Assembly: GCA_004431415.1 (NCBI GenBank)
Contig: QPMI01000412.1
Coordinates: 71,197-135,196, forward strand
Source: Cyanophora paradoxa CCMP329
Taxonomy: Eukaryota; Plantae; Glaucophyta
DNA length: 64,000 nucleotides
Direction of reading: 5' to 3'
Part shown: in pieces, positions 1 to 64,000 of the stretch
Numbering within the stretch: position 1 is the stretch's first letter
Layout: the number at the start of each line of letters is the position of its first letter
Notes under the pieces: generated by a model
What the model saw: only the letters and a program-made list of their open reading frames with translations
Database searches by the model: none
Told to the model about the DNA's origin: nothing
Made by a program: the position numbers and the translations under genes

Positions 1-567
1 GAAGTGGGCCCGGAACGAGCACATCTCCTTTATGATTGCAGGGCCTTGCTGTTCGAAGCTGACGGGAGTGCTCTCCACGGAATAGATCTCCAGGCCATGG
101 TGCGTCTTCTCCGCTCTGATCAAGGCTTCAATCGCCTCGGAGATCGGTTTCATCGTGCCTCGGCTGCGCGCGCGGAAGCTTAGCGGGCGCGATGCTGCCG
201 AACGCGCTGCTGCGGGGCACCAGGTCGTTCTCGCAGCTCCGGCGGACCGCGATACAACCTCAAGGGGCCTGCTGCGCAAACGTACAGGTCAGCGCACGGC
301 TCGAGACGCGGCCCAAGGTAGGGGAGAGAAGGATCAAATTTCACGTTGGAATAGGAAAGGCGAGCGCGGATGCGGTCTCTCGCCGCCTATACGTCTAGAG
401 ATGAGCTCGTGGCGCGTGGGTTCTCCCGGAGACCTTGCAGCGGCTCGCCAGTCGCGGCGAGCCTTCAACTTAAACGGAAGCGCGCGCGCCGGCACTGCGA
501 CCACGAGCGATCCGTCTGGACCCGGCCGCGGCACTAGCTCGTGCGAAGGAGAACCCTTTGAACGCAT
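1..567 (-). CDS. Partial spliced hypothetical protein (5' part; runs off the window start)
   Basis: Minus-strand exon-like segments (e.g. MKPISEAIEALIRAEKTHHGLEIYSVES..., AARDRIRARLSYSNVKFDPSLPYLG) bounded by CAG/TAG acceptors and a GCTAAG branch-like motif. Start uncertain. Confidence 0.35.
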
Positions 568-1596
568 CCTAATCCGTGCACGGGCCACGCAATCGCTCTA
601 GCTTCACGGCGGGCGGAGAGCACAGGCTAGCAGCGGTCGTCCGGACAAAACCGCGACCCCTCGCTAGCCCCTAAACGCAAGAGAAGCAAGCGTACGCACC
701 GGCCGGGCGTGCGGCAGAGTCTAACTGATCCGCTGCTTTGTTTCTGCTTCTACCCCCTACGGTCGATGGGTACCCCCCCGACCGAGCAGCGGGCTTGCCT
801 CCAGGGACGGGCCCGCTCCATCTCAGGGCTCGCTGAAGGTTGGAAGATAGGCTGCAGGAGCCGCGCGGTCGGCAGCTGGGATCGCCTCTCCCGCTAACCG
901 GAGAGCGCCGCATGACGACCCGGGAGGTGCCCGATAGTGAGAGATGTCTCCGGAAGCCAGCGATGGCCGCGCCTGGTCATCCCACCGCATGCACGTCCGT
1001 AGCTGCAGCTAGTGCGGCTCATGTTGTACATGTGGCCATTCCACAGAATCGGCGCGGCTTTGCCTTCATCGCCCGGTCTCTTCCGGGGCCTTCGCCCGAG
1101 CGGCCGCTAGAAAGCCGCGGCCTGCGTTTGTGCAGCGCCATGACGGAGCGTGCCAACGCTGCTCTATATACGCTTACCCGCCGCGGATGTCCGGAGCAGT
1201 TCGTATGCCAGCTGGTCAGCTTGCAACACAGCCGATCGCGCACTGCTACCCCACTGACCGGTCCGAACCGTCCGATCCCATGCCAGCCCATAGCCCGCAT
1301 CAGCTGCCAGTCCCTGGAGCACAGCGCGGCTGCAGCAGTTCTCGGTGCACACAGCGCTTGATAGCTCGCCTATAGCGCGCGCTGTACATGTGCGGCCTCG
1401 GCAGCGGCCGCGGCGCTGGCAATTTGCGGTCTGTGGCCGCATCCGCCACGCAATGCTCGGTGCGCGCGCCGTAGCCCACTAGCTCTCGCTTTGCGCCGAA
1501 AGAGGATGCCCTCGCAGGTATCGATTCCTGGGGCCCGGTCCTGGCCCTGGGACAGAGGCGCCGCGGCCCTGCCGATGCTTCAAGGCTTTGAAGTCC

Positions 1597-1652
1597 TCGC
1601 CGCTGCCCGCTCGCCGCTGCCCGCTCGCCGCTGCCCGCTCGCCGCTCGCCGC
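1597..1652. repeat. Short tandem repeat, 14-bp unit CGCTGCCCGCTCGC, about 3.5 copies
   Basis: Directly visible. Confidence 0.8.
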
Positions 1653-2263
1653 GCGATGCTCTTAATGCTCCCTGCCGCAGTGTGCCACCCGGCCCGGCGG
1701 CCGGCGGCCGGGTTCCTGACTTGCGCAGCGCGGTGGCTCCCAGGCCCGGGCTCAAGGGGCCGCCGCACGATTCTCCAGATCTAGAGAGCTGTGGTGCCTA
1801 AACGCTCGCGCTTCTCGCCCGCCCTCCCGACTCTCTCGCGCAGATTGCTGCCCGATATGCCACTCCCCCGGGGCGGCGTCGGAATGGAAGGAAGGCCCGG
1901 TACGGGGCAGGAACGCGCTCCTCCAAGCTCCGCCACCGCTCCCCCCCCCCCCCTTCCCCTCCCCCTCCCCCTCCCCCCTCCCCCCCGCGCACTCGACGCC
2001 ATACCCCTCGTCGCCGTACCCCTAGGTCTCTGCGGATCTCGTACCCGTCTCGCGTCCTTGTACCCCCTCCACGTCGCAATCCGGACACGTGATCCCCCAA
2101 CGCGTACGGGCGGTCCGGGGTCTCGGCGAGAACGGGCCTTAGATCCCGGAGGGTGAAGCTTAGTCAGCCCGTGGGCGCCGGAGCTCAGTCTGAGCCGCCC
2201 ACACTTCAGCCTACCGTATGTTTAGTAGTAGTTCTATTCGAAATTTAAAGAGCTATTCGGTAT

Positions 2264-4107
2264 CTAGGGCTTCGCCGCTGCGCTAGTGCTTGCGCCCCAG
2301 CGGGCGGCGGCGGCGGCGGCGGCGGCGGCGGACTCGGGGGAGGCGGCGGCGCCGGCGGAGGCGGCGGCCTCGGCGGCGGCGGCGGCCTCGCGCAGCGCGG
2401 CGGCCTCCGTCGCGAGGTCGGCCGCCGCGCAGCCCTGCGCGGCGCTCCGCAGCACGGGGACCGCCTCGGCCGCCGCCTGCAGCCGCTCCGCGTCGGCGCG
2501 GGGCGCGCGCGGGGCGCGCGGGGCGGGCGGGGCGGGGGCGGGGCGGGGACGGGCGCGCACGGTGGGCTGGCTCGGGGCAGGGCGCGGGCGGCGCGGAGGG
2601 CGGCCTCGGCGGCGCGGCCCCAGGCGGCGCGACGGGCGGCGGGGTCCGAGGCCGGCAGCGCCTTGGCAAAGTGGACGAGCACCGCCGCGTAGGGCAGGCC
2701 GTCGGCCCCACGCGCGCCGCCAGCGCCGCCAGCGCCTGCTCGTGCAGCGCCGCCGCCGCCGCCGCCTCCCGCGCGCCGCCAGCGCCGCCGCGATGCGGCC
2801 CTGCAGGAGCGCCGACTCGGCGGTGCCGGCCCCGCCTCCGGGTCGCTTCTCCACCGCCGCCAGCACCCGCCGGTACGTCGCTTCGGCCTCCGCCGGGCGG
2901 CCCTGCGGCGGGCGTCAGACAGGCCGCGGCGCGCCCGAGGGAAACGGGCGTCTGACCAGGGCGCGCTGGGTGTCGGCGATGGCGATGAGTATGGGGTCGA
3001 GGGAGGGGTCCTCGCGGGGCGTGCTCCGCTCCTCCGTCTCGAAGGAGTACACGCGCTGCTGGGCGCGGAGCGCGGCCGCGGGGTCGCCCCGCTGGAGCGC
3101 CAGCTGGGCGAGCTTCTGGAGGCGGAGGCGGATGGCGAGGGGCGAGGCGGTCTGCGGGCGGGCGCGGACGACGCGGAGGGACTCCTCGACGAGCCCCTCG
3201 GCCTCGGGGAAGCGGCCCTGGGCCTGGAGGCAGAGGGCGAGCTGGTAGAGGCTCTGCGCGATGTGGGGGTGGTCGGGGTGCAGCGCCACCCGCCGCACCC
3301 CCAGCGCCTCGCGGTGCATCGCCTCCGCCCGCCCGAACTCCCGCCGCAGGATCAGCAGCGACCCGAGGTTGAACATCACCGACGCGGCCGTGTTCGAGTC
3401 CCGCCCGTCGTTCTCGATGTAGAGCGCCAGCGCCCGCTCGTACGCCCGCTCCGCCGGCCCGTCCCGCCGCTGCCGCTTGCAAACCTCTGCGCGCGCGCGT
3501 CAGCGGGAGGCCGCGCGGGGCGCGGCGCGGCGCGGGCGCGCCTGCGAGGTTGTTGTAGCTGGCCGGGACGCGGGGGTCGAGCCGGGGGAAGCTCTTCTCC
3601 GCCTCCTCGCACGCCCGCTCGAACAGCCGCTCCGCCTCCGCCAGCCGCCCCTGCGCGCCCGTCTCGCGCCGCCGGCGCGCCAGCGCGACCAAGCGGCGCA
3701 CCGCCTTCGCCTCCTCCTGGCCCTTCTGACTGTACAGCAGCCAGCGCGCGTCGGGGCTCATGCTAGCTAGCTCCGCCGCCACGTCGAACTCCTCATCCTG
3801 CTCCTGGCCCGCCTGCTTCTTGTCGGCGTGCGCCCGCTGGACCGTGCTGCCGCGCACGCGTACGGCGTCACGCACGGGCCCGGGGCCGCGGGCGCGCAGG
3901 CGCTCACCTCATCGCGCCCCATCCCGCGACGGCCGCCGCGAGCACCGCCAGCGAGCGTCGCAGCGCGACGTCGGAGCTGCTGCTTGCTGCTGCGTGCGAG
4001 CTGCTCGCCCGCGCGCTCGCGCCCGCGGCCGAAGTCACCGCTTGCCTCCACCCCACAGCCGGCTCGTAAAGCGCCGTAAGGGAACGCGCGAGACGCCTCG
4101 CCGCCAT
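2264..4107 (-). CDS. Tetratricopeptide-repeat protein (kinesin light chain/NPHP3-type TPRs), possible N-terminal organellar transit peptide; multi-exon
   Basis: Spliced translation gives AEAERLFERA...ASYNNLAE, AASVMFNLGSL...AEAMHREALGVRRVALHPDHPHIAQSLYQLALCLQAQGRFPEAEGLVEESL. N-terminus MAARRLARSLTAL is R/A/S-rich. Confidence 0.8.
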
Positions 4108-4523
4108 CTTCTCTCTGCGAACGAAGCGCCGATCCCAACCCCTGGTATCCCCTGAGCCGTGCCGGCGTCTTCTCCAGCAAGCACATAGAGCAGCCGTACT
4201 GCACAGCGCAGACAACCGCAGCTATTAGCAGCAGGCACTCCAGCTCCCGGAGCGCACACGAAATCTCGGACTCTTACGTGGAGCATACGCGGCCGCAGGC
4301 AGCGAAGAGCGCGCCATCTTCGATCTGCCGCGCGTCTGACGCGGCCTGAGGCCTCGAAGATAGTGAGCATTAAGCACGCGCACGCTTGGCGACATTGCGA
4401 GCGGTCAGCCCCTCGAATCCGGTCCTCGGGGCGTTCTGAAGCGCTCTAGCAAGCTTACATCTGTATTTCCAGCTCCCTGCACCCTGTCTGGCTGAAAGCG
4501 CGGCGGGCTTGAGGTGACGAGCC

Positions 4524-6543
4524 ATGCTGCCACTCTTGCTGAGCCTGTGCTCCGTCCCCGCGGCCGCGTGCTGCGTGGGATGGACGTGCTCGATGTGCGG
4601 CTTTGCTTTCAAGATGACGCAGTCCATATGTAGTCGCCTCGGGTCTGCGACCTCGGTCTCTTGCGCGTCCGCACCCGAGCCCTGAGCGCCGCCGCAGGTA
4701 CCTCGGCATCTTCGTGTTCAGCATGCTGCTCTCGTGGGTGATGCGCGACTACGGCGCGAGCGCCCTCGCCTGGATCCCGCAGCTCAGTGCGCCCGCCCGC
4801 GCCCTCGCGCTTCCCTCGCCGGCGCTGACGGCCATGCAGGCGACGCCTGTAAGACCGTCGTCTGCTTCGGGAAGATGGTCCGCGCGCCGGCCCCCGCGCC
4901 CCCCTCGCCGCGCCGCGCCGCGCCGAGCCGGCGGCAGGCCGTCTTCCGCATCGGGTTCACGAGCCTTCTCTTCCACGGGACGCACTTCCTGCTGCTGCTG
5001 GGGGTGGACAGCAAGCGGGACTGGCGCGCGCACGTGCAGAACCACTGGTGGGGATCCAAGGCCTTCGTCTGGGTCTCCATCCTGGTCTGCACCTTCCTCA
5101 TGCCCAACTCCGTCTTCGTCGTCTACGGTGCGCGCCCGCCGCCGCCGCCGCTGCGCGCTCTCGCTCGGGCCGACGCCGTCGCGCGCGTGCACAGCGGAGA
5201 TGGCGCGCTGGGGCGCGGGGCTCTTCATCCTGCTGCAGCTGGTCCTGCTGCTGGACTTCGCGTACAGCTGGAACCGGGCGTGGGCCGAGAAGGAGAGCCC
5301 CGCCTGGTACGCCGCCATCCTCGTCGCCTGCCTCGCCCTCCTCGGCGGCGCCCTCGCCCTCATCGTCCTCATGTATGTGCGTCCGCCCGGTCCCCCCCCC
5401 CCCCCCCCCCCCCCCCCGCCCTGGTCCCTCGCTCCCGCGGGGGCGCCCCGGCCCTGGCCGACGCCCGTCCCCCGCCTTCCCTTCCCGCAGGTGTCGTTCA
5501 CGGGGCGGGAGTACTGCGGGCTCTTCTCGGGGTACATCACGGTGTGCCTGGTGCTGGGCGTCGGGTACACGTTCGCCTCGTGCCTGAAGGTCGTCGAGCA
5601 CGGCGCGCTCCTCCCGTCGGCCGTCATCTTCGCCTACTGCGCGTACCTCTGCTGGGCCGCCGTCCTCAGCGTCCCCGCCGACGACTACCGCTCGGCTTGC
5701 ATCACCTTCTCCGTCCGCGGCGCGCCCCAGACCTACGAGATCGTCCTCGTGCGCCCCGCCCCGCCACGCCACGCCCCGCCCCGCCCGCCGGCGCGGCATC
5801 TCCGCTGAGGGCGGGACAGGGCGCGCTCTTCACGTTCGTGTCGGTGGCGCGGAGCACCTTCGCCGCCTCGTCGCGCTCACAGGACATCGTGCGCCCGCTC
5901 GCCCGCCCGCGCCGCCTCCGCCTCCGCCCCGCCCGCCCTGACGTCCTCCCGCCCGCCCAGATCGGGACGGGCGGGGGCCGGCGGGCGGCGGCTGTGCCGG
6001 ATATGGCGGGCCCTGCGCCGGCGACGATGGTGGGGGACGACCACTCGGAGGAGGAGGACGAGGAGGCCGGGGAGGGCGCGGGCACCGGCTACAGGCGAGC
6101 GCCCCCTCGCCCCCGCCCCCCGCCCCCGGCCCCCTCGCCCCGCCCAACGCGCCCCGGCAGCTACGCCTTCTTTCACTTCACGTTCCTCCTGGCCTCGGCC
6201 TACGTGGCCATGCTCATGTCCAACTGGTCCTTCGAGGGCGACTCGGCCTACACCATCGACCGCGGCTGGGTCTCCGTCTGGGTCAAGGCGCGCAATCCTA
6301 GGCCTCACGCCCGCCCCGCCCTGCCGCTGCTGAGGGCGGCGGGGGCGGCGGCCGCAGGTGGGCTCCATGGTCGCCGCCTCGCTCCTCTACATATGGTCCC
6401 TCTTCGCCCCGCTCCTCTTCCCCGACCGCGACTTCGGTCACGGACCGTCCGCCCTCCGCCCCCGCCGCCCCCGCCGCCCCGGCCGCGCGCGCCTCTGATC
6501 GCGACGCCCCGCCCGCAGCTCATCCGTCACCTACTCCATCTAG
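4524..6543 (+). CDS. SERINC: Serine incorporator (SERINC/TMS1) family membrane protein, about 11 exons
   Basis: Family motifs after splicing: CFGKMAVFRIGF, RAHVQNHWWGSK, GAGLFILLQLVLLLDFAYSWN, GALLPSAVIFAYCAYLCWAA, GYSYAFFHFTFLLASAYVAMLMSNW, WVSVWVK, LYIWSLFAPLLFPDRDF. Confidence 0.93.
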
Positions 6544-8066
6544 GTCGAGGCAGCGCCGTGCCTCCGGCTTCCCGCGCCGCCCTCGCCCTCTTGCCCTCCG
6601 CACTCCCCGCTGCGATCGCGATCGGCTCTCATTTCACGAAGGAAACATCGGCTTTAATTTGATAGCTGTTTCAACTTTCAAGGTAGCTCGGCTTCTTTGT
6701 CCACCTCAGGATTTTGTGTGCTTGCCTAGATTTTCTCTCTATGAAAGTTCCGTTTGCACAGGAGAGACAGTCTCTTCTGCATCTCGGTCTAGAAAACGCT
6801 ACACCTGAAACATGTACAGCTTCCAATTCTCCTCTTCGGGCCGCTGAGGCTCGTATACGTAAAGAATCAGTAGCAGCTGAAATGAAGCTTCGAATTCGAG
6901 AACCCGCTGTCCGCCTGAGGACCGCCTCCCGCGGGCCGCGGCCCGCGGGCCGAACTCGGAAATGCCATGATGAGCTGGAGCCTCGGAGGTTTTCAAAACC
7001 AGTTATCGATCAACTGCTCGATGGGGCCCGCAGCTGCGGGCCTGCATGCTGCAGTGGCCCTGCACGTTGCCCAAGCTCAGCCCAACTTGCCCTCCAGAAG
7101 GGGCGGTATGCCCTCTGGAAGCGCCGTTTTCGGACTTTTTTTACGTCTTCGGTTTCACATGAGGCTTCTTCGAACTCGAGATCTAGATAAGGTTCCAACT
7201 TCAACTCTAACTGTACATGTATATACGTACATGGCAGCTACAGAAGTGCGAGTTCGCACAGGCCAGGTGACAACCACTGACAAGGATATCGATCGGACAG
7301 GACAGGCCGCATGCGCAGACCGGGCCGGGGCCGCGCGCTTCGAGCCGGACGGCCGCGCGGCGGGCTCTTTACCCGGCAGAGCCCAAAGCAGAATATATTA
7401 ATTAGCTATAGAGTGCGTATACGTACGCGTGCACGTGGGCGCGCAGCTGCGCTTGTACAGTGCGCATGCCGGCGCCGCGCGCAGCGCGCGCGCGCGCGGC
7501 GCCGGCGCGCGGTCGACGTCTGGATCTGCGAGCATGTGCGCATGCGCGTGTACGTGTGCATTCGCACCTGCCGCCTACGTTTTCGATAATTTCTGTGCTG
7601 CATGGCCGTGCGCGCGGCCGCGCGCATTCGATCAAATTCGCTGCGCTGGCCAAACACAAATTTCGATACCCCGGCAGGGACACCCGCTTGTCGATTGTGG
7701 GCAGGCCTGTGTCCGATCTCCGTAAGATCGCTCCGCGTGCATATGCGTACGCATATGCAGCTTGCAGCGATGCGCGTGCACGTGCACCGCCGTCCGGCCG
7801 CCGCATCGCGCGCGGCGAGCCCGCGCCTGCGAGATCGCCAAGTCGGATCTGCAGCCACTGGGCCGCAGGCCCGAGGCCCACTGGGCCAGTGCGCGCCCGG
7901 CCCAGTTCTGCGGAGCGAGCCGGCGAGCGCGGAACGGCGGCGGTGCGCGCCTGCGCACTGGATCGGAAGCTCCGGCGCGCGGGAGCAGGCGCGCGGCAGG
8001 GACAGAGCACGGACTCTCCGGGAGCAGGCCGGCAGGGGCGGGAACAGCAGGCGATCCACGTGCCTT

Positions 8067-8164
8067 GAGCGCCCTACGCGTCCGACGCGTACGCCCGCGC
8101 ATCGGTAGCGCGATAGAGCGCCCTACGCGTACGCGTCCGACGCCCGCGCATCGATAGCGCGTCG
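8067..8164. repeat. Two imperfect 49-bp tandem copies rich in ACGCGT, just upstream of the GlmS-like gene
   Basis: GAGCGCCCTACGCG...CGCCCGCGCATCG at 8067 and 8116, with internal sub-blocks swapped. Confidence 0.7.
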
Positions 8165-8296
8165 CGCGCGGTGACAAGTGGCGCGCGCCAGGCCTAGGTC
8201 GGTTGTGCACGCAGACTCTGCTTCGTACGCGGGCGAACGCGGCCTGAGGTCGGCGAGGGCGCCTGATTCTCGGGGGAGACATCGACTTCGATATCG

Positions 8297-11200
8297 ATGG
8301 CGGGCGCCGGCGCGCTGGCGGCCGCGGCGGTCGCGGCGCTGGCGGCGTTGGGCGCGTCACGGGCGGCCTGCACGCTGCTCCACGAGTGGGGCCACCTCGC
8401 CGCCGCCCTTCTGCTCGCCTCCCTCCGCGGCTCCTACGCCCTCGCGGGTTTGCGTCCCGTCCTCGAGTTCCCAGCCAGAAGCTCCCGCTTTAATTTCGAT
8501 GGATTTCCCTCCCCTCGCTCCCCATTCCTGATTCGATCCGCCGTCCTCCCTCAGGCGTGCGTGAGGGCGTGCTGACGTCCGGCAACCTGCGGGGAAACCG
8601 CGGCCTCCGCTGGTGGCTCCACCTCGCCTCCCTCGGCGCCTTCGGATCCGTGGGCCTCCCCGCGAAGAAGGGGGAAGAGAAGGGCCCGGAGGCGGCGTGC
8701 GCGCAAGTGGAGGTGCGGCTGCGGGGCGGGCCCCTGGCCCCGGCCGAGCGCGCTGCGGTCGAGCTCGCCGGTCTCGCCGCGAGCCTCGCCGCCCTCGCCG
8801 CCGCCGCCGCCCTCCCCGCGCTCCCCGACTCCCCGCTCCTCGCCGGTGCGCATGCGCGCCCCGCCTCCCTCCTCCGCTCGCGTCTCCGCCCGCGCGCGCG
8901 ATCGCGGGCGGGGCGGGGTGGTGCAGCGGTGCGGCTAGGGGCGGTGCTGGGCGCCGGGGAGGTGCTGGCCGGCGCCGTGGCGAGCGACCTCTTCCATGCG
9001 CTGCGGCCGGCCCCGGGCCGCTTCCTCTGCGGAAACTTCGGTGCCCTCGTCCGCCGCTCCCTCGTTCGCTCCCCGCCCCGCCCCCGCCGGCCTCCCCGCC
9101 GCCGCCCGCTGACGTCGGCTTTACTTGTTTCGCAGGACGAGTGGGGATACGTGTAAGAGCCCGGCCCCCGCGCGGCCCGCCGGGGCGCCCGCCCCTCACG
9201 GCAGCCGCGCGCGCAGGCCGAGCTGGCTGTGGGGCATGCTCCAGTACATGATCCAGGCGGGTCCCGTCCCCTCCCGCCCCCGACGCCCCGCCCCGCCCCG
9301 CCCCGCGGCGCCGTGGGAGGCGGGAGAGACCGGGCGTGATGGGGCGGGGCGCGGGCAGGTGACGATGGTGCGGGGCGGGCAGGCCGGCGGCCTCGTCACG
9401 TTCGTCTCCAGCGGTCCCCACGACCTCCGCGGCATCCGGTACCCCCGACCCCTCTCCCTCCCCCCGCCCCGCTCCCCTCCCTTGACGCTGCGCTGCCAGG
9501 GAGCGGGTGGTGAACGGGAAGCGGACGGACCTGGGTGTGGTGCTCGTGCGCGCGATGCGGCGGCTCCTAGCCGTGCACGCCGTGCGGGCGTGCCTGCGGC
9601 GGCGCAACCCGTCCCCCGCCGTCCTCTGCATGGGCCACACGCGCTTCGCCACGTCGAGCTTCCCCGCCGTGGGCGAGACGCACCCGCACCAGTGGCTGCC
9701 CCGCCGCGACGTCGCCCACTGGGCCTTCCACCCCGCCGAGGGCGCCTTCCGCCGCACCGAGCGCTCCGCCGAGGCCCGCCCCGCCCCTCGAACGCCCGGC
9801 AGCCGCCTCTTCGAATTCTGACCCTTCCCTCGCGCGCGCGCAGATCTACATCGTGCGCGCCGGCCGCGGAAATCCAGCGTCGCCCCGCGCTCGCGCCCGC
9901 TGATCGCGAGGCCCCGGCCCCTCCCCCGCGCAGACGCACAACGGGGACTTCGACTTCTACGACGCCTTCGGCAAGGACCAGACCTACGAGAACGTGCGCG
10001 CTTCCCGTGCCCCGGTCCCGGCTCGGCCTAGGCTCGCGCGCCGGGCTTACTTACGTGCGCCGGCGGCAGATCGGGCTGTGGCTGGAGAAGGTGCACGGGC
10101 ACGCGAACCTCGCGAAGGGGGACAGCCCGAAGATCGCCGGCATGGTGGACCTCCTCGCCACCCAGGGCCTCTGGCCCGCCTCCGTCAAGCTCGTCCGCCC
10201 CGACCCGCCCCGCCCCGCCCTGTCCAGCCCCCTCCAGTTCCTCCTGCTCAGGCGCGCCCCCGCCCCCAGGCGTACTACACGGAGATCTCGTACGGGCTGG
10301 ACGCCGTGTTCGAGGGGGGCAAGGTGGCCCGCGACTCGCCCTCGGCCGCCCCGCCCGACTCCGACTTCAAGGCACGCCCACGCCCCGCCCCGCCCCGCTC
10401 CGGATCCCTCTCCTGAGACCTTTGCAGGCGGTGGCGGACGTCTTTGAGGCACTCTTCGAGAAGCACGCGCGGGCCCTCGCCAAGGGTCCGCGCCCCCTCC
10501 CCTCCGCCCCGTCCCGCCCGGCTGATCGGACGAACGTTCGTCGGGCAGACGCGTACGTGGCGGGACGGCTGGGCCGCTCGCTGCGGGGGCTGGAGGCGGG
10601 CGGGCGGGCGGGCCCCGCCCTCGTCGCCTTCTTGCAGGCGGCGCTGCGCGAGCTGGAGGCGCGCGCCCTCGAGCTGCGCCTCCTGAGCGGCGCCGACGGT
10701 GAGGCGCGGCGGCGCTTCGCGGCGGCGGCCGTGGAGGCCTTCGTCTGCAACGACATCTACACCGCCACGCGCGCCTTCCTCCACCACGCCCGCGGCTCCT
10801 TCGGGTGCGCACGCCGCGCGCAGCGCGCAGCGGCGCGTGTGTATCCTCTTCGATTCGATCCGAGCCGCCCGCGCGCGCGCAGGCTCGTGGTGGGGTCGGC
10901 GCTGGAGGAGGGGGCGGTGGTGGTGAGCGCGCGGGGCCAGCCGATGTCCGTCGCGTACAGCCCGGAGGCCTCGGTCGTGCTCTTCGGGTCGGAGCACGCG
11001 GCGCTGAAGGTGCCGTTCGGGGCGGGCAAGCCCGGGGCGCCGGAGTTCCGGTACGACCTGGACGAGGTGCGGGGCGAGGTCATCGAGGTCCGCCTCGCCG
11101 ACATGCCGCGCCTCCGCCTCCTCCGCCGCCTCTCCACCGCCCTCGCCCTCGACGGCCCAACCGCCCCCGCCGCTGAGGGCAGCCGCCGGGGGCGCCCGGG

Positions 11201-14200
11201 GCGCACCCTCTCCGCCACGGACCTAGAGGAGGGCCTCGCCGCCGCGCCGGTCGCCGCCCTCGCCGCCCTCCGCAAGACCGGCTCCCTCGCCGGCCTCTCC
11301 GCGGCGGCGGCGGGCAAGCTGAAGGCGGCCGGGGGCGGGGGTGCCTCGGGCTCGTCGCTAGAGCCTGAGAGCGGGACGGAGCGCTGGGTGGAGCTCGAGG
11401 ACGGCGACGCGACCTCCCTCGCCCACTCCGCCTACACCGCGTGCGCCCCCCTTTCTCAGCTTCCGCCCGCCCCTTTCTAAGCTTCCCTCCCAGGGCCTCC
11501 AAGCTCTCGCGGGCGGCGAGCGTTCACGTGGTGCCCAAGGGCGCGGGGGCGGCCGGGGGCGGCGGCGGCGGCGGAGGCGAGTGGGAGTTCTGCCGGGCGC
11601 GGGTGACGGGGGGCGGCTTCCCCGTGGTGCAGCCGAGCGGGGCGGCGATGCACCTGGGCGGGGACCTCTACATGCGGCACTACGCCCTCGCCACCGCCCG
11701 CGAGCTCCGCGGCCTCCCCGAGCTCCAGGTCCGTCTCGAAGCTAAGGACTCTGGCTTGCGGGCTCTGACCCGCGGCCGCGCCGCAGGCGACGCCGCGCTT
11801 CATCGACCTGCGCGGCAACGCGTACATCTCGCCGCTGCCGCCGCCGCCGCGGCCCGGGGCGGACATCGTGGGGGAGGACATCGCGGACATCGCCCGCGTG
11901 CTGAAGGCGATCCGCCTCGACTGGGCGGACGCCGGGGGGCACAACCGCCTCTCGGCCGCCAAGTTCGCCGAGCTGCTCCTCCGCCGCGCCCGCGAGCGGC
12001 GGGCCGGCGACGCCGCCAACAAGGTCGACCTCGTGGTCACTGTGCGCCGGCCGGGCCGGGCCGGGCCCCCCGGGCCCCTCGCCCCTGCGCCGCCGCCGCC
12101 CGCTGCGCGCCTCTCACGTCGGTGCGCGCAGGGGTGCGAGATCTCGCTGTGGATCGCGGAGAACTGGGTCTCCGACCTCAAGAAGTGCATGCCGAGCCTC
12201 ACCGTCCTCGCCATCAGCGCCAACAAGGCCCGCCCCGCCCCGCCCCGCCCCGCCCCGCCCCACCCCGAGCCCCTCCATTTGGCTAAGGCGGCGGCTCCTG
12301 GCCCGGGCAGATCATCGACGTGTACGGGAGCAAGCGCGGGGAGAAGGCGGTGGCGGGGTCCGCCTTCTCGCGGCGGACGGCGGACCTCTCGGGGGCGGTG
12401 GGCCTCGCCGTGAGCCACAGCGGCAACACCTTCGCGACGACGCAGGCAACGCTGCTGCTGAAGGGCCTCACCGCCGGCCGCACCTTCTGCCTCGTCCGCA
12501 ACACGGACACCCTCATGTCCAGCATCGTGGGGCAGCGCCTGGACCGGAGCGCGCCGCGGTGCCCGTTCGTCTTCACGAACGGGGCCGGCTGGCGCCCCGC
12601 GGAGCCGAGCAGCGTGGCGGCCGCCGCCCTCCACCAGACCCTCACCGAGCTCCTCCTCTGCCTCGTCCGCCCCGCCCCGCCCCGCCCGCGCCGGCCCCTC
12701 TTCAGAGCTTGCCCGCTGATCCCCCGCCCTTCCCGCGCAGGTCTTCACGTTCGACAGCCTCTCCATCCACGAGCGGCCCTTCGGCATCGTGTGCGCGCAC
12801 GCCTGCCGCCGCGGCCCGCCGCCCCGTGAATCCTGATCATAGCCCGCTGCTGCAGGACGAGCCCGACGGACGCGCACGCGCTGGACTCGCTGGCGCACAC
12901 GACCGTCGAGAAGCACGTGCCCCTCATCACGGGCCGCACCGCCGCCGGCGCCCCCGCCACCGAGCCGGACCCCGAGCACCCGGCCCGCACGCGGCCCTCG
13001 GCGTACCACGCGAAGCTGGTGGAGGCGGGGCGCCGCTGGGGCATGCACGTCATCGAGGCGCCCCTCGTCTGGGCCCTCGCCTCCCTCTACGTCTGGCTCT
13101 CCGTCTTCTTCGGCGTCTCCCTCTTCCGCGTCCTCCTCTCCGGCTACGACCACTGCTCCGGCGGCATCTGCGCCCCGGGCTACGGTCCGCCCCGCCCCGC
13201 CTCCCGCACATCTCTCTGCTTTCCCACTCCCCACTCCTCCGCAGGGCTCGACGGGCGCTACCAGTGGCTGCACCGCTTCCTGGACAGCTGGCTCTACGTC
13301 TGGTGCGTCCTGGCCTTCACACTCCTGCTCCGCCTCGTGCAGCGCCGCCCGCTCCTCGCCCGCCTCGGCCGCCGCACCGTCGTCGTCGGTGCGCGGCCAG
13401 CCGAGCCCAGCCCAGCCCAGCCTAGCCTGGCCTGAGCGGGGCCGGGCGGCAGGGGACGCGCCCTACGTGCACCAGTGCCTGGAGGCCTTCCTCTCCAAGC
13501 TCTTCGCCCTCTCCTACAGGTCCGCAAGCCCTCGGGCTCGGCCTCTCCTACAGGGATCGGCCCGACTGGCGGGGGGCGGGGCGGGGCGGGGCAGCATCGC
13601 GTCGGTGGACGTGCACGGGGGCAGCCCGGCGGACCACCTCGTGCACCGCTTCACCCACCGCGTGGCCCGCGGCGTCCTCCTCGCCGTCGGGCGCCCCGAC
13701 GGCCGCGTGTGCGCCCTCACCAAGGCCGAGTCCTCCACCATGCTCTCCATCTGCCAGGCGAAGGTCCGATCCGCCCGCCCCCGCCCCCTCCCCCGCCCCC
13801 TTCTCCGAGGCCAGCTATCTGTCCCTGCCCCCACCCCCACCCCCGCCCCCGCTCCCGCCGCCTCCCTTCGTCTTGAGCGGGCGCGCTGACCGGTCCTTCT
13901 CCCCGCAGAGCATCCAGAACCTGGGCCGCTCCGGTGGCCCCGAGCTCGTCACTGTGCGTCCTCCTTTTTAAATCGGGCTCTAAATCTGAGGCCGGCGCTG
14001 ACGGTGCGGGGCCGGGGGCAGATCGGGCACAACCCGTGGACGCACGAGCAGATGATCGACACGCGGATCGTGCTGCCGAGCGAGCGGGGCCAGTTCCTCT
14101 GCGAGGCCGTCTCGGGCCTCAAGAGCTACTACCGGCCCCGCCAGCGCGCCCCCTCCATCGTCGCCAGCCTCGGGAGCCTCGCGAAGCGGGCCGGCCTCTC

Positions 14201-15602
14201 CAACCGCGGCGTGCGGCCGGGGCGGGGCCAGGACGAGTCGGTGCACCTCGGGTTCAGCCCCGGGGAGATCATGTCGGCGGGGGCGGCGGCGGTGGCGGCC
14301 AAGGCGGAGATGTCGCGCCTCGAGCTGCTCGTCATGAAGCACCAGTCGAACATCATCGGCGCCGAGTCCATCATCTACTCCAAGGCCCTCGCCCTCTCCA
14401 AGCGCCGCGGCTCCGGATCCGGCGCCCGCCGCGGCTCCGGCGGGCCCGCCCCGCCCCCGGCGCCGGCCCCCACGCGGGCGCAGGCGCCGGCGCCGGCGAG
14501 CCCCGCGCTCAAGGCGACGCCGGTGCACATGAAGACGATCTCCGTGCACCTCGAGGGACCGGCTTCGCTCTGGGCGATCGCGAGCTCGCCGGCGGGCCCG
14601 CCGCCTGCTGCCCGCCGCCGCCGGCCAAGGTGGACCCGCTGCGGGTGACGCTGAGCAGCCCGCGCGGGCCGGGGCCCGGGGCGGCGAGGGCGGCTCCACC
14701 CCGCGGGCCCGCGCCGGCCTGGCGGAGGAGGCGGGCCCGTTCCCCGCCGCGGCCCGCGCCCGCCGAGCCGCCTCGGCGCCTCGGGCTCGGCTCGGGCGGG
14801 CCTGCGGCGCTTCCGGGCGGCGGCGGAGCGGGTGCTGGCGGAGCAGGTGCGGCCTCGGCTGGCGGCGGGGCGGCGGGCGGCGGCGGCGGAGGGCCCCTCC
14901 CTGGGCCGCTTTCAGGCCCTCGTCATGAAGCTCGTCCACGAGCGCCGCGGTGCGCGCGCTCTCGATCGCTTAGACTCCAAAACTTCAATTTATACTCCAA
15001 AAACTTCAGTTTAGACTCCGAAAGCGGGCCCCAAAGTCTGACTGGGCGCGGCGGGCTGGGCAGCGGTGATATCGCCGCACAGCCGGGCGACGCAGCACAC
15101 GTTCAGCGACCTCTCGCTCCCCGTGCAGGCCGCCCTCGAGGCCCAGCAGCCCCTCGAGGAGCTCGCCGAGTCCCGCCTCTTCTCCATGGAGCGGTCCGCA
15201 CCCCCCTCGTTCCTAAGCTTGAGCTCGTGATCATGATCGAACCCTAGCTATCCTTCAGCTTACTAAGTTAGTTAAAAACAATGCTCAGCTCAGCTCAATT
15301 TATCCGATCTCGTTCTGAGGGCGCGGGGTCCGGGGCGCAGGATGGTGGCGTTCATGGTGATGTTCCACGCGATGGCGGCCCGCGTCGCCGCCTTCCCCCT
15401 CCTCGGCTTCGACCTGGCCCGCTCCCAGTCCTCCCTCCGCGTCGCCTCCACCGCCGCCCCCGCCTCGGGCGCCGAGATCGCCCAGGCCCTCGCCGCCATG
15501 GCCGACCGCGCCCAGCGCGCCGCCGCCGAGGCCGAGCGCCGCGGCGCCCCCGCCGCCGGCATCTCTATGGAGCAGGCCCGCCGCCGCCTCTCCTTCGGCT
15601 GA
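8297..15602 (+). CDS. Large GlmS/GFAT-like protein: N-terminal HExxH (M50-like) membrane domain + class II (Ntn) glutamine amidotransferase + two divergent SIS domains with an inserted transmembrane hairpin; more than 20 exons
   Basis: HEWGH (8381-8395); CGNFG (9028-9042); VRGGQAGG; GHTRFAT (9633-9653); THPH; THNGDF; KGDS; ARGSFG; SARGQPM; FGSE; VTGCEIS; VSHSGNT; KLFALSY; stop TGA at 15600-15602. Confidence 0.85.
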
Positions 15603-16378
15603 TCCCCGGCCGCGGCCCCGGACTTAAGCTTTATATTCATAACATATCTTCAAAGGCTTCATTCCTGCGAATGCATATGCTTGCAGCCGATCAGTTAGTT
15701 GATCGGTATACGGACATCACGTAATTATGTCACACAGTGTAACCAATGATTAGTCAGACGTACTGCTTCTTCATGATCATGAGCTCTGCGTGAACATATG
15801 CATGCGCGTGTAGCGGCTTTTCGGAGGGCCCCGGGGCGTGTACATGTGTTTTTCAATTGCAAGTTTCGAATCTCGTCCTGGCGTATATATGTATACGTAG
15901 ACTAGTTCAACGGTTGTGGCATCCAGCGTTAAGTTTCCTTGCCAAATTGCTTGCAAAAACCTGAAAATTGAGGCCTTGCTTGCTCACACTGTGACAGGGC
16001 AAATATTTAGGATCTTGGTTCGCAGGGTGAAATAATATTTAATGATTTAGCCGCTGCGCGGCCCCGATCGCGAGGCCCTTCGAATTCTCAGAGTCTATGA
16101 GACTGTTAACTGTTTCTCTCCAGCTTCGAATTCTGAGCTTGCAATTGCACGCGCATTTTTTGATTTTGCGATTTCTGATAATAAAATTTGAGCGTGCTCT
16201 TGTGATCATGATTTTGTGACTCATGTGATCAGAATCAAATGCAGGATCCGGACATGTACAGACTAGGACCGCTAAGAATTCGATCAGATCGACCGCTAGC
16301 GCTAGGACTAGGACCAGGACCTGGGGCAAGCAGGTCTGCAGGTCTAGGTCTAGGTCTATGGCTAAAGCTCTAGGAGGG

Positions 16379-17673
16379 CTAAAGCTCGCGGGGGCGGCGC
16401 CAGTGCAGAGGGCGGCGAGGCTGCGGAGATGCACGCCGTCCGAGGGCGAGCCGGGCCTCGCGAGGAGGCCCTGAGGCCGGGTCCGAGGGGACGGGGAGGA
16501 TCCGGAGGAAGAGGGTGTGGAGACGACGCTCCTGGCGGAGCAGGACGACCAGCGCAACGAGCACCGGTACCAGCGCCACGAACCCCGGCCCGCAATGCCC
16601 ACGACCCGCCTGCGGTCGCCGCAGTGGCGAGGCCGCCGGGCCGCCGGGCCGCGGCGGGCGCAGCGCACCCGGAGGGGATGGGTTCGCGGGGCGAGAGGGC
16701 GTAGCCCTAGTAGACGGCGCAGGGGACGGAGGCGCAGGAGGCGAGGAGGAAGGCTCGCGTCCCCCTGGGGACGCTCAGGCGGGGGCATGCAGGAGCTGCT
16801 CGCGATCATCGTGGCGGCGATCGTGTATGAAGAAAAGTTTGCTCGGATAGGTCCGGCCAGGCAGGGAGGGGGTTGCCCCCCTCCCCAAGCGCCGCTGTTT
16901 CCAGCGGCTCGGCCGGACCCTGGCGATCTAGTAAGAAAGCGTGTGTGTACATGTGTGTGTTGGGGGGGGGGAGAGAGAGGGGGGGGGAAGAGGAGGGGGA
17001 GGGGGGGAAGAGGAGGAGGGTCCACTGCGGATTCGGAGACTGAGCGGGGGGATCCGGCAGGGGAGCGGGGAAGGAGAAGGCAAGGAGAGGGAGATCTAGA
17101 GAGGCAGGGCAGGCCGGGGAAAATCGGGAGGAGGTCTAGATCTGGGCGGACCGGAGCTGGGGTGAGCCGGAGCCGGATCGAAGGCGGGGGGGGGGGGGGG
17201 GGGCGGGCCGGGCGGCAGCGCACCCAGAGGACGACCACGCAGACGATGGGCGCCTGGTGCGCGCAGCGCGCGGACGTCGCGCTGTGCGACACCAGCAGCT
17301 CGAACAGGAACCGCTGCCGCCCCGCCCGGGATGGGGCGGGGGATGGGGATTGGGAAGGGGGGGGGGGAGGGGGGGAGGGGGGGGGGGGGGGCACCTGGGA
17401 CAGGGAGAAGGAGAGGACGGCGAGGTGAGGAGGGGTTCGAAGATCTAGAGGCGCAAGAGGGCGCGCCCCGCGCGAAGGACGGCGCTGCCCGACGTGCGCG
17501 CTGTGCTCCGTGTACCGCCTGCGCGCGCCGCCCCGGCCGCCGGTGAGGGTGGTCCTGAGCAGGGCCGGGCAGGGGCGGCCCGGCGGGCCCGCGGCCGGGG
17601 CCGGGGCGCGCACCTCTCGAGCGCGGCGGCGGCGGCGGCGGCTGGCACTCATCGGATATCGATCGGACTTCAT
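16379..17673 (-). pseudogene. Possible degenerate or fragmentary membrane-protein gene
   Basis: Hydrophobic segments (IVCVVVLW; FVALVPVLVALVVLLRQERRLHTLFLRILP) with intron-like flanks, embedded in low-complexity purine tracts. No complete ORF could be assembled. Confidence 0.25.
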
Positions 17674-18290
17674 TGCCGCGGGGCGGAAGCGGAGCGTCCA
17701 CTGCTAGGAGATCGCGATCGATATCTGCCAGCCGCGCGGCCGAACGATGGCAACGTAGCGAGGCGGAATGCTGCCGGCGCATATCTGCTAGCAGCGCGGC
17801 GCATATCTAGCAGCTGCATGCGCAGGACTCGCGTACGTAGCGAGGCGAAATACCGACGGTGCCTAGAGGCCTACGAGCCGTCGGACGCGAGCGCCGGCAC
17901 ATGTGCTTGGCGGCCGATTCGCGACGTCGACCCGCGGGGATATGTGAAAGCTCAAAAATGATTAAACAAGCGAGATAATGCGCGGGATGCTGCGAGCGGG
18001 CGGGCTAGGCTGAGCTGGATTGACGGCGGATTCCGCGGGGGGGGATACAGAGAAGTTAGGCGAAAGCTGATGTCAACGGTGGAGAAGCCGGCCTCACCCC
18101 GGCTCGGCCCCGATCGAGCAATGTCGGTAGCAGTAGACGGTCCCGACCGAGCCCGCTCGCAGCTACCGAGCGCCCCGCTCCAGAACGTCTCGCCGTGCGC
18201 CCCCGAGGATGCACTGGAGCTCTGGCCTCGCTAACGAGACGCAGACCGATTCCGTTGTCTCCACAGGGCGGGCGCACTTCTTCAGCCACG

Positions 18291-21200
18291 ATGGCTTTCT
18301 TTTTGTCTTCCCAAGCTGAGGTTCGCGCCCGGGCCCGATCTCTAGCTGCCGGAGCCGGCCAGCCATGGAGCATACTAAAACTGCTCTAGCACATTGGTCT
18401 AGAGCATTTTCATTCATCAGAATAACTCGCCGACGCGAGGGGGCGCTGAAGCACACGCCCGCCGGCGCCTCAAATCGCGAGGCCAGACCAGCCTGCCGCC
18501 GTTGCCCCGTTCGCTCTAGATTTGGTATTTAAGAGGTTCATATAAGACTTTGAACGATATGCGCATCGCGCGGGCCCTTCTTGGTTCGCCCGGGGCGCGT
18601 AACGCGTGCTCTCTGCAGGGGGACTTCGCCTTGCGGATCGTGGGCCTCGTGTCGAAGGAGAAGATGCTCACGTCGCTGCTGACGCTCAAGACGGACCTCG
18701 CCGCACGCCTGCGCGAGGCCGGCGTCTCCATCCACCAGGAGGCGCGCCGGGCGCCCCTCCCCGCGCCCCCGCCCGGGCCGCGCCCGAGCCTCGCCGCAGG
18801 GCCAGGGACTGAAGAGCGTGTACCTGGACGTGCAGTCTCAGATCCAGGTCCTAATCCGGGAGCAGCGGGTGCGCCGGCCCCATCCTCCCCCGCGGCCCCC
18901 GCGCCCCCGCCCACGCGCTCCGCCCCAGATCGACTTCCACAAGCTCATGGTTTCTTTTGATTCCTTTTCTCCCGACGCCTCGCCCGGCGGCCGACCGCGC
19001 GGGGCGCAGGCGAAGTGGGAGACGCTGAGGGCGGAGTCGGTGCAGAACCGGGCCCGCTTCCAGAGCGCCGTGGAGCTCCTCGCCGACGAGAAGTGCCCCT
19101 CCCGCGTCCGCGGTGTCCTCGAGCGGTGCGCCGCGCCGCCCGCCCGCCCGCCCGCCCGCCGGCCCACGGCGCCGGCAGCTACTTCTGCTGGAGCGTGCAC
19201 ATGGAGGCGATCCTGCGCGACGTCGCCAGCGCGATGCCCTACGCCTCCCGCCAGCCGCCCCCCGCCGAGCCCCTCGCCTCCCCCTCCCGCGTGCGCCCCC
19301 GCCGTTCCCCGCCCCCCCCGCCCCCGCAGCGCCGACCGCGCCTCACATACGCCGGCCGGCCCGGCCCCCGCAGGTGTACATCGTGGGGGTCAGCACGGGC
19401 CAGACGCCGATCGCGTGCCGGCCGGTGGAGCGGGGGACGCCGCAGAAACGGCAGGAGCAGGCGTGCGAGCCGGCGGAGCTGCCGGAGGGCCTGCGCGCGA
19501 GCGGCAAGGAGGAGCTCCTCGTCTCGATCTCGGGGCAGCTCTGGGAGCTGATCGGGCGGGAGGGGGCCCTCCTCGACGCCTTCTGCGACCTCGCGCGGGA
19601 GCGCACGGAGCTGCGCGCCGCCATCGCGCGCCTGCAGGCCGAGCACGGCACGATCATGGCCCTCGTCGAGACGCTGCGGCGGGACTGCGAGGGCCTCGCC
19701 TCTCAGGCGCGGCGCATGCGGGAGGAGCGGGACGCGGCGCAGGACGAGCGGGCGCTGCTCGTCGCCGCGAACACGGACCTGCGCAAGGCCGCCGCCGCGC
19801 TGGAGAGCCGCAGCGCCTCGCTCGAGGCGCGCCTGATGGAGGGCGAGGCGGCCTCCCGCGGCGGGGCCGAGGCGGCGGCGCCGGGCGCCGCCGCCGCCGA
19901 AGCGGAGGCCCTCGAGCGCGCCCGCCGCCGCGCGGAGGAGGAGCGCACTGAGGCCCTGCAGAGGCGCGCCGCCCGCCCCGCCCCGCCCGCGCGACGGCGG
20001 CGGCCTGACGCCGGGGCGCGGCGCGGCAGGCTGGAGCGGGCGCGGCGGGAGAGCGAGGAGCGCTCGCTGGAGATCCGGCGCCTGCGGGAGGAGCGCGAGA
20101 CGGCGGGGCGGCGGGCGCAGGCGGCGGTGGAGGCGCGGCGGAGCCTGGCGGAGAAGCTCGACGCGGCGCAGCGGCAGGCGGACCAGCGGGGCCGGCGGGC
20201 GGAGGAGCTGGAGGCGCGGCTGCGGCGGGCGGAGGAGGACCGGAGGGCGCTGGAGGCGGCGCTGGAGGAGCAGGCGGGGGAGCGGGAGCGGGCGCTGCGG
20301 GAGAAAGAGCGGGCGGAGGCGGCGCTGCGGCACCTGCGCGGCATCGCCACCAGCGCCTACAACGCCTCCCCCGACGTCTCCCCGCCCCGCTCCGTCTCCC
20401 CGCGCAAGCCCACCCACCGGGAGCGGGAGCGGGAGCTCCCGCCGGCCTGGGGGCCCTCCCTACCCCTCGACTGGTCCGAGCGCATCGCCAACACGAGCCC
20501 CAGCCGGCGCGCCCCGCCCCCTGCCCGCCGCGCTCCGCCCGCTGACGCGGCGCGCAGCGTCCGCTTCGCGTCGTCTTTGGCTGCCCCGCCGCAGGCCCCG
20601 GCGCCGCCTCCGCCGCCGCCGCCGCCGGCGCCGGCCCCGGCCCCGGTCCCGCAAGCAGCGCGTCGGCGGCGGCTGCTGCCCGCGACGCCGTGCTCGCCCT
20701 GCGCCGGTGCGCCGCGCCCCGCCGAGTCGCATCGCGGGTGCCGCCTGACGGGCCGCAGGGAGGAGGCCGCGCGCGCAGCCGAGGCGGCGCGCGCCGCGGA
20801 GACGGCCCGCGCGCTCGAGGCGGCGCGGGCGGAGGCGGCGCGCGCCGCGCAGGCGCCGCTGCCCGTGCCGGCGATCGCGTCGAAGTCGCGCGGGGTCGCC
20901 GGCTTCGTGCCCGCCCCGTCAGCGGCGGCCGCCACGGTGCGATCTGCCGCCCCTGCAGCCTCTCTCCCCGCCGGCGGCGCGAGCGGCGGGCCCCGCGCAG
21001 CTGCGGGGCTCGGGTCGTACGTGTCGACGCGGATCTCGGCCCCCACGGCGGCGGCGGAGGAGGCGAAGGCATTCGTCCCCATCGCCAACCGCCACGGCTC
21101 CTGCGTGCGCATGCGCCCGGGACGGGCCGCGCCCGGCCACCCCCGGCTCCGCGCCGAGCGTCGGGGCGGGCGCAGTGCTTCAAGACGAGCGGGAGGGCGG

Positions 21201-21879
21201 AGGCGGCGCAGGCGTGCGTGGCGTGCGGGCGGGCGGGCTGCCAGGAGCTGGAGGGCCCCCGCCCCCGCGCGGCGCCGCCGGCCCGGCGCGAAGGCGGCCA
21301 GCGACGACGAGGCCTTCGCCGTGCGCCCCGCCCGCCCGTGCCGCCGGCCCCGCGCGGCCGGCCCGGGCCGACGCCGGCGCGCGGGCGCAGTCGACGCGGC
21401 GGGAGGAGCGGACGCGGCGGAAGGTGAGCAACGAGATCGTCGCCGGCGCCGAGTACGCCGCCTACGCCCGCGAGGTGCGCGGGGCGCGCGCGAGCGGGGC
21501 CCGTGGCCTGGCCCGCACCTCCTCACCTCACGCCACCCGGGCGGGCAGTGGGCGCGCGAGGGGGCGGCCTCGGCGCGGGCGCGGGGCGTGGAGGGCGCGA
21601 TGCTGGTGGAGGTCACGGGCGCGTCGCTCAAGCCGACGTCGACGATCGTCTCCCCGAACCGCATCCTCTCCAACCGTGCGGCCCGGCGAGGCGGCCCGGC
21701 AGAGGCGGGGCCCTCGCTGAGCCGAGGGGGCGGGGGGCAGGGATCGAGGAGGTGAACTCGGCGCTGGCGAAGCTGGTGGCGAGCCCCACGCGGGCGCCCG
21801 TCGCGGGGCGCGCCTCGGCCTCCTCCACCTCCACCATCCCCGACGAGATCTGGGGCATCCCCCGCTACCCCGGCCTCTA
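18291..21879 (+). CDS. Uncharacterised coiled-coil protein, multi-exon (start uncertain)
   Basis: Exons GDFALRIVGLVSKEK..., AKWETLRAESVQNRARF..., long E/R/A heptad region (19.4-20.4 kb), ends DEIWGIPRYPGL* at 21879. Confidence 0.7.
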
Positions 21880-22117
21880 GCCTCCCCTCCTTTCCCTGCC
21901 CTGGGGCTCGTCGCCCTTCATGGCCAGTGGATAGCTTGAAGCGGGGCGCCGCGGTTACACAGTCGGCGCCCCATAAAGTACACAGCGCGTTTCCGCGCTA
22001 TCGCAGTGGGCATGCTCTCCCCTGCACCCCGTAATGTAAAGCAACGGAGAGCGGTTTGGTTCAGAACAGAAAGGGGCGCTGCCCGGCGAGGCGCACGGTG
22101 CGCGTGCGGGGCGGGGG

Positions 22118-25100
22118 CTAGCGCTTGGAGGAGGGGCGCGGGATGCGGCTCCCCGGCGTCGCGGCGGGCCCCGCCTTGGCGGCCCCAGACGGCGTCGCTG
22201 GCGTTCCGGGGGCGGCGGCGGCGGCCGCGCGGCGGCGGGCGTGCTGGGGTCGCCGGCACGGAGGCGGCGGCGGAGGGGCGGGCGGGGGTCGAGGGCGCCG
22301 GCGGGGCGGCGCCTGCGGGTCGAGTCGCTTCCTTCTTCGCAGGCGTCGCTGCCGGCGTCCGCCCCGCCAGTGGGCGCGCGGGCGAGGCCGCCACCGCGGG
22401 GCCTTGCGCGTGGCCGCGGGCTCCCCGCCGGCGGGGCCAGAGCGGGCCGCGCGGCGGCCGGGCGGGGCCGCGCGGGGAGTAGGTGGGGATGCGGGAGCCG
22501 GGGGAGGCCGGCTTGCCCGCGGGGGACATCGGGGAGAGGGAGGAGGGGGAGGAGGGCCCCGAGGGGACGGCGATGCGCCGCCCCGCGCGGGCGACGGTGG
22601 CGGCGGCCCCGGCGCCGACGGCGGCGAAGGCCGTCGCTGCGGCCTCGCCGATGGGCACGGGGGCCCAGCCGTCGGCGTACATCGGCGTGCACGCCCCCGA
22701 GCCGCCGGCAGAGCTTAGCTCCAGCGACCGCCGCATGTCTGCCGGCGGCTCAGGGGGCGGCGGGCGGGGAGCGGCGGGGCCGGCCGGCGCACCGAGCAGG
22801 GGCGTGTTGCTGCAGACAGAGGCAGTGGCCACCGAGGCCGGGCCGCTCGGGTAGTAGCCCATCCCCCTGGCGGCGGGTGAGGGGCGCCTGGCGGGGCGGG
22901 GCGGGGCGGGGCAGGGCGGACGCGGAGGCGAGCGGGGCCATGTCGGCCTCGGTGAGGGGCGCGCTGAGGTCGTCCTCGTCATCGGTGTGCGTCGGGGGCG
23001 GCCCCTCGTCGTCGTCGTCGCGGGCCTGCAGCAGGGCGCCCTGCAGCTCCGTCGAGCCGCACGACTCGCGGATGAAGCGCTCGTCGTCCGCCGTCAGGCC
23101 CCCGCTCAGGTCGTCCTCCAGCCCCGCCTCCGCCGGCGGCGGCGGCGACTCCGACCGCAGCAGCGGCGGCGGCCCGTCGCTCGGGCGCCACACGCCGGGC
23201 TCCTCCACCCCGAAGAGCTGCGAGGGGCTCAGGCGGGCCTTCAAAACGGGGCGGGGGCGGGCGCACGTCCTCTGGGGGCGGCGAGAGGGTGGTGCGGACG
23301 ATGGTGCGGCCGCTGGCGGCGAAGGGGTCGCCGCTGGAGAGCATGCGGCGCTCGTCCTCGGTGAGGCCCGACCCGAGCAGCTCGTCGACGGAGCCAAGGG
23401 AGCGCCCCGAAGCCGACGCCACCGTCGGCATCAGCAGCGCCGGGCCCTCGCTCGCCGTCCGCCCCAGCAGCGGGCCCGGCGAGTCCGCCCCGGCCTTCGC
23501 AGGCGTCGCCTCCTCCTTGGCGCGGGGCGAGCGGGGGGCGGGGAGCTGGGCGGCGGCGGTGTGGGCGAGCGCCGCGCGGGGCGAGTCGCCGCGCGGGGAG
23601 GTCCTCGGGGATGCGGCCCCGGGGGAGACGCGGCCGGCCTGCGGGCCCGCGCGGGCGACGCGCCCGGAGACGTCTTCTTCCGCCCGCCCTCCTCCTCCGC
23701 CGCCGCCGCCGCCGCCGCCGCGAGGGCGGGGCCCAGCGGCGGGACCGGCGGGCGCGGGGGCAGGCCCCGGGGCGAGACCATCGCATCGGGGCCGGCGGGC
23801 TCCGCGGCGGCACGCTCGGGCTCCGCATCCACGCGCTGCTTCTGAGGCGGGGGCTCCCGCGTCGGCGGGACTTCCTCGGCGGCGGCCTCGTCGCTCTCCC
23901 GCTGCCGCCGCTTCGCCGGCGATGCTGCAGCCGCCGAGGCGGCCGCCGGAGAGCGCTCGGCGCTCGGGTCCCGCCTCGCCGCCGGCTTGACGGGCGACGG
24001 CTCGCGCTTCGGGACGGGGGGCTTGGCAGGAGTGCTCTCAACGGCCGGCTTGGCGGGAGAGCGCTCGGCGCTCGGGTCCCGCCTCGCCGCCGGCTTGGCG
24101 GGCGACGGCTCGCGCTTCGGGACGGGGGGCTTGGCAGGAGAGCTCTCAACGGCCGGCTTGGCGGGAGAGCGCTCGGCGCTCGGATCCCGCCTCGCCGCCG
24201 GCTTGACGGGCGAAGGCTCGCGCTTGGGGACCGGGGGCTTGGCAGGAGAGCTCTCGACGGCGGGCTTGGCGGGAGAGCGCTCGGCGCTCGGGTCCCGCCT
24301 CGCCGCCGGCTTGACGGGCGACGGCTCGCGCTTGGCGGCTGCAGGTTTGACCGGGGAGCTCTCGACGGCGGGCTTGGCGGGAGAGCGCTCAGTGCTCGGA
24401 TCGCGCTTGCCGGCGGACGGCGCGGCCGCCGGGGAGCGTTCGGCCGACGGATCACGCTTCGACGCCTGCTTGGCGGGCGAGGCAACCTTCTTCTGCTTGT
24501 CGGGCGTCGCGGGCGGCTGCGGGGCAGGCTCGCTGTACGGCTCGAAGCTGTGCCCGGCGGCCTTGGCGGCGCCGGCGCTCTTCTTCTCCGCCTTCTTCTC
24601 CTTCTCCTTCTCCTTGGCGCCGGCCTTCTTCGCGGTCTCCTTCTTCTTTTCTGCGGGGGCGGCCCCGGGGGTGGCGTCCTCCTGGGCGGTGTCCTGGTGG
24701 CGGCCGTGCTTGGCCGGAAGCTCGGCGGACGAGCCGATGGAGGTGCTGGACGCCAGCGCTGGCGGCGACAAGCTGCGCTTCCGCTGGAGCAGCGGCTTGT
24801 CCTCCGCCTCCGAGCCCGCGTTCTCCTGCGCCTTCGAGCGTCGCGCCGCCGCCCGCTTCTTCGCCGAGTCGACGGCGGCCGGAACCACGCAGGCCGCCTC
24901 CAAGAACTCCAGAGAAGTTACGGGCGGGATGCACCGCGCGGCGTCGTCAACTGCGGAGGCCGCCGCGGGGCTCTGCTCCTGCCGCCAAGAGGGCGGTCCC
25001 GCCGGCAGTGTGGGTGACTCGGCAACTGCCGATCGAATGGCGTCAAGAAAAGAGCGAATACACACTTTCTGCACGAAGCCTCGCACCTGGAAAGAAGACC

Positions 25101-25195
25101 GAGCTGGAGACGAGCTCGCCATCTTTCTCCGGCTCTGTGCCGACCGACAGCCCTGCACGCCCGCTGCTGCTTCGCTCCGCAGTGGACAGCGGCGG
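22118..25195 (-). pseudogene. 5'-truncated duplicate of the S/P/K-rich repeat protein gene
   Basis: Same exons as 28244-31302 but cut off at the duplication junction, so it lacks the first exons and promoter. Confidence 0.65.
23948..24460 (-). repeat. Coding 108-bp (36-aa) tandem repeat, about 4.5 units: RDPSAERSPAKPAVESSPAKPPVPKREPSPVKPAAR
   Basis: Unit starts at 23948, 24056, 24164, 24272, 24380. Duplicated at about 30061-30567. Confidence 0.9.
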
Positions 25196-25237
25196 TGCGC
25201 CGCGCCGCCCGCCCGCCCGCCCGCCCGCGAGCCGTCG

Positions 25238-28008
25238 CCCGCGTCCGCGGTGTCCTCGAGCGGTGCGCCGCGCCGCCCGCCCGCCCGCCCGCCCGCCGGC
25301 CCACGGCGCCGGCAGCTACTTCTGCTGGAGCGTGCACATGGAGGCGATCCTGCGCGACGTCGCCAGCGCGATGCCCTACGCCTCCCGCCAGCCGCCCCCC
25401 GCCGAGCCCCTCGCCTCCCCCTCCCGCGTGCGCCCCCGCCGTTCCCCGCCCCCCCCGCCCCCGCAGCGCCGACCGCGCCTCACATACGCCGGCCGGCCCG
25501 GCCCCCGCAGGTGTACATCGTGGGGGTCAGCACGGGCCAGACGCCGATCGCGTGCCGGCCGGTGGAGCGGGGGACGCCGCAGAAACGGCAGGAGCAGGCG
25601 TGCGAGCCGGCGGAGCTGCCGGAGGGCCTGCGCGCGAGCGGCAAGGAGGAGCTCCTCGTCTCGATCTCGGGGCAGCTCTGGGAGCTGATCGGGCGGGAGG
25701 GGGCCCTCCTCGACGCCTTCTGCGACCTCGCGCGGGAGCGCACGGAGCTGCGCGCCGCCATCGCGCGCCTGCAGGCCGAGCACGGCACGATCATGGCCCT
25801 CGTCGAGACGCTGCGGCGGGACTGCGAGGGCCTCGCCTCTCAGGCGCGGCGCATGCGGGAGGAGCGGGACGCGGCGCAGGACGAGCGGGCGCTGCTCGTC
25901 GCCGCGAACACGGACCTGCGCAAGGCCGCCGCCGCGCTGGAGAGCCGCAGCGCCTCGCTCGAGGCGCGCCTGATGGAGGGCGAGGCGGCCTCCCGCGGCG
26001 GGGCCGAGGCGGCGGCGCCGGGCGCCGCCGCCGCCGAAGCGGAGGCCCTCGAGCGCGCCCGCCGCCGCGCGGAGGAGGAGCGCACTGAGGCCCTGCAGAG
26101 GCGCGCCGCCCGCCCCGCCCCGCCCCGCGCGACGGCGGCGGCCTGACGCCGGGGCGCGGCGCGGCAGGCTGGAGCGGGCGCGGCGGGAGAGCGAGGAGCG
26201 CTCGCTGGAGATCCGGCGCCTGCGGGAGGAGCGCGAGACGGCGGGGCGGCGGGCGCAGGCGGCGGTGGAGGCGCGGCGGAGCCTGGCGGAGAAGCTCGAC
26301 GCGGCGCAGCGGCAGGCGGACCAGCGGGCCGGCGGGCGGAGGAGCTGGAGGCGCGGCTGCGGCGGGCGGAGGAGGACCGGAGGGCGCTGGAGGCGGCGCT
26401 GGAGGAGCAGGCGGGGGAGCGGGAGCGGGCGCTGCGGGAGAAAGAGCGGGCGGAGGCGGCGCTGCGGCACCTGCGCGGCATCGCCACCAGCGCCTACAAC
26501 GCCTCCCCCGACGTCTCCCCGCCCCGCTCCGTCTCCCCGCGCAAGCCCACCCACCGGGAGCGGGAGCGGGAGCTCCCGCCGGCCTGGGGGCCCTCCCTAC
26601 CCCTCGACTGGTCCGAGCGCATCGCCAACACGAGCCCCAGCCGGCGCGCCCCGCCCCCTGCCCGCCGCGCTCCGCCCGCTGACGCGGCGCGCAGCGTCCG
26701 CTTCGCGTCGTCTTTGGCTGCCCCGCCGCAGGCCCCGGCGCCGCCTCCGCCGCCGCCGCCGCCGGCGCCGGCCCCGGCCCGGTCCCCGCAAGCAGCGCGT
26801 CGGCGGCGGCTGCTGCCCGCGACGCCGTGCTCGCCCTGCGCCGGTGCGCCGCGCCCCGCCGAGTCGCATCGCGGGTGCCGCCTGACGGGCCGCAGGGAGG
26901 AGGCCGCGCGCGCAGCCGAGGCGGCGCGCGCCGCGGAGACGGCCCGCGCGCTCGAGGCGGCGCGGGCGGAGGCGGCGCGCGCCGCGCAGGCGCCGCTGCC
27001 CGTGCCGGCGATCGCGTCGAAGTCGCGCGGGGTCGCCGGCTTCGTGCCCGCCCCGTCAGCGGCGGCCGCCACGGTGCGATCTGCCGCCCCTGCAGCCTCT
27101 CTCCCCCGCCGGCGGCGCGAGCGGCGGGGCCCCGCGCAGCTGCGGGGCTCGGGGTCGTACGTGTCGACGCGGATCTCGGCCCCCACGGCGGCGGCGGAGG
27201 AGGCGAAGGCATTCGTCCCATCGCCAACCGCCACGGCTCCTGCGTGCGCATGCGCCCGGGACGGGCCGCGCCCGGCCACCCCCGGCTCCGCGCCGAGCGT
27301 CGGGGCGGGCGCAGTGCTTCAAGACGAGCGGAGGGCGGAGGCGGCGCAGGCGTGCGTGGCGTGCGGGCGGGCGGGCTGCCAGGAGCTGGAGGGGCCCCGC
27401 CCCCGCGCGGCGCCGCCGGCCCGGCGCGAAGGCGGCCAGCGACGACGAGGCCTTCGCCGTGCGCCCCGCCCGCCCGTGCCGCCGGCCCCGCGCGGCCGGC
27501 CCGGCCGACGCCGGCGCGCGGGCGCAGTCGACGCGGCGGGAGGAGCGGACGCGGCGGAAGGTGAGCAACGAGATCGTCGCCGGCGCCGAGTACGCCGCCT
27601 ACGCCCGCGAGGTGCGCGGGCGCGCGCGAGCGGGGCCCGTGGCCTGGCCCGCACCTCCTCACCTCACGCCACCCGGGCGGCAGTGGGCGCGCGAGGGGCG
27701 GCCTCGGCGCGGCGCGGGGCGTGGAGGGCGCGATGCTGGTGGAGGTCACGGGCGCGTCGCTCAAGCCGACGTCGACGATCGTCTCCCGAACCGCATCCTC
27801 TCCAACCGTGCGGCCCGGCGAGGCGGCCCGGCAGAGGCGGGCCCTCGCTGAGCCGAGGGGCGGGGGCAGGGATCGAGGAGGTGAACTCGGCGCTGGCGAA
27901 GCTGGTGGCGAGCCCCACGCGGGCGCCCGTCGCGGGGCGCGCCTCGGCCTCCTCCACCTCCACCATCCCGACGAGATCTGGGGCATCCCCCGCTACCCCG
28001 GCCTCTAG
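25238..28008 (+). pseudogene. 5'-truncated, frameshifted duplicate of the coiled-coil gene
   Basis: Begins mid-exon at the junction and ends IPRYPGL* at 28008, with several frameshifting indels relative to copy 1. Confidence 0.65.
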
Positions 28009-31000
28009 CCTCCCCTCCTTTCCCTGCCCTGGGGCTCGTCGCCCTTCATGGCCAGTGGATAGCTTGAAGCGGGCGCCGCGGTTACACAGTCGGCGCCCCA
28101 TAAAGTACACAGCGCGTTTCCGCGCTATCGCAGTGGCATGCTCTCCCCTGCACCCCGTAATGTAAAGCAACGGAGAGCGGTTTGGTTCAGAACAGAAAGG
28201 GGCGCTGCCCGGCGAGGCGCACGGTGCGCGTGCGGGGCGGGGGCTAGCGCTTGGAGGAGGGGCGCGGGATGCGGCTCCCCGGCGTCGCGGCGGGCCCCGC
28301 CTTGGCGGCCCCAGACGGCGTCGCTGGCGTTCCGGGGGCGGCGGCGGCGGGCCGCGCGGCGGCGGGCGTGCTGGGGTCGCCGGCACGGAGGCGGCGGCGG
28401 AGGGGCGGGCGGGGTCGAGGGCGCCGGCGGGGCGGCGCCTGCGGGTCGAGTCGCTTCCTTCTTCGCAGGCGTCGCTGCCGGCGTCCGCCCCGCCAGTGGC
28501 GCGCGGGCGAGGCCGCCACCGCGGGGCCTTGCGCGTGGCCGCGGGCTCCCCGCCGGCGGGGCCAGAGCGGGCCGCGCGGCGGCCGGGGCGGGCCGCGCGG
28601 GGAGTAGGTGGGGATGCGGGAGCCGGGGAGGCCGGCTTGCCCGCGGGGACATCGGGAGAGGGAGGAGGGGAGGAGGGCCCCGAGGGACGGCGATGCGCCG
28701 CCCCGCGCGGGCGACGGTGGCGGCGGCCCCGGCGCCGACGGCGGCGAAGGCCGTCGCTGCGGCCTCGCCGATGGGCACGGGGGCCCAGCCGTCGGCGTAC
28801 ATCGGCGTGCACGCCCCCGAGCCGCCGGCAGAGCTTAGCTCCAGCGACCGCCGCATGTCTGCCGGCGGCTCAGGGGGCGGCGGGCGGGGAGCGGCGGGGC
28901 CGGCCGGCGCACCGAGCAGGGGCGTGTTGCTGCAGACAGAGGCAGTGGCCACCGAGGCCGGGCCGCTCGGGTAGTAGCCCATCCCCCTGGCGGCGGGTGA
29001 GGGGCGCCTGGCGGGGCGGGGCGGGGCGGGGCAGGGCGGACGCGGAGGCGAGCGGGGCCATGTCGGCCTCGGTGAGGGGCGCGCTGAGGTCGTCCTCGTC
29101 ATCGGTGTGCGTCGGGGGCGGCCCCTCGTCGTCGTCGTCGCGGGCCTGCAGCAGGGCGCCCTGCAGCTCCGTCGAGCCGCACGACTCGCGGATGAAGCGC
29201 TCGTCGTCCGCCGTCAGGCCCCCGCTCAGGTCGTCCTCCAGCCCCGCCTCCGCCGGCGGCGGCGGCGACTCCGACCGCAGCAGCGGCGGCGGCCCGTCGC
29301 TCGGGCGCCACACGCCGGGCTCCTCCACCCCGAAGAGCTGCGAGGGGCTCAGGCGGGCCTTCAAAACGGGGCGGGGGCGGGCGCACGTCCTCTGGGGGCG
29401 GCGAGAGGGTGGTGCGGACGATGGTGCGGCCGCTGGCGGCGAAGGGGTCGCCGCTGGAGAGCATGCGGCGCTCGTCCTCGGTGAGGCCCGACCCGAGCAG
29501 CTCGTCGACGGAGCCAAGGGAGCGCCCCGAAGCCGACGCCACCGTCGGCATCAGCAGCGCCGGCCCTCGCTCGCCGTCCGCCCCAGCAGCGGCCCGGCGA
29601 GTCCGCCCCGGCCTTCGCAGGCGTCGCCTCCTCCTTGGCGCGGGGCGAGCGGGGGCGGGGAGCTGGGCGGCGGCGGTGTGGGCGAGCGCCGCGCGGGCGA
29701 GTCGCCGCGCGGGGAGGTCCTCGGGATGCGGCCCCGGGGAGACGCGGCCGGCCTGCGGGCCCGCGCGGGGCGACGCGCCCGGAGACGTCTTCTTCCGCCC
29801 GCCTCCTCCTCCGCCGCCGCCGCCGCCGCCGCCGCGAGGGCGGGGCCCAGCGGCGGGACCGGCGGGCGCGGGGGCAGGCCCGGGGCGAGACCATCGCATC
29901 GGGGCCGGCGGGCTCCGCGGCGGCACGCTCGGGCTCCGCATCCACGCGCTGCTTCTGAGGCGGGGGCTCCCGCGTCGGCGGGACTTCCTCGGCGGCGGCC
30001 TCGTCGCTCTCCCGCTGCCGCCGCTTCGCCGGCGATGCTGCAGCCGCCGAGGCGGCCGCCGGAGAGCGCTCGGCGCTCGGGTCCCGCCTCGCCGCCGGCT
30101 TGACGGGCGACGGCTCGCGCTTCGGGACGGGGGGCTTGGCAGGAGTGCTCTCAACGGCCGGCTTGGCGGGAGAGCGCTCGGCGCTCGGGTCCCGCCTCGC
30201 CGCCGGCTTGGCGGGCGACGGCTCGCGCTTCGGGACGGGGGGCTTGGCAGGAGAGCTCTCAACGGCCGGCTTGGCGGGAGAGCGCTCGGCGCTCGGATCC
30301 CGCCTCGCCGCCGGCTTGACGGGCGAAGGCTCGCGCTTGGGACCGGGGCTTGGCAGGAGAGCTCTCGACGGCGGGCTTGGCGGGAGAGCGCTCGGCGCTC
30401 GGGTCCCGCCTCGCCGCCGGCTTGACGGGCGACGGCTCGCGCTTGGCGGCTGCAGGTTTGACCGGGAGCTCTCGACGGCGGCTTGGCGGAGAGCGCTCAG
30501 TGCTCGGATCGCGCTTGCCGGCGGACGGCGCGGCCGCGGGGAGCGTTCGGCCGACGGATCACGCTTCGACGCCTGCTTGGCGGGCGAGGCAACCTTCTTC
30601 TGCTTGTCGGGCGTCGCGGGCGGCTGCGGGGCAGGCTCGCTGTACGGCTCGAAGCTGTGCCCGGCGGCCTTGGCGGCGCCGGCGCTCTTCTTCTCCGCCT
30701 TCTTCTCCTTCTCCTTCTCCTTGGCGCCGGCCTTCTTCGCGGTCTCCTTCTTCTTTTCTGCGGGGGCGGCCCCGGGGGTGGCGTCCTCCTGGGCGGTGTC
30801 CTGGTGGCGGCCGTGCTTGGCCGGAAGCTCGGCGGACGAGCCGATGGAGGTGCTGGACGCCAGCGCTGGCGGCGACAAGCTGCGCTTCCGCTGGAGCAGC
30901 GGCTTGTCCTCCGCCTCCGAGCCCGCGTTCTCCTGCGCCTTCGAGCGTCGCGCCGCCGCCCGCTTCTTCGCCGAGTCGACGGCGGCCGGAACCACGCAGG

Positions 31001-31302
31001 CCGCCTCCAAGAACTCCAGAGAAGTTACGGGCGGGATGCACCGCGCGGCGTCGTCAACTGCGGAGGCCGCCGCGGGGCTCTGCTCCTGCCGCCAAGAGGG
31101 CGGTCCCGCCGGCAGTGTGGGTGACTCGGCAACTGCCGATCGAATGGCGTCAAGAAAAGAGCGAATACACACTTTCTGCACGAAGCCTCGCACCTGGAAA
31201 GAAGACCGAGCTGGAGACGAGCTCGCCATCTTTCTCCGGCTCTGTGCCGACCGACAGCCCTGCACGCCCGCTGCTGCTTCGCTCCGCAGTGGACAGCGGC
31301 GG
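25238..31302. repeat. Tandem segmental duplication, copy 2 (about 30 nt shorter through many 1-nt indels)
   Basis: Offset to copy 1 shrinks from 6137 to 6107 across the block. Confidence 0.95.
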
Positions 31303-31671
31303 GGCGCTGCTGGCGAACGTGTCCGCAGAGCCCGCAGCCGCGATGGACGAAGCGCCAGCGAGCATTGTGACGGCCGGCGCCGCTGCCGGCACGAGCACGG
31401 TCTCGGCGTCCAGCTCAAGGTCAACATCTTCGACCTTAGCGAGTGCCCTAGCCCCGCCGCGCGCGCTGCGAGTGTGAAACGGTCAAGCGCGGCAATGTTT
31501 TCAAATCAGCTCTGTTCAGGCGCACCCAGCTTCAGCGAACGTTGGGCTGCTTGCGCCACTCAGCGGCCCGAGCGACGTAGGCTGATCGAGAGCCGCTCAG
31601 CAACGCACGGCGCGCGGCGCGGTGGCAGAGAGGTCAGACCTCGTCGAGGGACCGGACTGATTCGGCATCAT
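28244..31671 (-). CDS. Low-complexity Ser/Pro/Ala/Lys-rich protein with 36-aa SPxK repeats (frameshifts in this copy are probably sequence errors; start uncertain)
   Basis: Unique 5' exons at 31.3-31.7 kb continue into duplication copy 2; ends RIPRPSSKR* at 28244. Confidence 0.6.
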
Positions 31672-31936
31672 CTTCCGAACGGAACAAGGAACAGCATAGG
31701 CAGTCCGAGCTCCCGCCGCGGTTCGCCCCCTCCACGAGCTTCGACAGCACGGTGCCCATGTCGAGCTGGCAGGCTCCGAGAGGCCGGCAAGAATCCGCGC
31801 CCGCTTAAAGAGGCCGGCGCAGAGCCATGCCACGGCGGGGCCTCATACTGGCCCTCTGGTCGCTCCGGACCTGCCGACAATTCGCCAGCGTACCCCCTCT
31901 CGGCCGGTCAAGTCCGGGTCAACGTTAACGGCGGTC

Positions 31937-32695
31937 ATGTTTCTCTCCGCGCTTCTGCCGCGTCTCCTTTGCCTTCTCTGCCTCCTCTGCCTCGTGTCCG
32001 GCAGCGCGTTGGCAACCTCGCGCTGGTGAATTCGCGCTTAATCCCTGCGCGACCTTGCCGTCGGCTCATGAAATCGTTGGACGTCTTGCGCAGGTACGCG
32101 GATGCTGGCTGCACGCTCGAGAAACAGGTTCGAGCGCTTCCGCCGCCTCACGTTTAGCGCGCGCATTTCTCTCGGGCGGTCGCCGCGCGCGCAGTTCACG
32201 CTAAACGCGACTCTTGACTGGCAGTTCATATTCCTCGCCGTACGCGCTGCCACCGTGCCGACCCGTTCTCGCGCAGAGCCCACCCGCGATTCAGCTGCAG
32301 TTCCTGCACGAGGCGTGCTACAACGTCTCATCGCTGCCTGGCGAGACGGTGCTTGATGAGAAGATGTCGGCATCGCATCGGCCGCTGCACAACAACCCGT
32401 ATCGCCCCCGGGAGTCCGCCGTCCTCGGCCGCATCCCGCTGGGCACTCGCGGCGTCCAGTTGCGCTGCGCAGGCGAAGTTTTTCTGCGGGTGCTTCGGCA
32501 GCTGTCTGATTCTTTTGGATGGCATCCATATGTTGTCTTGAGTACGCGCTGGCTGATGTCGAGGTATTGCGGGCGCAGGAGTTTTTCGCCGACGAGTCCT
32601 GTTCACCCAGCCGATTTTTGCTGGAGAGCCGGTGCGCTTCGACCCCAATCGATATCGATCACCTGAAGCTGTCGTTCGGCCTACACGTGCACTGA
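31937..32695 (+). CDS. Hypothetical multi-exon protein
   Basis: Exon-like blocks (FTLNATLDWQFIFLA; SPPAIQLQFLHEACYNV; EFFADESCSPSRFLLESR...LHVH*) separated by short GT-AG introns. Confidence 0.45.
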
Positions 32696-32977
32696 ACTCT
32701 TGCATCAGGACTCCGTCGACCTGTAGGGCCCTCCTAGACAGCGGCGGACGCGCCACTGGGTTCTCGAGGTTATGCTGCACGAACGATGTCTTTTGAGTTC
32801 TACATCTACTACACTAGTGACAGAACAGCCTGGCAGCTTTCATCGTAAACAAGCTGGACTTCCAGTCTGATATAAGACCTGAGCTAAACGAAAGTGGAAA
32901 GCGAGGACAAAGTCCTGAAGGGGGCGGGCCCCTGCTAAGCACTCAAATCCAGAAACGTCCAATACTTATCGCGCCTG

Positions 32978-34115
32978 CTAAGCGACCGGCGCGTGCAGAA
33001 CGGGCTCTTCCACGGCGACGCCCGGCAGGAGGGTGGCCTGCAGCGGGGCGAGACCGAAGCTGACGGGCGGGACGAACGGGGCGCCCTTGGGGAAGGGGAG
33101 GGAGGTGGGGAGGGGCTCGGCGGCGGCGGCGGCGACGTCGCAGGGGACTTGGCCGTTGGGGAGGACGCGGCGCAGCAGCGACACGAGGGCGGCGTTCTCC
33201 GCCCGCACCTGCGGCCCGGCGCGCTCAGCGGGCGGAGGCGGTGGCCAGCGGCGCAGAGGCCGGCGCGAACCTTGTCGGCGTCGGCCTTGAGATCGGCGTT
33301 GTGCTTGCGCAGCGCGGCGATGGTGCTCATGCTGTGCTCGAGCACCGACAGCTTGTCGACACGCACGCCCAGCATCGCGCCCAGCTGGTTGAACCGCTCG
33401 TTCCTACCCGCCCCGCATTAGCCGCCCGCCAACGCGCGCGGGCGCCCGCGATGCTCACAGATCGTTGCGGCGGAGCTTCTCGCGGTGCGCCTTGTTCTCT
33501 CTCCTGCCGGAGTCCGTGGGAGTCCGCATCGCAGCCGGAGCCGCGGTGGCCAGGCTCGGCATGGGCGGAAGCAGAGGGGGGAGCTGGATAGGGGAAAGCT
33601 GATTCATCGCGGGCTGATGTGCAGCGGCGGGGAGGATAGGCTGGAGGCGGAGCGCCCTGCGCCAGCAAAGGCGTCAGCGAAGCAGTGTTCAACTTGAAAC
33701 CAACGCCGAGGCGCACGAGAGGGGCGCAGCCGCTTCGCTTGGGACGCTTTCAACCGAAGCTTCGCCGGGAGAACGCTGGTCTGCGGAGTGGCTGCAAGCC
33801 AGGATGGAATTCGTCAAGATTCGGTCAGATCCGAAATGCGGTCGGGCGTGGACGGACTCGGGCGACCGGATGGGCTCGTTGAAGATGTTCCAGTCGAGCG
33901 GGGCAATCGGCGAGAGAGGCAGACCGACCTCCAGCTGGATGTCGTCGAACGCCCCAACACACGGGGCAGCCTCCGCACGCACGGCCTCGAACGCCGGCGC
34001 GGGCTCCTGCACGAACGCATATCTTCATGGTCCGGCGAGCTGCGATCAAGACAGTAGCGCTCACCAGGCTTTGACCGAGGAGGACCTCGTGAAGGTCATC
34101 CATGGTCGGCTCCAT
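32978..34115 (-). CDS. bHLH-leucine zipper transcription factor resembling plant clade IVc (ILR3/bHLH105-like)
   Basis: Spliced ENKAHREKLRRNDLNERFNQLGAMLGVRVDKLSVLEHSMSTIAALRKHNADLKADADKVRAENAAL; C-terminus EPVLHAPVA*. Confidence 0.8.
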
Positions 34116-34798
34116 CACCGCTGCAGGGGCCGCCGGTCAAGGGCCTGTAAATGCGATGAAAGACACACGGGGTGGAAGATTGGGCGGGGCGAGAGGAGCT
34201 GGCGACGCCTGTCCTAGCTTGCCGCCCCGCGGCTGATCACCGTGCGCGCGGGTCTGCACGCCCCGAGAACCTCCACGAGCTACTGGTGCGGGGAGAGGAC
34301 GAACCACTGCGCCGCCCCGGCGTTCGCTGCTTCGCTGATTGGCGTCCCGGGTACGCGAACGAAACGATCTCTTGGGGGAGGGGGGGAAGATCGGGAGGGA
34401 CGTCGACGTCGGAGCGAGCTCGAGGCGCCTAGGCCTGCGAGGGCGCCTCGGAGGGAGCGTATACGCCGCATCGACCGAGTGACGTCGACATCGAATTCCG
34501 AAGTTCGACCCGCGGCCGGAGCGGCGCCTGCATGTACATGTGTAAAAACTGTTGCAATGCGTGTAGCTATAGCTGCAGCTCCGGATCCGCGGCGCAGCGC
34601 AGGTATACGTGTGCTCTTCACACCGCATCAACTAGCTATAAATTATTTACTCCGATCCGCCGCGGAGCCACACCGCCAAAGACTCTGTCGCCCTTGCCCG
34701 AGCGGCGCCAGGTGCTGGCTCGAGCTCCAAAACAGAAGACACGCAAGGCTCGAATGAAACAAAGGGGCGCAGAATGTACAAACAACAGAGGAATGCAT

Positions 34799-36349
34799 CT
34801 AGTGGGAGTTCGGGGTGATCTCCGAGATCTTCACCCACCTGTGCTCGGCGGCGGACCTGACGCGCGGAGGAGCAATTAGGGAGCGGCTCGGCAAGAGAGG
34901 GATCTAGAGCAGCGCACTTGGCGGCGGCCATAGCCATGACGAGGGCCTTGCGGCCGTCGTCGCCAGAGCACTCGACGGGGGCGTCCTTCACGAGGCTGTT
35001 GAGGAACGAAATCGTCTCGTTCTTGTACGCCTCCGTGTACCTTCGCGCGGCACCGTCAGCCGCGGCCTGGCGCGCGGCGGGCTGTGTGCGGCCCGTACCG
35101 ATCCATGAAGAAGTTCAGGGGCAGGTCGCGCTTGAGCTTGTCCGCGCCCCAGTGGTGCACGTTGCTGGCGAAGTTGTTGTCCGACATGAGGGCGCCCGCA
35201 GTGCCGAACACCTCCGCGCGCTGGTCGTAGCCGTAGACCGCCTTGCGGCAGTTGTCGACGGTGACGGTCGCGCCGTTCTCGAAGCGGATGGTCGTCAGCG
35301 CAGTGTCGAAGCACAGCGGCGCTGCGGGCGCCGGGTCAGCGGGAGAGAAATGGAAAAGAAAGGAAACGCGGCTAGAGAGCGTATGCGAGAGCGCACCCGC
35401 GAGATCCTTGATGCGCGGGTCAACCAGGTTGCTAGCGACAGCCATGATCTCAACAGGCTCGCTGCCGGTCAGGAAGCGGGACATATCGAAGTCGTGGATC
35501 GCCTAGCGCAAACAAGCATTAGCTAAGGAACCCAAGTGACGCGCGCGGGGACCAGGAGGGACTCGATTCGCGCGCACCATGTCCTTGAAGATGCCACCCG
35601 ACTGCATGGTGTACTCGACCGGCGGCGGGCCCGGGTCGCGCGAGGTAAGACGAACGCTAATGACATTGCCAGCCTCGCCGGCGACGACGCCCTTCTTGAT
35701 CCTGCGGTCGACGCAAACTCAATCACGTTATGACCTGCAGCTGACTAGAAACGCGCTGGCGCGGACAGCCGCGTAACCGCCGTTTTCGCGATGTACGTAC
35801 CGAGCGAAGTTCGGGTCGAAACGGCGCTGGAACGCGAGGAAGAGCTTAACGCCGCACTGCTTGACGACACCGAGGGCCTCGTCGACACCAGCAAGATCGG
35901 TCGCGATGGGCTTCTCGACGAACTAAAGTGGCACGGGAATGTTAGAATGACCACGAAAACGCGCGAGGACAGCCCGAGCGGCGCGCTTAGCCCGGACCCA
36001 AACATGTATGCGGCGCGCAGGCTTACCAGGTGCTTGCCCTTCTGGGCAGCCTCCTTGATAATCTGGGCGTGGGTGTCCGAAGGCGAGCAAACCCAGACCG
36101 CCTTGATGGACGGGTCGTTTAGGATCTCCTTGTAATCAGTCGTGTACTTGGGGATGCGGAAGTCCTCTGCAAGCTTCTTGCACGCGGCCTCGATGACATC
36201 GCTGACGACGGCGAGATCCGCGAACGGCACGGCGGCCAGCGTCTCGGCGTGGACGCGGCCAATGCGGCCAGCGCCAATCAAGCCGACCTTGATGCCTGCC
36301 GACGCTCGTCAACGCGCGCAGACGACGGGCCAGGCATCGGCGCACTCAT
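34799..36349 (-). CDS. iolG: myo-inositol 2-dehydrogenase (Gfo/Idh/MocA family, bacterial IolG type), multi-exon
   Basis: MSIKVGLIGAGRIGRVHAE, EKPIA, FQRRFDPNF, TSRDPGPPP, SGGIFKDMAIHDFDMSRFL, VDNCRKAVYGYDQRAEVFG, FFMDRYTEAY. Confidence 0.93.
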
Positions 36350-36736
36350 GGCTGCTTGCGGGGCGGTCTGGGGCTGGGGCTGAACGGAGTTGACAGGCAC
36401 GCCTGGGGTACGTTGCTCGCCGGCCCGCTTGGGTTCCTCGCTGGCTGCCCCTTCTAGCTTCCCTCCTGCAGAAGGGGAGCAACCCATCTGGCGCGCGGAA
36501 GCCGCGGCCAGAGCACGCGAAAGCTGACGTGCAATGCGTCGGCCGGAGGGGGGTTGCGCAAAATCCTCACGCCCGTAACGTCACGTGCGTCAACAGCGCG
36601 CGCGAGCGGCTGCGGCTACTGGTAGTAGCTACGGAGCACGATTCTGCTGCATTGCGACATCGCCTGCCGCAGCGTCGGCCGAGGCGCGCTCACAGCGGTT
36701 ATGCGAGCGCTAGCGCTACTGGAGCCCGATCGGGGT

Positions 36737-39700
36737 TCAGGTGTAGGCCTCGTAGTTGGCGGTGTCGGTGCGGAGTGCGTAGCAGGAAATGGAGTCGAAG
36801 AGCCATTTGTAGGTGACGATGTCCGCGGCCTCGAGCAGCTCCCGGGCGCCGGGCGGCAGGACGAAGAGACGCAGCAGCTCCTCGATGTCCACGACGCCCT
36901 CGGCCCGCACCGTCTCCGGCGACCGCACGACGTACGCGGCCCGCGCGGCAGTCGGCTCCAGGTCGCCTGCGGCGTCGGCGGCTCCGGGGATGCCTGCGCG
37001 CCGCAGGACGGTGCCGCCGGCGGCCTCGATCAGGTCGACGAGGTCGTTCCGCGTGGGGCCCCCGTCGTTGAACTCGCCCCACAGGCCGAACAGCAGCCCG
37101 GCGAAGAGCCGCGGCGCCTGCGCCCGGCGTCAGGCGGGCACGGAGGCGGCGGCGGCGAGGAACGGACTTCGGCGACGCGGTCGGCGCGGGAGCGGGCAGG
37201 CGCGTCGGTCCGCTGCTTGACGCTGTCGCCCAGCAGCTGGTAGCGCTCCTCGGGCTTCCAACAGTTTGCCTGGAGGCTCGCGCGGACCCCTGCGGCGCAG
37301 CGCCGAAATCAGCGCGAAGCGCTGGGGGGGGCGGGGCGGGGCGCGGATGGGGCGCACAGCCTTCGGATATGACCCAGGCGCCGCGGGCGACTCCAGCGAG
37401 GTACTTGACAGTGCGCTTGCAGAGGCCGCCGAGCGTCTCGCGCGCCACCACGTGCGTCACCTCCTCGCTCCACGCCTCCGTCAGCTTCGCCCCGCCCAGC
37501 TTCGCCACCGCCCGCCCCAGCTCGCTCTGACGGCCCGTGAGCGGGCGAGGGAGGGGAGAGGGGTGCGCGCCCGGGGCGAGAGCACCCTCTGGCTCTCGTT
37601 CAGGCCGCTGGCGAGGATGACGCGCGTGACCGGCACCGGGTCGGCTTCCTTCCGGCCCGAGCGCCGCCCTGTGCGCGCGACATGTGTTGAGAACGGAATG
37701 AATGCATGTAAGAATGCCGAGGAGTACGCACCCGTGGAGGGGCGGGGTGCAGGGCTGGAGGATGATGACGCGGGGGAGGGGGCAGGGCGAGGCGCAGAGC
37801 TAGATGCCGAAGGCGTCGCCGGCGGGGGAGGGCGGAAGCTAGGGCCAGGGGTGGACGAGGGTGACCGAAGGGGCGTCGGCTGGGACTTCTGGGAAGCCGA
37901 AGGAGGGCGGGGTGCGGGGGCGGAGAAGCGGGCAGAGGCCGGCGGGCTCGCGGCGGGGGTCTTCTGCTGCTTTCGGCTGCTGGAGGGGGCTGGGGCGCTG
38001 GCGCGGCGCGGGGTCGGTGCCGCGGAGCTGCAGCAGGAGCCGGCCTCGCTGCCGCTGCCGTCTTCGGCGGAGCTCCGCTGCGAGGGGCGCCGCCTCCCGC
38101 TCTCCTTGGCCTGCAGGCGCTCCACCTCTTGCTTGCCCAGCCCGCGGTGCTTCGGGCACTCAAGCACGTGCTCCGTCTGCGCTCGCGTTCGCCGGGGTCG
38201 CGGCAAGGGACGCGGGGGGACGGCGCTCACCTCGTACAAGGTGGTGCCGTCGTTCTGCTTGACGAGCTCGCGGGCGCACTGCAAGTGGAACTGCCGCTTG
38301 CACCGGCGGAGGAGGCAGCCGATGGCCGCCCCGCCCTCCCCGCACTTCTTGTAGCTGCACTTCTGCAGCGGGGCATGAGGGCCGACCGCGCGGGGGGACG
38401 GGGCGGGCGCACCAGGTTACGGGAGCGCCACCACTCTTCGTGGAGGTTAATGTACCCTCCGGTGCCGTCCTCCATCACGTCCGGGGCCCAGTCCGCGCAT
38501 TGCTCGTGCACGTAGAGGCCCCGGACCGTCCCCTGCGGACCGCCGTCAGCAGAAGGCCGGGGTAGCAGTGGGGCGGCGGCGCGCCTTCTTCTGCCGGTTG
38601 GGGATCGCGTAGGGGCCGATGCCGTCGCCGCAGGGGTCCGCCGGCTCGCCCTCCCGCGGGAGCTGCCGGTTGCAGAAGCCGCACTTCTTCACGATCTTGG
38701 GGGTCGCCCGGCCGGGGCTCTGCCGGCCCAGCCGCGGGTCGGCGGGGACCGTCTCTTCGTCCTGCAGGTCCTCGTCGCTGTGGACCGAGTCGCTCAGGCC
38801 GCCGCCGTCGACGCTGGCGAACATGAGGAAGGCGCTCTCGTAGTGCTTGACGGCGCCGGCCCAGCACGCCTCCGGGCAGGCGTCGAAGCGGCGGGTGAAG
38901 CCCTGCTTGCGGAAGAACTTGGTCGCCGTGAGGTCCGCGAAGGTCACCAGCCAGCAGATCCCCTCCTGCCCCGCCTCCTCCCTGCCCCGCCGTTGGCGGG
39001 GGTCGAAGGCGGGGAGGGGCCGCGGGAGGGGCCGGACCGGAGGGCGGTGAGGAGGCGGGAGCCGACACCTCGCTTCTGGATGGCGTCGCTGACGACGAGG
39101 AACGTGATCTCAGCGATGCGGCGCTCCTCCCGCGGCATGGGCTTGTACACCGCCGCCCCCTGCAGCACCCCGCCCGGCCCCACGTCCAGGAGGCTCCGGT
39201 GGAACCTGCGGGGCGGTGAGGCGGGGCGCGGCGGGCCGGCCCCCAGGCGGGGCGCACGGGTCGGCGATGACGCCGTCCACGTAGGGCTTGGACATCTCCG
39301 GGAGGACGGAGATGACGAGTTCGGAGAGCGCGTCGGTGTACTTTATCCTGTCCGCGCCCTGCAGGTCCCCCAGCCGAACGTAGCCCTCCACCGGCACCGG
39401 CGCGAGCGCGAAGGGAGGCACGCCGCCCGCCGGCGAGGCCGAGGAGGAGGCGGGGGCGGAGGCGCGGGAGGTGGTCGAGGCGGTGGCTGTGGGCGGACCG
39501 GCGGACTTCGAGGTCGTGCTGGCGGCTTCTAGGACCTCGCCCCCGCCGGCTCCCGCCTCGATCTTCTTCGGCGTCGCGGAGAAGAGGCCGGGGACGCCGC
39601 ACGGCTGCAGCGGATCCCGCCGGGCCGGCGAGGGCGACAGGCACGCCGCGCCGCTCCGGGCTTTCTTCATGGGCCGCTTGTTCGGCGACTCGTGCGCCGA

Positions 39701-41499
39701 AGGGCCGCCAACGAGCGGCGCGATGTTCTCCTTGTCGGGCAGGTCCCGGGGCGGGTCCCGTGGGCGGGCGGCGTGGGGCGGCGGAACGGGGCGGGCCGGA
39801 ACGAGAGGCGGGGCCGGGGGGCAGGAGAGAGGCCCGCCGAGGGCCTCGATGACGGAGTGGGAGAGGAAGGGGGCGGCGTCGGGGATGGCGCTGCGGACCG
39901 CGGTCCGGATGCTCTCCACCTGCGAAGGCCGCAGCTCTGCGGGTGGGGTCAGCCGAGGGCGCCGCAGGGGAGGCGGGCGGCCCGCACGGTTCGCGATGAT
40001 GTCGGCGCCAGCGTCGACCGCGGCGGCCACAGCCTCGGCAGCCCGCGGTACGTCCTGCGCGCCGCCGAGGGCCGCATCGCGCGCGGCGGCACGGCCGGCC
40101 TCAAAGCCCGAGGGGGCGACCGTTGCGTCTTCGTCCAGATCCATTTCGTGCTGCTCGCCGCCGCCGGCCGGCGCCTCCTCGCCGCTCTGCGGCTCGATGG
40201 CCGCACCGCCGGGGGCCTCCCACGCCGGATCCCATGCTGGCTCCTCTGCAGCCTGCGCTTGCTCGTCCCCGGCGTAAGGATCCTCGAGGCCTGCAGAAAT
40301 GGCTTAGCTGCAGTGTGGCGCACTACTTGAAGGAAGGGGGAAGAAGCACCTCCAGCGGGGGCCTCAGCATACAGCTCGGGCGCAGCGGCCTCGGGATCTG
40401 CCATCTCGATATCTGCCGCCGGCTCGCCCTCGTCGACTCTCCGCAACGGTGATGCAGGTGGCATGAGGGGCCTGGGCGGACGCCGCGTGCTGGGGGAGCG
40501 GGGCCGGCGGCGGGGCGGAGAGGGTATGGAGCAGTTGACGGAGTCGAAGTAGATAGCGTCGGGACGGTGGTAAGGTTGAGCCAAGAGCGCCGACATGGCC
40601 TCCCGCGCTGTCAGCGCTTTCTGCTGTTCGGGCGGGACCGACCCCTCCCCCGGCGACGCGTCTTCGATGTCGTCGACTGTCTCGTGCTGATGCCCGCGGC
40701 GGGCTGCCGGCCGCTCCGGCTGAGCGTGCGGAGCGGGCGCAGGCACGGCTGCTGGAGCGGTCTCTCCTCGCGCTGCTGGAGAATGGCTCTGGCGCGCGTC
40801 TGGCAAGGCCGGCAGCTGCGGGGCGTTGGCCGCCGATGATGGCTTCTGCCGCGCGTGCCGGCGACCGGGCGCATCCTGCGAAGGATCTTCCACATCCTCG
40901 ACCTCGTCTTGATCACGGCCGACGGACAGCCTGTTCAACGAGCTCGGCTCCCCTGATCGGATTCGATCAACTCCGGGTCGAGGCTACTGGGCGATTTTGA
41001 ATGCGCACCGGCGGAGGCTTCCCCTTCCAGCAGTGCGCGGCCTTTGACCACATTCTCGAGGTGCAAGAAGGCGTCCACGAGGTCCCGATAGCGCTGCACG
41101 GCATGGAGGGAGCGGCGATCGAACTCGCCCTTGCAGCTGCGGAAGGGGAATGGGCAAACAGGCATTAGGGATCATACATTCGATCCATTCGAAGTGACGG
41201 CGCACTTCGGGCACTTCAGCTTGTTGCGCTGCAGCGGACACTTCTTGATGCACTCCCTGCGCGGGCCGTCGGGCACGAGAAGAGGGCAGCATTCTATTCC
41301 AGGTGACATCCGCACGCACGCGCAAAAGAAGTGGTTGCAGGGCAAGGCGAGAGGGTCGTCGACGACATCTTGACTGCGGCGGCCGAGCTCGGAAAAAGGC
41401 GCTGGGAGCGGGGAGCGCTCGATCGCACCAGATAGTGCAATGCAATTCCTGTCGGAAACCGTCCAGCGCCCGCTGCAGCGTGGCGTCCTCGGGCTTCAT
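36737..41499 (-). CDS. BRCA1/BARD1-like protein: RING - disordered linker - GCN5-type GNAT acetyltransferase - extended PHD - tandem BRCT
   Basis: RING ELHCTIC..LPCNHFFCAECI..KCPKCK; GNAT IAEITFLVV..QKRGVG..VTFAD..FFRKQGF..VKHYESAFLM; ePHD CGFC..VHEQCADWAP..GAAIGC..CKRQFHLQCA..CPKH; BRCT VTHVVA..RTVKYLAGVARGAWVI..W, PRLFAGL..LIEAAGG..WLFDSIS. Confidence 0.88.
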
Positions 41500-42125
41500 C
41501 GCCGCAGTTCAAAAAAGCGCCGCCAGCCGCGAGCCGGCTGCTCGGGGGCGGTCCTACGATCGCTGCAATCGCTGCAGATTGACTTTGGAGCGCCGCGGAG
41601 CGCCGCTGGCTCCGTTCTTGCCGGCCGCGGGGGGTACGGGTAGCACAGGTCCACACACAAGCAGATCGACCTGCGCCACATGTACGTCCACTCAAGCGCG
41701 GCACAGGCCGCGGCGCAATCGCCGATTCGCAAAGCGGCTCCCAAACAGCATCGGCGCGCGCGGCGCGGCTCGTTTGCGCGCGCGCGCGCGCGTGCCCAGG
41801 GCCCGCCCTCGAGCTCGAGCTCGACAGCTATAGCAATTTTATCATGATCGCATACAAACCAGCGATCGTGGCGCCGGTGCCCGGCCTAGGCCTGGCAGAA
41901 CTGCACGTCCCGCGATCGAAAGACGTCGACAGGTGGCGGTTTAAAGGTAGCGGTACAAGGTGCAGAGCTAAGCTAAGCCGACTATTAAACTATTGATACT
42001 ACTGCCAGTCTGCTGGCACAAAAAGAAGCAGAATATCAGAGCAGGCTATGCATGCTAAGCAGCGAATTGATCAAAATACCGCGAGCGCCAAGACAAAAAG
42101 CAGCGGCGATCTGAGGAAACCGAGG

Positions 42126-43188
42126 TCACTGCTCAGGCCGGATGCCGGGTAGGCCCTGTATCGTGGAGGTGCACTGGAACCATGTCTCGCTCACCCCGCC
42201 GCCCGCGCAATCAGCAGAGACCGCGGCGGCGCTGTCGCCCGCCGGGGCCGCCGGGGACGCAGCGTGGGAAGAGCCGGGCTCGTGGAGCTGGAAGCTGGCG
42301 ACGACGTTGCCGAGGGTGCGGTCGACGTCCTCGCCGTCGTCCAGCCCCGCGCGCAGCACCACCGTCCGCCGCTGCACTGCCGGCGGCCGCAGCGCTCGGC
42401 TCGCCGACATGGAGGGGGGTGCGCTGCTGGAGGGAGGGACGGCAGGGAAGGAGCCGAGGCGGATCTCTACGGGGGTCAGCCGCCTTCGGGTTGTGGCGAC
42501 GGAGAAGTTCTGGCGGGGGAAGAGGTCCGGGGAGCAGGCGGTGGCTGGGGAGAGGAAAAGTACGGCGAGCTTCGTGGCGCCGAGGTCGCGGTGGAAGACG
42601 TCGAGGTCCGCGACGACCAGCGCCCGAATCATGCGGCGGCAGACCTCCCGCGCTCGCTCCAGCTCCGCGGGCTCCGGCGGACGCCGTTCCAATCCGAAGC
42701 CCTGCACGCCGAGGGCGCTCGTGTCCACGGCGCCGTGCTGGCCGCGGAGGCTCCACTCGTTTGCGAACTTGATCACGTACAATTCGCGCGGGCTGACGGG
42801 CGAGCTCCCCATCGAGATCATGACGCTGCTGATGCACGTGTTCGTGGCGAATGCTGCTTCGACGGACTGGAACAGGGATTCCGCGGAGTGCACCAGCTTG
42901 AGCCGGCGCCGAAGCTGGAGGGACGCGCGAGGCCCGCTCTTGCCAGGGATCCCGCCCTCGCCGCAGTCCTGCTGCAGGCACCTCTTGAACTGAGACGCGC
43001 GTCTGCATCAGCACCGGGCCAGGGCGCGCGACGGCCTCGGGGAATGAGCGAAAGCGCACTTCGTCGTATGTGCATGGGATCTGCTGCCGCATAAACAGCA
43101 AGTACTTGATAAGCTCCCGGACCAGGATGCTCGACGTGTAGGCCGAGAGCGGCGTTGGCAGCGGTACATCGAGCGTCCAGCCACCCAT
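42126..43188 (-). CDS. MAD2L1BP: p31comet / MAD2L1-binding protein (HORMA fold), 2 exons
   Basis: LVRELIKYLLFMRQQIP, MGSSPVSPRELY, CRRMIRALV, TKL, FPRQNF, WFQCTSTIQG. Confidence 0.85.
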
Positions 43189-43384
43189 CCCGCTCTGCCT
43201 GCCTATCGCGGAGTGCCCTCCTCGTCACTCCGAGGCGCTCGGCACGGATCGCGGCGGCTGCAGAGACTGAGTCGGCGACCTGCGGGTCGCGAGGGTCGAC
43301 CTGGGTCGTTGCAAGGGGGGTGCCACAAATATTGGCTAAGTTGGCCGCGCCGCCCCAGTCCGGGCGGCGCGCGGCGAGGCGGCC

Positions 43385-46300
43385 ATGCCTCAGAAATACC
43401 AGACCATCGTGGCGGTGAACAGGCCGACCGCGACGGTACGGCTTCCACTTCTCCGCAGAACTCCGCCGTTCTCACGCCCTTGCAGCTGGGCGCGCAGCTG
43501 GGCGTGATCCTTATTCGACCCGAGGAGCCAATCACGGCGCGAAGCGATCCCGGGAGCGCGAGCACCACCCTGAAGTCACAGAAGACCGACACGCTCGAAC
43601 CGAAGCCGCCACCCACCAATCGCAGACCCAACGATGGCTTTGGACAACCACCTTCAAGGAGGCGCTACATGCAGCCAGAGAAGACGCAGCGCGCGCTAAG
43701 CGGCTTCCTGCAACAGGACTACGGTCTGGACGCGATCGGCGACTCGGATTCCGTGAACAGCGATGAGCTCCAGCTTATCGATGTAGCATACGAAGAAGAG
43801 CTTGGCAAACTGCAACAGCGATTGACGGCCGCGCTCGCCAAGGCTCGCGCTGGAGATCAGGTCAGGTTAAACAAAGGCCACGGCCTGTCGCGACCGCGCA
43901 CGCTGGAAGCACTAGAGAGCTTCATTGCAGCGGTGAGTACTCTTTTCCTGACGGCACCGTGCGCTTGGTTCGAAGGCCACTGCGCAGGAGCTCGCGATCT
44001 TGAAGGAGAGTGGGGATGAAACTGCAGAGTCCCGCCTGCGCATCTACCTGGTCTGTATGGAGCAGCTCTCTGCGGAATTCAAAATCTACGGTCCTCTCCT
44101 AAGCATTATCAAGGTCCGCCGCATCTGCCGCTCGAGGGTTGCGCGGGGTAGCTGTCAGGAACAATCGCCATGCGATGATGATCCATATTCCCTTTCGAAT
44201 GACGCTCGGCACGTCCAAGCCGATGCGATGAATATCACTCGTACTGATCTACGGCGTATTCACATACGGATAATCCGAAATTTTAAACGCTCCTATCGTC
44301 CATAGATTTGCGCTGCCAGCGCGTAAAATAATGCTTGACGTAAGCGCGTTGCACCCTGATGATCCATATTCCCTTTCGAATGACGCTCGGCACGTCCAAG
44401 CCGATGCGATGAATAACCCTCTCGCTGATCGTCGACGCGCCGGACGGGGCCGGGGGTCCCGGGTCGGGCGCCGGGCGCCGGGTCGCTGACGCGCGCCCCG
44501 CAGCGGGAGTTCGTGGCGGCGCTGGAGGAGGGGCGGGCGCGGGAGCGGGAGCTGGCCGGCCTGGCGCTGCTGACGGAGCAGGCCAACGTCAAGAAGGTCG
44601 CCGAGCTCGAGGAGCGCCTCCGCCGCGCCTGCGCACGGGTGCGCCCCGCCGCCACTCACTCCCCGCCCCCTCGCGGCGCTGAGGCGGCGCAGCTGGACGG
44701 AGACGACGACGAGGAGAGCGACGAGGAGCTGGAGGGGAAGGGCATCGCGTCGAACCTCTCCTCGCCCCGCAAGTCGCAGGCCGGCTCGCCCCGGCGCAAG
44801 AAGCGGCGGGCCGGCGGGCGCGGCGGCCCCGAGCTGGCGAGCCTCTCGGCGCAGCTGAAGCAGGCCGCCGACGGGCGCGCCCTCCTCGAGGACCTCCTCC
44901 GCCAGGCGTGCGTCCGGGGCCCGGCCCGCTCGGGGCGCCGCGGGGCGCCGACGGCGGCGGCGGGGCGCAGGCGCGGGGCGTGGGAGCAGGGCGAGGAGGC
45001 GCCGGCGGTGCTCAAGGCGCTGCTGGACAACGCGCTGGCGCCGCCCTCGGGGGAGGCCTCGCCGCGCGGCGACGGGGAGGCCCGCTCGCCACGGCGCTCC
45101 CTCTTCCCGGAGAAGGACCGGCAGCTCAACATGCAGGCGCGGATCAACCAGCTGACGATGGAGCTCTACAAGCAGACGACGCAGAACGCGAGCCTGCAGC
45201 GGGCCGCCGAGGAGCGCATCGACCGGGCGGCCTTCGTGGCGCTGCAGGAGAAGCTCGCGGAGGCGGAGGCGGGCGTGAAGGCGCGGGAGGAGGCGCTGGC
45301 GGCCGGGGAGCAGCTGCTGGGGCGCCGCGAGGAGGAGCTCACGCGCCTCACCGTCCGCCACCACGAGCTCCTCGGCGCCATCCGCGCCTCCGCCGCCGCC
45401 GCAGCGGCAGCCCCGGCACCCCCGGCCCCCGCCACCGCACCCGCCCCCCAAAAGGTCCGCCCCTCGTTTCAGCCCCGCCCTCTTATTGCGTTTTACACTT
45501 CTTGGCCACTACTTCCCCGGCTTCACCACTTCTTTACCCGTTTCTCTGGACCGAAAGCGCCTAAAGGATGATCAAATCATTTCCCTGTTAGTTTGACCCG
45601 GCCTCGAGCCTGGGCGTGAAAATCAAACCTTATGTCTGGACCGCTGAACGCGCTTCGTCCCGCAATCTCCCCTCGCCTAGAGCGGCTAAGGGATTAATCA
45701 CATATTTCCCTGTTAGTATAATTCTGGCCCCGCACCGAAAGCGCCTAAAGGATGATCAAATCATTTCCCTGTTAGTTTGACCCGGCCTCGAGCCTGGGCG
45801 TGAAAATCAAACCTTATGTCTGGACCGCTGAACGCGCTTCGTCCTGCAATCTCCCCTCGCCTAGCGCGGCTAAAGGATGAATCACATATTTCCCTGTTAG
45901 TATGACCCTGGCTTCGAGCCTGGGCGTGAACTATCACATATGTTCGGACCGCTGATGCCGCATCAATTTTTCTGTTTCCGAATAAGAGCGCCCAAAAGGA
46001 TGAACAACTCATTTCCCTGTTAGTTGGACCCTGGCCACGAGCCTGGGCGTGAAAACCAAACCTTATGTCTGGACCGCTGAACACGCGCTCCCCGTCTTCT
46101 CCTTAACGCCCCCCTTTCCCCCAAACGTGAGCGCTTAGAGGATGAATCACATATTTCCCTGTTAGTATGACCCTGGCCTCAAGCCTGGGCGTGAACTATC
46201 ACATATGTTCGGACCGCTGATCCGCGCTCATTTCCCCTCGAGCTCGCTTTTCGTGCCTCCACCGTTGCCGGCCCGCCCCGGATGGCCGACGCGGGCGCGC

Positions 46301-49300
46301 AGGAGCCGCTGGGCCCGTCGGACCTCTTCGACAGCCTGTACATCGCGGAGGTGGCGCCCCCGAAGGCCACCGCCCCCCTCCCCGTCGACCGCCTCGAAAT
46401 GCGTGCGTCAGCCCCCGCCCCGCCCCGCGCCGGCCCCGGGGCGGAGGGTGACGGGGCGGGGCGGCAGGGGAGCTGGGCCTGCAGGAGCGGCGGGTGCGGG
46501 CGGGGTACCTGCTGCGGGGGGCGGCGGTGGAGCGGCAGGCGGCGCTGGAGGAGCTGGCGCACAAGCAGCGCATCTGGGGCGCCATGGAGCTCGAGGTCGA
46601 GGGCCTGCGCGCCGGCCGCGACCGCGACGCGCGCCTCATCGCCGCCCTCACCGCCGACCTCGACGAGGCGCGGCGCGCGCTGGAGGCCTCGCGGGCGGAG
46701 GGTGCCGACGTTCGGGCCGAGCTGCGGCGGGTGCGGGAGACGAGCGCGGAGGCGCTGCTGGACGCGCACCGCGAGGGCGAGCTGCTGCGGCGCGAGATCT
46801 CGGAGCGCATCGAGGCGCTCGCCAAGGCGGAAGGGGACCTCTCGCGGGCCCGCGCCGCCCTCCAGCAGCGCGACGCCCTCGTCCGCTCCCTCGAGGAGCG
46901 CATCGTCTCAGCCCGCCGCGAGGCCGAGGCCGAGGCCGCCTCGCTGCGCTCCGAGATGGAGAAGCAGGAGGCCGCCCTCACCGCCCGCATGGAGGGCGCC
47001 ATGGGCGAGCTCCGCACCGCCCTCGAGGACGCCACCGCCGAGGCCCGCGCCGCCGCCGCCCGCGCCGAGGCGGCGAGCGAGGCCGCCGGGGCGCTGGAGG
47101 CGGAGCTGGGGGAGGCGAGGGAGGCGGGGCGGGCGGAGGAGGCGCGTGCGGCCGGGCTGGAGCGGGAGGCGGCGGTGCTGCGGGTGGACCTCGCGGAGGC
47201 GCGGGAGCAGCTGCGAGCGGCGCGGGAGGAGGCGGCGAACGCGCGGGCGCGGGCCGACAAGGCGGAGGCCGACCTCGAGGCGCTCCACGCGGAGGCCGCC
47301 GAGGCCGCCGAGCGCGCCGCCGCCGCCCTCCACGCCGCCCACCTCGTCCGCCCGCCCGCCCCGCCCGCCCCGCCGTGCTGCCGGGCCCGACGCCGCGCCG
47401 CAGGAGATGCAGGAGCTCGAGGCGGAGAACGCGCGCGCCGTGGCCTCGAGCCGGGGCCGCCGGCCCTCCAACGCCGGCGCGAGCGCCCAGGGCCACCGCA
47501 AGCTGAGCGCCGCGGGAGAGCCGCACGGGCGGCGCAAGTCGCAGCACGCCGGCAGCGGGCAGCGCTCGCGGGCGCCCTCGATCTCGATCGACGCGTCGCC
47601 CGGGGAGGGGCCCCGAGCCCGCTTCCGGGACGCTGCGGCCGCCGAGCACGGAGGCGCCGCGGCGGCGGGGCTCGCGGGAGGTGCCGGGCGGGGCCGGCGG
47701 GCGTCGGAGGCGATCGGGGATGCCCTGGCGCACTTTGAAGCGATGAAGGCGGCGGCCGCGCAGCACGCCGCCGCCTCGCCCGACGAGGGCCCCGACGCCG
47801 AGCTCAGCAGCAGCCTCCACAGCGGCGGCCGCCTCGGCACCGCCCCGACCCGCGCGGGCCGGCGGCCGGCGGGCCGGCAGCCGCGGCGGGGGCAGCCTGC
47901 GGTCGCTGGGGCAGCTGGGGCGGGGCGCGCGGGCGGCGGCGGCGGGCGGCGGGGAGGCGGACCTGGCGCGGCAGCTGCTGGAGGCCCTCGACCACGCCGT
48001 CGCCGGCAGCGACGACGAGGGCGACGGCGAGGGCGAGGGCGCCGCCAGGGAGGCCCCGGCCAGCGCCCCGGCGAGCGCCCCGGCGAGCGGCCTGGCGGAG
48101 TCGATGTCCCGCGGGCGGCGGCTGCAGCAGCGGCGGCGGAGTGCCAGCGCTCGGGCCGGAGCCGGCCTCGGCGGAGGGACGCGGCCGAGCAGCGAGGCGG
48201 GGCCGCGCGCGGCGGCGGCGGGGCCGGCGGGAGGGCGAGGCGGGGCGGGCGAGGGCGGCGAAGAAGAAGGACCGGATGGGCCTGCTGGAGCTGGCGAAGC
48301 GCCTCGGGAGGCCCTCGAGGTGGAGCGCCGCATGCGCGAGGAGGCCGAGGAGTGCGTGGAGGGGATGCGCGCCGAGGTCCAGCGCGAGCGCGACCGCCGC
48401 GCCGCCGACCTCGCCGCCGCCGCCGCGCGGCCGCCTCGCCCGAGGGCTCGGAGGCGACCCCGGAGGAGCGGGTGCGGCTGGTGCGGGCGCACCAGGACGC
48501 CCTGCGCGAGGCCGAGGAGGCGTCCCGCGAGGCCGAGGCGGCGCGCGACGAGGCCGAGGCCCAGCGGCGCGCCCGCGAGCTCCTGGAGCAGGAGCTCGTG
48601 CAGCTGCGGGCGCAGCTGGCGGCCCTGCGGGAGCAGGCGGAGGCGGAGGAGGAGGAGCGCATCCGCTGGGAGGCCGAGCAGCGCGAGCGCATGCGCGCCC
48701 TCGTCCAGGGCGGCGGGGCGGCCCCCGACGCGCCCCCCGCCGAGTCCCCCGGCGGCCTCCGCCCGCCCTCGGGGGGCAAGGACAAGGGCAAGGCGGCCGC
48801 CTCGCCGCGCAAGCGGCCCTCCCTCCTCTCCGTCATCGAGGCGGCCGCCGCCACCTCGCCGCGGAGGCAGCAGCCGCCCCCGTCCCCGGCGGGGCCGCCG
48901 GCGCTGCGGCGGCGGCGGCGCTGGAGGGCGGGTGGAGGCGCTGGAGGGGCGGCTCGGGGCGCTGCTGGGGAGGGCCTCTTCGAGGACGCGCGCTCCCGCG
49001 AGCTCGCCGAGCGGCTGCGGCTGCTCGAGGACCTCGCCGCCCTCGACGCCGCCGACGCCGCCGCCCCCTCCCCCGCCGCCGCCCCGCCCCTCCCCGCGGA
49101 GCCCCGGCGGGGCCGCCCCGCCCCTGGGGGCGGCCGAGCGGGCGCGGCGCGTGCTGGGGATCTTCCGGCGGGAGATGCGGGGCGACCTGCGGCGCGCCTC
49201 CCTGCAGGTCGCCCTCGGCTCGGCGCCCCCTCGCGGCCGCCCTCGGGCCACGCCTCGGCACCCTCGGCGGGGACGGCGCCGCCCGGGGTGCGCTCGCAGG

Positions 49301-49878
49301 CGTGGCTGGGCCGCACGCTGCACGCCATCTACGAGGAGAAGCTCCTCGCCGACCTCGCCGCCTACCGCGCCGGGCCCGGCGCCCCCGTCGAGCCCCTCGC
49401 CTGCGCCGTCCTCGACTGGGCGCAGCGCCGCTACGGCCTGCGGGCCCTCGTGGAGGCGGCCATCGGGGAGCTCGCGCGCGCCGTCGGGCACCACCGCGCG
49501 GCCGCCCCGAGGCGGCCGCCTTCGCCGCCTTCCTCGAGGGGGCGCGGCGCGGGCGCAGCACCTCACCTTCTACCTCACCTGCCGCGCCATGATCTTCGCC
49601 CCGGGGCCCGCCGCCGCCCTCGCAGCCCCGGGCACGGCGGCCCCCGCGGCCCCGGCCCGTTCCTGCCCGGCGAGGCGGGGCGGCGGCAGGTGCCGCTCGC
49701 CTTCGCGCTGGACGTGGCGGCGAAGGCGCTGGAGGGGCCGGCCCGAGGCGGTGGAGCGGGCGGCGGGGCGGCTGCGGGGCGAGGCGGGGCCGGAGGGGGC
49801 GCTGAAGGCGAGCGCGCTGCTGGCGTCGCTGGTGGAGGAGTTCGGGCGGCCCTCGAGGCCTTCGAGGCCCGCGCCGAG

Positions 49879-49913
<35 letters not shown>

Positions 49914-50905
49914 GCGCAGGGCGGCCTCGACTTCGCCGCCTTCGGGCGGCTCGTGCGGCGGCTCCTGCCGGGCTGGCCCGAGGCGGCCGCCCGGCGGCTC
50001 TTCGAGGAGGCGGGCGGGCGGAGGGCCGCCCCTGCCCTCCCCGCCTTCCGCGCCCTCCGCGCCTCCCGCCACTTCTTCATGCAGCGCCTCGCCACGCCGG
50101 CCCTCCTCCGCGACCTCGCCGCCGTCGCCCCCGCCCCGCCCCGCCGGGGCCCCGACGAGGGCGGCCCCGCGGGGACCGCGAGCGCGACCGCGAGCGCGAC
50201 GCGCGCGTGACCATCGCCGAGGGCTCGGGCGGCGAGGAGCCCTCGAGCAGCGACGGCGAGCGCTCGCCCCGGCAGCGCCGCCGCGCCCCGCGCCCCTCCG
50301 AGAAGCAGCAGCAGCAGCAGCAGCAGGGCCGCCGGGCGCGCGGCCGGCGGGGTGGAACGTGCACGGGCACCCGAGCGCGAGCTCGATCCCGGCGGGAGCG
50401 GCGGCGCCGGCGCCCGACACCCGGCGGAACTGGACGCTCTCGGTGGCGGACCTGCTCGCGGCCGGGCCGCGGCGGGGCGCGGGCGCGGGGCGGGGACCCC
50501 GCGTCGGCGTCGACGCCGGCGCTGCGGGAGGCGACGGTGGAGGTGGCGGTGGGCGCCCTCGTGCCCCCGCGCCCCTCGAGAAGGTCCTCGGCATGGTCGC
50601 GAGCCACTGGGCCGGCGTCCGCGACGTCGCCTTCTGGAAGAACTGGCAGGTCAAGCTCGAGAAGACCGCCGCCGCCTCCGCCGCCCCGCGCCGCCGCCGC
50701 AGCCCGCCCGCGCCGAGGCCGTCACGGCGGCCTTCGCCGCGCAGAGGCCGGCGGGGGCCCGTCGGTGCGGCGCGGGCGGCCGCCGATCGCGCCCCTGATG
50801 CTCCCCGCCGAGGCGCACGCCGCCGCCCTCGCCCAGCAGCGCGCCGCCTCCCCGCACGTCGCCTCCGCCGCCTCCCTGCCCCGCGGCTGGGAGGCCGACC
50901 CCTGA
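43385..50905 (+). CDS. Large coiled-coil protein with a TSNAXIP1-like N-terminal domain; snoRNA host gene (3' half shows apparent frameshift errors)
   Basis: LEALESFIAA/ELAIL..RLRIYLVCMEQLSAEFKIYGPLLSIIK/REF; long coiled coils; globular WLGRTLHAIYEEKLLAD..RRYGLRALV segment. Two oversized introns at 44114-44503 and 45455-46302. Confidence 0.7.
44166..44256 (+). ncRNA. Box C/D snoRNA, family 1, copy a
   Basis: C box ATGATGA 44175; D' ATGA; C' GCGATGA; D box CTGA 44244; terminal CGCC/GGCG stem; D' guide ATTCCCTTTCGA complementary to conserved LSU rRNA UCGAAAGGGAAU. Confidence 0.85.
44344..44440 (+). ncRNA. Box C/D snoRNA, family 1, copy b
   Basis: C box CTGATGA 44356; same D' guide, D' and C'; D box CTGA 44425; different terminal stem GCGCGTT/GACGCGC. 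Confidence 0.85.
45555..45655 (+). ncRNA. Box C/D snoRNA, family 2, type A, copy 1
   Basis: AGGATGA 45565, CTGA 45644, stem AAGCGC/GCGCTT, D guide TATGTCTGGACC complementary to SSU rRNA GGUCCRGACAUA. Confidence 0.87.
45682..45735 (+). pseudogene. Truncated, degenerate family-2 type B snoRNA copy
   Basis: C box decayed to GGGATTA, D' to ATAA, 3' half missing; retains ATTTCCCTGTTAGT. Confidence 0.65.
45739..45839 (+). ncRNA. Box C/D snoRNA, family 2, type A, copy 2
   Basis: AGGATGA 45749, CTGA 45828, stem AAGCGC/GCGCTT. Confidence 0.87.
45866..45961 (+). ncRNA. Box C/D snoRNA, family 2, type B, copy 1
   Basis: AGGATGA 45874, CTGA 45952, stem GCGGC/GCCGC, D guide TATGTTCGGACC. Confidence 0.87.
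45986..46090 (+). ncRNA. Box C/D snoRNA, family 2, type A, copy 3
   Basis: AGGATGA 45997, CTGA 46077, stem GAGCGC/GCGCTC. Confidence 0.87.
46128..46230 (+). ncRNA. Box C/D snoRNA, family 2, type B, copy 2
   Basis: AGGATGA 46139, CTGA 46217, stem TGAGCGC/GCGCTCA. Confidence 0.87.
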
Positions 50906-51156
50906 GTCGGGCCCCGGGCCCGCGCCCCCCGCCTCTCTCTTTTTCAAACGCTTTTTGCCTTTCAACGCCAAACGACTTTTCTGTAAAGCGAAGCAGGAGC
51001 CCCCTGCTCGATTTCTGTGCACAGATGCCATTCAATTCGCGCCCTCCTAGTTTATGTTTGGTTAGCCTTGTAGGTTGATTATGGGATCGCTGTATTATTG
51101 TTGTATCCATACGTTTGCACTGTCGAATTGTAGAGTAATGTGTCCGTGCTCGTGCA

Positions 51157-54100
51157 CTACGAGCGGCCGGCGCTGGTGGGAGGGGCGAGGCCGCCGCTGG
51201 TGGGAGGGGCGAGGCCTCCGCGCCCGCCGAGGGAGACGGGGGCCGCGAGGGCGCTCGAGAGGGCGGCCAGGTTGGACGCAGAGAGGGGCGCGATGCTGAT
51301 GGAGACGTTGTTGAGGCCTCCGGGCGAGAGGCCTCCGGGCGAGAGACCGCCGCCAGGCGAGAGGCCGCCGCCGAGGGAGAGACCTCCGGGGGAGAGGCCG
51401 CCCGGGGGGGCGAGGCCGCCGGAGGGGACGGCGAGGGGGCGGCCGGGGCCGGGGCCGAAGGCGGCGTGCAGGAGGGAGGAGGGGTGGAGGCCGGTGGGGG
51501 AGGGCAGGCCCCCGAAGTCGCCCGAGGGCGGGGCGGCGGCGCTGCGGGGCGAGCTGTTGACGGATCCGGAGGCCGGCTGCGCGGGGTCCGCCGAGTTGAG
51601 GGGCGGCCCCGCGGTGAGGAGCTCGTTGGACTGGATGGGGGCGGCGCGGGGTGGCTTCTTGGTGTAGCGGCGGACGTTGTTCTGCTTGAAGCAGGCCATG
51701 AAGTTGTTGACGGTGATGGTGAGCATGTCGGGGACCTTTCGCTCGGGCCGCGAGGCGGCGCTGGTGCCCGACGTGCCGGACATGCCGGAGAGGACGGAGC
51801 CCTCGGAGAGGGCGAGCTTGCCGCCGGTGCGGCTCATGGCCTTGCCGTAGACGCGCCAGAGGAGCAGGTCGAGGGCGCGGAGCGGGTGCTCGGGGTCGAG
51901 CCGCAGGATCGCCTCCCGGATGGCCCCCGCCGTCAGCAGCCGCGCCCCGTCCCCCTCCACCAGCTCCAGCAGCTGCCCCGCCGTCAGCGGGGCGGGGGCG
52001 GGGCGGGGCGGGGCGGGGCGGGGCGGGGGCGACCGTCTCCTGGACCTCGAGGATGTACTCCTCGCGCTCCTCGACCTGCTGGGCGCGGATGGTCTCGATG
52101 AAGGCCGACTGGTCCCCGTCCTCGTTCTCCTCGAAGAGCTTCTCGTACGTCACGATCTTCCCCTTCTCGTCCGCCTCCAGCGCCTCCAGGATCTCCCCGT
52201 ACCGCTCGTCGCTCTTCGCTGCGCGCGCCCCGCCGCCCTCGGCCCCCGCCGCCGCCGCCGCCGCCCCGGCCCGCGGCCCCGCGGGGGCGCACCGGGGAAG
52301 AACTTGCGGAGGACGGCGCGCATGTGCTCCTTGGACATGCGGCCGGTCTTCTTGGCGTCCCAGGCCTGCAGGTGGGCCCGCAGCTCGTCCAGCATCGCCA
52401 TGCTCGCCACGTACACCTCCTCCTCCACCTCCCCGATCAGGATCTTGTAGAAGCTGCGCGGCGGGGCGGTGAGAGGGGCCCGGCGGGGGCGGAGGGGGGG
52501 CGAGGGCGGGGGCGTGCATGTCGACGTCCGCTGCGCCGCCCCGCGGGCCCCGCGTCGGCGCCGGCGCGGCGGGGGAGGGGGCGGCGGTCGGCACCGTCGT
52601 AGGGGAAGCGCTTGCAGGCGTCCACGATGTTGTAAGACCACTCCACCACCAGCTGCCCGCGCGTGCACGAGGCGAGGCTCAGCCCGCGCCCCGCGCCCCG
52701 CGCCCCGCACCCCATCACGGCCGGCGCACCTCGTGCCTGCCTGCAGCCGATGGTCAGCGGGGCGCGGCAGGGGCGGAGCGGGGCGGGACGGGGCGGGGCG
52801 GGGCGGGGCCGCACGGTACTTGGACTGGAGGTAGGCCATCATGGCCTGGCCGAGGGTCTGCTTCTTGTGGCCGTACTGCTGCTTGTGCTTCCAGACGGCC
52901 TTGATGATTGCCTCGAGGTCGCCCTTGGGCATGCGCTTGTTGCGCACCGTCCCCTCCCACTTGAGCCACTCGGGCACCTCGGGGCCCGTGCCGAGGCCGG
53001 TGAAGAGCGGGTCGTCGCAGGGCATCTTCTGCTTGAGGCGGTGGAGCTCGAACCAGAGCTTCTCGACCTCCTGCACGAGCCGCGTGACGAGGGCCGTCGT
53101 CGGGATCTTGAAGCCGGCCGGGAGGCCCCCGAAGACCTCCGCCAGGAAGGGAGGGATGCGCGGCCTCGCCGCCTCCTCCTCCTTCGGCGCCGCCGCCGTC
53201 ACCTCCAGCTTCAGGCCCTTGCCCTTGGCGCCCTTCACCGTCCGCATGGAGCCGCCGGCGGCGGGGGAGCGGGCGCGGGGCTTCTCGCCCCAGCCCCAGT
53301 GGCTGAGGTCGGGGCGGGGCGTGAGGCGCGCGGCGAGGTCGTCCCGCTCCTTGGTCGTGCTCGCCAGCCGCGCCGCCACCTTCCTGTCCGCCCCGCCCGC
53401 CTCGGCCCGGCCCCGCCCTCCGCCCCGCCCCGGCCCGCGACGCCCCGGGCGGCGCACTTGTGGGCGTTCTGTAGGGAGGAGTACTCCGCCTGCAGCTGCT
53501 CGCACGTCTTCCGCTGCGCCCGCAGCTCCGCCTCCAGCGCCTCCGCCCGGTCCGTCGCCCCTTTCAGCGCCTCCCCCGCCGTCTGCCGGCGCTCCGCGTC
53601 GGCCCCGGCCCCGCCTCCGCCCCCCGCCTCTGCGCACCTTCTGCTGCGCGTCCACCTGCTTGAGCCTCGCCGCCGCTGCGCGCCGAGGGGCGTCAGCGGG
53701 GCCGGGGCGGGGCGGGCGGGGCGGCGGGGGCGGGGCGGGCGGGCCCTGCTCGTAGCGGCCCTTGAAGTCCTCGTTTTCCTGCGACGTCTCCTTGTAGCGC
53801 GCCAGGGAGACCCCAGCAGCTGCGCCCCGCCCGCCCCGCCTCAGCCGTCGCCCCGGCCCCGCGCGCCCTGCGCGGCCGGCGGGCGGGCGCGCGCCCTGCT
53901 CGTCTCCATCGCCTCCTTCGAGTCGGCTTTGGCCCGATCCGCCTCACCTGCCGCGCCGCCCTCGGCCGGGCGGCCCGGCGGCCCGGCGGCGGGGCCCGCG
54001 GCGCGCACGCTTGGCCTTCTCGGCGGTGGCGAGCAGCTCGGCCTCGCGCAGCTTCCACGCCTCCGCCTCCCGCCGCAGCCGCGCCGCCTCTTTCCTGCCG

Positions 54101-55095
54101 CCCGCCCCTCGGAGGCCGCCGCAGGGGTCGGGGCCCTGGCGGGGGCGGGGGCGGGGGCGGACGAGAGGGCGGCGACGCGCTCCTCGTAGTCGTGGCGGGC
54201 CTCGGCGACCACCTCCTGGACGTCCTCGCGGTAGTACTGCACCTCCTCCTCCATCGCCCGCTGCTTCTCCAGCAGCCCCCCGCTCGCCGCCACCGCCCCG
54301 TCGTACTCCGCCTTGATCCGCGCCAGCAGCGGCCGGTAGATGCGGAACGCCGCCACCACCTTGTCTGCGCCCCGCTCGCACCCGCCCCGGCCCGCCCCGC
54401 GGCACGGCGCGGCGCGCGGACCGAAGGCGGTGGAGAAGACGCGGAGGCGGGCGCCGAGTGGCTCCCTGCGCGGCGTGAGGCGGCGCGGGGCGGCCCCAGC
54501 GGGGCGGCCGCGGCGGGGCGGGGCGGGGCGGGCGCACTGGCGCTCGTCGGGGGAGAGCTCGCGGAGGGCGGCCTCGATGAAGTCCTCCACCTGCGCCAGG
54601 AAGCGCGGCTTCGGCGCCTCCGGCTCGAACGTCACCGCCCCCGCCGCCTCCGCCGAGACCAGCGCCGACGCCAGCGGCGACGTCGAGCGCTTGACGCCCA
54701 GCTCCAGCGCCCGCGCCCCGATCCCCTTCGTCCACCGGTACTCCTCGGGGATCCCGAGCTCCGCCTTGCTGATGTGCGTCGGCGAGAGCCGCCCGCCCGC
54801 CTTCCCCGCCTTCGGGTCCGGCGTCCGCGCCGGCCCGCCCGCCGCCTCCATTGGCTCCAGCCTGCGCCCCCTCAGCGGCGCCGCAGGGCCCGTCAGCACG
54901 CGTGCGCGCCGCTGCGCACCTCGGCATCGAGCGGCTGCCCTGGCCGAGCGGGTGCGAGTAGAGTTTGCGCTGGCCCGCGCCGCCCAGCCCCGTGGTGTAG
55001 AATTGGATGCGGGGCCCCGACTTCTGCTCCATGCGGAGCAGAGTGCCGGGCGTTTTAACCCCTACGGCAGCTTCCTGGACTGGAACGCCAGCCAT
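51157..55095 (-). CDS. TSNAXIP1: Translin-associated factor X-interacting protein 1 homolog (cilia/flagella-associated), multi-exon
   Basis: PKPRFLAQVEDFI..RLRVFSTAF..FRIYRPLLARIKAEYD; FTGLGTGPEVPEWLKWEGTVRNKRM; EWSYNIVDAC..FYKILIGEVEEEVY; LFEENEDGDQSAFIETIRAQ. GGLSP-repeat tail. Confidence 0.85.
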
Positions 55096-55406
55096 AGCTA
55101 TGCCCTAAATCGGAAAGCTCGCCCTGCCGCCGAGGCCCGGCGGAGGGGAGGAAGAAATAGCCTGCAGCCTGCTAATAGCTAGTGTACTGCGCTCGTTGAG
55201 CTACCTGCTTCGCGCCTCCGGGGGCGCAAGCCATGACCGATACGCAAGCCCAAAACGAGACTCGCGCGATCGCTCCCCAAGACGGATTGAAGCTGCTCAC
55301 GCTGCACGCTGCGCTTGTATACAGTAGGCTTCGTTTGCGCTTGCGAGGCCGATTTGAGAAATACTATACCCTCCCTCGTCGCTGCTAAGCGGCTGCTTCG
55401 CGAAAA

Positions 55407-56875
55407 ATGAGCGCCGCGCTGGGCTACGTGCTCTCGGGGGCGGGCCAGTCACTTGTTCTGCAGCAGCTGGCGTACCTAGGTGCTACTTCGCTGTTGAAAT
55501 GTGCAGAGCCGCAAACAAACCTCGTCGCGCAGGCGCGGCACACCCTCGTTCTATGCTTCCAGTGCTGGCCGTGTACGCTTTTACTATTAACATTATCCGC
55601 GTTTGCTGAGCAGGTGCGCAGGTACGGCGGAATGGCGCTGAGCGCTGTCATCGGCGCCGGCTCGCTGGCGCGCCTGCGCCGCGCGCGCCTCTCGAAGCCC
55701 CTGATGCTCTCGGCAACGCTCGACTTCCTAGCCCAGGCGCTCTGCACGGCCGGCGCATCGCTCGCAGGCGCGTGCGCACCAGCGCGCAGCCCTTCCTCCA
55801 GGGTCCTCTCTTGGTCACGAGCCCTTCCTCCAGGGTCCTCTGTCTTCCAGCTCGTGAACTCGGCCGTGGTGCCCGCCACCGCGTTGCTGGCGAGGGTCGC
55901 GCTGGGCCGGCGCATCGCGCGGAGGCAGCAGGCTGCGATCGGCCTCATCACAGCGGGCCTCCTCGCCATGTCGACAGTCGGGGGCGGCTCCTCTGCCGGC
56001 CCCTCCAAGGCGGGTGAGCAGCGATCCCGGCCCGGTGGGCCGCAAGCCTCGCCTCTCCCGACGGGCGCGGGCGGGCAGAGGTGGAGGGCCGGGTGGCGGC
56101 GGGGACGGCGCTCTCGCTGCTCGGGACGCTCATCTACGCCGCCGTGTTCGTCCTCGTGCGCGCACTCCGAACCCCGTCCCGCCGCCCCCGGGCGCCGCGC
56201 GCCGAACGCGCGCGGCGGCAGAACGAGGCGCTGCTGGGGGGCGGCGGGGGCAAGGGCGCGCGGCAGACCGGTACCTCGCCGGAGGAGGGCGGCCTGGCGG
56301 TCGGCCTCTCCGCCTCCGCCCTCTCCCTCGCCTGGCTCGCCTGCCACACGCTGCCCCGCTGGTCCGCCCGGCGCCCGCCCCGGCGCGCGCGGGCGCGGCG
56401 TCGACGGGGGCGAGCAGGGAGGAGCTGGTGGCGGCCCGGTGCGGGCGGGCGGGGCGGGGCGGGGGCGCTGCTGGCGCTGTTCGGGGCGCTGCTGCTGCTC
56501 GCCACGGCGAACAACCGCGCCTACTTCGCCCTCCTCGCCACCTCCGGCGCCGCCACCGTCGGCGCCCTCAACGTGCGTTCCCCGCCCGCCCGCCCGCCCG
56601 CCCCGCCCCGCCTCGCGGAGCCGAGGGCGGGCGGCAGGCGGCGCGCTCCGTCATCGTCCTCGCCGCCTCGCACGCCCTCTGGTGCCCCGCCCACGCTCCG
56701 CAGGCCCGCCCCCACGCCCGCCCGCCCGCGCCCCGCCCGCGAGCCGACGGGGCGGCAGTGCGCGACGGGGGCGCGAGCGCTGCTGGCGCCGCTGGTGCTC
56801 GCCGGCGTGGCGCTCTTTGCCGCCCCGCCGCCCCGCCCCGCCCCGCCCCGAGCCCGCGCATCCAGCGAGGAGTAG
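55407..56875 (+). CDS. Drug/metabolite (DMT, SLC35-like) transporter, multi-exon
   Basis: About 10 hydrophobic helices; LDFLAQALCTAG..GSSVFQLVNSAVVPATALLARVALGRRI..QAAIGLITAGL; ATSGAATVGALN/AARSVIV. Confidence 0.8.
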
Positions 56876-56894
56876 CCGCCTCGCGGCGAGTTCG

Positions 56895-57961
56895 CTATGG
56901 GTCCAGATCGATCACACTCCTCCGTGCAGCTGGCGCCGGGGCCGGGCGGGCGGGCGCCGGGGGGAGAGGAGCAGGGGGCGAGGAGGCACGCGCACTCGCC
57001 GGCGGGAGCTGGGCCGGGGGCGAGGGGGCCCGGGGCGGCCTCGCGCGGGGTCCGTCCTCGGGGGCCGGTGCCCCGGGGGCCCTCTTGGCTCTCCGCGCTG
57101 GCGCCGCTTCCGCCTCGGCCAGCTCGCCGCCGGCGCCCTGCTTCGCGGTGAGGCCGCGCGAAGAGCCGAAAGGCGGGCCGCCGGGCGGGGCGCACGGCGC
57201 GCGCCGGCCCGAGGGCCTCGCAGCGAACAACGGCGCAGAGCCTATCGGCCATGTACGATGAGTACCGCAGCTCCTCCTCCGCCTCCTCCGCCGCCGCCAG
57301 CGCTGCCCGCGCCCGCCGCTGCTGCGGCCCCGTGCGGCTCGCCTCGCCCTCGGGCGGCCGCGGCGGCGCCTGGGCGGGGCGCCGCGCGTCGGTCGCGGGG
57401 CGGGCGGGCGGGGCGAAGGCGAGGGGAGGGGCCGGGGCGTGCCTGGACGAGGACGTGGTGGCGCGGGGCGCCCTGCACGCCCTCCGTGAGGTGCACCTCC
57501 GCCGTGAACCGCAGCTCCCCGACTGCCGCCCCCGGGGGCCCTCAGCACGCCCCGCCCCGCAAGCCCCGAGGCGCCGGAGCGATTGGGCCGGGAGGGCGCC
57601 GCGCACCGATGTGGCCCTCCGGCTCCTCCCCTCTCCTCCGCTTGGGACCCTCGCGCACCGGGCCGACCTGGACGAGCGGCGGCAGGACCTGCCCACGCGT
57701 CAGAGGTTCGAAGGCCCTGGCTAAAGAACACGCGCCCCGCGCGCATGCGCAGCACCTCTCGCAGCGTTTCTACCAGAGCGTCGTAGTGCCTTTGCGCATC
57801 CGTGTTCAGCCTGCGGCGGTCGTTCGGCGCGCGTATTGCGAGACGCTAGCGCTGCAGCCGGCGACGCACCTCGGGAGGTCCGCCGTGCGGAAGTGGAGCA
57901 CGACGGGAAGCGCGAGGTATGGCCCAACGCGCAGCCAGAGGCGCATGCGCTTCGTCAGCAT
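56895..57961 (-). CDS. Hypothetical multi-exon protein
   Basis: MLTKRMRLWLRVGPYLALPVVLHF, LRFTAEVHLTEG..HHVLV, ELRYSSYMADRLCAVVRCEAL, with short introns. End uncertain. Confidence 0.5.
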
Positions 57962-58192
57962 ACGGATCCGCTGCTCGGCTCCCGTTCTGTTTTCGCTGGC
58001 GCAGCAGGAGGTCGCTGGCGCTGCAGGAGGTCGCTTGGGCCGCAGAGGGTCGCTGGCACTGCACACGAGTCCGAAAGTCGCCAAAACGTGACAGGCGTAC
58101 GCTAGATGTCGACGCTGCTGCTGGGGAAAACAAGTTGCAAGTGACAGGTGCCGGGCCTGGGTAGAACCCACTTCGTTCGCTAGAGAGCTCCG

Positions 58193-59080
58193 ATGCTCGC
58201 CCTGCGCCATCTCTCCGTGGTTTGCGTCCCCGTCGCTCCCTGCCACGCGCGTGTTCTTCCTGACACGCTATTCCCCCTTCCTTAGGTCTCCGCGCGGCAC
58301 GCCGCCAGCAGCAAAACCGCATTCGCCGCTGCGGCGCGGCGCGCCGCCCACGTGGTGCCCAGTGAGTTAACGCGCATCGGGCGTCTCAACCATGTTGCGA
58401 TCGCCGTGCCGGAGCTGGCCGCCGCCTCTCGCATCTACCGCGACGTGCTCGGCGCCAAGGTCAGCGAGCCCCAGGTACGCATACGCGGGTTTGTATGCCG
58501 ATTTAATTGTTCATGGTCAATGTTCGGGGGTCTTCCACTCCGCGCCGCGCTGGTGGGACCGCGCCGCGCCATCGATTACGTCAGCGGCTGTCTAAGAGAT
58601 CTAGAGCGCGGCGCCCAGTTAACGCGCCTCCGCGCCGGCTTGTGATCTCTGTGCTGATGCATATGGCGGGCAGAGGCTGCCGGAGCACGGGGTGACGGTG
58701 GTGTTCATCGAGCTGGCGAACACCAAGTTCGAGCTGCTGGAGCCGCTGGGCGAGGAGAGCCCCATCGCCGCCTTCATGAAGAAGAACCCCTCCGGCGGCA
58801 TGCACCACGTCTGCCTCGAGGCCCGCCCCGCCCCTCCAGCGCTTCGCCGCCCCCCATAGGCCTACGTATACAGCTGCAGCTGCCCGCGCAGCGAGGCGCG
58901 CGCTGAGCTGGGGCTGGCGGGGCGCAGGTGAAGGACGTGAGAGCGGCGATCGAGCTGATGCAGGCGAGCGGGGTGCGGGTGCTGAACGTGGAGCCGAAGA
59001 TCGGGGCGCACGGCAAGCCCGTCACCTTCGTCCACCCCAAGGACATGAACGGCGTCCTCGTCGAGCTCGAGCAGGTCTAG
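58193..59080 (+). CDS. MCEE: Methylmalonyl-CoA epimerase with likely mitochondrial transit peptide, 4 exons
   Basis: GRLNHVAIAVP..YRDVLGAKVSEP, LPEHGVTVVF..NTKFELLEPLG..SPIAAF..KNPSGGMHHVCLE/V, KIGAHGKPVTFVHPKDMNGVLVELEQ. Confidence 0.95.
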
Positions 59081-59431
59081 GCCCGCCCCCGGCCCCCGGG
59101 CCCCCTGCCTCCCTCCCCGGCCCTGGGCGGCCCGCTAGCTCGATTTACCGCGCCCGGTACTCTTTTGGGTCGCAGCGGATCCCAGCTGCAGGCTCAGCGG
59201 CTAGCTGTAGGCCCGCTTCATCTTTGATCCCCTCCCGATCCTCTTCCGGATCCTTTTCGTTTCCGGACCGCGGCCGAGGCCATGGGCTCATGTACCTGAT
59301 CATGATCATGACCCAGTAGGTGCAGATGCCCACGTTGTAAACTATAGCCAGCTTCATGTGAGGTTATGATTAGGATGTGTATGTATACGTTGTACATGTG
59401 CGACACCTACAACAACGGCGGCCTCATCCGC

Positions 59432-60338
59432 ATGGCCAAGGTCGGCATGGCGCCCAGCCCATAGCAGCACCCCCGCCCCGCCCTCCTGCCCGCGCCCCGC
59501 CCCGCAATCTCCCCAAAGCCCCGCAGGCGCTTATCAGCGCTCCCGACTGGCGGGAATTTCTCCTCTGCCTCCTCGGTCCCCGCCGCGATGCGCGTCTCTC
59601 GACACGCCGCGGCGCGCGTCTCTAGACGCACCAGGGCTGGCGCGTCGTTCGACGCGAGGAGAGTACCCCCGGCCCCCCAAAGAAGCGTACCCCTCCCGGT
59701 CCCGTCCCCCGAATAGCACCTACACCCCCCGCCCCCACCGCCCCACTGACCCCTCCCCGGAACGCAATCCAGGCGCTCCACCTGGACCCCATCATCGAGA
59801 ACGGCGTCGTCCGCCACATCGTCATCCCGCCCCGCCCCGGCGCGGTCCCCTTCCTCCCGAACGTCGCCATCATCGGCCGCGAGATGGCGGTCCCGCCTGG
59901 GACCGTCTACGCCGACGAGATCGGGCTCCGGGCGGCGGCGGGCTCTGACGAGCTCGCCCACATCCACCGGGTCTACTACCCGGACGGCGTCGGCGGCCGC
60001 GTCTCCCGCCGCGTGGGGGCCACCGCCCACGCCCGCCACCTCAACGCCGTCTCCGCCGTCCTCCGCGGCGTCCCCATCGAGGAGGCCCTCAAGGAGGTGG
60101 CCTCCGAGGCCGCGCGCTCGCGCAAGCGCAAGGCGGCGGAGGCCGCGGCCGACGGGGCAGTCCCCGCAGCCGCCGCCCCCGCCCCCGCCCCGCCCCCGCC
60201 CGCGCCAACGCCGCGGCGAATGCCGGCGCGGCGGCCCGGCTCCTCGCCCTCCTCGAGCGCGACCCCGCCGCCATCGCGCGCTTCCCCGCCCTCCAGGCGG
60301 TCCTGGCGACCGTCGAGGACGACGCGGCCGCGGCGTAG
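59432..60338 (+). CDS. Hypothetical protein (5' exons uncertain)
   Basis: Coding-like exon LHLDPIIENGVVRHIVIPP...ELAHIHRVYYPDG...SRKRK; ends VLATVEDDAAAA*. Confidence 0.45.
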
Positions 60339-61506
60339 AGTCCCGGCTCCCTCCGGACGCTGAGTCTAGTGCGGAACTAGGCAGCCGGCCTTAGTGCTGA
60401 AACTAGGCAGCTGGCGGCGGCGCTCGGGCCGTGGCAGCTAGCTCACTTTTCCCTCCGAGACCCCTCTCCCCCACCCCCCCTCTTTCTCTTCCTCACTCTT
60501 TTCTCACGCCCAACCCGGCCGGAAGTGCCCTCCCCCCCCTCCCCCCTCCCCCCCCCCACAGGGCCACGAACAGCAGCCTCCAGCAGACCTCCCCACGCTC
60601 CGACTCCGTCACGTAGCTAGCAACGGCGTGGTAGCATGGTAGCAGAGCAATAGAGCAAGATAAGGTGCCCCCCCAGTCGATGTTCACGACGGGGCGGCGG
60701 CTGTTGTTCTTTTAATACGACCATTGCCCGGTTGGGCTTTTGCAAAAAAAACGTTGTACATGTGCTTGTCACTGTTTCACGAATATGATCACTAGCCAAA
60801 AAGATTGATTGAATCGATACTATGATATCCGGGCTCAGCGGCTCCGGGATCCGGAGCTCGAGAACACAAATTGATGCTCGATACTACTATGATATGGGCC
60901 CGGGGCCGGAGTCCGGATCCGGTGACCCCACGTTTAACGGTTGTGAGGCCCCGCCTGGGGCCTGCTGCATGCGCAACGTTAACTGGCACTGCGGCAATTA
61001 ATATTTATATATGCCGGGCGCCATATATGCATGATGATCATGATCACGAGCACTGATCATGCATATGCATATTGACTCACTGAGCTCGAGTCAGTGCCAC
61101 GGTGAACTCAGAATTCAGAACTGAGAATGAGCGGCTGAGGCGCTGAGGGTGCGATAATTGCGGAGGCCGCCGACTCCTCGGCATATGCATGCAAGCCGGA
61201 AACTTCATTTCGTGTGAAAAAACATTCAAAGCCCTAGAAACACGAAATCATATCGCTACCCTATCGTACAGCTACCTGCATGTTAGCTGATCGTGAGCCT
61301 GGCCGCTGCTGCCTCGGGCTTGCCGCTGTTCTCGTTCTCTCAGCCCAAGTACAGGTGAATCCTACACTAGTACGGCAACGGAAACGAAGACTCGCTGGGC
61401 CTATGGAAAATAGCTGTCCTACAGATCTGCGAGCGCTACGGATGCAGCATCTCGATGTCGACGGAAACGCTGGATGGGCTCGAGCAAGCTACCAACAGGT
61501 CCGGCA

Positions 61507-64000
61507 TTACGATCTAAAACTCAGTGACTGTGACTGCTGAACGGATACGGGGTCTCTCATGAGCAATGCAAGTATCGCCACTAGGGCAGGGGCATCTGGA
61601 AATCCCGAACGGAAGCGAGAGCTGTCACTGGTGCTACGGGGTTCTGAAAAGAACTGTGGGTCTGGCTCGGGTCCGGCAAGGGGGTATGTAACGCGGTCTA
61701 GCATCGACCGGCGGTCGCCACAGGCGGGCGGGGGAAGGGGCGCGGGGCCCACTTTTAGCGTCAGGCGTCCTCGAGGAAGTTCTGGATGAGGGGGAAGACG
61801 ATGGGAGAGGGGGCCTTGGCGTGGTTCGCGTCCTGCAGCCACCCCCGCACGAAGAACGTGTCCGCCGCCCGCTGCCGCACCGGCCCTCAGCCGCGGGGCC
61901 CCCGCGGCGAGGCGCGGGGGCGGGGCGGGGCGAGGGCACCGAGGCGGGCGGGGCGGAGAGGACGGTGATCTTGCGCTCGATGTCGGCGACCTCCGTCACG
62001 TGCTGGTACCGCGAGAGGAGGAGCTCGCCCTGCCAGCACGCTCGGCCCCGCCCCGGCGCCCCGCCCCGCGCCAGCTCGGGGGCCGCCCCGGCCCGGCGCA
62101 CCTCCTTGAGGGCGGCGGCCTGGGCGCGGTTGGGGCACTCGAAGCGCTGGAAGAACCAGCGAAGGAGGGCCCAGCGCTGGCCCTGCGGGGCCAGGGCCGC
62201 GGTGAGGGGCGGGGGGCGGGGTGGGGCGGGGCGGGCGGGGGGCGGGTACGCGGTGCTCGAAGAGGGCCTCGAGGAGGGCGTAGCCGGGGGAGAGCTCGCC
62301 GTCGTCCAGGTACTGCACCTGCACCGTGTCCCCCGTCTGGAACGTCCGCACCGTCCCCTTGCCCCCGGCGCCCTCCCCGGGCCCGCCCTCCACCCGCAGC
62401 GACACCGCGTCGTACGCCTGCGAGTCCTTGTACACCTGCACGCCCGTCAGGGGCGCTGGGGCGGGGCGGGGCGGGGCGGGGCGGGGCGGGGCGCGCGGTG
62501 ACGATGGCGCCCTCCTTGGAGATGGAGGTGACGTGCACGTCGCGGTTCGTCGGCTGCCCGACCCACTCCGACGCCCGCCTCGCCCCCCGCGCCCCGCTCC
62601 CCGCCGCCTCGGGCCCTGTGCCGTCCTCCTCGGCCGGCAGCGCCGGCGACGAGGCCGCCGACCCGGAGGAGCGCGACTCGCCCTCCCGCTCGGCCGGCCC
62701 GCTGTGCGACGACGACGAGGCCGCCGCCGAGCCGCCGCCGCCTCGGCCCGCCCGCGAGCTCGAGCGCGGGCGCGTCGCGTGCCCCCCTGACGAAGACCTG
62801 CGCCGAGCAACGCCGCCGCGTCACGCTGGGCGAGCAAGCAGCCGAGGAGGCCGGCGCGGGGAGGCACGAGGCGCTGAGGCGCTTGATGCCGCCGCCGCGC
62901 TTGCTCGCCGTCAGGTCGCGGTACGGCTCCAGGCTGATGCCGAGCTGCGGGGGGCGGCGGCGTGTAAGGAAGGTGGGCGGGGCGGGGGGCGGGCGGGGGC
63001 GGGGGGGCGCCTCCTGGGCGAGCTGGAGGAGGTCGGCCTTGGTGAGGCGGTCGACGTCCTTGCTGTACCTGCCCGCCCCCCCGCTCGCCCCCCGCCCCGC
63101 CCCGCCACCGCCCCCCGCCCGCCCCGCGCACCGCACGTGCTCCTGGATGCTCGGGTGCGTCCGGATCTCCCGCTTGAGGGCGTTCCGCAGGTCGCAGAAC
63201 TGTGTCGCCGGGTTCGTCACGATCCGCCCTGCGCCGCCCGCCCCGCCGTCGGCCCCCGGCCGGGCCCCGGCAGCGCCGGCGGCAGGAGCGGACCGTCGGG
63301 GCCGATGATGGGCTGGGGGGAGTCGCGGGGCGGGCGCGGGGCGCGGGACCGGGAGCGCCCCCGCGGGCGCTCTCGACGTACTCCTCGTCGCCCTCGTCGG
63401 GGCCCTCGGGAAGCGCCCCTCCCGTCCCCTCCTCGCTCCCCGCCCACCCCGCCCCCCTCCTCCGCCCCTCCTCCTCCTCCTCCTCGTCCGGCCGGGGCGC
63501 GGCGGCCGGCGCCGCGGCGCGGGGCGGGGCCGCGGCGGGGGCGGGGCCTCGGGGTCGGAGTGCGGGTCGGGGGCCCCGGGCTCGAGCTCCTCGCGGAGGG
63601 CGGCGAGCTCGGCCCGCAGCGCCTCCAGCCGCTCCTCCTCCACCACCGGCGCAGCCCCCACCGCCGCCCGCACCCGCTCCGCGCACGCCACGGCCGTCGC
63701 GTCTGCGGGGCCGCCTCGGGCGGGGCGGGGCGGGGCGGGGGCGGGGGCGGGTGCTGGGCGGACGCTGCGAGCAGGTGACGAGGCTCTCGCGCCCGTTGAG
63801 GACGACGCGGTAGAGGCGCTCCGCCGAGTCCCACTCCACCGTCGCCGCGCCCACCCCGTCCCCCTCCCGCTCCTCCCCCGCCGCGCGCCCCAGCCCCTCC
63901 TCCCGCTTCGGGCGCCTCTCGCCGGCCGACCGCCGCGCGCTCTTCCGCACTGCCGCGCCGGCGGAGAGCGGGCGGTCAGAGCTCGAGGGTCGCGCGGGAG
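61507..64000 (-). CDS. BAH-domain chromatin protein, 3' part (starts beyond the window end; stop uncertain)
   Basis: FQTGDTVQV..YALLEALFEH/GQRWALLRWF..GELLLSRY..EVADIERKITVL..TFFVRG fits the BAH pattern. Confidence 0.65.

Follow-up and report, generated by a model that had tools for sequence, protein, structure and literature searches.

A candidate self-removing intramembrane-protease domain before the Ntn cysteine of a GlmS-related protein from Cyanophora paradoxa and its relatives

The glutamine site of class II (Ntn) amidotransferases needs the free alpha-amine of its cysteine to work, and in GlmS this Cys1 is exposed by removal of the initiator methionine. The N-terminal extensions of PurF and GltB are short and are removed autocatalytically, and the known site-2 proteases act in trans, on separate membrane substrates. 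Propeptides of class II amidotransferases in general have been described as being removed autocatalytically (PMC9140057), and the isomerisation carried out by GlmS requires the residues E488, H504 and K603 (PMC9272926). In the site-2 protease SpoIVFB the residues H43, H47, D137 and E44 are used in the active site, and the exchange E44Q abolishes activity (PMC11486902). Furthermore, self-processing by C39 and S8 domains has been proposed for the giant proteins of Omnitrophota (bioRxiv 10.1101/2023.11.21.568195).

The gene considered here lies in a window of 64,000 nucleotides from Cyanophora paradoxa CCMP329 (contig QPMI01000412.1; positions are those of this whole stretch). A first-pass annotation of the window had proposed that an Ntn cysteine is caged behind a fused M50-like membrane metallopeptidase domain and needs proteolytic exposure, a proposal which now gains comparative support from folds, conservation, domain swaps and the relocation of a catalytic glutamate.

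Gene model, family and origin

The gene is located on the + strand and extends from an ATG at 8297 to approximately 15602, whereas the interval assigned to it in the first-pass annotation ended too early. It is intron-rich, GC-rich and eukaryotic, comprises approximately 27 exons and is predicted to encode an M50-like domain, a class II glutamine amidotransferase domain, two SIS domains separated by a transmembrane hairpin and a low-complexity tail. Up to 14080 the model is supported by RNA-type contigs and by junctions, the last exons being those of the database model only. The contigs coincide with the exons and derive from four runs on two samples, which are presumed to be RNA. A 24-exon model up to 13953 keeps 1300 codons open with 20 GT and four GC donors and AG acceptors throughout, and RNA-type junctions confirm the predicted ones at approximately 10371/10428, 11440/11494, 12041/12132, 12790/12856, 13184/13245 and 13953/14022. 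GC donors thus make up 4 of the 24 donors of this model, and a micro-exon of 9 nt is located at 9844-9852. The upstream neighbour on the + strand (about 4700-6660) is presumably a gene resembling those for Serinc/TMS membrane proteins, judging from its motifs.

Exon 1 (8297-8447) encodes the first hydrophobic helix with HEWGH at 8381-8395 (H29 at 8381, E30 at 8384, H33 at 8393) and is covered by an RNA-type contig from 8301 to 8446. This contig runs on for 121 letters past the exon. As a depth of 2.61, which is 4.3 x 121/199, was recorded in the bin of exon 2, we infer the join of exons 1 and 2. Exon 2 (8555-8845), placed by alignment and the spliced model, encodes the re-entrant-loop region (NLRGN, including G64) and the AG helix AVELAGLAASL (G123 at 8770). 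No junction of exons 2 and 3 is present among the RNA junctions listed for the gene. Exon 3 (8927-9063) encodes both AVASDL and CGNFG, that is, a helix ending in D168 (8986), a linker of 13 residues, the conserved P2 residue Phe180 (9022), the predicted scissile bond L181|C182 and Cys182 (9028-9030); 12 residues separate L169 from C182. All elements first described, from HEWGH and the AG helix to AVASDL and CGNFG, are thus present and joined in one frame across canonical GT-AG and GC-AG introns, but the domain before the cysteine measures 181 aa instead of the estimated 150 or so. As no in-frame ATG occurs from 8557 to the Cys codon an internal Met-Cys start is excluded, and an alternative acceptor before the Cys does not exist in the sequence either. 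A plastid transit peptide was likewise rejected, the protein starting, as judged by eye, with a hydrophobic helix.

The database protein of the gene is P0001 (EukProt tig00020560_g11082.t1, 1711 aa). It differs from the new model in missing two GC-AG introns, of which it retains one (9257-9358), while at the other it truncates exon 7 (9710-9773); an RNA-type contig spans 9515-9773, against the shortened exon of P0001. The later homology searches used P0001 with these two introns mis-handled.

A search with exon 7 revealed 214 relatives, to which proteins of algae and cyanobacteria and large bacterial proteins were added by further searches. The family is found in glaucophyte, red, green, haptophyte, diatom and dinoflagellate algae (named members being Porphyridium, Klebsormidium, Closterium, Cymbomonas, Prymnesium, Epithemia, Polarella and Prorocentrum), in many cyanobacteria and among large bacterial proteins; the named bacterial members are Chroococcidiopsis, Pleurocapsa, Nostoc, Chamaesiphon and one Ca. 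Omnitrophica protein (P0330). None has an annotation that goes beyond hypothetical, GATase type-2 or SIS domain-containing protein. Cyanobacterial CGNFG relatives, as mentioned in the first-pass annotation, were recovered in these searches. EF-hands are fused to diatom- and prasinophyte-type homologs (P0160, P0164, P0168, P0169, P0171, P0173, P0174), and beta-propeller-type repeats to the cyanobacterial P0208 and P0222, while P0144 carries a weak glucosamine-6-P isomerase domain.

In an unrooted mixture-model tree a branch with an SH-aLRT value of 99 sets the 22 eukaryotic rows apart; the cyanobacteria are grouped with a value of 100, and the other bacteria form a weak third group (77). The algal genes therefore appear to stand beside the sampled cyanobacteria, their nesting within the cyanobacteria not being supported. 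A single ancient acquisition compatible with endosymbiotic transfer seems possible on this basis. A recent transfer from a cyanobacterium to Cyanophora in particular was rejected, since the algal sequences form one group outside the cyanobacteria.

Cyanobacterial copies are found just downstream of co-oriented multi-receiver or hybrid kinase genes (L018, L020, L021, L024, L026, L029, L033, L042, L044, L045), often with a SulP-STAS-cNMP gene close by. A divergent PepSY-PAS-GGDEF gene is present in 12 loci (L004-L013, L019, L028), and Ser/Thr kinases also occur among the neighbours. A conserved metabolic operon was not found around the cyanobacterial copies.

The site-2-protease-like domain and its glutamate

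Residues 12-177 of an AlphaFold2 model of P0001 1-618 (pLDDT 84.5) match RseP, SpoIVFB and MjS2P with Z-scores of 7.1, 6.3 and 5.5, which are modest and in a range common for helical bundles. The aligned ranges include the third-ligand Asp of each protease (RseP D402, SpoIVFB D137, MjS2P D148). HEWGH sits in helix 3-43 of the model, and both His are kept across the family. According to a profile search of the N-domain against the PDB the best matches were RseP orthologues (E 2.9e-4); aq_1964 was also matched and, more weakly, MJ0392. Pfam M50 or M50B is matched by 20-22 of 82 family members, with M50B reaching E 1.5e-8 and the M50 (PF02163) matches remaining under the cut-off of that model. 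The N-domain of the Cyanophora protein itself has no Pfam match, Pfam runs on single exons gave nothing useful, and an ESM Atlas feature search with the N-domain returned M50 clusters, as leads of sub-0.9 only.

In the alignment of 82 N-domains H29, H33, G123, D168 and C182 are invariant. Since neither G123 nor D168 had been used in selecting the rows and both are nevertheless found in 82/82, the motif set is not due to chance. D168 is also invariant in a wider set (182/182) and is, by homology, the putative third Zn ligand. The His/His/Asp set, on whose conservation among homologs the first-pass reading depended, is kept across the family.

The cyanobacterial HGLGH forms at first looked dead, because the E44Q exchange abolishes the activity of SpoIVFB (PMC11486902). 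However, the HGxxH forms, which lack the Glu of HExxH, carry a Glu approximately 24 residues downstream, in the re-entrant-loop region, in 136/136 distinct sequences, and their interpretation as dead proteases was rejected. Among HExxH forms this distal Glu was detected in 2 of 35; the Cyanophora protein has the canonical E30 and a Gly (G64) at the distal site, and P0337 has both glutamates. Only two changes between HE and HG are seen on the tree, one at the cyanobacterial base and one reversion nested in the Pleurocapsaceae, in which a clade regained HExxH and lost the distal Glu in 8 of 9 cases. This reciprocal pattern, to be counted as two independent events and not as 136, points to selection for one catalytic base, and the distal Glu would presumably be placed near the Zn. 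An example of HGxxH with the distal Glu is L004:8001-8630, to be contrasted with L013 and L028.

The amidotransferase and double-SIS halves

Exons 4-14 (9136-11085) encode, on the basis of conservation and fold, the class II glutamine amidotransferase domain, which contains a helical insert. The model range 182-618 aligns to GlmS 1-217 with Z 23 (GFAT and GlmS together 23-24), and the alignment starts exactly at residue 182, which corresponds to Cys1/2 of GlmS, GFAT, PurF, AsnB and GltS (Z 14-24). The motifs RG, HTRFAT, HPH, HNG and GDS listed in the first-pass annotation are indeed present, but past its end coordinate, at 9371, 9642, 9681, 9940 and 10121. They mark the equivalents of GlmS R26 (9371), R73 (9642), T76 (9651), H86 (9681), N98-G99 (9940) and D123 (10121), all of which are invariant in 107 rows aligned to E. 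coli GlmS; the position of GlmS H77 is Ser in the family and that of W74 is F or Y. The protein thus has two features of a class II (Ntn) amidotransferase, the Ntn fold starting from the nucleophile Cys and the glutamine-site residues.

The first SIS domain is encoded by exons 16-19 (11787-12790; conservation and fold of a homolog) and the transmembrane hairpin between the two SIS domains by exons 20-21 (12856-13388; about residues 1127-1204 of P0001), as indicated by hydropathy and by helices in the model of the cyanobacterial homolog. The second SIS domain and the C-tail follow at 13453-15460, where equivalences were assigned by motif and fold range and not from a printed structural alignment. 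The C-half of the cyanobacterial homolog (model pLDDT 85.3) has the GlmS double-SIS fold with Z 32.4 over E. coli GlmS 236-608, and the C-half of P0001 aligns to this modelled homolog at about 37%. This GlmS-type half with altered catalytic residues, which would be membrane-anchored after any cut, goes beyond what the first-pass annotation had described.

The first SIS domain contains a family-invariant Glu in G-x-E-x-S (12138), the phosphate loop SHSGNT (12413) and an invariant Glu in AEP (12602). In the second, the equivalents of K485 (13497) and H504 (13644) are kept, by motif and fold range, whereas the position of E488, assigned by motif, is Ala in the Cyanophora protein (13506) and Ser, Ala or Cys across the family (K-L-F-[SA]-x-S-Y). 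The K603 position is K or R in the family and probably Arg here, in SQSSLR (15423-15440). Because E488, H504 and K603 are needed for isomerisation (PMC9272926) and E488 is replaced, the protein was not classed as a canonical GlmS. The NCBIfam models TIGR01135 and PRK00331 score it at 19-27 bits, below their cut-offs of 418 and 381. It may be speculated that the two invariant Glu of the first SIS domain could replace the isomerase base. Searches of the PDB with HMM profiles of the amidotransferase or the C-half did not recover GlmS, which was found by fold comparison alone; an hhalign match of the C-half was confined to the phosphate loop, and an Atlas fold search returned ordinary GATases only.

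Exchange of the pre-cysteine domain and the proposed maturation

The state preceding the Cys was classified for approximately 290 of 378 distinct sequences. An HGxxH domain is found in 136 and an HExxH domain in 106, while 37 (and two more with called extensions) start with Met-Cys, so that in these 37 homologs the Cys is the free N-terminal residue by translation. A CAAX-type protease precedes the Cys in two sequences by pattern and in P0328 by alignment, RSE[LV]R directly precedes it in three (two proteins and one cluster-mate), and four sequences are unexplained. By tblastn, nine cyanobacterial genome loci have the Met-Cys start with no protease remnant, which speaks against a split or pseudogenised protease gene upstream of them. 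Six pairs of Met-Cys and fused proteins share 70-88% identity, and at least 11 changes between the two states are seen in a FastTree tree built from the Cys onward. These swaps suggest that the family is under pressure for an N-terminal Cys and that the domain is interchangeable with Met removal; its frequent loss shows that it can be dispensed with.

In the M50 forms the distance from Asp to Cys is never less than 11 and mostly 14, with F, Y or L at P2 in 233 of 242 and a very variable P1. The same slot is occupied in the large bacterial proteins P0098, P0144 and P0328 by a CPBP/Rce1-type protease, which is unrelated to M50. EE, F..YH and H...N are invariant in all three, the Arg of EExxxR being Gln in P0098; Pfam PF02517 matches all of them (best E 1.1e-5), and the last catalytic His is located 16 residues before LL|C. 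An ESM Atlas feature search with the CPBP piece yielded unrelated DUFs, again as leads of sub-0.9 only.

Taken together, the comparative evidence argues strongly for a cut at F-x|C by the fused protease, which would expose the Ntn nucleophile and which we consider rather likely. The precursor would be inserted in the membrane, and its N-domain would bind Zn via H29, H33 and D168 with E30 as general base. The chain, looping back 13 residues after D168, would be cut at F-L|C182, most likely in cis, and the freed alpha-amino group of Cys182 would complete the class II glutaminase site in the manner of Met removal in GlmS. The mature enzyme would be kept on the membrane by the hairpin in the double-SIS domain. 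Glutamine would probably be hydrolysed upon binding of a sugar phosphate in the SIS pocket, to which the ammonia would be passed, in a chemistry other than that of the textbook GlmS isomerase (E488 lost, K603 K or R). Zn binding, cleavage, its cis geometry and the enzymatic activity are all inferred here from comparison.

Alternatively, Cys182 may attack the preceding peptide bond by itself (N-to-S shift), as for the PurF or GltB propeptides, in which case the M50 domain would be a membrane anchor, a Lewis-acid helper through its Zn, or a released protease with other substrates. Such autoproteolysis is established for class II amidotransferases (PMC9140057), and the Glu of HExxH is missing in most cyanobacterial members. 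P0334, which lacks HExxH altogether, also fits this reading; it keeps the Asp and L-Y|C, as P0345 with NExxH keeps the aromatic-x|CGNFG junction also seen in P0334, and both may be degenerate pro-domains, possibly cleaved in trans, or counter-examples. However, autoproteolysis does not account for an unrelated intramembrane protease in the same slot and leaves the reciprocal relocation of the Glu without a reason, and ordinary non-protease propeptides were not seen among the approximately 290 classified sequences apart from the four unexplained ones. We therefore regard it as unlikely.

It also seems quite unlikely that control runs in the reverse direction, with an uncut chain in which glutamine or sugar phosphate is sensed by the amidotransferase and SIS domains, and these gate a protease acting on other membrane substrates, the thiol of Cys182 possibly sitting on the Zn as a cysteine switch. 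The mostly signalling genes next to the cyanobacterial copies, the EF-hands of algal homologs and the lost isomerase base E488 would agree with a sensor. Against it, close relatives without the protease persist, always with Met directly before the Cys, and the whole glutamine site, which requires the free alpha-amine, is invariant. An artefact, with N-terminal exons that are part of a different transcript or with an HExxH that occurs by chance, is hardly credible, despite the absence of a listed RNA junction of exons 2 and 3 and the depth-based join of exons 1 and 2, since a single exon encodes both D168 and CGNFG, no Met lies between them, and the same fusion in intronless bacterial genes and transcriptome-derived algal proteins refutes it for the family.

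As for the cut at F-x|C by the fused protease, the long retention of the domain, the signalling genes in the neighbourhood and the algal EF-hands hint at a regulation of this step; that cleavage is gated by a signal instead of being constitutive maturation is nevertheless somewhat doubtful.

The motif R[SA]E[LMV]R recurs one to three times per protein at apparent domain borders of large bacterial proteins, against a background of 3 in 297,000 residues. Its carriers are P0003 (612-617), P0327 (637-642), P0017, P0066, P0112, P0127, P0329, P0331 and P0339-P0344, and in two it directly precedes the Ntn Cys. Large Omnitrophota-type proteins may be processed at this motif.

In its full extent our proposal is that there are self-removing intramembrane-protease pro-domains of the S2P or CAAX type, including an S2P variant with the base moved out of HExxH. 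By cleavage in cis of the chain to which they belong they would expose an Ntn nucleophile, so that a membrane-bound glutamine/sugar-phosphate enzyme would be gated in response to signals; from the Cys1 rule it would also follow that large Omnitrophota-type polyproteins are processed at RSE[LMV]R. We put this combined reading forward tentatively, at slightly less than an even chance. In the literature covered, with subscription journals largely outside its scope, neither the motif nor the fusion was found to be described, and the same holds for RSELR and for an algal protein with GATase, SIS and EF-hand domains. The component families are known, whereas the way they are combined, the exchange of proteases and the relocation of the glutamate appear to be undescribed.

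The idea of embedded proteases splitting large multi-enzyme chains is shared with the proposal made for Omnitrophota, and the homolog P0330 is labelled Ca. Omnitrophica. That paper mentions no M50, CAAX or amidotransferase domain and states that the cleavage points are unknown (bioRxiv 10.1101/2023.11.21.568195); amidotransferase or CAAX domains are not mentioned in a further paper on Omnitrophota giant proteins either. Since an Ntn Cys must be N-terminal, it could serve as a built-in reporter of cut sites in large bacterial proteins and so offers a testable site for the cutting of Omnitrophota giant proteins.

With GlmS and GFAT the family shares the domain order GATase-SIS-SIS, Cys1, the S-Q/H-S-G-x-T loop and the equivalents of K485 and H504. 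In contrast to them it has a helical insert, a transmembrane hairpin and an N-terminal protease domain in the place of Met, with a structural-alignment identity of merely 11-22%. It seems to be an uncharacterised GlmS offshoot linking glutamine and sugar phosphate at the membrane.

The N-domain has HExxH on a membrane helix, the AG helix, the distal Asp and apparently the core fold in common with site-2 proteases (RseP, SpoIVFB, MJ0392; Pfam Peptidase_M50B). It differs in being a minimal core of 120-200 aa without PDZ or CBS domains, in having [ST]D instead of the NPDG/LDG motif of classic S2Ps, in a cyanobacterial subfamily with HGxxH and a relocated Glu, and in its likely substrate, which is its own chain 13 residues beyond the Asp. 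If true, the maturation by a minimal S2P of the enzyme to which it is fused would be a new role for site-2 proteases. Intramembrane proteolysis could then be studied in a simple system of one chain, for which nature supplies a series of mutants (HExxH, HGxxH with distal Glu, reversion).

B. subtilis and eukaryotic PurF and the glutamate synthase GltB are also made as precursors whose Cys1 is exposed by removing an N-terminal extension. In the family described here, however, the extension consists of an entire intramembrane protease domain, and it is exchangeable for one of another protease family.

Follow-up and report, generated by a model that had tools for sequence, protein, structure and literature searches.

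The plant BRCA1/BARD1 proteins (At4g21070 and At1g04020/ROW1 in Arabidopsis) contain a RING domain, an extended PHD (ePHD) and a tandem BRCT pair in this order, with the ePHD ahead of the BRCTs and no acetyltransferase domain (PMC11014961), and the PHD of Arabidopsis BARD1 binds H3K4me3 (PMC4316744). Human BRCA1 and BARD1 have neither an ePHD nor a histone acetyltransferase (HAT) domain. In human cells, HATs come as separate complexes. GCN5 of human cells comes to DNA breaks by recruitment and helps their repair (PMC11544116). A GNAT domain and a C-terminal tandem BRCT share one chain in Arabidopsis BCP2 (At2g41450; PMC9791218), a plant-specific protein with no RING or ePHD. Its BRCT pair is not expected to recognise phospho-H2A.X, according to prediction, and its mutants are reported to be zeocin-sensitive (PMC11014961). 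A PHD-type reader and a GNAT are also joined in plant IDM1 and in the ePHD-GNAT-Tudor-knot proteins (P0006, P0018-P0020 and a Bigelowiella cluster).

We analysed a 64,000-nucleotide window of the Cyanophora paradoxa CCMP329 genome (contig QPMI01000412.1), in which one gene on the minus strand (positions 36737-41499, ATG at 41499, stop at 36737) encodes a 1301-aa open frame over 16 exons. All features described below lie on this strand. The predicted domain order is RING, disordered linker, GNAT, ePHD and tandem BRCT. The order of RING, ePHD and BRCT is that of plant BRCA1/BARD1, and there are likewise two paralogs in the genome, but both Cyanophora paralogs carry a GNAT directly ahead of the ePHD; in the ePHD-GNAT-Tudor-knot proteins and IDM1, the PHD lies before and far from the GNAT, and RING and BRCT are absent. 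Judging from sequence comparisons, we consider it probable (roughly 0.6) that this protein is a plant-type BRCA1/BARD1 member that would bring its own GCN5-type acetyltransferase to damaged chromatin, with an activity, a substrate and a repair role that we infer.

The gene corresponds to tig00020560_g11090.t1, for which the official model has 1247 aa versus 1301 aa in the present one. An extra 162-nt intron placed by the official model in exon 5 (40711-40872) was rejected, as it is not GT-AG and an X15 contig reads through it. Searches were run exon by exon and then with the protein P0001. RNA contigs from two studies served as splice evidence and show that the gene is transcribed; X15, X17, X18 and X19 denote RNA runs. 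Among the contigs listed, 13 of the 15 introns are spliced (two further joints lie outside this set), including introns 1-3 in three runs; intron 9 (38533-38584) is GC-AG. These contigs confirm most of the splicing but leave positions 39739-39760 unbridged and introns 13 and 15 retained.

The N-terminal C3HC4 RING with both flanking dimerisation helices (aa 8-88, exons 1-4, 41049-41478) was recognized by profile and structure-database matches. Its best PDB match is BRCA1 (E 1.4e-11; next family 1.3e-8), and I23, K61 and R66/R67 align with I26, K65 and K70/R71 of human BRCA1, as expected for a plant-type BRCA1/BARD1 RING. No ankyrin repeats are present in the Cyanophora protein. After the RING comes some 500 aa of low-complexity linker (exons 5-7, 39380-41008) with RNA-confirmed introns at 40953-41008, 40291-40349 and 39937-39987. 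The second of these, intron 5 (59 nt, phase 1, GT-AG), switches the genomic frame between the RING side and the GNAT side, and its joint is present in X15 and X18 contigs, in agreement with the in-frame connection proposed from the letters alone; that proposal had missed the third, a real in-frame intron of 51 nt.

Within the linker, a gap of about 20 nt (39739-39760) with an open frame is unbridged among the RNA contigs listed. One contig starts in the 5' UTR, covers the RING and reaches about 39762 in an open frame with no stop; a second extends from 39738 through the GNAT and ePHD to a stop. Since the contigs break here in both studies and an in-frame ATG lies just beyond the break (39670), gene prediction might have merged two neighbouring genes, one for RING and linker and the other for GNAT, ePHD and BRCT. 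We regard this as very improbable: the RING-side contig enters the break in open frame, the break falls where the gene is richest in GC (88%), and depth on its two sides is alike in X18 (7.6-8.5). Moreover, one known family has a RING at one end and BRCTs at the other, and the predicted paralog g5527 joins them through a much shorter linker.

The GNAT domain (aa 590-744, exons 7-9, 38807-39379, interrupted by introns 39206-39257 and 38982-39037) matched GCN5/PCAF with E values of 1e-13 to 1e-16, other GNATs remaining above 0.02. It is about 30% identical to GCN5, and the codon of Glu662 (39109-39111) aligns with the catalytic Glu173 of yeast Gcn5. The five motifs named in the initial annotation (IAEITF, QKRGVG, TFAD, FRKQGF and KHYE..LM) were all found, at aa 660, 673, 699, 709 and 731, and its assignment to the GCN5 type was borne out; with the catalytic Glu and the acetyl-CoA motif A, the domain is predicted to be a GCN5-type HAT. 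Its structure model (pLDDT 88) resembles GCN5/PCAF with TM scores of 0.86-0.89, a likeness that leans towards GCN5 because the underlying alignment is GCN5-rich, and a single-sequence fold of GNAT plus ePHD reached a pLDDT of only 35. Unlike GCN5/PCAF (KAT2), whose HAT fold it shares, the Cyanophora protein is strongly diverged and has no PCAF N-terminal domain; there is no sign of an Ada2-binding region following the HAT, and a domain profile search matched no bromodomain in P0001 or P0002. The normal pairing of GCN5 with a bromodomain had been noted earlier, but bromodomain-free GCN5-type domains are not rare, as BCP2 and the ePHD-GNAT-Tudor family illustrate. Both ends of the GNAT fall inside exons, and thus exon shuffling at the present boundaries has left no sign.

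A tree of this domain against GCN5 had also been suggested earlier. In a tree of 12 unrooted rows with no outgroup or BCP2, the two Cyanophora GNATs form one long-branch pair (more than 2 changes per site) and the ePHD-GNAT-Tudor-knot proteins a separate clade, with deeper forks unresolved. Several positions depart from the GCN5 consensus, including some in the peptide-binding region. Taken together with the low identity and the long branch, these changes suggest that the substrate may not be H3. The long branch and the departures would also fit a BRCA1-like scaffold with a non-catalytic GNAT that binds only acetyl-CoA, a histone tail or a partner. This is quite unlikely, given that Glu662, motif A, Asp702, the A-x-x-F-F-x-x-Q-G-F stretch and Tyr733 are retained in both paralogs.

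The ePHD (C2HC pre-PHD plus PHD, aa 786-912, exons 9-12, 38147-38683) matched Pfam zf-HC5HC2H with 33.3 bits, over the cut-off, and precedes the BRCT pair. Its first Cys pair shares exon 9 (38585-38981) with the C-terminal half of the GNAT, as had been noticed before. BRCT repeat 1 (37234-37627) contains S1071, G1072, R1116 and K1119, the equivalents of S1655, G1656, R1699 and K1702 in the phosphopeptide pocket of human BRCA1, and repeat 2 (exon 16, 36773-37117) was identified by a structure-database match. The pair matches BARD1 (8e-17) and BRCA1 (8e-15) far ahead of MDC1 (just 2.5e-3), as predicted for a BRCA1/BARD1-type tandem BRCT with phosphoserine-pocket residues. The two BRCTs recognized earlier are in frame once introns 13 (59 nt, 37527-37585) and 15 (50 nt, 37118-37167) are removed, and across both junctions the pair aligns to BARD1 gap-free.

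However, these two introns, required for the BRCT1 and BRCT2 frames, respectively, are retained in the listed RNA contigs: both in the main contigs of X15 and X17, and intron 15 also in X18. Retention of intron 13 introduces a stop after aa 1112, so the listed contigs would encode products from which the BRCTs are removed. Weak splice sites were rejected as the cause, because the scores are ordinary and as good as those of spliced introns; the adjoining introns 12 and 14 are spliced. Such selective retention raises the alternative of a real fusion acting mainly in transcriptional or general chromatin control, with a BRCT-less RING-GNAT-ePHD protein (1112 aa) as the usual product and the BRCT form minor or made on demand. 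Arabidopsis BARD1/ROW1, a PHD-dependent repressor (PMC4316744), offers a precedent. We judge this account unlikely, since the BRCT exons are 45-47% conserved with the paralog and align with BARD1 as described. RNA contigs also drop minority paths, two joints lie outside those listed, and X19 RNA over 36705-37732 is wholly unspliced. Of the earlier proposal that ligase, acetyl writer, histone reader and phospho-reader are united in one repair protein, the domains and key residues hold up, but none of the listed contigs shows a complete mRNA that carries the BRCTs.

The paralog g5527, as predicted, has the same layout, which argues that the fusion is not a gene-model accident. Between the paralogs, the GNAT is the best-conserved domain (58% identity), compared with 45-47% for the BRCT exons and 19% over the length of the linker. 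No other organism with a RING-GNAT-ePHD-BRCT fusion was found in searches of low sensitivity, and metagenome scans returned no relative. A word-index search with the BRCT region retrieved the query alone and is uninformative on distribution, as it missed even the paralog. P0003 and P0004 were discarded as low-complexity chance matches. In the literature covered, including the supplements of the Grau-Bove chromatin survey, no description of the architecture was found; among the survey matches listed there is a GNAT+BRCT orthogroup of at least 11 genes in at least nine species.

The GNAT plus tandem BRCT composition of BCP2 (PMC9791218) suggests the reverse origin, in which a BCP2-type protein gained RING and ePHD and the Cyanophora gene is a BCP2 relative. 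A streptophyte BRCT cluster (201 members) does contain a domain matching the GNAT model (TM 0.84), but GCN5 clusters fit it better (TM 0.90-0.91), the BRCT pair is of the BARD1/BRCA1 type and the RING of the BRCA1 type. This origin is therefore highly improbable, although a BCP2-like donor of the GNAT alone is possible, the tree having been built with no BCP2 sequences.

According to the preferred reading of a plant-type BRCA1/BARD1 member, a fast-evolving GCN5-type GNAT would have been inserted just ahead of the ePHD prior to the gene duplication. The RING may use its flanking helices to form homodimers, or heterodimers with the paralog, dock on the nucleosome acidic patch via R66/R67 and ubiquitylate H2A. 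The tandem BRCT would bind a phospho-serine motif of a damage-response partner and the ePHD histone H3 or the nucleosome; together they would bring the protein to damaged chromatin, replacing the bromodomain and SAGA partners as targeting device. With Glu662 as the putative general base, the GNAT would acetylate nearby lysines, most likely in the H3 tail, and so open up chromatin to allow resection and homologous recombination. Glaucophytes are reported to have no gamma-H2A.X/MDC1 route (PMC11014961). More speculatively, and unlikely as a whole, both paralogs might be active acetyltransferases whose self-contained dimer marks the same nucleosomes with both ubiquitin and acetyl groups and replaces that route, with retention of introns 13 and 15 switching between a BRCT-less chromatin protein and a damage-targeted one.

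The reach of these findings is limited: they concern a single species to date, none of the four domains is new, and BCP2 is a precedent for joining GNAT and BRCT. With this gene, the plant-type layout of RING, ePHD and BRCT is now also seen in glaucophytes. The known roles of BRCA1-family proteins are those of ubiquitin ligase and phospho-reader, with acetyltransferases borrowed from other complexes, and a BRCA1-HAT fusion in two paralogs points to acetylation tightly coupled with BRCA1 action. It suggests that one protein, a predicted acetyltransferase, would tag chromatin at DNA breaks and loosen it as well, and would provide a single polypeptide for studying the cooperation between H2A ubiquitylation and histone acetylation.

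The BRCA1-like gene lies on the minus strand (41499 to 36737) and comprises 16 exons with introns of 50-69 nt, giving a spliced open frame of 1301 aa. From exon 1 to exon 16, the exons occupy 41499-41429, 41373-41320, 41256-41206, 41136-41009, 40952-40350, 40290-39988, 39936-39258, 39205-39038, 38981-38585, 38532-38413, 38362-38231, 38176-37732, 37668-37586, 37526-37358, 37289-37168 and 37117-36737. All sampled words of this stretch are present in 14 DNA data sets, which may derive from the source strain, and the sequence is therefore not an assembly slip. Databases were searched with one exon at a time and then with the stored protein P0001, and the joined 1301-aa model was compared locally. 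An exhaustive HMMER search with exon 9 retrieved P0001 (EukProt Cyanophora paradoxa tig00020560_g11090.t1), which is identical to our model but for a 54-aa deletion corresponding to an additional predicted intron inside exon 5; thus, public annotation already predicts this gene as one unit, unnamed. The additional intron was rejected, its ends not being GT-AG and RNA contigs reading through it.

The initial annotation placed a RING, a GNAT, an ePHD and two BRCTs in one frame, and Pfam recognizes each of them in P0001 above its curated cut-off: RING (aa 21-60), GNAT (aa 576-660), zf-HC5HC2H, the ePHD (aa 773-858), and two BRCTs (aa 1014-1086 and 1125-1237). A Pfam search of single exons agrees with these calls, and that of P0001 returned no bromodomain. 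For the RING, taken with the helices on either side of it, BRCA1 is the top match (E 1.4e-11). This RING keeps 8 of 8 zinc ligands, and its I23, K61, R66 and R67 align with BRCA1 I26, K65, K70 and R71, the residues that serve E2 binding, as linchpin and in acidic-patch contact. The two BRCTs together resemble BARD1 (8e-17) and BRCA1 (8e-15) much more closely than MDC1 and retain the pocket residues S, G, R and K. Strong matches of the GNAT were limited to GCN5/PCAF (E 1e-13 to 1e-16), and Glu662 lies opposite residue 75 of 1ygh (yeast Glu173), bearing out the proposed GCN5 type. The structure model of this domain, built from a 16-row alignment containing GCN5 rows and hence biased toward GCN5, has a pLDDT of 88 and TM scores of 0.86-0.89 to GCN5/PCAF structures. 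A catalytically dead GNAT appears quite unlikely.

The gene is transcribed, as judged from assembled contigs of at most three samples, from runs presumed, by guess, to be RNA. Contig joints, all with splice-type ends, agree with introns 1-12 and 14, including the initially proposed intron at 40291-40349 and an overlooked in-frame 51-nt intron at 39937-39987. The RNA-supported intron 38533-38584 is GC-AG, and GTGCG occurs at most other donors. In run X15, one contig covers the 5' UTR and the RING and extends to ~39762, and a second leads from 39738 through GNAT and ePHD to the stop; the ~20 nt separating them are bridged by none of the listed pieces, and run X18 breaks at the same site. Since this linker site is the gene's most GC-rich window (88%), its frame has no stop and X18 depth is similar on either side (7.6-8.5), coverage drop-out is the simplest reading of the break, and two separate genes are very improbable.

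Listed contigs keep introns 13 (37527-37585) and 15 (37118-37167) in X15 and X17, and intron 15 in X18; this holds for the displayed joints, which are all but two. Both have ordinary splice sites and branch points, and the BARD1 alignment is gap-free over both junctions, so by sequence they are real introns. Their retention may reflect biology, overlapping unspliced RNA or a contig effect. With intron 13 retained, the protein ends at aa 1112, short of a complete BRCT; a chromatin regulator that is mostly BRCT-less is an unlikely description of it. Run X19 has only unspliced pieces over 36705-37732 and nothing upstream; these pieces may come from unprocessed RNA, from antisense RNA or from DNA. 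One X15 contig extends past the BRCT exons over a short spacer toward the downstream neighbour (~35000-36345, minus), a Gfo/Idh/MocA oxidoreductase, probably inositol 2-dehydrogenase. The upstream neighbour (42126-43188, minus), ~630 nt ahead of the BRCA1-like start, resembles the checkpoint HORMA protein p31comet/MAD2L1BP, with weak matches to PF06581 (E 0.018 and 0.12).

The gene is duplicated. The paralog P0002 (tig00000903_g5527.t1, 932 aa) has the same domain order with a shorter linker. Identity between the two proteins is highest for the GNAT (58%), followed by the ePHD (52%), the BRCTs (45-47%) and the RING (43%), and falls to 19% over the first linker. The GNAT of P0002 retains motif A as well as the catalytic Glu. 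From its RING the first Cys pair is missing, and because similarity begins at the exon-2 boundary, the first exon may be mispredicted. P0002 carries R, C and G at the K1702-, G1656- and R71-equivalent positions, respectively, and may be a weaker, BARD1-like partner. In a tree of 12 rows, which left out fragments, outgroup and BCP2 and does not single out a donor, both GNATs form one strongly supported pair on a long branch; the insertion thus happened once, ahead of the duplication.

Searches that are weak for diverged relatives (one, with the BRCT region, missed even the paralog) found GNAT and ePHD in this order in these two proteins only. Metagenome scans, likewise weak, returned no relatives, and none of the searched literature describes the four-domain layout. 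In sequence comparisons the protein passes as plant-type BRCA1/BARD1; its middle domain is predicted to work as GCN5 does, but the protein is not a GCN5, having no bromodomain. The latter is also absent beside the GCN5-type domains of IDM1-like PHD-GNAT clusters and of the ePHD-GNAT-Tudor-knot family, which includes a Bigelowiella protein. The members of this separate protist family (P0006, P0018, P0019 and P0020; Bigelowiella cluster, MMETSP) combine an ePHD, a GCN5-type GNAT and a Tudor-knot, and form a well-supported clade without a bromodomain. Another protein, P0009 (479 aa, on an 89-kb ENA contig), has GCN5-like GNAT, PHD and I-HmuI NUMOD-like domains. A streptophyte BRCT cluster without bromodomain, whose domain fits the GNAT model (TM 0.84), is probably the BCP2 family, which combines GNAT and tandem BRCT (PMC9791218, PMC11014961). 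The Cyanophora protein differs from BCP2 by its RING and ePHD, and a BCP2 origin is hardly credible. It is a real, previously undescribed and probably lineage-restricted variant of a known family.

We infer, with a probability of about 0.6, a BRCA1-type ligase with its own acetyltransferase acting at chromatin for repair. Such a protein would be recruited through BRCT-phosphoserine and ePHD-histone contacts; the PHD of Arabidopsis BARD1 binds H3K4me3 (PMC4316744). Glaucophytes reportedly lack SQEF-type H2A.X and clear BCP1/BCP4 (PMC11014961), and the BRCT phospho-ligand is therefore probably not H2A.X. The RING dimer would ubiquitylate nucleosomal H2A, and the GNAT would acetylate nearby lysines, probably on H3, opening chromatin for repair. 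Human GCN5 is a separate protein that is brought to breaks and helps both repair routes (PMC11544116); the RING-GNAT-ePHD-BRCT fusion would hard-wire this delivery.

Follow-up and report, generated by a model that had tools for sequence, protein, structure and literature searches.

What is the series of related units in one intron of a coiled-coil gene in the glaucophyte Cyanophora paradoxa, and which RNAs could it act upon? We analyzed this array within a 64-kb stretch of DNA (the window, from whose first letter all positions are counted) and propose, at a probability of roughly 0.86, that a single intron of a TSNAXIP1_N gene holds five box C/D snoRNA paralogues, each with two guides, which mature and direct methylation as set out below. 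The first-pass annotation had suggested an intronic polycistronic box C/D cluster, and this is borne out by the anatomy of the units, the purifying variation across them and the splicing of the intron.

The host protein was searched against Pfam one exon at a time. TSNAXIP1_N (PF15739) matched the exon piece at 43985..44111 with an E-value of 1.5e-6 (28.9 bits vs the Pfam cut-off of 27), and the exons include coiled coil, in keeping with the coiled-coil gene originally described. The array intron has GT..AG ends, and its 848-nt joint, earlier called from sequence, is present in RNA runs X1 and X4 (two studies), with a reading frame that continues across the flanking exons. Six other host introns nearby measure 50-65 nt and one measures 390 nt; the latter holds C/D units of a different family, whose D' guide forms 12 bp with LSU A1588 (yeast numbering; rDNA of other eukaryotes). 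The host features are:

43985..44111, + strand: host exon piece, part of the TSNAXIP1_N domain (Pfam match; in spliced contigs)
44114..44503, + strand: second oversized host intron, 390 nt, with two C/D units (in spliced contigs)
44175-44247 and 44356-44428, + strand: the two C/D copies of the 390-nt intron
44972..45454, + strand: host exon 5' of the array intron, ending ...APQK (frame and spliced contigs)
45455..46302, + strand: array intron, phase 0 (spliced joint in X1 and X4; reading frame kept)
46303..46403, + strand: host exon 3' of the array intron, starting EPLG... (frame and spliced contigs)

Within the array intron lie five complete box C/D units and a sixth of which only a decayed 5' half is left; all are on one strand, ordered A, remnant (B-like), A, B, A, B. 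The five units of about 83 nt, the decayed copy and the A/B alternation were all correctly recognized at first pass. From C box to CTGA the full units span 82-84 nt (cores below):

45555..45655, + strand: u1, type A; core 45565-45647; terminal stem AAGCGC/GCGCTT
u1 boxes, + strand: C 45565-45571; D' 45593-45596; C' 45616-45622; D 45644-45647
u1 guides, + strand: D' guide 45581-45592; D guide 45631-45642
45683..45733, + strand: remnant, what the 184-nt tandem duplication left of a type B copy (5' half, decayed)
45739..45839, + strand: u2, type A; core 45749-45831, same sequence as the u1 core
45866..45961, + strand: u3, type B; core 45874-45955; stem GCGGC/GCCGC
45986..46090, + strand: u4, type A variant; core 45997-46080; stem GAGCGC/GCGCTC
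46128..46230, + strand: u5, type B; core 46139-46220; stem TGAGCGC/GCGCTCA
45550..45917, + strand: 184-nt tandem duplication (45550-45733 / 45734-45917)

The motif running from C box to D' guide occurs five times, vs zero expected from 100 shuffles. A model built from the array copies matches the remnant at 45678-45737 (E 4e-14) and finds no further copy elsewhere in the 64-kb window. One C-box/CTGA match at 61031-61146 was set aside as intergenic, weak in its stem and unrepeated.

The remnant has a mutated C box (GGATTA) and D' box (ATAA), keeps an intact D' guide and lacks the 3' half. The two halves of the 184-nt duplication show 1 difference over the first 131 nt vs 9 over the last 53 nt (p 6e-5); the remnant diverges far faster than its intact neighbour, and the birth-and-death of copies read from the sequence at first pass is supported. 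Tandem duplication of an A-B pair would account for the growth of the array, with the decaying half copy left over from one such event. The statement at first pass that spacers mostly differ needs a correction: the 184-nt duplication explains why the u1-remnant spacer is almost the same as that of u2-u3. Three of the inter-copy spacers are unrelated. With units of about 100 nt, low-complexity spacers of 24-37 nt and a single 184-nt dimer, a CRISPR array or satellite DNA was rejected on anatomy, as was a transposon.

All five units carry the C box AGGATGA, with G for U at position 2 of the consensus RTGATGA, and the D box CTGA, at a C-to-D distance within the box C/D range of 60-100 nt. Terminal stems of 5-7 bp close every unit, and the four named previously are all present; predicted folds form the stem in u1, u3 and u5, not in u4. 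These stems had also been called co-varying. The effect is modest: the GCGC core is shared, the four distinct copies show two compensatory changes, and cognate arms are best or tied for u4 and u5 only, the copies being too few for a test. The C' box requires reassignment, as the proposed GGCGTGA lacks GA at the kink-turn positions; GTGAAAA/GTGAACT, 3 nt downstream, fits better. There an internal stem, CCC-GGC/GCC-GGG, leads into a CGT bulge and then GA in kink-turn geometry, invariant in all five units. Their D' box reads NNGA throughout, and D' and C' together could adopt a kink-turn or K-loop. When whole units are folded, the z-scores (0.04 to -2.8) are weak, which is usual for C/D RNAs. Variation across the copies is purifying and avoids the boxes, the guides and the inner stem. 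Among the 54 functional columns 2 differ between copies, vs 19 of the other 31 (p 5e-9).

Guide targets were tested on the rDNA of other eukaryotes, and hence on conserved rRNA rather than that of C. paradoxa. The target rDNAs were loci among L001-L077 with a non-animal SSU tag, chosen in one pass on G+C and tag, and none had a human-type tag; unplaced loci were left out, including the G+C-rich and possibly animal or human L005, L020, L029, L047 and L063. The +5 position of the D guide falls on SSU C1215 in yeast numbering. This corresponds to Arabidopsis Cm1219 and human Cm1272, adjacent rows giving a +4 offset against yeast (PMC8583080 Table 1), and agrees with the Cm1272/SNORD66 target put forward at first pass. 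The type A D guide forms 13 bp on algal-type rDNA and the type B guide 12 bp on rDNA reading GGUCCGGACAU; in neither case was any of 150 shuffled guides as good. On rDNAs with A at the variable SSU position the type B guide is mismatched at guide position 7, and on yeast rDNA it is at chance level (66/150 shuffles as good). This yields a sharp prediction on the SSU sequence of C. paradoxa itself: the type B guide is predicted to pair only if that sequence reads GGUCCGGACAUA.

The D' guide appears from its pairing to be a second guide, overlooked at first pass, directed at LSU A2934. It is invariant and forms 12 bp with LSU, with A2934 (yeast numbering) at +5, in 6/6 rDNAs tested; shuffled guides were as good in 0/150, 8/150 and 0/150 cases on three of these. 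A2934 equals Arabidopsis Am2935, which is guided by the 5' guide of SnoR18 (PMC8583080 Table 2). In support of both target assignments, the +5 positions coincide with Arabidopsis sites mapped by RiboMeth-seq (PMC8583080 Tables 1-2; PMC8053127 Table 1). On these rDNAs of other eukaryotes the duplexes, at 12-13 bp and Watson-Crick at +5, lie within the 10-21 nt of box C/D antisense elements.

Together these observations suggest how the array may work. Its units lie in a spliced intron and are transcribed with the host pre-mRNA. The anatomy suggests that Snu13, Nop56/58 and fibrillarin assemble on two kink-turns per unit, the terminal one of C/D and the internal one of C'/D'. Single units would then be freed endonucleolytically, by cutting and trimming of the unstructured pyrimidine-rich spacers, as RNAs some 90 nt long. 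Under the +5 rule, the D' guide is predicted to direct 2'-O-methylation of the LSU adenosine equivalent to yeast A2934 and Arabidopsis Am2935, near the A-loop, and the D guide that of the SSU cytidine equivalent to yeast C1215, Arabidopsis Cm1219 and human Cm1272. The extra copies probably raise the snoRNA dose that can be had from a host gene expressed independently of ribosome production.

Another reading concerns the release of the units. Intronic contigs in four runs, at a depth of about 3, span units and spacers and are compatible with pre-mRNA or DNA; one from X4 (45463-45708) covers the start of the remnant without differences. That every such contig covers more than one element would suit a cluster of genuine snoRNA genes that is incompletely cut, with only the last copy maturing efficiently by splicing-linked trimming or with multi-unit RNAs being stable, but contigs cannot reveal RNA ends. 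The last D boxes end 82 nt (u5) and 75 nt (390-nt intron) upstream of the 3' splice site, near the position of vertebrate intronic C/D RNAs (PMC8162545), and stable multi-snoRNA forms are known in Ostreococcus (PMC7671301). The spacers also lack a structured cleavage signal, and no Rnt1-type hairpins were predicted in the inter-copy spacers. A tRNA-snoRNA dicistron was rejected because the tRNA scan of the window found no tRNA. Incomplete cutting nevertheless sits poorly with upstream copies that are conserved like the last, each with its own terminal stem, while the half copy decays, and we consider it unlikely, if credible. We give far less weight still to a non-functional satellite or snoRNA pseudogenes, alike only through recent duplication or gene conversion. 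The u1 and u2 cores are indeed identical, the units match no Rfam family and no mature-size RNA occurs among the shallow contigs; yet variation spares boxes, guides and stems, three of the spacers between copies have nothing in common, divergence is much quicker in the remnant than in the intact copy beside it, and both guides match known methylation sites.

The RNAs could also be real with one guide aimed at another target or not methylating, which we judge improbable. The D' guide has a second-best duplex at SSU 859-869 (11 bp, 2 G-U, +5 = A863) on the 18S of yeast and two other rDNAs, but the LSU duplex is longer, occurs in every rDNA tested and equals the known SnoR18 target. Am2935 has not been mapped in tomato or tobacco and is thought to be specific to Arabidopsis among the plants mapped (PMC11542601), although snoR18 is conserved across land plants (PMC5122169). 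The chance-level pairing with yeast rDNA would fit a dead or retargeted type B D guide; however, it differs from type A at two positions, each a G-U wobble opposite a GG target (rDNA locus L076), as fits one shared target. We retain the five double-guide snoRNA genes as the best explanation, with two specific rRNA methylations predicted, one of them (the Am2935 equivalent) near the A-loop.

The Rfam scan gave no family at gathering score in the window or the units, and weak matches to SorX, sR9, sR17, sR46, SNORD12 and mir-4860 were at chance level. On an array unit snoZ102_R77 (RF00359) scored 14.7 bits vs a gathering score of 40. We infer from two shared targets that this is the snoR18 family. 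These land-plant RNAs resemble the Cyanophora units in their C box, spacing of ~20-21 nt, D' guide UUUCCCURUURGU and UUGA-type D', and their loci also hold tandem copies (five in metagenome locus L119). In contrast, most of their metagenome copies have a 3' guide to 18S A162 (A164 in yeast) and a few have one to 18S near 1413, whereas the Cyanophora units have a longer D'-C' hairpin and a D guide to C1215. None of 80 metagenome loci with a snoZ102_R77-like D' guide combines it with the C1215 guide, and a metagenome search for both guides in one pattern gave 0 matches. It is quite possible, though we lean against it, that the pairing of LSU A2934 and SSU C1215 guides is absent from land plants while the 5' half is truly homologous to snoR18. 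If so, the LSU Am2935 mark, mapped only in Arabidopsis so far, dates to the Archaeplastida common ancestor, and the guide halves have changed partners between lineages.

Arabidopsis SnoR166 (At1gCDbox47.1) and human SNORD66 share the SSU target Cm1219 = Cm1272 (PMC8583080 Table 1; PMC8053127; PMC9941101), and SNORD66 is a single intronic copy in EIF4G1 (PMC3025573 table). C1219 is listed as the 5' target of SnoR166, whereas Cyanophora uses the 3' (D) guide. The Rfam SNORD66 model gave no match to single units even at E 10, and by sequence comparison both RNAs seem to be functional analogues only, without Rfam-level homology outside the guide. Upstream of its C1272 guide, human SNORD66 may carry a comparable short element; if so, the A2934 and C1215 pairing would be older still.

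The array has a layout with precedents in plants and green algae; it is a sound but ordinary example and not a new kind of system. Chlamydomonas snoRNAs are reportedly the subject of Chen et al. 2008. Clusters in Chlamydomonas, rice and Ostreococcus likewise hold several snoRNAs per intron, often isoforms, that are freed from a single precursor (PMC7671301). Our literature search on Cyanophora and snoRNA returned no description of Cyanophora snoRNA genes, and those of glaucophytes appear undescribed so far in the literature searched. Unlike the clusters above, the present one lies in a glaucophyte and in a host gene without ties to ribosome biogenesis, and it adds glaucophytes to the lineages with intronic multi-copy snoRNA clusters.

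Scanning the whole window, G+C-rich eukaryotic DNA with introns of 50-65 nt, on both strands for C-box/CTGA pairs revealed five box C/D units at 45565-46220, two further units at 44175-44428 and one weak intergenic match. Alignment and profile search added a 5' half copy at 45683-45733, bearing out the first-pass annotation of five units and one decayed copy in a single intron.

Box C/D features in the introns of the host gene (forward strand)
44114-44503, +, 390-nt intron with two C/D units
44175-44247, +, C/D unit
44356-44428, +, C/D unit
45455-46302, +, 848-nt intron with the array
45565-45647, +, unit 1, type A
45683-45733, +, remnant, half type B
45749-45831, +, unit 2, type A
45874-45955, +, unit 3, type B
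45997-46080, +, unit 4, type A
46139-46220, +, unit 5, type B

The 5' part of each full unit contains the C box AGGATGA, a 9-nt linker, an invariant 12-nt D' guide and a D' box (TTGA, ATGA or TGGA). The 3' part consists of a CCC-GGC-loop-GCC-T-GGG hairpin, CGT, GA, a linker, the 12-nt D guide, G and CTGA. A CGT bulge followed by GA is standard kink-turn geometry, so GTGAAAA/GTGAACT is taken as the C' box, a shift of 3 nt downstream from the GGCGTGA initially proposed. Across the four distinct cores, variable columns account for 2 of 54 functional and 19 of 31 other positions (p 5e-9, indicative only as the column classes were defined after the copies had been seen). In all five copies (45565-46145) the C box has G where the consensus has U, while the C' boxes retain U; the C boxes of the upstream pair, unlike these, match the consensus.

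The predicted intron 45455-46302 was corroborated by contigs from two RNA studies, which contain the exon joint with an 848-nt skip and GT..AG ends. The 390-nt intron is likewise spliced in RNA contigs. As the remaining listed introns of the host gene are 50-65 nt, its two oversized introns are the two that bear C/D units. The exon preceding the 390-nt intron scores above the cut-off for Pfam TSNAXIP1_N; later exons are coiled-coil-like with no family match. The 3' part of the gene (47400-50905) has apparent frame slips within G+C-rich stretches, probably assembly errors. Elsewhere in the window, tandem-repeat rows matching at an offset of about 6,137 nt mark a ~6.1 kb segmental duplication (19000-31500), each copy holding a 108-nt repeat x about 4.2 (23948-24406, 30061-30514).

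Contigs within the 848-nt intron occur in four runs at a depth of about 3, each covering a unit and spacer. They indicate at most presence, possibly from DNA, and do not demonstrate mature RNAs. No contigs within intron 44114-44503 were found in the four runs.

The array also records its own history. A 184-nt duplication contains unit 1, the spacer and the front part of a B unit, and its copies differ at 1 site in the first 131 nt vs 9 in the last 53 (p 6e-5), the remnant's C and D' boxes being among the changed sites. This supports the birth-and-death of copies suggested previously, and on this pattern we read the remnant as decay following truncation. A contig from RNA run X4 passes from unit 1 into the remnant with no differences. 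A contig from run X1 (45473-45699) departs from the window at four positions over the same stretch. The change listed, 45661 C>T, gives the base found in the second copy, and the copies also differ from each other at four sites here. The X1 contig is thus consistent with a skip of the duplication, through either an assembly collapse or an allele lacking it, with one copy fewer.

Guide targets were sought on rDNA of other eukaryotes present as contamination in public contigs, with yeast numbering taken from one locus (L016) whose 18S-to-25S distance of 2551 nt is that of budding yeast. Loci L004-L077 represent eukaryotic rDNA contamination in many bacterial genome assemblies, several budding-yeast-like. 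The D' guide forms 12 bp with LSU in six of six rDNAs, position +5 being A2934, and the type A D guide forms 13 bp with algal-type SSU, position +5 being C1215; shuffled guides seldom match this pairing. Human Cm1272 is the equivalent of 18S Cm1219 in Arabidopsis, which is yeast C1215 by the +4 offset of neighbouring table rows; 25S Am2935, offset by +1, corresponds to A2934 (PMC8583080 Table 1). Methylation has been mapped at both positions in Arabidopsis, with SnoR166 as the guide for the first and SnoR18 for the second (PMC8053127), and SNORD66 guides human Cm1272 (PMC9941101). The first-pass annotation thus named the SSU target correctly and missed the second, in LSU. Types A and B differ at D-guide positions 7-8 (UC vs CU). 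Opposite a GG target, such as that of rDNA locus L076, each type pairs with a single G-U, whereas B mismatches an AG target; from this pairing, C. paradoxa SSU would read GGUCCGGACAUA.

The common D' guide of the 44175-44247 and 44356-44428 units forms a 12-bp duplex at A1588 of the LSU (yeast numbering); this position was not found in the Arabidopsis methylation table examined. Their D-side elements differ from each other and gave no convincing target.

The intron, the boxes, the conservation pattern and the complementarity to conserved rRNA were all observed; on such units snoRNPs would assemble, single RNAs would be released and the guides would direct rRNA methylation. Trimming from intron ends cannot free every unit of a multi-unit intron, so internal cuts would be required if all mature. 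Pyrimidines make up 62-78% of the spacers between copies, which are essentially without structure and thus offer no evident RNase III-type hairpin. The last D box lies 82 nt (848-nt intron) and 75 nt (390-nt intron) from the 3' splice site, recalling the vertebrate rule (PMC8162545), although the agreement may be chance.

The suggested Rfam check returned no family at threshold; with unit 1 as the sole query, a weak match (E 8.3) aligned its 5' half to snoZ102_R77. A search pattern joining the C box to the D' guide matched at least 80 metagenome loci, and snoZ102_R77 was above threshold in 13 of 15 tested, often in tandem (five copies at L119 2679-3941; four at L107 2470-3963). Their 3' guides are mostly directed against 18S A164 (yeast numbering), SnoR18's second target Am162. 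Five snoZ102_R77-type loci (L095, L104, L122, L125, L131) instead carry a 3' guide against 18S near 1413 (yeast), giving the snoZ102_R77 D' guide a second partner guide in some lineage. Among the matches listed, the C1215 guide was absent from all metagenome loci examined, and a pattern combining it with the D' guide had zero metagenome matches.

The 5' half of the Cyanophora unit would work like snoR18 and the 3' half like SnoR166/SNORD66, but the unit falls below the membership score for both. As much of the 5' likeness is imposed by the common target, homology to snoR18 is unproven. Intronic clusters with multiple isoforms are known from plants, Chlamydomonas and Ostreococcus (PMC7671301); the layout of the array is therefore familiar, while its family, guide pairing and lineage are new.
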